A stretch of DNA of 32,000 nt from Candidatus Heimdallarchaeota archaeon. Its GTDB lineage: Archaea > Asgardarchaeota > Heimdallarchaeia > JABLTI01. The translations under genes and the position numbers were made by a program. Each line of letters starts with the position of its first letter. Position 1 is the first letter of the stretch. The notes under the pieces are model-generated. The model had not been told where the DNA came from. It worked only from the letters and a program-made list of their open reading frames with translations, and searched no databases. The stretch is taken from assembly GCA_030614005.1 (NCBI GenBank), contig JAUWKS010000034.1, forward strand, positions 1 to 32,000, written 5' to 3'. Shown here in pieces: positions 1 through 32,000 of the stretch.

Positions 1-1
1 G

Positions 2-1033
2 GAGATATTAAACATTAGTAATCCTACACTACCCACGGAAATTGGTCAATTCGATGACGGTGGTTGTGCTTATGGTGTTGTTGTTTCAGGTGAATATGCT
101 TATGTTGCGGACGGTTTTGATGGTCTGGAGATCATAGATATCAGTGTCCCTAGCACTCCTGTTGAGGTTGGTCAAGTCTTTGACGGTGGTTCTGCTAATG
201 ATGTGTTTGTTTCAGGCGATTATGCCTATGTTGCGGATGATACTAATGGTCTGGAGATCATAGATATTAGTAATCCTGCGATACCAATAGAAGTGGGTCA
301 GCTCTATGATGGAGGTCGGTGTTATGGTGTTGTTGTCTCAGGTGACTATGCCTATACTGCGGATGGTTCTGGAGGGTTAGAGATATTAGATATTAGTAAT
401 CCTGCGTTACCTACAGAAGTGGGTGCGTTTACTGACGGTGGCAATGTTGAGAGCGTTTTTGTTTCAGGTGACTATGCCTATGTTGGTAGTGCTGATTTTG
501 AGATTATAGATATTAGTGTCCCTAGTACTCCTGTTGAGGTATCCAAGATTTTTGACGATGGTTATGCTCGTGGTATTTTTGTTTTAGGTGATTCTGCCTT
601 TGTTGCGGATAATTCTGATGGTCTTGAGATTTTCAAAGCAGGTTATGATGCAGATGGAGATGGCTTAACTGATTTTGAAGAGATCAATACCTATTCTACT
701 GATCCTGATGATGATGATACTGATGATGATACAATCTTTGATGGTGAAGAAGTGATTATAGGTGAGGATGGTTTTATTACTAATCCCAATCTTGCAGATA
801 CAGATGGAGATGGATTTGATGATAACGTAGAAATAGCCGAAGGAACAGATCCAACAGATCCGGATGACCATCCTCCTATCCCCACTACTACTCCTCCCCC
901 AACTACAACTACTCCTACAACTCCAACAGAAGACGGAGCATTTATTGGCGGCTTTGTTAGTTTAATTGCTGTTTGTTCAACTGTTCTATTCATTACAGTA
1001 ACCGTGGAAAAACGTCGAAAGTATATGAAATAA
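2..1033 (+). CDS. 5'-truncated LVIVD-repeat surface protein with acidic DxDxDG (TSP3-like Ca-binding) repeats, Pro/Thr linker and C-terminal TM anchor
   Basis: Frame is open from position 2 ([21 protein letters not shown]...), so the true start lies upstream of the window. About five ~42-aa repeats ([24 protein letters not shown]); [18 protein letters not shown] repeats; [18 protein letters not shown] linker; hydrophobic helix then KRRK. Confidence 0.9.
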
Positions 1034-1310
1034 TTGCGGAGAAAAATCTCCTTTCTCTTCAATTTTTCTTAATTTTTATTTTCTTTGTATCATGCTTTCA
1101 AGCATTTGAGTCCATTGTTCAATATCTTTTACACATCAAACTGCTGAGTCTTCATTATTCTCTTTGTTAGTAAAACATATTTTTTACACAGTCTCTAAGG
1201 ATGAGAGGAACAATTATAAGATTAAAATTGCAGAGTATATTTAAAACAATTTACAGCTATATTTTGTAAAATGTTAAATTATAGCTTAATCTTTTTGTTG
1301 AGGTATAGAA

Positions 1311-1889
1311 ATGAGTTGGCTCTCTAAAATATTTAGTAAAAAGGAAATTGAGCAAAAAGCAAATATAGTTATTTTAGGTGCTTCTGGTGTAGGAAAAACA
1401 ACACTAGTTCGATACTTAGAAACTGGGCAACCAGTGACTCAAGACCCTCGTACTACATTGGGAATAGACATACGTCAAAATCCAATAACAATTAGTGGTT
1501 GGTCTTTATCAGCCATTGATGTTGGAGGTCAAGAATTGTATCGTGAAAGTCTTTGGAGCTTAGGTATCAGTCAATCAGATGCAGTTATCTACGTCATTGA
1601 TGGTACTGTTAAACCTACTGTTGATAATACCTCCTTTGAAGTCAGTAAGTTTAGCTTTGATTATATGTTATCAATAGTTGAAGATTCTACACCAATTTTG
1701 ATTCTGATTAACAAACAAGATTTGACCGAAGTTGAACCAATTACAGCTGAACAATCAATCGAATTATATGGTATATTAAAAATGGTTGGCAGATCGTTCA
1801 ATATCTTACCTTCATCAGCGAAATTTGGTTTTGGTGTAGAAACAGCTGTTTATTGGTTAATTGATAAAATACATGAGGCAAAAACATAA
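1311..1889 (+). CDS. Arf-family-like small GTPase (copy 1)
   Basis: G1 GASGVGKT, G2 RTT, G3 DVGGQ, G4 NKQD, G5 SAK; N-terminal amphipathic helix MSWLSKIF; no C-terminal Cys/prenylation motif; RBS GAGGT upstream. Confidence 0.9.
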   Translation: MSWLSKIFSKKEIEQKANIVILGASGVGKTTLVRYLETGQPVTQDPRTTLGIDIRQNPITISGWSLSAIDVGGQELYRESLWSLGISQSDAVIYVIDGTVKPTVDNTSFEVSKFSFDYMLSIVEDSTPILILINKQDLTEVEPITAEQSIELYGILKMVGRSFNILPSSAKFGFGVETAVYWLIDKIHEAKT

Positions 1890-1927
1890 CAAGGTTATAT
1901 TACTAAAAGCACTAAAAATTCCTTGAT

Positions 1928-1947
1928 TTTTCATTTTTGACTGAAAA
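1928..1947. promoter_or_regulatory. Candidate operator TTTTCA-N8-TGAAAA upstream of the wHTH regulator
   Basis: TTTTCA tttttgac TGAAAA, immediately followed by TATA-like TTTTATTTA; the same arms and spacing recur at 2714-2733. AT-rich background allows chance matches. Confidence 0.45.
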
Positions 1948-1997
1948 TTTTATTTAGTAGTATGTACAAGTCATTTAGTATAGAAAGATGTGTTATT

Positions 1998-2687
1998 ATG
2001 GAGAATAGTGTACAAATTGCCTTCCTAAGAAAAGATTTTCAGCGAATCATTGATTTTGATCGATTATACCCCTCCGGAAAAATGGTTGTTTTTATTGCTA
2101 AAAGTGACACTGAAAAAGGAACTCCTAATTACAAGCATATTGAAGAGAGTCTTAAGAAACTAAGAGAGTATTGTGAATTAGCTAAAATACAGTTTAATAT
2201 GCAAGTTATTGATTTTATAACGAAAGAGTCATTTCTAGAAATAATATTTGATTTTGCAAGAGCGATTATTGTTGACTATCAACCAAGATCATTATATAGA
2301 TTAAATCTAGGAGAAGATTCTCTCTTAATGAACATTGGATTATTACAAGGTGCCCAAATAATTCCCAGTTTATTTCCTGTTGAAATTTCTTATTATCTTA
2401 AAGAGAAATACAAAGAACAAGAATATCTTTTTGAAAAGTCAATCGTAAAACCATTCTCTAACCTTATCTCTGAACCAGTCAGTATAGAACTTTTAAAATG
2501 CGTTGAGGACGGCAAAAATCTAGATGCTATTAAGGACATTTTAAAAATCTCTCTTGGGTCAGTTTCCAACCATCTTAAGTATCTTAAAGAACACGATCTT
2601 ATTAGTGTTAGTGGTCACCTAAGGAATTTAACAAACTTGGGCCGATTAGTTAAAGAAATTTTGGAAATTAAAGAATCTATAAAATAG
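1998..2687 (+). CDS. Transcriptional regulator: CARF-like (Csa3/DUF6293-type) Rossmann domain plus C-terminal winged HTH
   Basis: C-terminal LDAIKDILKISLGSVSNHLKYLKEHDLI...LTNLGR is an ArsR-like wHTH. N-terminal beta-alpha pattern (VQIAFL..DFQRI; KMVVFI; QVIDF; RLNLGED..LMNIGLL) resembles Csa3-type CARF. Start at 1998 (MENSV) preferred over 1962. Confidence 0.7.
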   Translation: MENSVQIAFLRKDFQRIIDFDRLYPSGKMVVFIAKSDTEKGTPNYKHIEESLKKLREYCELAKIQFNMQVIDFITKESFLEIIFDFARAIIVDYQPRSLYRLNLGEDSLLMNIGLLQGAQIIPSLFPVEISYYLKEKYKEQEYLFEKSIVKPFSNLISEPVSIELLKCVEDGKNLDAIKDILKISLGSVSNHLKYLKEHDLISVSGHLRNLTNLGRLVKEILEIKESIK

Positions 2688-2712
2688 ATACTTATTCTTT
2701 CACTAAAAATGA

Positions 2713-2793
2713 ATTTTCAATATTTATTGAAAATATTGGATATTTCAACTAATTTTGCACAAACCATCTTATTTATAAATAATGTTGAAATAT
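2713..2793 (+). promoter_or_regulatory. Promoter of the 7TM operon with nested inverted repeats around the TATA box
   Basis: ATTTTCAATA-TT-TATTGAAAAT (2713-2734); ATATTTCAAC (2740-2749) and GTTGAAATAT (2784-2793) flank the palindromic TATA-containing TTATTTATAAATAA (2769-2782); RBS AGGTGAT lies just before the GTG at 2830. Confidence 0.6.
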
Positions 2794-2829
2794 ATATATT
2801 ATACTAAATTAATACAATAAGGTGATAAA

Positions 2830-3681
2830 GTGGTTACAATTGCTGATTGGTTCAATGTTACAATGGATCTAGAATATTCAAGACTTGTAGGATTAATTTC
2901 TTATAGTCTTATTCTCGTTGGAACTTTTATCTTTCAATTCACAATAACAAATAAGATAAGAAGCTCAAATGTTAAAAGTGATTCTTATCGGAGCTTTAGG
3001 TTGCTATATGTTGCAGTAGCTATTATTGCAGGGACATATGCATCGGATCATTTAGGAGCATTTCTTGGAGGAAATGTTATGCATTCTCAATTCTCGGTTT
3101 TTCTATCTATTATTGGATATACAATTGCTATTTACGCATTAAACTTGTTCCTTCTTAGAATTATCAATTTTAGATCATCGATTAAACGATTTATTCGTGT
3201 TCTTACCGTTATCCAAGTAGGTCTTTTGATTTTTGCTAGTATTGTATATTTACTCGCTAGTTTTATTGAAATGCCAGCATTTTTTGTTGACTATACAGTA
3301 ATGATCTTTGGTGTAACAGTTATATTTGCTACGATATTTACAATCATCAGTATGCTAACAGAAGCAAGAAAAACAGCAAATAAAATGGTAAAATTGAGAT
3401 TAAGATTAGCCGCATTAGGAACTTTAGGTATTTTACTTGAAGGTGCTGCAAATATTCTCCATATTTTACTTGGAACTTTAGGTGCTGATACTACTAATTA
3501 TTATCAAATAGGTATTCCACTTCTAGCAGTTCTTTTCTATTCAATATTCATGTTTAGCTATTATTTCTCATTGTTTCCACCAATGTGGTTACAACAAGCA
3601 GGTGGAGTATTACCTCCTAGCTTTACTGACTTGATGAAGAAACAAGAACAATTAAAACAACTCGGGAGTGCAACTAAATGA
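2830..3681 (+). CDS. Stand-alone seven-transmembrane protein (putative sensor/receptor)
   Basis: Seven hydrophobic segments by eye (approx. aa 19-39, 56-80, 88-112, 121-146, 151-176, 189-218, 224-249), basic loops before TM2/TM4/TM6, short cytoplasmic tail after FPPxW; GTG start with RBS. Confidence 0.8.
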   Translation: MVTIADWFNVTMDLEYSRLVGLISYSLILVGTFIFQFTITNKIRSSNVKSDSYRSFRLLYVAVAIIAGTYASDHLGAFLGGNVMHSQFSVFLSIIGYTIAIYALNLFLLRIINFRSSIKRFIRVLTVIQVGLLIFASIVYLLASFIEMPAFFVDYTVMIFGVTVIFATIFTIISMLTEARKTANKMVKLRLRLAALGTLGILLEGAANILHILLGTLGADTTNYYQIGIPLLAVLFYSIFMFSYYFSLFPPMWLQQAGGVLPPSFTDLMKKQEQLKQLGSATK

Positions 3682-4571
3682 ATGTTACAAATTTCGCAAT
3701 AATCGAAATTGGAAGAGAAAAAGGTGCTTCCGCTTTACACGTATCTGGTTTATCAGATAAAATAATGAAGCGCTTACTTATTGAAGCATTGCCACAAGGA
3801 AATCCGGAGAATGAATTCTTCAAGATTGTCAAAATCGAGGATAATCTATTCATCAGCTCACTCATACTTGCTGACAATGAGGACTCTGGTTTAGCTATGA
3901 TAATAAAATTAGATTCAGCTTTACAAGAAGTAAATCCAATAGGCTTTATTGATGGTATGAATAAATTATTGAAATCATTTCTAGCAAACAGCGAAAACAT
4001 CCCTGATGAATTAGATATTTCTTATCTAAAAATCGCTTTATCAGAAAATACTTACGAAAATTTTGATACTATTATCTTCTCAATTCTATCTCAACAAAAG
4101 ACGCTTGTTGTCGGTGAAAAAGACGAGATTTCGAGTTTTTTCGCTAACCTCTTTGAATTTATTCCCAATAGTTTAAAAGAATATATTACATTAATTGCTA
4201 ATTCCACGAACCTCTCAAATAATGTCGCTATACACGCATTAATTGTATCTGATGACGTTCTCAAGATAATTGACAACAAGAAAGGAGAATATACCATACT
4301 TTTCCTCCCAACAAAGACAGCTTACGGATCATTCAGTTCACCATTCTGTAAAAAAGTTGCTCAATTATTTGCCGAACAAAAGAAGGAGAGCATTAAGGAA
4401 GAATTAATTCACTTCTTCAAAATATCAATTGAATCCGAAGAGATCATTCCAATTGCTGATTTCGCTGCAGAACATAAGCTTGCTCTAGCAGATGCCTCAC
4501 TTCTTCAAAGGATGCGAGCTGGTTACTTTGATATCAAAGTCGAAAAAGGATTCTTTGAACAAACAGAGTAG
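3678..4571 (+). CDS. DENN-like protein (uDENN/longin plus cDENN-like core), putative GTPase GEF
   Basis: N-terminal beta-beta-alpha with EALPQG (uDENN-like alPxg). FDTIIFSILSQQKTLVVGEKDEISSFFANLFEFIP matches the cDENN pattern l..i..alL.e.kilv.s....ls.f...l..l.P. ATGA overlap with the 7TM stop. Confidence 0.6.
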   Translation: MNVTNFAIIEIGREKGASALHVSGLSDKIMKRLLIEALPQGNPENEFFKIVKIEDNLFISSLILADNEDSGLAMIIKLDSALQEVNPIGFIDGMNKLLKSFLANSENIPDELDISYLKIALSENTYENFDTIIFSILSQQKTLVVGEKDEISSFFANLFEFIPNSLKEYITLIANSTNLSNNVAIHALIVSDDVLKIIDNKKGEYTILFLPTKTAYGSFSSPFCKKVAQLFAEQKKESIKEELIHFFKISIESEEIIPIADFAAEHKLALADASLLQRMRAGYFDIKVEKGFFEQTE

Positions 4572-4579
4572 GTGATATC

Positions 4580-5164
4580 ATGAGTTGGCTTGGACGAATT
4601 TTTAAACGGAAAGCAATAGAACAAAAAGCGAGCCTTGTTATACTTGGATCAAGTGGAGCAGGGAAAACTACTCTGGTCAGATTTCTTGAAACAGGAGAAC
4701 CTGTTTTAGAGAATCCTCGTACTACACTAGGAATTGACATTAGGCAATCACCAATTGAAATTAGTGGTTGGTCATTAACTGCAATAGATGTTGGCGGTCA
4801 GGAACTCTATCGCGAAAGCTTATGGAGCTTAGGTGTTTCACAAGCAAGTGCGGTAATCTATGTCCTTGATGGAACTATTAGAAAAACTATCAATAATGAT
4901 GCTTTTGAGGTATCCAAATTTTCATTTGATTATATGTTAACAATTGTTGAAGAAGATGTTCCAATTCTTATTCTAGTCAATAAACAAGATCTTGTAGAGG
5001 AAAATCCACTCACTACACAGGAAGCCATTGAAATGTATGGAATAAGTAATCTCGTTGGACGATCATTCAACATTTTACCAAGTTCTGCAAAATATGGTAA
5101 TGGTATTGAATTTGCTATAGAGTGGTTGGTTGATAAGATCGCAGAGAAAAATATTAAGGAGTAA
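4580..5164 (+). CDS. Arf-family-like small GTPase (copy 2)
   Basis: GSSGAGKT, DVGGQ, NKQD, SAK; N-terminal MSWLGRIF helix; about 71% identical to 1311..1889 by manual alignment; RBS AGGTGAT. Confidence 0.9.
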   Translation: MSWLGRIFKRKAIEQKASLVILGSSGAGKTTLVRFLETGEPVLENPRTTLGIDIRQSPIEISGWSLTAIDVGGQELYRESLWSLGVSQASAVIYVLDGTIRKTINNDAFEVSKFSFDYMLTIVEEDVPILILVNKQDLVEENPLTTQEAIEMYGISNLVGRSFNILPSSAKYGNGIEFAIEWLVDKIAEKNIKE

Positions 5165-5171
5165 AAATCAC

Positions 5172-6218
5172 ATGGATCCACTAAAGTTCAACGTATACAC
5201 ATCTCTTTCGTCTCTCACAGACGAAGGAATGACTATTTTCTATAATCCCAATATTCCTAATATAGATACAGATGATTTAGTAAAAGTAGCAAATTATTAC
5301 TCAATTATCTTAAACTTCTCTGAGAGCAAAGGAGCACTATATGGACCACTACCAATCGCTTATCACACAGAATATCTACTTTATATCTATACTTTTGAAA
5401 CAACAAATCTACAAGTTCAAGATGAAAGAATAAAAAGAGACGGTAGTAGAGTTCCTTCATTTCTTCTCATTTTCTTCCCAACAATTGCAGAAAGTTTTAC
5501 TACAAGAGCAAGAGGACAAATCTCACGTGAGATCTCAAATTGGTTAGAACAATTTAAATCGATTCAAGATTTCAAAGATAAGGATGTTAACAAATTAAAT
5601 TCTCAAATTGAAGCAGCAATATACAAAGAGCAAAGTATATTTGCACTAGATGAAATCGAAGAAGCTAACGTTGTTCTTGGAAAGAGTGTTGAACTATTAC
5701 ACAACGTCTTAAAATATCAAGAAAAACCTGTTAAAATACTCCTGTCAGGAACAGATGATCTTTTATTCTCAATTACTCGAAAAGCTATTTTTGGCAATAA
5801 CTCATCTTTAGTTTCATATTTCAAAAATGAAAATAACAAAATTGATTTCAAACTTGGAAAAATTGAAGGTACTATTTTACTAGCTTCTGTCAATACACCA
5901 AACCTCCACAAATATCTATCAAAAGACTTGGATGGCGTTTTACATTTCGGAAACTTCTCAACACCGGAAAGCACTGATGCACATACAGCTGAATTATCTA
6001 AAATAATTAAACAAACATCTCAAGATTGCGTCATTTCATTTGCTATTTGTCAAACAGATAAACCATTAAAAATCAGTGAGACAAAAATACCAGAAGTACT
6101 TCAGGAAGGTGTAGGTCGCACAATTTCTTTATTAGATATGGGACAACAGAAGAATACAATAAGTACTACGATCATTGAGTTTCTTGAAAAACTAATAGAG
6201 TTAATAGGTAAGAAGTAA
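5172..6218 (+). CDS. Longin/uDENN-like N-terminal domain fused to a degenerate small-GTPase-like (pseudo-GTPase) domain
   Basis: Start at 5172 (MDPLKF), 7 nt after the Arf-2 stop. N-terminal YGPLP..YLLYIYTF..DER..SFLLIFFP. C-terminal VKILLSG, DGVLHFGNFS, VISFAICQTD and terminal helix follow Ras-fold spacing but lack GKS/T, DxxG and NKxD. Confidence 0.55.
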   Translation: MDPLKFNVYTSLSSLTDEGMTIFYNPNIPNIDTDDLVKVANYYSIILNFSESKGALYGPLPIAYHTEYLLYIYTFETTNLQVQDERIKRDGSRVPSFLLIFFPTIAESFTTRARGQISREISNWLEQFKSIQDFKDKDVNKLNSQIEAAIYKEQSIFALDEIEEANVVLGKSVELLHNVLKYQEKPVKILLSGTDDLLFSITRKAIFGNNSSLVSYFKNENNKIDFKLGKIEGTILLASVNTPNLHKYLSKDLDGVLHFGNFSTPESTDAHTAELSKIIKQTSQDCVISFAICQTDKPLKISETKIPEVLQEGVGRTISLLDMGQQKNTISTTIIEFLEKLIELIGKK

Positions 6219-6250
6219 TTTCTTCTTATCTTTATTGACTGCTTTTTTTT
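6219..6250 (+). terminator. T-rich archaeal terminator candidate for the GTPase operon
   Basis: tttcttcttatcttt...ctttttttt directly after the stop codon, in the gap before the convergent MFS gene. Confidence 0.45.
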
Positions 6251-6281
6251 AATCTAAATTGAAGATGATAATTACTTCATT

Positions 6282-7562
6282 TTATTCTACTAAATTATTC
6301 TCAGCAATTAGATTAGTATCTCCATTATTAAAATCGTTTACTGACTTTCCTACATATCTTACATCTGTTAATAACCAAAGTAAAGCAGTAACAATTAATC
6401 CAATAATAATACAACCAAATAAGACATATCGAATGCTTGTAACTTCTGCGATAATTCCTGAAACTATCATTGATATAGGCATTGCTGCAACGGAAAGTGA
6501 AAAAGCAACTGCTTGGAATCTTCCTTGCATCTCTTTTGGAACAATAGTATGAAACATCGTTTGAGTAATTACATTCACTATTGGCATTGCAAGACCTAAA
6601 ATTAGTGCTCCTATCCATAACACCCAGAAATAACCCCAGGGTGCTATAGCCATTATTGTATAGCCAACAAAACCGACGAGTATGAAAGTTAGTACTATAA
6701 CCATTTTTTTCTTGATTTTTCTTAGAAAGAGCATTGCTAATCCTCCTAACAAGATACCTCCATAGTAGAAAGCAAAAACGTAAGCTAACTGAAATGCATC
6801 TCCACTATGATCAAATTTTATGTAATAAGGAGCTTGAGTGTTTACTGGTGTAATTAGAAAATTGAGTGCTGTTGCGAGAAGTAGTAGGCTTAACAACCCT
6901 TTTGTGCTTTTAATAAAACTGAAAACTTCCTTCAATTCAGTTCGATACGATTGACTCTTAACATCCATTTCTTTGGGTTTTGGAAGAGAGATTATTAATA
7001 GAGGAATAATTGCGAAGAGAAATGTTCCTACATCTATCCAGAATATTGGATGTGTTGTTGGGATTCTCTCAACAAGAAGAGCTCCTATTAATGGACCAAC
7101 TAGATTTACTACTCCATTGAAAACAAAATTGACTGAATTCATTTGGTTTAAATTCTCTTCTGGAACCATTTGAGGAATGAGCGATCTTACTGCTGGAGTG
7201 TGAAATGCTTGGAGTATACCTCGAACTGCTAAAATAATGAAAACTGACCAGAGTGGAATAGTTGTATATCTAAAAATCAAAATCAAAGCAATGGTGATAA
7301 CTGCTTGAAGAAAATCAACAACAGCAATTAACCACTTCTTATTCCAACGATCTACCCAGACTCCAGCAAAAGGAGCGATAAGCACAAAGAATCCCATACT
7401 AAGAAAAGAAGCTAAACCAAGATAGAATTCACTTTCATATTCTATTGTTACCCACCAAATAATGGAAAACGTCACAATTGCTGAGCCGAGTAATGAAATA
7501 ATTTGTCCTGTCCAGAATAACAAAAAACTAAGATAGCTTTTTTTTGATGCTTCAAAAGTCAA
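6282..7562 (-). CDS. MFS efflux transporter, DHA3/MefA-like family
   Basis: LFWTGQIISLLGS; motif A GVWVDRWNKK; AFHTPA..SLIPQMVP; VP.EMQGR; about 12 TM segments; TTG start overlapping the GNAT stop. Confidence 0.85.
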   Translation of the reverse strand: MTFEASKKSYLSFLLFWTGQIISLLGSAIVTFSIIWWVTIEYESEFYLGLASFLSMGFFVLIAPFAGVWVDRWNKKWLIAVVDFLQAVITIALILIFRYTTIPLWSVFIILAVRGILQAFHTPAVRSLIPQMVPEENLNQMNSVNFVFNGVVNLVGPLIGALLVERIPTTHPIFWIDVGTFLFAIIPLLIISLPKPKEMDVKSQSYRTELKEVFSFIKSTKGLLSLLLLATALNFLITPVNTQAPYYIKFDHSGDAFQLAYVFAFYYGGILLGGLAMLFLRKIKKKMVIVLTFILVGFVGYTIMAIAPWGYFWVLWIGALILGLAMPIVNVITQTMFHTIVPKEMQGRFQAVAFSLSVAAMPISMIVSGIIAEVTSIRYVLFGCIIIGLIVTALLWLLTDVRYVGKSVNDFNNGDTNLIAENNLVE

Positions 7563-8596
7563 AGTTTTTTCCTCAATAAAACAAATTCTCTACCTGGTTT
7601 GCCACCAAATCGTTTTGCTAATAATTGTGGTGGAAGATTTGTCTTCATAATAATGGAACCTTCAACATATTGATAATTCTTTTTTAGTAGATTTTCCATT
7701 AGCACACTGCTCATTGCAGAGGCAATATTTTTTTTATGGCTACTCGGTAATGTTCCTATAGATATTATTCTCGCCCTGTCTATTTTTCCTTCTTTTACTT
7801 TCTGATAATAATCTGGTGCACAAATTATAAACCCAATTGGTTCTCCACTATCTGTTTCCGCAATAATTACTAATTCATCATCCATTAGAGGCAAGAATGC
7901 TTTTACGTAAGCTGTATTTTCTTCCAGCGTTCGGGGAATATAGTCATATCTTTTTCCGAAAATTTTGTTCGTTAGGTAATGATAAATAGCTATTTCTTTC
8001 TCAAGGTTTGCTCTGTCAAAAGTGCGTATTTTCACTCCAGCTACTTCATATTTCTTCTCAAGATAGGTTTCTCGAGTATAAATAATAGATGTGATATTTA
8101 GATAGACTTTGAAACCATATTTCTTAAGATATTTAAAATAATAATCAGGATTGTGCGATGTTAAGAGTGTGTGAGGTTTATCGAACCCATTAACCAGTAA
8201 TCCAAAATATCGATTATCTAGTTTTGGTAAAATAATCTCTTTTACGTTTTCAATTCGAAAAATTTCAGCACAATAATCAAGAATTGATTTTAAAGATACG
8301 AATTCTCCTTCTAGAACTTCAATATAACATATCCAACCAATCTTGTTGTTTTTCTTGTCTTTTGCTTTTGGGTGTAAAATAGCCACTGCTCGAGCTAAAG
8401 GTTTATCATTTTCATTTAATGCAATTATTGGCCAGGTTCGAATCTCAGTTTTATTTGTCGAAAAATTAAATTGTTTCTTTATTTCTTCTGGATTCTCAGG
8501 AAACCATATTGGATCGTTTTTATAAATTTCAGAAGGGAGATTGAAGAAGTAATTTATATTTTCATCTTCAAGATTTTTAATTTCAACTATTTTCAT
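7559..8596 (-). CDS. Tandem-GNAT acyltransferase, YghO/bacterial ceramide synthase-like family
   Basis: F..LP..IY..DP.W, GLLVNGFD, HNPDYY...L..YGF, AE...EPIGF...PDY, EGS.I...N, FGG: these match the YghO-family consensus as I recall it. Confidence 0.7.
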   Translation of the reverse strand: MKIVEIKNLEDENINYFFNLPSEIYKNDPIWFPENPEEIKKQFNFSTNKTEIRTWPIIALNENDKPLARAVAILHPKAKDKKNNKIGWICYIEVLEGEFVSLKSILDYCAEIFRIENVKEIILPKLDNRYFGLLVNGFDKPHTLLTSHNPDYYFKYLKKYGFKVYLNITSIIYTRETYLEKKYEVAGVKIRTFDRANLEKEIAIYHYLTNKIFGKRYDYIPRTLEENTAYVKAFLPLMDDELVIIAETDSGEPIGFIICAPDYYQKVKEGKIDRARIISIGTLPSSHKKNIASAMSSVLMENLLKKNYQYVEGSIIMKTNLPPQLLAKRFGGKPGREFVLLRKKL

Positions 8597-9917
8597 TTTG
8601 GAACCTTCTAATTACTCGTATCAATTTCTTGGATCTAGGATTTCTCTCAGGTTTCTCCGTTGAGAATTCAACATTCCCTAGTTCAGCATTTAATTTCTCA
8701 ACCCAGAAATTTAGATTCTCAATGATTTTCTTTTCAATAGCCTCTCTGTTCTTTTCACTCTTCAAGACGATTCTAATTTCTATTTTATCCATTGCTTTCT
8801 GGATTGCTTGATATTCTTCTATTTCCTGAGAAGCTTGATTTATCGACCTTCTCACATAATCTGGAAAAAGATAGCTTATTTCTCCATTACTGTTTTGCAG
8901 ATGGAAGATATCATCAGAGCGCCCGTGAATTTTTTCAATAACTCTAAAACAAGAACCACAGTTGCATTTTGCTTCTTGCAACTCAATGATGTCATTCATC
9001 TCATAACGGATAATTGGTTGGGTTGTTCGGTATAGATCTGTAATGAGCAAATTTTTTGCATTCCCTATTTTATCACCTACATCTAACGTTTCAATGAGTA
9101 AAACATCTTCATTTAGATGTAAGCTACCACATCTACAAGTTGAAGCAATAAAACCCTCAGCACCTTGATAAATTTCTACGATAGGTACTTCATAAATTTC
9201 TTCCAACTTCTCTCGAGTAGCTTTTGATAGTACTTCTGCATAAGAAATAACTGCCTTAATAGGATGGTCAATTTGATCCTTCTTACCGCTAATGATTACT
9301 AATAAAGATGGGGGACCAGAAAGAATGTTTAATTTCTTGGAGTTGATGAGTTTAATTATTTCTTCAACAGATAAAGTATAATCAATGTAAACTAAATGAA
9401 TGCCAAAATTACTTATTTCATTAAAAGTAGGGTTATTTCTACGAAGAGCAAAAAGAATTCTTCTATTTTTAACTGATTTTGGAATACCATTTCTAGAGAA
9501 CAATAAACAATTGTACAAATCGCTTTCATTTTGAGAAAGAACGGTGAGAGCTTTATTCCCAGAAGTGCCTGAAGAAAGTCCTATAGAATATTCTCCTTGA
9601 AACCTTGAGTATTGTCCTTTCTTTTCTTGAGCAATTGTGTAAGCAACTAAATCTTCTTTCCGTAAATTTCTAGTATTGATCAAATCGAAATTGTCCATCA
9701 TTTCACTTTTAGTCATTATTGGTATTTGTTCAAGTGAGATTTCATCCGAACCGGAAAAAAGATTAGCATAATATTCAGAATTCTTTCGACTAAATTCGAT
9801 TATTTTTTTCAATTGTTTTTTTTGATGTGCTTCTAGTTTCTCTCTATTCCATTTGTAGAATTGTTGTTGCAGTTTTCGTATATTGAATAATTTCTGAATA
9901 ATGTTCATTTTAGACAT
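8583..9917 (-). CDS. Adenylate-forming enzyme (PaaK/F390-synthetase-like acyl-CoA ligase family)
   Basis: P-loop SSGTSG, YQGAEGFIA, IIRYEMND, GRSDD, SKKLIRV. Start at 9917 (MSKMN) preferred because the ORF-track start at 9950 overlaps the upstream gene. Confidence 0.85.
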   Translation of the reverse strand: MSKMNIIQKLFNIRKLQQQFYKWNREKLEAHQKKQLKKIIEFSRKNSEYYANLFSGSDEISLEQIPIMTKSEMMDNFDLINTRNLRKEDLVAYTIAQEKKGQYSRFQGEYSIGLSSGTSGNKALTVLSQNESDLYNCLLFSRNGIPKSVKNRRILFALRRNNPTFNEISNFGIHLVYIDYTLSVEEIIKLINSKKLNILSGPPSLLVIISGKKDQIDHPIKAVISYAEVLSKATREKLEEIYEVPIVEIYQGAEGFIASTCRCGSLHLNEDVLLIETLDVGDKIGNAKNLLITDLYRTTQPIIRYEMNDIIELQEAKCNCGSCFRVIEKIHGRSDDIFHLQNSNGEISYLFPDYVRRSINQASQEIEEYQAIQKAMDKIEIRIVLKSEKNREAIEKKIIENLNFWVEKLNAELGNVEFSTEKPERNPRSKKLIRVIRRFQNENS

Positions 9918-9936
9918 CACACATTTTCTGTTATGG

Positions 9937-11355
9937 TTATATTTCACCAAAATCTGCTTTTGTATTAAGCTGTTGGAATACTGATTTGGTTATACCGTAA
10001 AATTGTAAAATTACAATTGCAATGATAAGAAAAATGCTGGGAAGAAGTCCAAATGAAAATCTAATGCCAAGTATTGCTGTATCTGGTTGTGATGGAAGTT
10101 CTGCATCATAGTTAAACACCTTCAAAATACCACCCAAGATTAAAAATGCAACAGCTAAACCAAGTTGATGAAATGTCATCCAAAAACCAAAGAAGATGGA
10201 TTCATGTCGTTCACCCGTCTTATGTTCGTAGTAGTTTACCAAATCAGGTACAAGTGAATATGGAATTAATAGATAGGAGGACATAAAGATGCCTAACAAA
10301 CCACAGCAAATATAGAATAATATTTTAGATCCTTCACTAATAGCAAATCCCGTAGGAACGAGTACAACAACCATTAATACAATGCCAATAAGTAATAGAC
10401 GCCTTTTATCAAATTTCTTGGAAAACAAACTCCATATAGGTATCATCAAAGCTGAAACTGCAATATAGATGGCTAAACCAATGGTACTTATACTTGCATC
10501 ACCAAGAACATGTTCAGCAAAATAAGGCAAAGCTGCTATTAAACAACCAGTACCAATAGCTCCGAAGAATTTCATTCCTAAAAGAATGAGCACGTTTTTC
10601 TCTTTCAAAATAACGAGATACTGTTTAAATGAATAATCAGCAATTCTATGGTCCTGTTGCTTTTCTCCATTGTCAGCTTCTACTTTTCCATCATCAATGT
10701 ATTCCTCAGTTATTTCAGAAAAAATACCGAGTGGTTTACTTTCAAATAAATCTTCGACTCCTTTAGTACTTAAAGCTGCAACAATAAGCGAAATTGCAGT
10801 GAAAACTCCAAAGCTTATAGCCATTAAACGAAGTCCTAGCAACTCATTCTGAAAATTTGAGATAAACAAAGCCACTGTTCCCCCAAAAATTGTTCCAATA
10901 GTTGAAAGAATAGCTCTTATGCCTGTTATTTGAGTTCGTTCATCGTAATCTTCAGACATTATTGGTACGAGGGACATATATGGGACTACACAGATAGAAT
11001 AAGTGGTTGCATATACTAGTAGAGCAAGAACTGCTAATGCAAATTGATACCATTGACCGATTGATTGTGGGATTAACCACAATAAAATAAAACTGATGCC
11101 AAAGGGAATTGCTCCAAATAGAATATACACTCTTTTCTTGCCGAATCGAGATCGGGTTCGATCACTGATAATACCCATAATCGGATCATTCATACCGTCC
11201 CAGAGTTTTCCGATGAAAATTGCTAAACCTGCAAGAAATGGATCCATCATAACAATATCTGTTAGAAAATACATGAAATAAAATCCAACAGCAAAATATG
11301 ATATGGATACTCCCATATCACCTAGTCCATAACCAATCTTATTACGTAATTTCAA
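9937..11355 (-). CDS. GPH-family (MelB/MFSD2-like) MFS cation symporter
   Basis: KIGYGLGD, WDGMNDPIMGIISDRTRSRFGK, YDERT, D..NYYE.KTGERHE; about 12 TM segments; TTG start. Confidence 0.9.
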   Translation of the reverse strand: MKLRNKIGYGLGDMGVSISYFAVGFYFMYFLTDIVMMDPFLAGLAIFIGKLWDGMNDPIMGIISDRTRSRFGKKRVYILFGAIPFGISFILLWLIPQSIGQWYQFALAVLALLVYATTYSICVVPYMSLVPIMSEDYDERTQITGIRAILSTIGTIFGGTVALFISNFQNELLGLRLMAISFGVFTAISLIVAALSTKGVEDLFESKPLGIFSEITEEYIDDGKVEADNGEKQQDHRIADYSFKQYLVILKEKNVLILLGMKFFGAIGTGCLIAALPYFAEHVLGDASISTIGLAIYIAVSALMIPIWSLFSKKFDKRRLLLIGIVLMVVVLVPTGFAISEGSKILFYICCGLLGIFMSSYLLIPYSLVPDLVNYYEHKTGERHESIFFGFWMTFHQLGLAVAFLILGGILKVFNYDAELPSQPDTAILGIRFSFGLLPSIFLIIAIVILQFYGITKSVFQQLNTKADFGEI

Positions 11356-11521
11356 ATAACTATCACTCGCATCAAATTTGTTATGCTTATTTGAATTGAA
11401 TATCTTCTTAAAATTTGTGTGAAAATACTGGATGATTAAATTTTCTTAGGAAAATATAGAAACAAAAAAAGGAAATTGAGAATATTCTGAGTAAATCTTT
11501 TTGATTTTACTCAGAGATTTC

Positions 11522-11929
11522 TTACTTTTCATCCTCTTCTTCTTTCTTTTCTTCCTCTGTTTCTTCGAAAACCTCTTCAATAATTTCATTTCGTAAATTA
11601 TACATTACTTCGTAGGTTTTTTCGATTATTTCAGAGAGCAGTTCTGCTAATTCCTTCTTGGCATTTTTAGTAACAACTCGAGCCAATTTCTCTCCGAGGA
11701 TCATTTTCTCTACTTCGGTCATATCATCTTTAACTTGTTTACTAATTAGTTTTACAACTTTCTCTTCGACAGATTTCTTCAATGAACCACTTAATGCTTC
11801 AATCTTTTCTTCAGAAATAAGTCCATCTAATCCGTCTTTTATTTCTTCATCTATCTCATCCATTACTTCATCGTACAGAGTTTTACCAAGATCTGTAAGT
11901 TGAATTTCATTCGTTTCTTCGTCTGACAT
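11522..11929 (-). CDS. Acidic alpha-helical hypothetical protein
   Basis: 135-aa ORF with ATG start and RBS-like AGTGA; E/D/K-rich and helical; no recognisable motif. Confidence 0.7.
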   Translation of the reverse strand: MSDEETNEIQLTDLGKTLYDEVMDEIDEEIKDGLDGLISEEKIEALSGSLKKSVEEKVVKLISKQVKDDMTEVEKMILGEKLARVVTKNAKKELAELLSEIIEKTYEVMYNLRNEIIEEVFEETEEEKKEEEDEK

Positions 11930-12091
11930 ATCGAATCACTTGACTGAAATATGATACTCTTTTTAATAAACGTTCTTCTATTTGAATAATAAATAATTGT
12001 TGAATTAGGGATTAATTTTTAACCCATTTTCTAACACAAATAGAATCGAAAATCAATAAAATTATTATAATTCAGTGACTCATCTAATGAT

Positions 12092-12712
12092 ATGAAAAAG
12101 AAAACAAAAATTTTTCTCGGAATCTTTATTCCGGTGATTATTATTGGTGCAGGAATTGGCGGAATACAACTCGCAATATTTATTCGAGATAAAATGATAG
12201 CCAATTTGGATGCTCCTCTAATTGATTTTCCTGTAGAGAATACTGATTGTATTCATATTATTTGGGGATATGGTGATCAAGGGGGAGATTTTCATAACGG
12301 CATAGACTATGGTTGTAATACTTCAGTAAATATTGTCGCTTGGTGTGATATGGTAGTTGAGGATATAACAACATTCTACAATGAGGCTGGTGGTCATTGG
12401 CAAACAAATGTTATGCTCAAATTCAATAAACGATTTACTTTTGTTTGTGCATTTGAACCTTGGGCTTTAAATGAAACATTTGCTAATATTCAAAGAGATG
12501 CAATAAATTTCGAAGTTGGTCAAACAATTCAGAGGGGAGAAATATTAGGTGAGCTTCTCTATCAGGGGTCAGGAACACACATTCACTTTGGAATGTATGA
12601 TCAAAACGAAGCTGTTTGTGCATATCATTTCTACACAGAAACGGCAAAATCTATTTTCGATCCATTATGGGATCAATACGGTTATGGTGACGACAATTGG
12701 TATACTAATTAA
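12092..12712 (+). CDS. Membrane-anchored M23-family metallopeptidase-like protein
   Basis: N-terminal basic plus hydrophobic anchor; HNGID (HxxxD), GQTIQRGEILG and HIHFG (HxH) motifs. Confidence 0.8.
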   Translation: MKKKTKIFLGIFIPVIIIGAGIGGIQLAIFIRDKMIANLDAPLIDFPVENTDCIHIIWGYGDQGGDFHNGIDYGCNTSVNIVAWCDMVVEDITTFYNEAGGHWQTNVMLKFNKRFTFVCAFEPWALNETFANIQRDAINFEVGQTIQRGEILGELLYQGSGTHIHFGMYDQNEAVCAYHFYTETAKSIFDPLWDQYGYGDDNWYTN

Positions 12713-12780
12713 AAGTAGATTTTTCGAAGAAAATAAATAAGAACTAGTATGATTTTGGTAGCATAAGAGGAGAATGAAAA

Positions 12781-13788
12781 TTGAAAACAACAGATCCCAA
12801 TGTAATTCTGAAGCCAGCGACCGCTTTATTTAATACATTAGGTGAAAAGATCAAACAAATTTCATTTTTAGGAAAAGGAGAAGGTTCTGCTGTTTTCAAG
12901 ATAGAAACATTTGAAAAAACCTATTGTTTGAAAACTGCTCTTTTCCCGGAACGCACTCAGAAGGTTCTCTCTGAGGCTCAAATTCGACGAGATTTTATCG
13001 ATAAGGGTCTAACCTTTATACCTTATCCAATATTTTCCGATCAAAAATATTTCAAAAATGGGGCAGTTATTTATGATTTCATAGAAGGATCCCAAACTGT
13101 TTTTGACTCAAAAAGTACATTGTCTCAATTGGCAAGATATCTTGCAGATATTCATACATTGAAATTTAAAATTATCCCAAATGGACCTGATCAAATTTGG
13201 AACTACTATCATAGTCTAGAGCAAAGCATAAAATCAATTCAAGTTAACCAAGGTTATCTATTAAATGAAAGTATCAATCAAGCTTTCTCAAATGTGTTAG
13301 ATGAATATAAGAAACAGATAAACGATAATGTTGAATTATTTTCATTTGGAATTTCGAGCATCTTGCATGGAGATTTAAGTAATAATTTTATAACGGATAC
13401 TGAAGGGAAACTATGGCTTATTGATTGGGAAAATTCTGAATACGGCGACATAGTTGAAGAAATTTGTTTTTTCGTTTTTAATAACGATATTAAAGATAAT
13501 CTTCAAGATTTTTTCTATCAAGAATATCAAAAATATTTTCAACCTTCCAGTAAATTGAATTTTAAGAAAATGAGTGAATTCTATCTAAAAGTAGTTCCTA
13601 TATTCAATGTTTGTTGGGGGATAGATCAATTGCATACAAATTTGATTCATAAACTTGAACCAGAACGTAAATTAAAAGATATAATGAGTTCCGCAAGAAA
13701 TTGGGGACTATTTTTTTCAGAATCAACTACATCAATGATTATTCAAGGTGTAAAACAAATGACTGCAAAATTAACTAATAATCTTTGA
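12781..13788 (+). CDS. APH/choline-kinase-family phosphotransferase
   Basis: GKGEGSAVF Gly loop, CLK lysine, LHGDL, LIDWE; TTG start with RBS GAGGAG. Confidence 0.85.
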   Translation: MKTTDPNVILKPATALFNTLGEKIKQISFLGKGEGSAVFKIETFEKTYCLKTALFPERTQKVLSEAQIRRDFIDKGLTFIPYPIFSDQKYFKNGAVIYDFIEGSQTVFDSKSTLSQLARYLADIHTLKFKIIPNGPDQIWNYYHSLEQSIKSIQVNQGYLLNESINQAFSNVLDEYKKQINDNVELFSFGISSILHGDLSNNFITDTEGKLWLIDWENSEYGDIVEEICFFVFNNDIKDNLQDFFYQEYQKYFQPSSKLNFKKMSEFYLKVVPIFNVCWGIDQLHTNLIHKLEPERKLKDIMSSARNWGLFFSESTTSMIIQGVKQMTAKLTNNL

Positions 13789-13907
13789 AGTCATTTAATT
13801 TCAAAAATAGACGATATTTGTTTTAGCTATTAATAGATTCCAATTTTTGATACTCAATCATTTTAATGAAAAAAAATAATGAGATTTTTTCCCATCAATG
13901 CATGACT

Positions 13908-14405
13908 TTATTTCAGAAGTTTCTTTAAGGAAGCACCAAAATCTTTTGCTTCGTTCAATTCTTCTTCAGTTGGGTGCCCTTTTTCAAACGCACCTGAACC
14001 AAAACGGAAAATTCTAAATGCACCTTTAATTGCTAGTCGTTCTTTAGCAATCTCTAGTCCTTTCTCTGCTAGTATATTTTCCATTTGTTCAAAAGCGGCG
14101 TCTTTTATTGTTGGATCATCTGGGTTACCACCTTTTGGTGGATCATTCGGTGCTGATGAAGAAATGAACATTACAGCCTTCTTGCCTTTTACTTTACTAT
14201 TTTCTAAATCGGTAAAGTATTTCTTCCCTCCTGGACTAAGTTGTCCTGCAATAATCCATGTTCCTAAAACAATTAAATCATATTCTTGAAGGTCAGGTAT
14301 TTTTCTACTACTTACTACTTCTGCTCCAAGTCCTTCTGCTATGTTTATTGCTACTTTCTTAGTATTTCCCCCACGGGAATTATAGATGACTATCGATTTC
14401 TTCAT
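13908..14405 (-). CDS. Flavodoxin-family protein
   Basis: IYNSRGGNTKKVA FMN-binding loop, YDLIVLGT, GHPTEEELNEAKDFG; start at 14405 (MKKS) preferred. Confidence 0.9.
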   Translation of the reverse strand: MKKSIVIYNSRGGNTKKVAINIAEGLGAEVVSSRKIPDLQEYDLIVLGTWIIAGQLSPGGKKYFTDLENSKVKGKKAVMFISSSAPNDPPKGGNPDDPTIKDAAFEQMENILAEKGLEIAKERLAIKGAFRIFRFGSGAFEKGHPTEEELNEAKDFGASLKKLLK

Positions 14406-14479
14406 AATTATCATAACCAATTAACTTTAGACTTTTAACAGTAAAAAGGTTCGCAAATTCAAAAGTAACAATTTCCTTC

Positions 14480-14625
14480 TATTTTTCTTTGTAAAAACAA
14501 TTTTCTTAGAGTTGAAATAGATGTCAAAAAACTTATTAACAATTATACTTTTGTTCCAATGACTGATTAATCCTTCTTAGTACTTAATTTCAAGAAATGA
14601 AGTGAGGTATTGAACGAAGAGATTT
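14480..14625 (+). promoter_or_regulatory. Duplicated promoter/5'-leader element, copy 1 (upstream of S8 protease)
   Basis: Clearly homologous to 16114-16255; BRE/TATA AAAAAC-TTATTAA (TATA 14533-14539); hairpin 14573-14619. Confidence 0.8.
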
Positions 14626-14658
14626 TTTAGACGATATATTAAACGAGGATGGTTACTA

Positions 14659-16020
14659 ATGAAAAAAGTATATTCAATACTTTTAATGATCTGCATAATT
14701 ACTCCTGGCTTTATTATGTTTACAAATACTGCCAGTAGTCAACCAACATTCTTCAATTCGCAGGAACTCTACGATAACAATGTTGAACCTATGTTAGCTG
14801 CTGAATTAGAAGCTTCTGCAGTAGACAATTACAAAGCATTGCCTAATGTCTCTCCATGGTGGGTTGACTTAGTTGATAAGGAAAATGTCGACAATGATGG
14901 AGAAGGCGTTTACATTGCTGTTTTAGATACGGGTCTACTAGATCTTTGGCCATTTTTCTTCTCACAAGGTAATATTGCTTGGGAACTTGGCAAAGGATTT
15001 ACACATGACGTTTCGTGGGATGATGAATATGGACTTGTGATGTCTGAACTAAGAGATGATCGCGGGTACATAACAGATTTAGCATCTGGTCATGGAACAC
15101 ATGTTACTAGTACAATAATTGGTTATAACTACAACAACTACTTCTACGTTGATGGAATCGCTCCCAAAGCAACGATTATACCAGTTCTAGTTCTAGATGC
15201 CTGGGAAGTAGATTCACCATATGGTGTTTTACAATTATCAGGCGGAACTGATGAAATGATATCAGCAGGTATTTATTATATCGCTGATTTAGCAGATGAA
15301 CTAGATGGTCCTGTGATTATCAACATGAGTCTTGGAGGTCCAAATCCAACTCCTATGATTGAGGAAGCAATAAATTATGCCATTGCAAATGGTGTTATTA
15401 TTGTTTGTTCCGCAGGAAATGAAGGAGAAGCTGGAATGGGCTATCCGGGTGCTTACGATCAAGTGATTTCCACTGCTGCGTGTGGCTGGACAGAGACATT
15501 ATACCGATCTTTCTGGACTGGTGAAGGATGGATATATGATGTCCCAGAAGAACTAAATGTTCCTGACGTATTCGGTAATGAATACCAAGTATACTTAGAA
15601 GACTTCAGTAGTAGACCAAATGCTGCATTAGGGCAAAAACATCATCAGTTAGATGTTATGGCACCTGGTGCTTGGATAGTTGGTCCTTACAAACTATCAT
15701 TCTCCTATGACGTTAGATATTATTATGTCTCAGGAACAAGCATGTCTGCCCCACATGTATCTGCAATTGCTGCATTGATTCTAGAAGATTATCCACATTT
15801 TGATCAAAAGGATATTGAACATATTCTTAAGATTGCTGCTGGTGGTGTAGGACAAAATATGCTTAGAGGATTTCCCAAGGAAGCAACAAATGTTTATGTT
15901 GCATATTATATTCCTGGTTACGTCTATCTTGTATCATGGGAACAACATGATTTTGGTAGAGGATTTTTGCAATGCGACGAAGCTATGTTCTATGCTGCAC
16001 ATTACAAAGTAGGTCATTAA
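14659..16020 (+). CDS. Secreted subtilisin-like serine protease (S8)
   Basis: Signal peptide; catalytic VLDTG, HGTHV, GTSMS; oxyanion SAGN. Confidence 0.95.
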   Translation: MKKVYSILLMICIITPGFIMFTNTASSQPTFFNSQELYDNNVEPMLAAELEASAVDNYKALPNVSPWWVDLVDKENVDNDGEGVYIAVLDTGLLDLWPFFFSQGNIAWELGKGFTHDVSWDDEYGLVMSELRDDRGYITDLASGHGTHVTSTIIGYNYNNYFYVDGIAPKATIIPVLVLDAWEVDSPYGVLQLSGGTDEMISAGIYYIADLADELDGPVIINMSLGGPNPTPMIEEAINYAIANGVIIVCSAGNEGEAGMGYPGAYDQVISTAACGWTETLYRSFWTGEGWIYDVPEELNVPDVFGNEYQVYLEDFSSRPNAALGQKHHQLDVMAPGAWIVGPYKLSFSYDVRYYYVSGTSMSAPHVSAIAALILEDYPHFDQKDIEHILKIAAGGVGQNMLRGFPKEATNVYVAYYIPGYVYLVSWEQHDFGRGFLQCDEAMFYAAHYKVGH

Positions 16021-16037
16021 AAATAAATCTCAAAAAC

Positions 16038-16101
16038 TTAGTCATTCTTCATGACTAATCTCAAATTTGATTAGTGATGAAGAACATTTATCTTTTTTTT
16101 T
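16038..16101 (+). terminator. Hairpin plus T-tract downstream of the S8 gene
   Basis: TTCTTCAT-g-ACTAATC/GATTAGT-g-ATGAAGAA stem (16045-16084), then a T-run to 16101; overlapping alternative stem at 16038-16058. Confidence 0.55.
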
Positions 16102-16113
16102 AAAAATCAACTA

Positions 16114-16255
16114 TATTTTTTCTTTGTAAAAACAATTTCTTCGTGTTGAAACAGATGTCAAAAAACTTATTAATTATTATACATTTGTTCCACTGACCGA
16201 TTAGTCCTTCTTGATACTTAATTTCGAGGGAAGTGAGGTATTTCAGAAGAGATTT
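16114..16255 (+). promoter_or_regulatory. Duplicated promoter/5'-leader element, copy 2 (upstream of caspase-like protease)
   Basis: Homologous to 14480-14625; TATA 16167-16173; hairpin 16207-16249. Confidence 0.8.
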
Positions 16256-16272
16256 ATTGGAGGGTTAATGAG

Positions 16273-17346
16273 ATGAAAAAAAGTAAATTAACAACAATAA
16301 TGATTTTTTCATTATTACTAGTCTCAAGTATTGCGGTAATAACACCAATTGTAATTACTAGAGCAGATACACCAATGATCAAAAAGTTACCTTCTTACAT
16401 GAAACCTACGGCTATAGATGCAAAGGCTACATTGATTACAAATCCTACCAATGGTGAAACCGTTTCAGGTACAGTTACAATAACAACTTCATCAGCTGCC
16501 TTTATATCAATTGATGGGGTTAGAGTTGCACGAAAAGTAACTAGCTTTTCATGGGATACTACTAATTATGAGAATGGTGATCACACCATAAACGCCCGAT
16601 ATCGAAGAGACAGTGAAACAATTACTGTAACAGTTGATAATGGCGGTACTCCACCACCTCCTCCTGAGGATGGAAAATATGCAGTAGTTATTGGAATTGC
16701 AGACTACGAAGGATCCCAAAACGACTTGTGGAATCCTGATGAAGATGCACGGGAATTCAGAGATGTTCTAATTGGCAATGGTTATGCAACTGAAAACATT
16801 AAATATTTACTAGATAGTCAAGCAACTGCTCAAGGTATCTATGATGCTATTGACTGGTTAGTTAATATTGAAGGACCTGATGATGAAGTTGTCTTCTTCT
16901 ATTCCGGACATGGATTCCAAGTAAATGATGCCGATGGTTGGGATACAGACAGCGAGACCGATGGAAAAGACGAAGGTATCGTATCATGGGATACTTACGG
17001 CTTACCTGATGGAGATTTAAGAGATGCTTTTGCAGGTCTTGAATCAAATAAAATTGCTATGGTCTACTGTTCATGCCACGCTGGTGGTATGTTTGATGAC
17101 AATGACGATCTTCAAGGAGCTAATCGTATTATTGCTGCTGCATGTAAAGCAGATCAATACGGTTGGGACTATTTGAACCTTGTAAATACACTATACTTCT
17201 ATTACTTTGGCGATTTCGGATTGTTACGCAATAATGCTGACTCAATTGAATCCGCACATGTCTATGCTTATCCATTTGTTGTTGCTGAACAATCTGATTC
17301 TCAACCACAACTCTACGACAATTACCCTGGAGAATTTTATCTTTAA
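16273..17346 (+). CDS. Secreted caspase-like (C14) cysteine peptidase with N-terminal Ig-like domain
   Basis: Signal peptide; Ig-like ITNPTNGETVSGTVTIT..WDTTNYENGDHTI; PPPPP linker; KYAVVIGIADY, FFYSGHG (His), CSCHAGG (Cys). Confidence 0.85.
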   Translation: MKKSKLTTIMIFSLLLVSSIAVITPIVITRADTPMIKKLPSYMKPTAIDAKATLITNPTNGETVSGTVTITTSSAAFISIDGVRVARKVTSFSWDTTNYENGDHTINARYRRDSETITVTVDNGGTPPPPPEDGKYAVVIGIADYEGSQNDLWNPDEDAREFRDVLIGNGYATENIKYLLDSQATAQGIYDAIDWLVNIEGPDDEVVFFYSGHGFQVNDADGWDTDSETDGKDEGIVSWDTYGLPDGDLRDAFAGLESNKIAMVYCSCHAGGMFDDNDDLQGANRIIAAACKADQYGWDYLNLVNTLYFYYFGDFGLLRNNADSIESAHVYAYPFVVAEQSDSQPQLYDNYPGEFYL

Positions 17347-17475
17347 TTCTCCCCCTTTTTATTTTTATTCGGAAATTTTTGAAATTCTATAAACTCTTGT
17401 ATTTCTTCGCGCAATATGTAAATCTTACTTGCCTTTAAGTAATGTAAAAGCTAATTCTAAAGTCCACTTTAAAGA

Positions 17476-20400
17476 ATGCTAGGAGCTTGCGTTTTGGAAT
17501 TAGTTCATTCAGTTTGGAATAAAGATAATTTCTACATTTGGGTTGAAACATTTGACTCACTTTTCGAAAGAAAAAATTTTCAAACTGAAAAACGAATAAT
17601 TGCTAATTCAACAAAACTTCCCTCTGCTAGAAGTATTAACCAAATATTGAAGTTATTACGAATAGCCGGTTTGGAGGATATTTCTAACAGTTCTGTAAAA
17701 GCAAGTACAATCGATATTAACCTTCCCAATACTAACTGTGAAGTGGAAGCTCTTGCTATTCCCCCTTTTGAGATAATGGATTTCTTATTACAGCCGTTAG
17801 AAAATAAAACGGAATATTTCTCTTTAAGTAGTTCCACAAAATTTTGGTTGGAGCTAGCTAAATTCGTTTTAGAGATTATTGCTAAAGAAAAATTTCTACC
17901 TTATATTCATATTGAAAAAAGAAATACTACTGAAACCATTTTTCTTGGTAAGTGGAAAGCGATATTAGATTTGAAAGTTGAGTCAAAATTAGTGCAATTT
18001 TCACAAGAATTAATTGATAATAACTTTGATGATTCTCTAGACTTTCTAGCAGCAAGAGATTTAATTCTATCGTTCATCAATACTTTACTCGATTCTTTTA
18101 TCAGAAATAAGCTTGGTGTCTTTCTTCCGAAATACAAGAATAACATTGATATCCAAACTTCTGAAATTGCTCGAGATTGGTTTCAATCTCTTTTTGATTC
18201 TGAAAAGGAAGCGATAGTTTATTCCACAAATGAATTTGATGTTTTCTTAGGCACGTTAAATGCTTGGTTAAATAATGCTCTTCCACGAAAAAATGCTAAC
18301 CCTTTTCGATTGTGTTTGAAATTAACTCCACCAAGCGAAGATGTGGTTGGTGCAGATGAATCCATTTGGAAACTCGAATACTATCTACAGGCACAGAATG
18401 ATCCTAGCTTAATCATACCTGCTCAAGATATTTGGAATAGTAAAACTGGAACGATAGCTTTTCTCGAGACAAGGTTTGAGAACCCCCAAGAGAGACTACT
18501 AATCGATTTAGGTAAAGTCTCGAGGGTCTATCCGAAGATTGAGGAAAGCTTACAGAAAGCGTTTCCAGCAGAACTCTTCATTGAAAAGGACGAAGCTTTT
18601 GAATTTCTGGAAAATTACTCAAAAATATTGGAAGACCAAGGTTTTGTTGTGCTATTACCTGCGTGGTGGAAAAATCCTCCTAAAGATGTTGATCTCTTAT
18701 TAAAGATAAAACCTAGTTGCGAAGGTGCTGCAAAAACAACAACAGGCATTTTTCGGTTAAACTCTTTCTTGAATTTTGAGTGGGAAATAGCCATAAATGG
18801 TACACAACTATCTATTGAAGAATTTGAGAAATTAGCTGAACTTCGAGTGCCTTTCGTTAGAATACGTGGTCAATGGATAAAAATGGATCAAGAACGGATT
18901 AATCAAATGTTGGATTTAATCAAAAACAAGTACAAAAGAAAGACAATCTCCTCTGTTGAAGCTTTACTGCTAGCAATAATGGAAGACTCCGAAGAAGATT
19001 CACTATTTGATTTATCAATGGATGAAATACCTGCATTTCGAAACTTTACTAAGAGAATCGGTGCTTCAAGTAAAATAGAATTACTGCCTACTCCAACGAA
19101 TTTTCAAGGGGAATTGCGTCCTTATCAAATTGAAGGCTTTTCATGGATGAATTTTCTCCAAGATTATAGTTTTGGTGTTTGTCTAGCTGATGATATGGGT
19201 CTAGGAAAAACAATTCAATTAATTGCTTTATTATTACGAACAAAAAATCAAATGACAACGCCATTGAATCCTTCTCTATTAATTTGCCCAACATCTATAA
19301 TTGGAAACTGGTTACGAGAAATTAACCGATTCGCTCCTACACTAAATGCATTAATTTATCATGGCCCAGAGAGACCAAACAGCGAAGAATTTGAAGGAAT
19401 ACTCGAGACATATGATATTGTTATTACAACTTACAATTTAGCACAACGTGATTTTTCAACACTTAATAAAATAGAATGGTATAATATTATTCTTGATGAA
19501 GCACAGAACATAAAGAATCCTCATGCAAAACAAACACGTGCTATTAAAAAACTAGAAAGCAAGTATAAAATTGCCCTTACTGGGACACCGATTGAAAATC
19601 GTCTATCTGAATTATGGTCAATTATTGATTTCCTTAATCCCGGATATCTCAGCTCTTTGAATGCTTTTAACGAAAATTACATTCAACCAATTGAGAAAAA
19701 TTTTGACAAAAATAAAATCAAACACCTTTCAAAAATAATTCAACCGTTTATTCTGAGGCGATTGAAATCTGATAAATCAATAATTAATGATTTACCAGAG
19801 AAGATGGAATACAATGTCTTTTGTTCACTTACAGAAGAGCAAGCAATTCTTTATGAAGCAGTCATTAAAGATCTCTTTGAACAACTAAATACTGCCCAAG
19901 GAATTCAAAGAAAAGGACTAGTATTAGCTACGATTACTAAATTGAAGCAAATTTGTAATCATCCCGCACAGTTCATGCACGAAGGATCAAAGAAATTAGA
20001 CAACAGATCATGCAAATTTGAGCGATTAGAGGAAATGCTTGAAGAAGTTCTGTCAAATAATGAAAAAGCGTTAATTTTCACCCAGTACAAAGAACTTGGT
20101 AAAATGCTGCAGATTTATCTCGAGAACAAATTTGGTATAGAACCATTATTTCTATCAGGAGATACTTCACAGAAGAATCGTGAGAAAATGATTCAAGCAT
20201 TCCAAAACGAAGACAATCTTGAAAGTCCAAAATTGTTTATTTTATCAATCAAAGCAGGAGGAGTTGGTTTAAACTTAACAAGTGCAAATCACGTTTTTCA
20301 TATAGATCGATGGTGGAATCCAGCAGTTGAAAATCAGGCAACAGATAGAGTATTTAGAATTGGTCAAAAGAAGAACGTAATGGTTCACAAATTTGTTTGT

Positions 20401-20547
20401 ATAGGTACACTAGAAGAAAGCATTGACCATTTGATCAAGCAGAAAATTGGTCTAGCAAATGCGGTTATTTCTTCCGGAGGGTCATTTATGACTGAGCTAT
20501 CCTTAGACGACCTAAGGAATGTTCTAAGTTTAAGAACAATACATTGA
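17476..20547 (+). CDS. SNF2/SWI2-family ATPase (prokaryotic type with DUF3670-like region)
   Basis: LADDMGLGKT, DEAQNIKN, LTGTPIENRLSELW, KAGGVGLNL, DRWWNPAVENQATDR..RIGQ, LPAWW. The true start may be TTG at 17494, after a GGAG RBS. Confidence 0.95.
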   Translation: MLGACVLELVHSVWNKDNFYIWVETFDSLFERKNFQTEKRIIANSTKLPSARSINQILKLLRIAGLEDISNSSVKASTIDINLPNTNCEVEALAIPPFEIMDFLLQPLENKTEYFSLSSSTKFWLELAKFVLEIIAKEKFLPYIHIEKRNTTETIFLGKWKAILDLKVESKLVQFSQELIDNNFDDSLDFLAARDLILSFINTLLDSFIRNKLGVFLPKYKNNIDIQTSEIARDWFQSLFDSEKEAIVYSTNEFDVFLGTLNAWLNNALPRKNANPFRLCLKLTPPSEDVVGADESIWKLEYYLQAQNDPSLIIPAQDIWNSKTGTIAFLETRFENPQERLLIDLGKVSRVYPKIEESLQKAFPAELFIEKDEAFEFLENYSKILEDQGFVVLLPAWWKNPPKDVDLLLKIKPSCEGAAKTTTGIFRLNSFLNFEWEIAINGTQLSIEEFEKLAELRVPFVRIRGQWIKMDQERINQMLDLIKNKYKRKTISSVEALLLAIMEDSEEDSLFDLSMDEIPAFRNFTKRIGASSKIELLPTPTNFQGELRPYQIEGFSWMNFLQDYSFGVCLADDMGLGKTIQLIALLLRTKNQMTTPLNPSLLICPTSIIGNWLREINRFAPTLNALIYHGPERPNSEEFEGILETYDIVITTYNLAQRDFSTLNKIEWYNIILDEAQNIKNPHAKQTRAIKKLESKYKIALTGTPIENRLSELWSIIDFLNPGYLSSLNAFNENYIQPIEKNFDKNKIKHLSKIIQPFILRRLKSDKSIINDLPEKMEYNVFCSLTEEQAILYEAVIKDLFEQLNTAQGIQRKGLVLATITKLKQICNHPAQFMHEGSKKLDNRSCKFERLEEMLEEVLSNNEKALIFTQYKELGKMLQIYLENKFGIEPLFLSGDTSQKNREKMIQAFQNEDNLESPKLFILSIKAGGVGLNLTSANHVFHIDRWWNPAVENQATDRVFRIGQKKNVMVHKFVCIGTLEESIDHLIKQKIGLANAVISSGGSFMTELSLDDLRNVLSLRTIH

Positions 20548-20559
20548 GGTGATTACTGA

Positions 20560-21468
20560 TTGCAAGAAGACGATAAAAGAGTTCAACGATTTCTAACCAA
20601 GACAAGGCAAGTAAAAGATGGTCTCACACTTAACACAGTAGAAGAAAATCGAAATTGGTGGACAGAGCAATGGATAGAATTGATCGAAAAATTGGAGTCA
20701 GGAAATAGATTAGCCCAAGGAAAAAATGTTGCTAAGAATGGTCAAGTGATTTACATCAAAGTTCAGAAAGGGTTCATTATAGCAAAAGTTCAAGGTGAGC
20801 GCCTAAAACCCTATCAAATTCGTATAGAAGTAAATAACCTCTCAGAAGAGATTTGGGGAGATATTCTTGCTGAAATTGCTTCAAATGCCTATCTAGTTGC
20901 AAAATTATTTGCTAATAAATTACCAGAACAGATTAATGAGATATTTACGAAAAGGAATACTTCACTGATTCCGTTTATGGAGCAAGATTTACGAGCAGGA
21001 TGCACTTGTGCGGATTGGGCAAATCCTTGTAAACATTCTGCTGCTGTTTTACTCATTTTAGCTGATATGTTAGATGAAGATCCATTTTTATTGTTTAAAT
21101 TGCGTGGAAAAACCAAAGAAGAGCTATTTGAAATATTCCGTGTAAAGCGTAACAATCTAGCGAACGAAAAATCCACTATTACTCGTGTTGGTGTCCGAAT
21201 CCTTTCAGATAGTTATGATAAAGAGATTGGTTTAACTGAAAACTCATTATTAGATAATCTTGTTAGTGAGCTATATTCATACGAAAGAAATAACTATGAA
21301 GCAAGCACCAAACTAGAAGATGCAACAACCTCTGCAAATATTTGGTCAGAAATAGAGGACTCCCCATTTATTATCAATGGTGAAAATCTTAAGAGGTTGC
21401 TTGAAAATAGTTATCAAGTAGCAAAAAACATTGCTCGAAAAAATATTCCAATCCATAGTAAATTTTGA
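20560..21468 (+). CDS. SWIM zinc-finger protein, SNF2 partner
   Basis: CTCADWANPCKH (CxC..CxH); WW..QWI and RL.QG motifs; TTG start with GAGGTGAT RBS 12 nt after the SNF2 stop. Confidence 0.9.
   Translation: MQEDDKRVQRFLTKTRQVKDGLTLNTVEENRNWWTEQWIELIEKLESGNRLAQGKNVAKNGQVIYIKVQKGFIIAKVQGERLKPYQIRIEVNNLSEEIWGDILAEIASNAYLVAKLFANKLPEQINEIFTKRNTSLIPFMEQDLRAGCTCADWANPCKHSAAVLLILADMLDEDPFLLFKLRGKTKEELFEIFRVKRNNLANEKSTITRVGVRILSDSYDKEIGLTENSLLDNLVSELYSYERNNYEASTKLEDATTSANIWSEIEDSPFIINGENLKRLLENSYQVAKNIARKNIPIHSKF
21347..21451 (+). repeat. Direct repeat A, copy 1 (3' end of SWIM gene)
   Basis: 105 bp, ungapped alignment to 25057-25161, about 10 mismatches by manual count. Confidence 0.9.
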
Positions 21469-21478
21469 AGAGGTTTTT

Positions 21479-21709
21479 TTATTTTAGCAATTTGATAAAA
21501 TCTTCTAGAGAGAGTTCGGCATATAAAAGAATCATATTTAAAGTACCCTTTTTCAATTGCTTAAGTAATGGGACGGTAACTTTCAGAACTCTTTCTTCAG
21601 AATGTTTTTCTAATCTTACATGACTTCCTTTCTGTCGTACTGCTTTAAAACCTACTTTAGTTAGAGCTTTTATTACTTCTTTTCCAGAAACAACAGGTTG
21701 TTTCTTCTA
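21479..21709 (-). pseudogene. hicA: HicA-family mRNA-interferase toxin lacking a start codon (not in the ORF track)
   Basis: Translation KKQPVVSGKEVIKALTKVGFKAVRQKGSHVRLEK...VTVPLLKQLKKGTLNMIL...EDFIKLLK*. The codon in the start position (21709-21707) is TAG; no alternative early start. Confidence 0.85.
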
Positions 21710-21716
21710 ATTTCCC

Positions 21717-21929
21717 CTAGATAGATATCTCTACTACTTCTGCTTTCTTTCCTTGTAGTTGCTCTTCTATCTCGGCATCATTTATATCTAGGTAAACTTC
21801 AATTGCTTCTTTTATATTCTCTAAAGTTTCCTCTTTTGATTCTCCTTGAGATATACAACCTTGAAGTGAAGGTACGTATACTACGTATCCTCCTTCCTCT
21901 GCTTTCTCTAAAACAACCTTGAAAAGCAT
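21717..21929 (-). CDS. hicB: HicB-family antitoxin (short form, no DNA-binding domain)
   Basis: VVLEKAEEGGYVVYVPSLQGCISQGESKEETLENIKEAIEVYL, a typical HicB core. Confidence 0.9.
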   Translation of the reverse strand: MLFKVVLEKAEEGGYVVYVPSLQGCISQGESKEETLENIKEAIEVYLDINDAEIEEQLQGKKAEVVEISI

Positions 21930-22187
21930 AATATATTATTTCCTTTTATTTTTCAAATACCTTTCTATTATTATTCCATTTTCAGACCACATTTCCTAGG
22001 TATTTGTTCAACCTCATGAAATTTTTAGCATGTGCGAGTTTGGTATTGTGTTTTTCTGAATAAAGTTTAATATTAAAACCAATATATCTAGTACTATCAA
22101 ATCACTAATCAGATTTAGTTATTTAACGAAAAGAAAAAATTCGGATGAAACTTATCGTTTCACCCATTATTAGATAAGAATAGAAAA

Positions 22188-23777
22188 TTATGCTTTCTTC
22201 TTCTTAATTATAACAATTATAATAGTAGCGATAATACTTGTTCCTATAATACCGATTCCAAGAAAAACCAAATCTTCATAGAGAGGTTCTAATCCTGGGA
22301 ACAAACCTTCTGAAGGTGTTGTAATATTCGTGGGAGTAGGTGTTGGAGTAGGAGTTGGTTCAGGTTCAACATCTTTTTCAATGGGGACTATCTCGTAATA
22401 ATGAGCTTCTCCTGCATAATATGATGCTAAAATAATATAATCCCCAGTAAATGTTAAGCCTGCTTCTAATCCATTAACAGGTGCTACAAGGTCAATCGTT
22501 GAATTACCGATTTCTTCTTTTACCGGATCAAAATATTTTATCTTATCTTCAGCTCTTGAAACTGCCCAGATTATGTTTTGATTACTATCAAAGGTTATTC
22601 CATGGAAGTATTCGAGCGGGTATTCAGCAACTATCGTCATATCGTATGGATTTAATTTATACAAGATACTATCGTGACCCATTGCCCAGACGTATACTCC
22701 ATCAAAGGCAAGAGAGACAATCATAACATCTAATGCTGTATGATTAACTAAGAGTATTCCTGCTGTTGAATATGTAAATAAATTGTAGGGCGCTTCCTCT
22801 TGAGCTATCAATAATGTATTTTCATCTAAAGCTGTTATTCCTGCTGGCTGAAATGGAACAGACCAAACACCGCTGTAGATATTTGCTCTATTATATCTAT
22901 AGATTTGTGAAGAATAATTTGCTGTAATGAAATTATATTCATCAGTATATGTTATATCCAAGTTGGATATTGATGATATTTCTTGTCTAAGAAAAACTTC
23001 ACCTGGGTCTGAATTTAATTCTGTTATGGCAACTCGTAGTTCTGTAATGTAATCACTTTCAAACATATGTGTACCATTATTAGCAATTCCAGAATCGTGA
23101 TGGAATGGACTAGCATACCCATCTGAATATAATCCAGTTAAAGGATTAAAGGCTATAACTCGATCAATACCGTAAGAGACACCCCAGATTTGATTATCAA
23201 ACCAAGTAATACCATGTAATACATTCGTGATAGAGATATTTGCTGAAACATCACCTGTATTTGGATTTATTCGAAGAAGACTCATTGAGGCTGTTTCATA
23301 CCCCCAAAGATTTGTACCATCCCACGCTAATCCTCCAATATGTTCATCGAAAACATTTACATGTATTCTTGAGATCTCAGTTCCGGATGTATCCATTTTA
23401 ACTATGGTGCCATTTTTATTGCCAAATGCGAAATAAGAAAGATACAAATCAGTGCCATCTGTAGCAATACCTGTTGAAATGAAAGATATTGAGATATTTG
23501 CTGTGCTAGCTCCTGTAACAACATCATAAGCATAGAGATTGCTTGTTGTGCCATCCACACCATAGATGGATCCATCTAAGTAATCAAATGAATAGAATCC
23601 TATATGAGTGTTAAATGAAGCATCTTCTGAACCTAACATAGTCGTAGGTGTAAAAGCCAAATCATCAAATCCTCCATTTGTATTAGCAATAACATTTCCA
23701 AGGTTATTGTTACTAAACAGCAAACATGGGATAATGAAAGCTACCAAAAACAGAGTTATTTTTCTTTTAATCATCAT
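22188..23777 (-). CDS. Secreted, C-terminally anchored beta-propeller surface protein
   Basis: Signal peptide; repeated GLAWDG.NLW/GITWFD/SLAFDG/GITFD blades; PTPTPTPT linker; TM helix then KKKKA. Confidence 0.8.
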   Translation of the reverse strand: MMIKRKITLFLVAFIIPCLLFSNNNLGNVIANTNGGFDDLAFTPTTMLGSEDASFNTHIGFYSFDYLDGSIYGVDGTTSNLYAYDVVTGASTANISISFISTGIATDGTDLYLSYFAFGNKNGTIVKMDTSGTEISRIHVNVFDEHIGGLAWDGTNLWGYETASMSLLRINPNTGDVSANISITNVLHGITWFDNQIWGVSYGIDRVIAFNPLTGLYSDGYASPFHHDSGIANNGTHMFESDYITELRVAITELNSDPGEVFLRQEISSISNLDITYTDEYNFITANYSSQIYRYNRANIYSGVWSVPFQPAGITALDENTLLIAQEEAPYNLFTYSTAGILLVNHTALDVMIVSLAFDGVYVWAMGHDSILYKLNPYDMTIVAEYPLEYFHGITFDSNQNIIWAVSRAEDKIKYFDPVKEEIGNSTIDLVAPVNGLEAGLTFTGDYIILASYYAGEAHYYEIVPIEKDVEPEPTPTPTPTPTNITTPSEGLFPGLEPLYEDLVFLGIGIIGTSIIATIIIVIIKKKKA

Positions 23778-24078
23778 CTTTAATCACAATATTCTGATAA
23801 TGGTTGAGACTCTATTAATAGATAACGGTCTAAACAAAAATTTGAGCTCCATTATCTTTTAGAATTTTTTTTCGACAAAATAATACTAACGCTTTGTGAA
23901 TTACTTTGATTTGAGTGATATTACCGTACATTACATGGTCTGCATAATTTTGCGATATTAATATGAGCAAAAGAAAGAAAATTAATAGACAGTAAATTGA
24001 GTAATGTTAGCCATTTATGGATGGCTAGCATAAAATATCTATTGGCAATAAAATTGAAGCAATATCGTGGTGTAGTTT

Positions 24079-24846
24079 ATGCCCCAACCTCAATGTGAAC
24101 AATTTCAGTCTATAGTGAAACAAGTTGATTCTGATCCAAATGCTATTGGTCTATTTTTAAGTGGTTCGAGGGGCAAAGAATTACACAAAGAATACTCAGA
24201 TTATGATTTCAGTATAATTCTAATGGATAATACTCCACTAGAAGTAAAAACAAAATTTGAAAAGTTCGATGAACTTGATGGTTTTGATTGTGGAGTATTT
24301 ACATTATCTGAATTAAAGGAATATGCAGAATTAGGAACAGAATGTGAATGGGACCGGTATAGCTTTGCTCATGTAAAAGCAACTATTGATAAAACAGATG
24401 GTGAACTTCAAAGGATAATAGATGAAAAGGGGAAAATACCAAAAAAGCATTTGCAGAAATATATTTCAGGTTACCTCGATGGGTACATAAATGCTGTATA
24501 TCGTTCAATGAAATGCCTAAGAGATAATTATAATTTTGGTTTTCGTTTAGAAGCAGCAAGTTCTATTAGACTTTTTTTTATTTGTGCATTTGCTGTACAC
24601 GATAGACGATTAACTCCATACCCAAAGTATATCAAATTTGAGTTGGAAAAATTACCATTAACAAAATTCCCATGGACAGCTAAAGAATTAATAGATAAAA
24701 TACAAAAAATCCTTGAAACAGGTGATTATAAAATACAGCAAGAATTACTAATAGAAATGGAAAAAATAATGAGAAAAGAAGGATTTGGTGCTGTATTCGA
24801 CTCCTGGGAAGGACAAGATAAATGGACTATGACTTTTAAGTCATAA
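24079..24846 (+). CDS. Pol-beta-superfamily nucleotidyltransferase with C-terminal helical domain
   Basis: LSGSRGK..YSDYD (GS + DxD) and a third acidic strand (FDCGV); helical C-terminal half. Substrate unknown. Confidence 0.8.
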   Translation: MPQPQCEQFQSIVKQVDSDPNAIGLFLSGSRGKELHKEYSDYDFSIILMDNTPLEVKTKFEKFDELDGFDCGVFTLSELKEYAELGTECEWDRYSFAHVKATIDKTDGELQRIIDEKGKIPKKHLQKYISGYLDGYINAVYRSMKCLRDNYNFGFRLEAASSIRLFFICAFAVHDRRLTPYPKYIKFELEKLPLTKFPWTAKELIDKIQKILETGDYKIQQELLIEMEKIMRKEGFGAVFDSWEGQDKWTMTFKS

Positions 24847-25051
24847 TTCCATTTCAGTAATTATTCTCAATTAGTCAGTTCTTTTATCATTCCTCAGTAA
24901 TTGGTGCACCACAATAAGGACAAGAAACTAAACTCTCTGGTGGTAGTTTAACTCTACAGAAAGGACATTTATCCTTCTTTCTTCTAATTTTTGGAAGTGA
25001 TTCTCCAGTTTCAAGGGCTTTTACAGCAATAGTTTTCTGTTTTTTAATAAC
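24829..25051 (-). pseudogene. Direct repeat B, copy 1: NTase 3' tip, intergenic DNA and orphan 3' fragment of the zinc-ribbon membrane-protein gene
   Basis: 223 bp, ungapped alignment to 29110-29332, about 29 mismatches; encodes ...CPFCRVKLPPESLVSCPYCGAPITEE* without the gene's 5' part. Confidence 0.9.
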
Positions 25052-25056
25052 ATGAG

Positions 25057-25161
25057 CAGCAATAGAAGACTCTCCATATATAATCAATGGTGAAAATCTT
25101 AAAAGGGTGCTTGAAAATAGTAATCAAGTAGCAAAAAATATTGCTCGAAAAAATATTTCAA
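25057..25161 (+). pseudogene. Direct repeat A, copy 2: orphan 3' fragment of a SWIM gene
   Basis: In-frame IEDSPYIINGENLKRVLENSNQVAKNIARKNI versus IEDSPFIINGENLKRLLENSYQVAKNIARKNI; no start codon. Confidence 0.9.
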
Positions 25162-25186
25162 CAATACAAGATTAAGCTGATGAATA

Positions 25187-26086
25187 ATGGAATTTGGAGT
25201 TCATGATGAAATAGGGAAATTACGTTCTGTTTTAATGCATCGACCTGGTGAGGAAATTAAGAAAGTTACAAAGGAAACTCTACAACAATATCATTTTAGA
25301 GCTGTTCCGAACCTAACTAAAATGCAAGCTGAATTTGATGATTTTACAACCATATTAAAAAACAATAACGTCAAAGTTGTTCTTTTAGAATCACTTACGG
25401 AAAAAACTCATTCACCTAATCTCTATTTCACTCGAGACATTGCTTCTATTACTGAAAAAGGTCTTGTTGTTATGAATATGGCTGTAGAAGCTAGAAAAGG
25501 AGAACCCAAGATAATCAAAGAGGCTCTGAAGAAAGAAATCCCAGTTCATGTTGAAATTAAGAAACCGGGATTATTGGAAGGAGGAGATTTAGTTTTTATT
25601 GATGATGATACAATTGGTATCGGTTTTGGTCCTCGGTCTAACACTCAAGGAATAAAGAAATTAATCGGTAAATTCAAGAAAACTTCCATAAAGGAATTTG
25701 TGCTTATACCACTTCCTTCATTTCGTGTTCATCTAGATGGAGCGTTTATGTTTGTAGGTCACCATTTAACTATTATTCATGAACCTTCAATCAGTCATCA
25801 ACGTGCTCAAATAATTATCGGGAATACAAGTAGAAAGGAACCTTTCTTAGATTATCTGCGTTGGAAAGGCATCAGAACAATTACAGTATCAGATGAGGAA
25901 ACAAAGAATTTTTCTCCAAATGTTTTCTCAATAGGTGCTGGCAAAGTCATTTCCTACGAGTTGAATACTAGAGTAATCAAAGAGTTAGAGAAAAGAGGTT
26001 TAGATGTTATACCAATTAAAGGTAAAGAACTAGTAAAGGGTGGTGGCGGTCCACATTGTATGACGTGCCCGATTTTACGTGATTAG
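25187..26086 (+). CDS. Arginine deiminase/amidinotransferase-family protein (short form)
   Basis: FGVHDEIGKLRSVLMHRPG, FTRD, LEGGD, HLD, GGGGPHCMTCP. Confidence 0.9.
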   Translation: MEFGVHDEIGKLRSVLMHRPGEEIKKVTKETLQQYHFRAVPNLTKMQAEFDDFTTILKNNNVKVVLLESLTEKTHSPNLYFTRDIASITEKGLVVMNMAVEARKGEPKIIKEALKKEIPVHVEIKKPGLLEGGDLVFIDDDTIGIGFGPRSNTQGIKKLIGKFKKTSIKEFVLIPLPSFRVHLDGAFMFVGHHLTIIHEPSISHQRAQIIIGNTSRKEPFLDYLRWKGIRTITVSDEETKNFSPNVFSIGAGKVISYELNTRVIKELEKRGLDVIPIKGKELVKGGGGPHCMTCPILRD

Positions 26087-26201
26087 GATGTAGCGAGAGA
26101 TTAATTCACTGAATGATTAAACTATGGCTGAAACTATACTTGAAATATTTTAATCCATAATAAAAAAAAGAAAGAATAAGACGGTTGCTAAACGTCTCTG
26201 T

Positions 26202-28946
26202 TTATCTTGTAGCTATTTTCTTCTTCCGAACTAGTAAGGTAATAACTACTACGAGGATAATTCCTACTAATCCACCACCGATTATGACATAAGCCCACCA
26301 AGGTAAGCTAATACCAGATGTATCGATTTGAATGTCAACTGTATCGCTCCAATCGCTAGCGAGATCATAATCATCTACAGCCCGTACTCGGAAGTAATAC
26401 GTGCCATCCGTCAAATCTGTAACATTGTGCGATAAACCTGTTACAATGAAGGTGTCAATAGGTGTAGCAAAATTTGTTTCATTAGCTACTTGTAACTCAT
26501 AGTGATCGATACCAACATCATCTGTGCTAGTATTCCAAGTTACTTCTACATTGCTGACTTCAATTAAAACACCAGGGTCATTAAGTAGAGGTGCAGTTGG
26601 TTGTTCATTGAAGAAATAATCAATAGATACTGCATATAAATGCACACTGCGATCTTCTGGACCTGCTATCACAGCTTTCCAGCGAAGGTCATTGCCTGGA
26701 TTTGCGAAAACGTGTTCTAATCCTGGAGTGACTACTTCCCAATTTGTGCCACCATCAGCAGACATAGAGAATTCAACTGCTGTTAATGTTGGGACATTGC
26801 CAACAAAGTCTAATGTTGCTCTGTAAATAATATCTTCTGTATTGTCAACCTCGAGGGATTGAGCTTCAGAGGTCCCAAGAACATAGGTGTCAGCAGCACT
26901 TTCAAAATGCCGAAGAATTACTAGGCTAGTTCTATTAGCTACATAAGTAAAATCACCACTTGTAGAAATTTGAGTAGCTAAGGTAGCATTTGGGCAATTA
27001 CCTATTTTTTGGATGTCAGTAATGTCTGAAGTGTTGATCATAGTGACACCACTATTGTGATCAGCAACAAGCATGTAAGGACCAAAACCCCAAACACCAG
27101 ATGGTTTGCTAGAAGTTGAAATATAATCACCAAAACCAGTGCTTGTTGGATCTGTTACATCCCAATGTTCGTAATATCCTAATTGATCTACTAAGAATAA
27201 TGAATCACCATCTACATAGACATCGTAATGGTCAACATTTATTAAATCCCATTTATAGATTTCAACAGGAGTACTGATGTCGGTTATATCGTAGATTGCT
27301 AAACCAACATTAGCACCAGTCTTACCAACTATATAGAGAAGAGGACCTTGAATCCATAATGCTGTAACGTTGGATGTGACAGTGAAAGAGCTATAAGGAG
27401 AAGGAATAACATATGGATTTGATATATTGTAAATGTAAACTCCTAGAGTCCCATCAGCTATAAATGCATAGTCACCAGAAACCATAACATCAGTTGCTTG
27501 ACCAAGAACTCTGAAATTGGTTTGGAAAATATTGGCAGGATCACTGATATCGTAAATTCGAAAAGCATTGCCGTAATCAGCAATATACGCGAAATTTCCT
27601 CGAACATCAAGCTTACGATAGAAAGGAGTCACTCCTATAATGTCATTATCAAGTAAAATTGGATTGTTTGGATCTCTGACATTGAGAGTAATTAATCCAT
27701 CACGTCCTCCAGCAATATAGGCTATATCACCAATGACTTTTACATCCCAAACTTCGTGATCATCATAAACATTGGAATAAAATGAATCATAATTTTTCAA
27801 AAATCCCACTTTATATGTGTAAATTCCATCATTCGTAGCAATAACTAGATTTTCTCCATAGAGATCAACATCATAGGCATAAGGAATTGACGCAATTTCT
27901 GTAACAAACGCAATGTGGTTTGGATCAAATGTATCAAATACTTGTACACCACCATTACCATCAGCAACAAAGAGTGTTCTTCCTTGCTTGACCAGCCTTT
28001 GAGCATGACCGGGAGTATCATAAGTGCTGATAATTGTTGGATTTGTTGGATCTCTTATATCGATAACATGAACTCCTGCTGAACCATCAGCTAAGTAAGC
28101 TAATCCTCCATCAACTATTACATCTGTAGCATTACCAGGAGTATTAACATAACCTATTTCTACTGGTGAAAATTTGTTTGTAATATTTAACACATAAAAT
28201 CCTTCAGTGCTGGCGGCAATATACGCAGAATGCCCAACAATATCAAGACCTAATGAGAGATTGCACTCCCAGTTACATTTAGCTGGAAATGTTTCAAATC
28301 CTGCTGGATCTTCATCATATAATACTCTTAACGAAGTATTATCCGCAACATTATATGATGTATAATAGATATATGCTCCTAAGGTCTCAATATCAGTTAC
28401 GTAGTTATCCATTCCAAACCCAATTACCCAATGAGGATTAGAAGGATCCTGTACATCATAAGCAATAATTCCATAATCTATTGATGCATCATCATATTGT
28501 CCTGCCCATAGTGCATCACCTTCAACAGCAATTGCCTTAGTTTCATACCATGCAGAACTTTCCCCTAACAGACTAATGTCAGATGGATTACTTATTTCTA
28601 CTATTGCGATTTGAGTAGAAGTACTACTATTATACATTCCTAGATAAGCTTTCATACCCTGAACTTCTACATCAACAACTGGTGAAGAAGTATAGTAGTG
28701 ATCCAAAAATTCCAAGGAAAAATTACGATTATTCGTTACTATTCCTGTCCCCCAACCAAAAGCGCTAGATGCTCCATCTAGATAGGTTGTGGTCGTAAAA
28801 TCTTCAACATATGAATCAGTACTTTGCGCAGTTAAATTTAAGTCATTATTATTCATTCCATTAAATGATGGAACGAAAAAAGTTGTTAATGAAAATAAAC
28901 CTACTAACAACAAAGTAGCTATAAATTTCTTTTTAATTGAAACCAT
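26202..28946 (-). CDS. LVIVD-repeat surface protein with FN3 domain and C-terminal TM anchor
   Basis: Signal peptide; many LAYLADG..GVHVIDI.DP.NP repeats; FN3-like VTWNTS..YELQV..YYFRVRAVD; PWW + TM + RKKK. Confidence 0.9.
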   Translation of the reverse strand: MVSIKKKFIATLLLVGLFSLTTFFVPSFNGMNNNDLNLTAQSTDSYVEDFTTTTYLDGASSAFGWGTGIVTNNRNFSLEFLDHYYTSSPVVDVEVQGMKAYLGMYNSSTSTQIAIVEISNPSDISLLGESSAWYETKAIAVEGDALWAGQYDDASIDYGIIAYDVQDPSNPHWVIGFGMDNYVTDIETLGAYIYYTSYNVADNTSLRVLYDEDPAGFETFPAKCNWECNLSLGLDIVGHSAYIAASTEGFYVLNITNKFSPVEIGYVNTPGNATDVIVDGGLAYLADGSAGVHVIDIRDPTNPTIISTYDTPGHAQRLVKQGRTLFVADGNGGVQVFDTFDPNHIAFVTEIASIPYAYDVDLYGENLVIATNDGIYTYKVGFLKNYDSFYSNVYDDHEVWDVKVIGDIAYIAGGRDGLITLNVRDPNNPILLDNDIIGVTPFYRKLDVRGNFAYIADYGNAFRIYDISDPANIFQTNFRVLGQATDVMVSGDYAFIADGTLGVYIYNISNPYVIPSPYSSFTVTSNVTALWIQGPLLYIVGKTGANVGLAIYDITDISTPVEIYKWDLINVDHYDVYVDGDSLFLVDQLGYYEHWDVTDPTSTGFGDYISTSSKPSGVWGFGPYMLVADHNSGVTMINTSDITDIQKIGNCPNATLATQISTSGDFTYVANRTSLVILRHFESAADTYVLGTSEAQSLEVDNTEDIIYRATLDFVGNVPTLTAVEFSMSADGGTNWEVVTPGLEHVFANPGNDLRWKAVIAGPEDRSVHLYAVSIDYFFNEQPTAPLLNDPGVLIEVSNVEVTWNTSTDDVGIDHYELQVANETNFATPIDTFIVTGLSHNVTDLTDGTYYFRVRAVDDYDLASDWSDTVDIQIDTSGISLPWWAYVIIGGGLVGIILVVVITLLVRKKKIATR

Positions 28947-29109
28947 TTTACACCCTCAAGTGAAATATAATATTAAATTATAAACAAATAATAAAAAAGT
29001 TTCTAAGAAAGAAAGCAACTAAATTTTTGGTTGATTTCTTCAAAAGATCATTATATTTTCATTTCTTGCTCTTTTCTTCCTTCTTTTTCACTCTTTTTAG
29101 ATTTAATTC

Positions 29110-29332
29110 ATGACTTTTGAGCCATAATTCAATTTTAGCAACTATTTTCAATTAGTCAGTTCTTTTATTATTCCTCAGTAATTGGTGCGCCACAATAAGG
29201 GCATGTAACTAAACTCTCTGGTGGTAATTTAACTCTACAGAAAGGACACATATTCTTTTTTCTTCCAATTCTTGGTAGGGCTTCTCCAGTTTCACGAGCT
29301 TTTATAGCAACGGCTTTCTGTTTTCTAATAAC
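29110..29332 (-). repeat. Direct repeat B, copy 2, including an 18-nt remnant of an NTase 3' end (plus strand 29110-29127)
   Basis: ATGACTTTTGAGCCATAA (MTFEP*) versus NTase end ATGACTTTTAAGTCATAA (MTFKS*); homology continues into the zinc-ribbon gene. Confidence 0.85.
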
Positions 29333-29935
29333 TACAAAAACAAAACCAATCCAAACAATTATTGCAATAATTCCTAATAGAACTGAGCCTCCCATTACAG
29401 CCCAAAGCCACCATAATGAATAAAGAATACTTATTCCTTGAAACTCAATATCTTTTTCGATGCTCGTACCTTGTTCTATTACTGTAACTGTTGCCAATCC
29501 ACTTTCACCACTATTAACATAAACTCCGATAAAGAAGTCTCCATCATTTGGTGCAGTAAAGATAATGCTCTCAGGACCTACACCAGGTGTATCTTGTGCT
29601 ACAAGTAAGCTCCTATTTGTAAAATCTGCTCTTTTGTAGATAGATAATGTGAAATCAAAATCATAATATGCAGGATTATAGGTTACTGAGAAAACGTACG
29701 TTACATCCACTTCAAGGTCTCTAACAACTAATGCATCTAATTCTCCTTCTTCAGCATAAATATCATATTCTCCTCTAACTGGAGAAAGAATTGCAATAAA
29801 TGAAGATGTTAGTAACACTAGAAAGAATATTACCAATAACGATTTTTTTCTATTAATTATTTTAATGCTAATTTTAATACGCTCCAAAACTAAACTACGT
29901 TCACATCTCGACCTAAAATATATATTTTTTGTCAT
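29168..29935 (-). CDS. Membrane protein with extracellular beta-sandwich (PPC-like) domain and cytoplasmic CxxC..CxxC zinc ribbon
   Basis: N-terminal hydrophobic segment, beta-rich domain (F.AP.DGDFFIGV), second TM, CPFC..CPYC. Confidence 0.75.
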   Translation of the reverse strand: MTKNIYFRSRCERSLVLERIKISIKIINRKKSLLVIFFLVLLTSSFIAILSPVRGEYDIYAEEGELDALVVRDLEVDVTYVFSVTYNPAYYDFDFTLSIYKRADFTNRSLLVAQDTPGVGPESIIFTAPNDGDFFIGVYVNSGESGLATVTVIEQGTSIEKDIEFQGISILYSLWWLWAVMGGSVLLGIIAIIVWIGFVFVVIRKQKAVAIKARETGEALPRIGRKKNMCPFCRVKLPPESLVTCPYCGAPITEE

Positions 29936-30412
29936 TTACTTTTTGTAGTCAGGATGATTATCTAACCACGTAGATAAGTTTCTGAAAGTTTCTTCATTGC
30001 GTTTGTTAATGAATTTGTATAACTGATTTCCAAGTAAACGATAAAGTAAAGGTAATTTCTTTAGATTGAAACGTTCCTCAAAATGCACTCGAGTCTTCCC
30101 TCCTTCCAGAGGTTCTAAACGAATCAGACCATTGGTATCTAACCCGGGTTTGAGGCTTAACATTGTGTATGTATAACCAACGTTTGGTTTAACATCTGTC
30201 ACTAATTCTATAGAACACCGTGATCCCCATGGGAGCTTGTAATGTACCCTTCTAATTAGACCATTTCCGTTTTCATCTCCCGGGTAAAGAATTTCTATAT
30301 CAATAACTATTGCTTCTGTGAATTCTTTCCAGATATCATAATCTTGCATAAGGGACCAAATTTTTTCTGGAGGATGAGGAATTTCTATAGAAAATACGTG
30401 TTCTTTTATCAT
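29936..30412 (-). CDS. SRPBCC/START-like ligand-binding protein
   Basis: IEIPHPPEKIWSLMQDY..W, G.G.IRRV, LEPLEGGKTRV, C-terminal helix; start at 30412 (MIKEH) preferred. Confidence 0.8.
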   Translation of the reverse strand: MIKEHVFSIEIPHPPEKIWSLMQDYDIWKEFTEAIVIDIEILYPGDENGNGLIRRVHYKLPWGSRCSIELVTDVKPNVGYTYTMLSLKPGLDTNGLIRLEPLEGGKTRVHFEERFNLKKLPLLYRLLGNQLYKFINKRNEETFRNLSTWLDNHPDYKK

Positions 30413-30579
30413 CTTGTCCACAACTAGTTTAATATAGTTGTACAAAGTAAAAAATGTTGCTAATTTTCAGAGACCTTTTCTCTCTATAATAAGTTTAGAA
30501 CTATCTGTCACATGAATTTATATTTGTTGAACATAACTAAATTTATTGCTTTGAATCAGTAGTGAGTATGAAAATAAAA

Positions 30580-30801
30580 TCAAGTCTCCCTTTTGCTTTT
30601 TAACGATTCATCTTCACTACCATCAGGTAGCATCCAATCAGGATGCGATTTTCCTGCTTCTTCCATTTGAAATCTAGTACATTTTTCCCAATTTCCCTTA
30701 CAATATTGTTCTATCCATTTTCTATCTAATCTCCCTATTTCATAATATCTTTTCATAGGGCAAACAACAAACCATTTGCAAGTATTTTCTTTTTCTTTCA
30801 C
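30580..30801 (-). CDS. Small conserved Cys-rich protein (C..CP..YC..W..C.R..P..MLPDG)
   Basis: Four Cys and a recognisable conserved small-protein pattern; GTG start overlapping the region just after the LRR gene. Confidence 0.65.
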   Translation of the reverse strand: MKEKENTCKWFVVCPMKRYYEIGRLDRKWIEQYCKGNWEKCTRFQMEEAGKSHPDWMLPDGSEDESLKSKRET

Positions 30802-30820
30802 AGTCTCACAACTTCAAGGT

Positions 30821-31624
30821 TTATTCGGTTTGTTTTTGTTTCCGCATATAAGCGTCTCTTGCAGATCTAATAGTACTTAGTAGTTTTCTACGCATATATT
30901 CCGACATTTCCTTTTCGTTAATAACAGAATCATACCAAGCAATCAATTCTTTTTCGATAACAATGTCTAGTAAATTTTCACATGCGCGTAATGGTGAAAT
31001 ATCTACCGATTCAAAATTATTATCTACGAGGTAGATACTCCGTAATTTCTTCAAAAAACTAAGAGGGCCTAAATCAATAGAGGTAAGCTTATTCTGACCA
31101 AGATCAATATGTTCTAGACTTTCACAAGCAATAAGTGGTTCCAAATCAATATAAACAAGATCATTTTCTTCTATTTCAAGCCCACCTAACATCTTAAGAT
31201 TGCGAAGAGGTTTAAGGCTAATCATGGTAAGATTGTTTGTATGCAGCCTAAGCTTAACCAATTCTTTACAATTACTTAGAGGTTTAAGATGAACAGACAT
31301 CAATTGATTATTACCTAAATCTAATTCCGTTAGTTGCTCACATTGGCTAAGAGGTGTTAGATCAATATCTTTTAACCGATTATATTCTAAACTTAGGATC
31401 TGTAGGTTCTTACAGCGTCTAAGGGGAATCAAATCAATTTCTTCGAGTAAATTACTAGATAAACGTAATCCCTTGAGATTCTTGCATTCACCTAATGGCG
31501 TTAAATCAATACGTGATAATTCTTCCCTACTTAGAGAAAGATATTCAATGTTTGGATCAATCTCCTGGGTGAATTTTTCCCCGCTTTCTAAAGTACCATG
31601 TAAAGTAAGAGTCACTATAACCAC
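30821..31624 (-). CDS. Leucine-rich-repeat protein
   Basis: About eight 22-aa repeats LxxLxLxxNxLxxIDLxPL. Confidence 0.9.
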   Translation of the reverse strand: MVIVTLTLHGTLESGEKFTQEIDPNIEYLSLSREELSRIDLTPLGECKNLKGLRLSSNLLEEIDLIPLRRCKNLQILSLEYNRLKDIDLTPLSQCEQLTELDLGNNQLMSVHLKPLSNCKELVKLRLHTNNLTMISLKPLRNLKMLGGLEIEENDLVYIDLEPLIACESLEHIDLGQNKLTSIDLGPLSFLKKLRSIYLVDNNFESVDISPLRACENLLDIVIEKELIAWYDSVINEKEMSEYMRRKLLSTIRSARDAYMRKQKQTE

Positions 31625-32000
31625 GAGAAAAAGAGTAGTTATTACTATTTAATATATTTGATGGAAAAAATCTTTTTGGAAAAGGAAAATGGCAGGCGTG
31701 AGGGGATGTGTTCCAAAAAAAGCCACAGCTTCAATTGGTTGAACCAAAAGTGTCTTTTAAATCATTAAGTGAAAATAGTTATACTTAAAAAAGCTCTATT
31801 AATTGGTTAATTATCAAGCTCATTCTATCATTAGTATTTAACAATTGTTTATTTCCAGTTTTTATAACCATAGTAACGTGTTGAAATACAGGATGGTTAC
31901 TTATACCAAGTTCACTCATTTTAACATAAATCAAATTTGGGTGTTTTAGAATTTGCATGATTTCTTTTGTATAATCTAAAATTTCTGGTTTTAGTTTTAT

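Follow-up and report, generated by a model that had tools for sequence, protein, structure and literature searches.

A predicted fusion of a longin domain to an Arf-like pseudoGTPase fold, encoded in a conserved module with an Arf-family GTPase and a DENN protein in Heimdallarchaeia

The DNA analysed here, a stretch of 32,000 nucleotides from a Candidatus Heimdallarchaeota archaeon (hereafter the window), carries at 5172..6218 on the + strand a gene whose product can be assigned, with high confidence in the structure model, to two known folds: a longin domain followed by a G-domain fold. The latter appears, from sequence and model together, to be an Arf-derived G domain that is without all five G motifs, and it would by sequence be a class i pseudoGTPase. 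Together with the genes for a DENN protein and an Arf-like GTPase, this gene forms a three-gene module that is conserved across the class. We propose, while giving the idea slightly less than an even chance, that the longin-pseudoGTPase protein is a regulator of the longin type that acts on the adjacent GTPase, probably as a GAP, together with the DENN protein, and that it uses its pseudoGTPase domain as a fixed docking module.

The gene is real and conserved, more than a chance open reading frame, because it has 34 close homologues (all of ~348 aa), a profile search with its family returned 177 matches, and its dN/dS is 0.11-0.33 where dS could be estimated, dS being near saturation. Its translation is free of stops over 348 aa and ends in a stop codon, while the ATG at 5172, 7 nt past the stop of the GTPase gene, is a common start at which the N-termini of 29 orthologues align. 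The family is almost limited to one class, and the homologues whose source is named come from Heimdallarchaeota or Asgard archaea. Pfam assigned no family to the product at E<=1, and specifically no match to Arf or Ras; phmmer and profile searches of PDB sequences found no longin or GTPase match, and by BLASTP the product resembles neither its DENN neighbour nor the adjacent GTPase. Identity among the 29 orthologues is 54% in the longin and 49% in the pseudoGTPase domain, the latter being no less well preserved than the former. Synonymous sites are saturated in most pairs of homologues, so that only the comparison of dN is usable: dN of the pseudoGTPase domain is equal to or below that of the longin in three of five comparisons (L011, L012 and L006) and exceeds it in the two most distant ones (L013 and L004). 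Purifying selection acts on both domains.

The N-terminal half of the protein is a longin domain by fold in the AlphaFold2 model (pLDDT 88 against pTM 0.61, a combination that suggests an uncertain arrangement of the domains). The predicted domain (5172..5561, + strand, residues 1-130, or 3-155 in a wider delimitation) has the topology beta-beta-alpha-beta-beta-beta-alpha-alpha, and its top VIA-align match is a Loki longin (8yqg_B; Z 13.3, rmsd 2.7, 136 residues aligned), with further matches to Lst4 (4zy8_C, Z 12.0), SMCR8 (7o2w_A, Z 10.0) and FNIP2 (6ulg_N, Z 9.1). The longins of FNIP/Lst4, SMCR8 and Npr proteins span Z 8.4-12.0 in these alignments and a TRAPP longin reaches Z 8.7; among the Swiss-Prot models that match the protein are C9orf72, AVL9 and the pseudoGTPase regions of p190RhoGAP. 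The initial annotation, which was made by reading the letters, had called this half longin- or uDENN-like, and the description holds well, as the best solved matches after the Lokiarchaeota longin are FNIP/SMCR8/Npr-type longins of DENN-family proteins.

Conservation in this domain centres on three motifs. The hairpin of strands beta1 and beta2 (L15-M20, 5214..5231, + strand) contains an invariant Gly19 where GAP-type longins have their 'GP motif', a position that reads G-M here. Gly19 is kept in 57 of 58 full-length relatives and in all 39 family longins, and the residue after it is Met in 20 of those 39 longins and Pro in only 3. Strand 3 carries G58-P59-L60-P61 (5343..5354, + strand), invariant in the alignments of the relatives, and the loop that the model places between strands 4 and 5 carries D84-E85-R86 (5421..5429, + strand), whose R86 is a candidate arginine finger that is kept in 57/58 full-length relatives and in 38/39 stand-alone or fused longins. 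The residues G58, P59, L60, P61, T74, F75, D84 and R86 are invariant in the 29 orthologues, and nearly so in the 58 relatives, so that the GPLP, TF and DxR patterns noticed earlier by eye are real and conserved; the three motifs are also kept where the longin stands alone or ends TPR, WD40 or beta-helix proteins. Over the 58 full-length relatives, the conserved positions are G19, NYYS 41-44, GPLP 58-61, D84, R86, R114 and W124, nearly all of which lie in the longin. Because almost all family-wide invariant residues sit there, the evidence from the alignments points to the longin as the functional core of the protein.

FLCN-like longins encoded in the same genome have ARGG in the loop that holds R86. 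Alignment of the longin family with Heimdall FLCN-like (PF11704) proteins by hhalign is collinear and not significant (E 0.02, probability 2%); in it the FLCN-type Arg falls three residues before R86 and the length of the loop differs, and the two arginines are best described, as far as alignment goes, as sharing the same loop and not the same position. Pfam PF11704 (folliculin longin) matches two other loci of this genome (C57 and C74), and it has no match in the longin-pseudoGTPase protein, nor in the 39 family longins at E<=10.

In the AlphaFold2 model, a single long helix (residues 136-180, 5577..5711, + strand) joins the longin to the G fold. Its last turns occupy the place of the Arf N-terminal helix, and alignments with Arf begin at model residues 162-171. 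A GKS at residues 170-172 was considered as a displaced P-loop and rejected: it lies inside the long helix, its Gly varies (G, S or A) and only K171 is conserved.

The C-terminal domain (5718..6215, + strand, residues ~183-348) is predicted by AlphaFold2, Foldseek and VIA-align to have a seven-stranded, Arf-GDP-like G-domain fold. In a Foldseek search of the PDB, ~46 of its top 50 matches are small or other GTPases (best E 1.6e-6), and the best VIA-align match is the Asgard HodArfR1-GDP (8oul_A; Z 12.6, rmsd 4.2, 169 residues aligned), with LokiRag structures at Z 9.6-10.2 and Irc6p at Z 8.7. Sequence profiles hint at the same kinship: an HMM of the pseudoGTPase domain, run on a set of just 125 ORFs, picks out genuine Arf-family proteins at E 2e-5, and the hhalign comparison with the operon GTPases yields E 7.6e-4 with a probability of 25%. 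A cDENN or receiver fold for residues 183-348 was rejected, since GTPases fill the matches listed and no DENN chain is among them, though not being listed falls short of proof. The earlier claim that the last ~165 aa are Ras-like with every G box eroded is borne out by these results, in that structure prediction and Foldseek return a Ras/Arf fold and not a receiver or cDENN domain devoid of Ras-fold matches.

The motifs G1 GxxxxGK[ST], G3 DxxG, G4 NKxD and G5 SAK are absent from the protein and from all 58 full-length relatives. The segment VKILLSG, with V187 at nt 5730, forms strand 187-193 of the model and leads into GTDD where GxxxxGK[ST] would stand; this P-loop remnant, G193-T-D-D-L (5748..5762, + strand), has acidic residues in place of GK[ST], which none of the 58 relatives has at the P-loop position, and from that replacement we infer a putative loss of nucleotide binding. 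DGVLHFGN forms strand 255-261, VISFAIC forms strand 287-293 and is followed by QTD at the NKxD position, and the chain ends in a helix (residues 330-347), all of which agrees with the strand order that had been read from the sequence. The NKxD remnant C293-Q294-T295-D296 (6048..6059, + strand) aligns with the NKQD of the neighbouring GTPase family, and its Q294 is nearly invariant, among orthologues only. When the domain is aligned to real GTPases, the DxGGQ segment is deleted and NKxD is replaced, while GRSFNILPSSAK of the operon GTPases is aligned with G315-R316-x-I-S-L-x-D322-L323 (6114..6140, + strand), a stretch that spans strand 6 plus the G5 loop. A search of the family for an active ancestor was negative: every member lacks intact G motifs, and L018, from a different family of the phylum, is no exception.

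The gene directly upstream (4580..5164, + strand) encodes an intact Arf-family small GTPase of 194 aa, the presumed client. It matches Pfam Arf at E 2.4e-23 and its motifs are all invariant (G1 GAGKT, switch-I TT, DVGGQ, NKQD and SAK), in keeping with the active GTPase that had been recognised at this place. Upstream of it, a 297-aa product (3678..4571, + strand) is predicted to be a compact and complete DENN module of longin, cDENN and dDENN (model pLDDT 89, pTM 0.86), the presumed partner subunit. Pfam DENN has no match in this product; its model aligns with DENND10 (8p0v_M; Z 14.2, 261 residues aligned over residues 1-289) and with DENND1A (6ekk_A; Z 11.9, 270 aligned), and Foldseek matches it to DENND1B (E 1.4e-6) and C9orf72 (E 1.6e-6). 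It has an invariant hairpin of its own, with R13 and G16. A polytopic membrane protein of 283 aa (2830..3681, + strand), the stop of which overlaps the DENN start, is a further member of the conserved cluster.

The DENN, GTPase and longin-pseudoGTPase genes occur together in most loci with a full-length copy of the last, across Heimdallarchaeia, and a GTPase gene of the 4580-5164 type adjoins it in most loci. Syntenic loci number roughly 15. The exceptions to the usual arrangement are L008, where the order is permuted, and L002, where the GTPase gene is displaced upstream, four genes away. We consider it likely that the longin-pseudoGTPase protein is functionally linked to the adjacent GTPase. 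Co-folding of the two proteins with GTP and Mg gave a score of 0.01 against a mark of 0.32, which, coming from a run without controls, speaks neither for nor against binding. The initial annotation made no connection between this gene and the DENN gene at 3678-4571, or the trio.

Asgard genomes also encode fusions of a GTPase with a longin, or with the GTPase between longin and roadblock (Tran et al. 2024, PMC10933270), which, like the protein described here, can place an Arf/Rag-like G domain behind an N-terminal longin and a connecting helix. ESM Atlas clusters of Asgard proteins of 528-542 aa with Pfam Arf/Ras/Roc align over residues 1-348 of our protein (TM 0.54-0.60), and its nearest neighbours by language-model features are clusters of 347-aa Arf/Ras proteins. 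However, the G domains of the known fusions are detectable by Pfam and presumably active, whereas the present family is without any G motif and its gene is bound into one trio with the genes of a DENN protein and of a GTPase that is separate and live. Its fold and its loss of motifs are shared with class i pseudoGTPases, protein-binding G folds without G motifs such as the AAGAB/Irc6p N-terminal domain and p190RhoGAP pG1/pG2, and AAGAB binds a longin-fold protein (PMC12490416); unlike these, to which it has no sequence relationship, the domain studied here is archaeal, apparently Arf-derived and fused in cis to a longin.

Heterodimers of longin-DENN proteins act on Arf and Rag GTPases as Arg-finger GAPs (PMC8213707), and Heimdallarchaeia have GAP-type longins with the hairpin GP motif and an Arg finger (PMC12290439). 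Under our proposal, the longin of 5172-6218 and the DENN protein's longin would pair in the manner of C9orf72:SMCR8, FLCN:FNIP and NPRL2:NPRL3, and together they would form a cup around the GTP-bound Arf-like GTPase. From its place beside Gly19 and GPLP 58-61, Arg86 of the beta4-beta5 loop would reach the active site as an arginine finger and complement the client's own Gln of DVGGQ, so that the protein would be the catalytic partner in a longin-type GAP. The pseudoGTPase domain, for its part, would no longer switch and would act as a permanent docking module; its most plausible occupant would be either the partner's DENN domain or the upstream-encoded membrane protein. We are tentative about Arg86 as the finger of a GAP, a role that we think has somewhat less than an equal chance of being correct. 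A broader scheme, in which the tightly packed genes at 2830-6218 (membrane protein, DENN, Arf-like GTPase, longin-pseudoGTPase) form a receptor-coupled small-GTPase switch, with the dead G domain as a built-in decoy substrate on the DENN/longin platform until a signal releases it, would make the cluster an archaeal forerunner of GAP complexes like FLCN-FNIP or C9orf72-SMCR8, one where a pseudoGTPase takes the place of the eukaryotic second DENN domain; we offer it as a speculation that is quite unlikely to be right.

With FLCN, SMCR8 and NPRL2, the catalytic longins of longin-DENN GAPs, the protein has in common the longin fold and, apparently, a conserved hairpin Gly and a conserved Arg in the beta4-beta5 loop. 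Their complexes include a longin-DENN partner, and a longin-DENN-type gene lies next door here; the client of C9orf72:SMCR8 is Arf-like, as is our presumed client (PMC8213707). The GAP role is nevertheless putative, for the protein differs from these GAPs in several respects. It does not belong, at the sequence level, to the folliculin longin family (PF11704), which it does not match; its hairpin, to judge from the alignments, is in the family mostly G-M and not G-P; and C-terminally it has a dead GTPase instead of DENN. The closest solved longin is that of a Loki roadblock-longin protein without an assigned activity, which also counts against a GAP, as does the modelled resemblance to the TRAPP longin, part of a GEF, whose Z of 8.7 is not far under those of GAP-type longins. 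The catalytic residue could instead be the invariant R13 of the DENN partner.

Most longin and DENN assemblies act as an exchange factor or a platform (TRAPP, Mon1-Ccz1, DENND1). The protein and its DENN partner might likewise serve the Arf-like GTPase as a nucleotide-exchange factor or as a platform without catalytic activity, with Arg86 and GPLP as structural or binding residues, which we judge unlikely but worth serious weight. The best full-length matches of the DENN partner, the Rab GEFs DENND1A and DENND1B plus DENND10, agree with such a role, as does the TRAPP match of the longin; the Pro that is missing from the hairpin has been linked to GAP rather than GEF activity (PMC12290439). Against it, an Asp-x-Arg loop conserved to this degree is the expected look of a catalytic finger, and the top eukaryotic longin matches are of the FNIP/SMCR8/Npr type. 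A GEF function was also proposed for the Asgard operon described by Liu et al., in which a roadblock-superfamily 'LAMTOR1-like' protein, a small GTPase and a DENN protein are encoded together (bioRxiv 10.1101/2020.10.19.343400). The same three kinds of gene are clustered in our trio, a likeness by description only. According to that description the operon occurs in most Asgard lineages, whereas the present family is nearly confined to one class, and the text consulted does not mention a pseudoGTPase domain.

We find it improbable that the longin is merely an effector or receptor of the GTP form of the Arf-like GTPase, leaving its nucleotide state unchanged while the protein ties the GTPase to the cluster's membrane protein. 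The model for such a role is the SRX longin-like domain of SR-alpha, which binds SR-beta. The client does match Pfam SRPRB (E 1.1e-9), an SR-beta model occurs among the fold matches of the C-terminal domain, and the conserved cluster includes a membrane protein, but the C-terminal domain is Ras-type and not an SRP-type NG fold, and the co-conserved DENN protein would have no role.

Equally doubtful is the version put forward in the initial annotation, a G-to-G pairing of the dead domain with the live Arf-like GTPase to give a fixed pseudo-heterodimer with one cycling partner. It fits the derivation of the dead domain from Arf-family G domains, the position of its gene directly after the live GTPase gene in most loci, and the residues conserved among orthologues at the ends of strands 1, 4, 5 and 6, round the former nucleotide pocket. 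However, the dead domain has almost no surface residue that is invariant family-wide, while the client is highly conserved, which is unlike a fixed interface, and in L002 the two genes are separated. The analogy with Rag GTPases that accompanied this version is loose. Rag/Gtr proteins do combine a small G domain with a roadblock/longin-superfamily domain in one chain, but here the order is reversed, with the longin first and then the G fold, the extra domain is a longin and not a roadblock, and the G motifs are absent; Rags pair through their roadblock domains and both partners bind nucleotide. Finally, a C-terminal domain still alive, with non-canonical binding of nucleotide or another small ligand, is highly improbable: the polar residues N210, K247, S263, Q294, R316 and D322, conserved among orthologues, do cluster near the old pocket, but all five G motifs are gone in 58/58 relatives, two acidic residues sit in the P-loop and the wider family does not retain the pocket residues.

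Small GTPases number in the dozens in Asgard genomes, as do longin or roadblock proteins, and the source genome has 44 Arf-profile matches. Asgard regulators can seldom be matched to their clients, because they mostly lie outside operons (Tran et al., PMC10933270). In the module described here, a longin with a putative arginine finger stays together, throughout the class, with a minimal but complete DENN module and a live Arf-like GTPase. The question whether GAP or GEF chemistry of the longin/DENN type is older than eukaryotes can be put to this defined set of three proteins, and the set comes from a Heimdall-group archaeon, that is, from close archaeal relatives of eukaryotes. An apparently Arf-derived pseudoGTPase fused to a longin is, in the literature searched, an undescribed archaeal case, and would be an example of a GTPase fold retired into a scaffold. 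The window also encodes a second Arf-family GTPase (1311..1889, + strand), which is 72% identical to the product of 4580-5164.

The frame at 5172-6218 on the forward strand is free of stops and encodes a protein of 348 residues, starting 7 nt past the stop codon of an Arf-family GTPase gene (4580-5164) in an AT-rich window (GC ~0.29-0.41). A word-indexed search returned 34 homologues of 330-359 residues each, all unnamed or 'hypothetical', with labelled sources being Heimdallarchaeota or Asgard MAGs. Searching 1.84 billion representatives with a profile gave 177 matches; the E values of full-length relatives reached ~1e-20, and many other matches covered the first ~150 residues only. Among 300 genomes of the phylum, the family occurs in 62 of ~76 genomes of the window's class versus 2 of ~224 others, and the genome containing the window (3.6 Mb, 90% complete) has a single full-length copy. 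The orthologue in one single-contig genome of the class (L014, G074:C1:739840-740872) was matched piecewise, with TAA/TAG stops between residues ~54 and 59, and may be disrupted or affected by an error in sequencing.

An AlphaFold2 model built from a 29-sequence alignment (mean pLDDT 88, pTM 0.61) has two strands, a helix, three strands and two helices in residues 9-125, a single long helix in residues 136-180, and a strand-helix-three strands-short helix-strand-helix-strand-helix-strand-helix succession in residues 187-347. When it was compared exhaustively with 48,161 PDB representatives, the matches fell into two sets, longins over residues 3-155 and small GTPases over residues ~171-347. 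The best longin was the one in a roadblock-longin protein from Lokiarchaeota (8yqg_B, Z 13.3, rmsd 2.7, 136 residues aligned), followed by Lst4/FNIP (Z 12.0), SMCR8 (Z 10.0), FNIP2 (Z 9.1), and a TRAPP longin and an SEA/Npr subunit (Z 8.7 each). The C-terminal domain best matched the Asgard Arf protein HodArfR1-GDP (8oul_A, Z 12.6, 169 aligned), with other Arf/Arl/Sar1 proteins, MglA, G-alpha and Loki Rag-like proteins scoring lower. In Foldseek, ~46 of the top 50 PDB hits (best E 1.6e-6) were GTPases, small or otherwise, and most were of Arf in its GDP form. In the GDP form of Arf, switch I contributes an additional strand, and the seven-stranded sheet predicted here fits that form. The initial annotation, which had proposed a longin half joined to a Ras-like half, was thus right about both folds, and its strands are those of the model: VKILLSG is strand 1 (residues 187-193, from nt 5730), DGVLHFGN strand 4 and VISFAIC strand 5.

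It had also considered the G domain to be dead, and this is borne out at the level of sequence: the P-loop position reads G-T-D-D, and GK[ST] was found there in none of 58 full-length relatives, including L018 from another family of the phylum. Run against just 125 ORFs, an HMM of the C-terminal domain picks up genuine Arf-family GTPases encoded by this genome (E 2e-5); the alignments cover strands 3 to 5, with a gap at the DxGGQ segment and S-Q-T where GTPases have H/N-K-x-D. Profile-profile comparison with the GTPases of the operon gave a weak, collinear match (E 7.6e-4, probability 25%), which pairs CQT with NKQD and VGRTISLLD with VGRSFNILPSSAK. Combined with the fold, this sequence signal, itself modest, points to descent of the domain from an Arf-family G domain. 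Its mean pairwise identity across 29 orthologues is 49% versus 54% for the longin. Of five dN comparisons, made with dS saturated, three (L011, L012, L006) put the domain at or below the longin, and the two between the most distant sequences (L013, L004) put it above. Outside the orthologue group, almost no residue of the domain is invariant among the 58 relatives. The pseudoGTPase domain is old and maintained rather than decaying. The nearest architectures are Asgard proteins in which a longin precedes a presumably active Arf/Rag-like G domain; the protein looks like a retired version of these.

Conservation across the 58 relatives is concentrated in the longin region (G19, N41-Y-Y-S44, G58-P-L-P61, Y64, D84, R86, R114 and W124); some Leu and Phe positions, including L142, L176 and L320, are conserved as well. 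This longin type also occurs alone or C-terminal on TPR, WD40 and beta-helix proteins, and because of the latter we consider it a mobile module that extends beyond the operon. In an alignment of 39 sequences of all its forms, G19, G58 and P61 never vary, and P59, D84 and R86 are nearly invariant; in the model G19 belongs to the beta1-beta2 hairpin, and the loop joining strands 4 and 5 holds D84-x-R86. The large TPR, WD40 and right-handed beta-helix proteins concerned (P0080, P0083, P0084, P0089, P0092, P0096, P0105, P0125) end in a longin with the G, GPLP and DxR elements.

According to a 2025 survey (PMC12290439), eukaryotes have three longin GAP complexes (CSW, folliculin, GATOR1), whose catalytic longin subunits are marked by a Gly-Pro motif in this hairpin together with an arginine finger, and these features recur in Heimdallarchaeial longins. 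Two genuine PF11704 (folliculin) longin proteins of ~385-420 residues are encoded elsewhere in the genome (G000:C57:449-649 and G000:C74:33922-34101; L059, L077). In these the hairpin reads DDxxGP and the beta4-beta5 loop carries ARGG. In the present family the hairpin usually reads G-M (Pro follows the Gly in 3 of 39 aligned sequences), and the loop carries D84-x-R86. The PF11704 profile did not match our protein, and the profile comparison between the longin family and the FLCN-like set was not significant, although collinear, with both arginines in the same loop. Membership in the folliculin family is therefore not established, and that the protein acts like a GAP longin is our leading hypothesis. 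A 258-residue longin paralogue in the genome (L010, G000:C87:24569-24853) has a true G-P hairpin (DDSGP) and LFGPLP without an Arg in the beta4-beta5 loop.

Just upstream of the two genes, 3678-4571 (+) encodes a 297-residue product with no match in Pfam. Its model (pLDDT 89, pTM 0.86) aligns over residues 1-289 with DENND10 (Z 14.2, 261 residues aligned), and also matches DENND1A (Z 11.9), the DENN domains of SMCR8 and FLCN (Z 9.2-9.3) and, in Foldseek, DENND1B and C9orf72 (E ~1e-6). As modelled, the product is a full DENN module of unusually small size, comprising longin, cDENN and dDENN, and its beta1-beta2 hairpin has invariant R13 and G16. HMM scans of 18 related loci found the DENN, Arf-like GTPase and longin-pseudoGTPase genes together in most loci with a full-length copy of the last. 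The order is permuted in one distant locus (L008, 5040-6216: longin-pseudoGTPase, two tandem Arf-like GTPase genes, DENN), and in L002 the GTPase gene is displaced to the front of the cluster. The gaps between the window genes at 2830-6218 are -4, 8 and 7 nt, and this spacing fits a single transcript. The cluster as such is not new, since Liu et al. (bioRxiv 10.1101/2020.10.19.343400) described an Asgard operon in which genes for a small GTPase and a DENN protein accompany one for a roadblock-superfamily protein; this last gene is a candidate equivalent of our family.

In C9orf72:SMCR8, two longin-DENN proteins pair via their longins and cup ARF1, with Arg147 of SMCR8 as the finger (PMC8213707). 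The cluster has comparable parts: two longins, one in each putative regulator, each with a conserved hairpin (G19; R13 and G16 in the DENN partner), an invariant Arg in the longin loop of the pseudoGTPase protein, and, as the presumed client, an Arf-like GTPase that keeps its catalytic Gln (DVGGQ). We infer that the protein would be the catalytic subunit of a longin-type GAP, with the pseudoGTPase domain standing in for the second DENN domain and offering a fixed surface for docking. The class i pseudoGTPase AAGAB, which binds a subunit of longin fold (PMC12490416), is one precedent. Alternatively, the protein may serve as a GEF or an effector. The partnership with the adjacent GTPase proposed in the initial annotation is plausible, though we would rather describe it as a putative DENN/longin set that regulates the Arf-like GTPase.

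Further genes recur in many loci, the window included: one for a polytopic membrane protein, one for another GTPase paralogue and one for a wHTH protein. The window's Arf-family paralogues (1311-1889 and 4580-5164, both +) are 72% identical and lie in one cluster; both start with MSWL (no Gly2) and have intact G motifs. At least two such paralogues each are present in L006 and the P0020 locus, and the genome has 44 Arf-profile matches overall. The wHTH gene (1962-2687, +; 241 residues, C-terminal Pfam HTH_20, E 1.3e-4) lies between the two Arf-like genes, a slot likewise occupied in L002, L006 and the P0020 locus; by language-model features its product is nearest to Csa3-type regulators (CARF-like N-domain plus HTH, score 0.91). 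The stop of the membrane protein gene (2830-3681, +; 283 residues, conserved in the cluster) overlaps the DENN start; the clusters near its product are Asgard 'hypothetical' ones only, and a HisKA_7TM lead is weak (0.85). The frame open at the 5' end (2-1033, +) encodes GDYAYVAD-type repeats followed by an acidic stretch rich in D/T, a linker rich in Pro/Thr and, at the C-terminus, a hydrophobic anchor, and its product looks like a surface protein.
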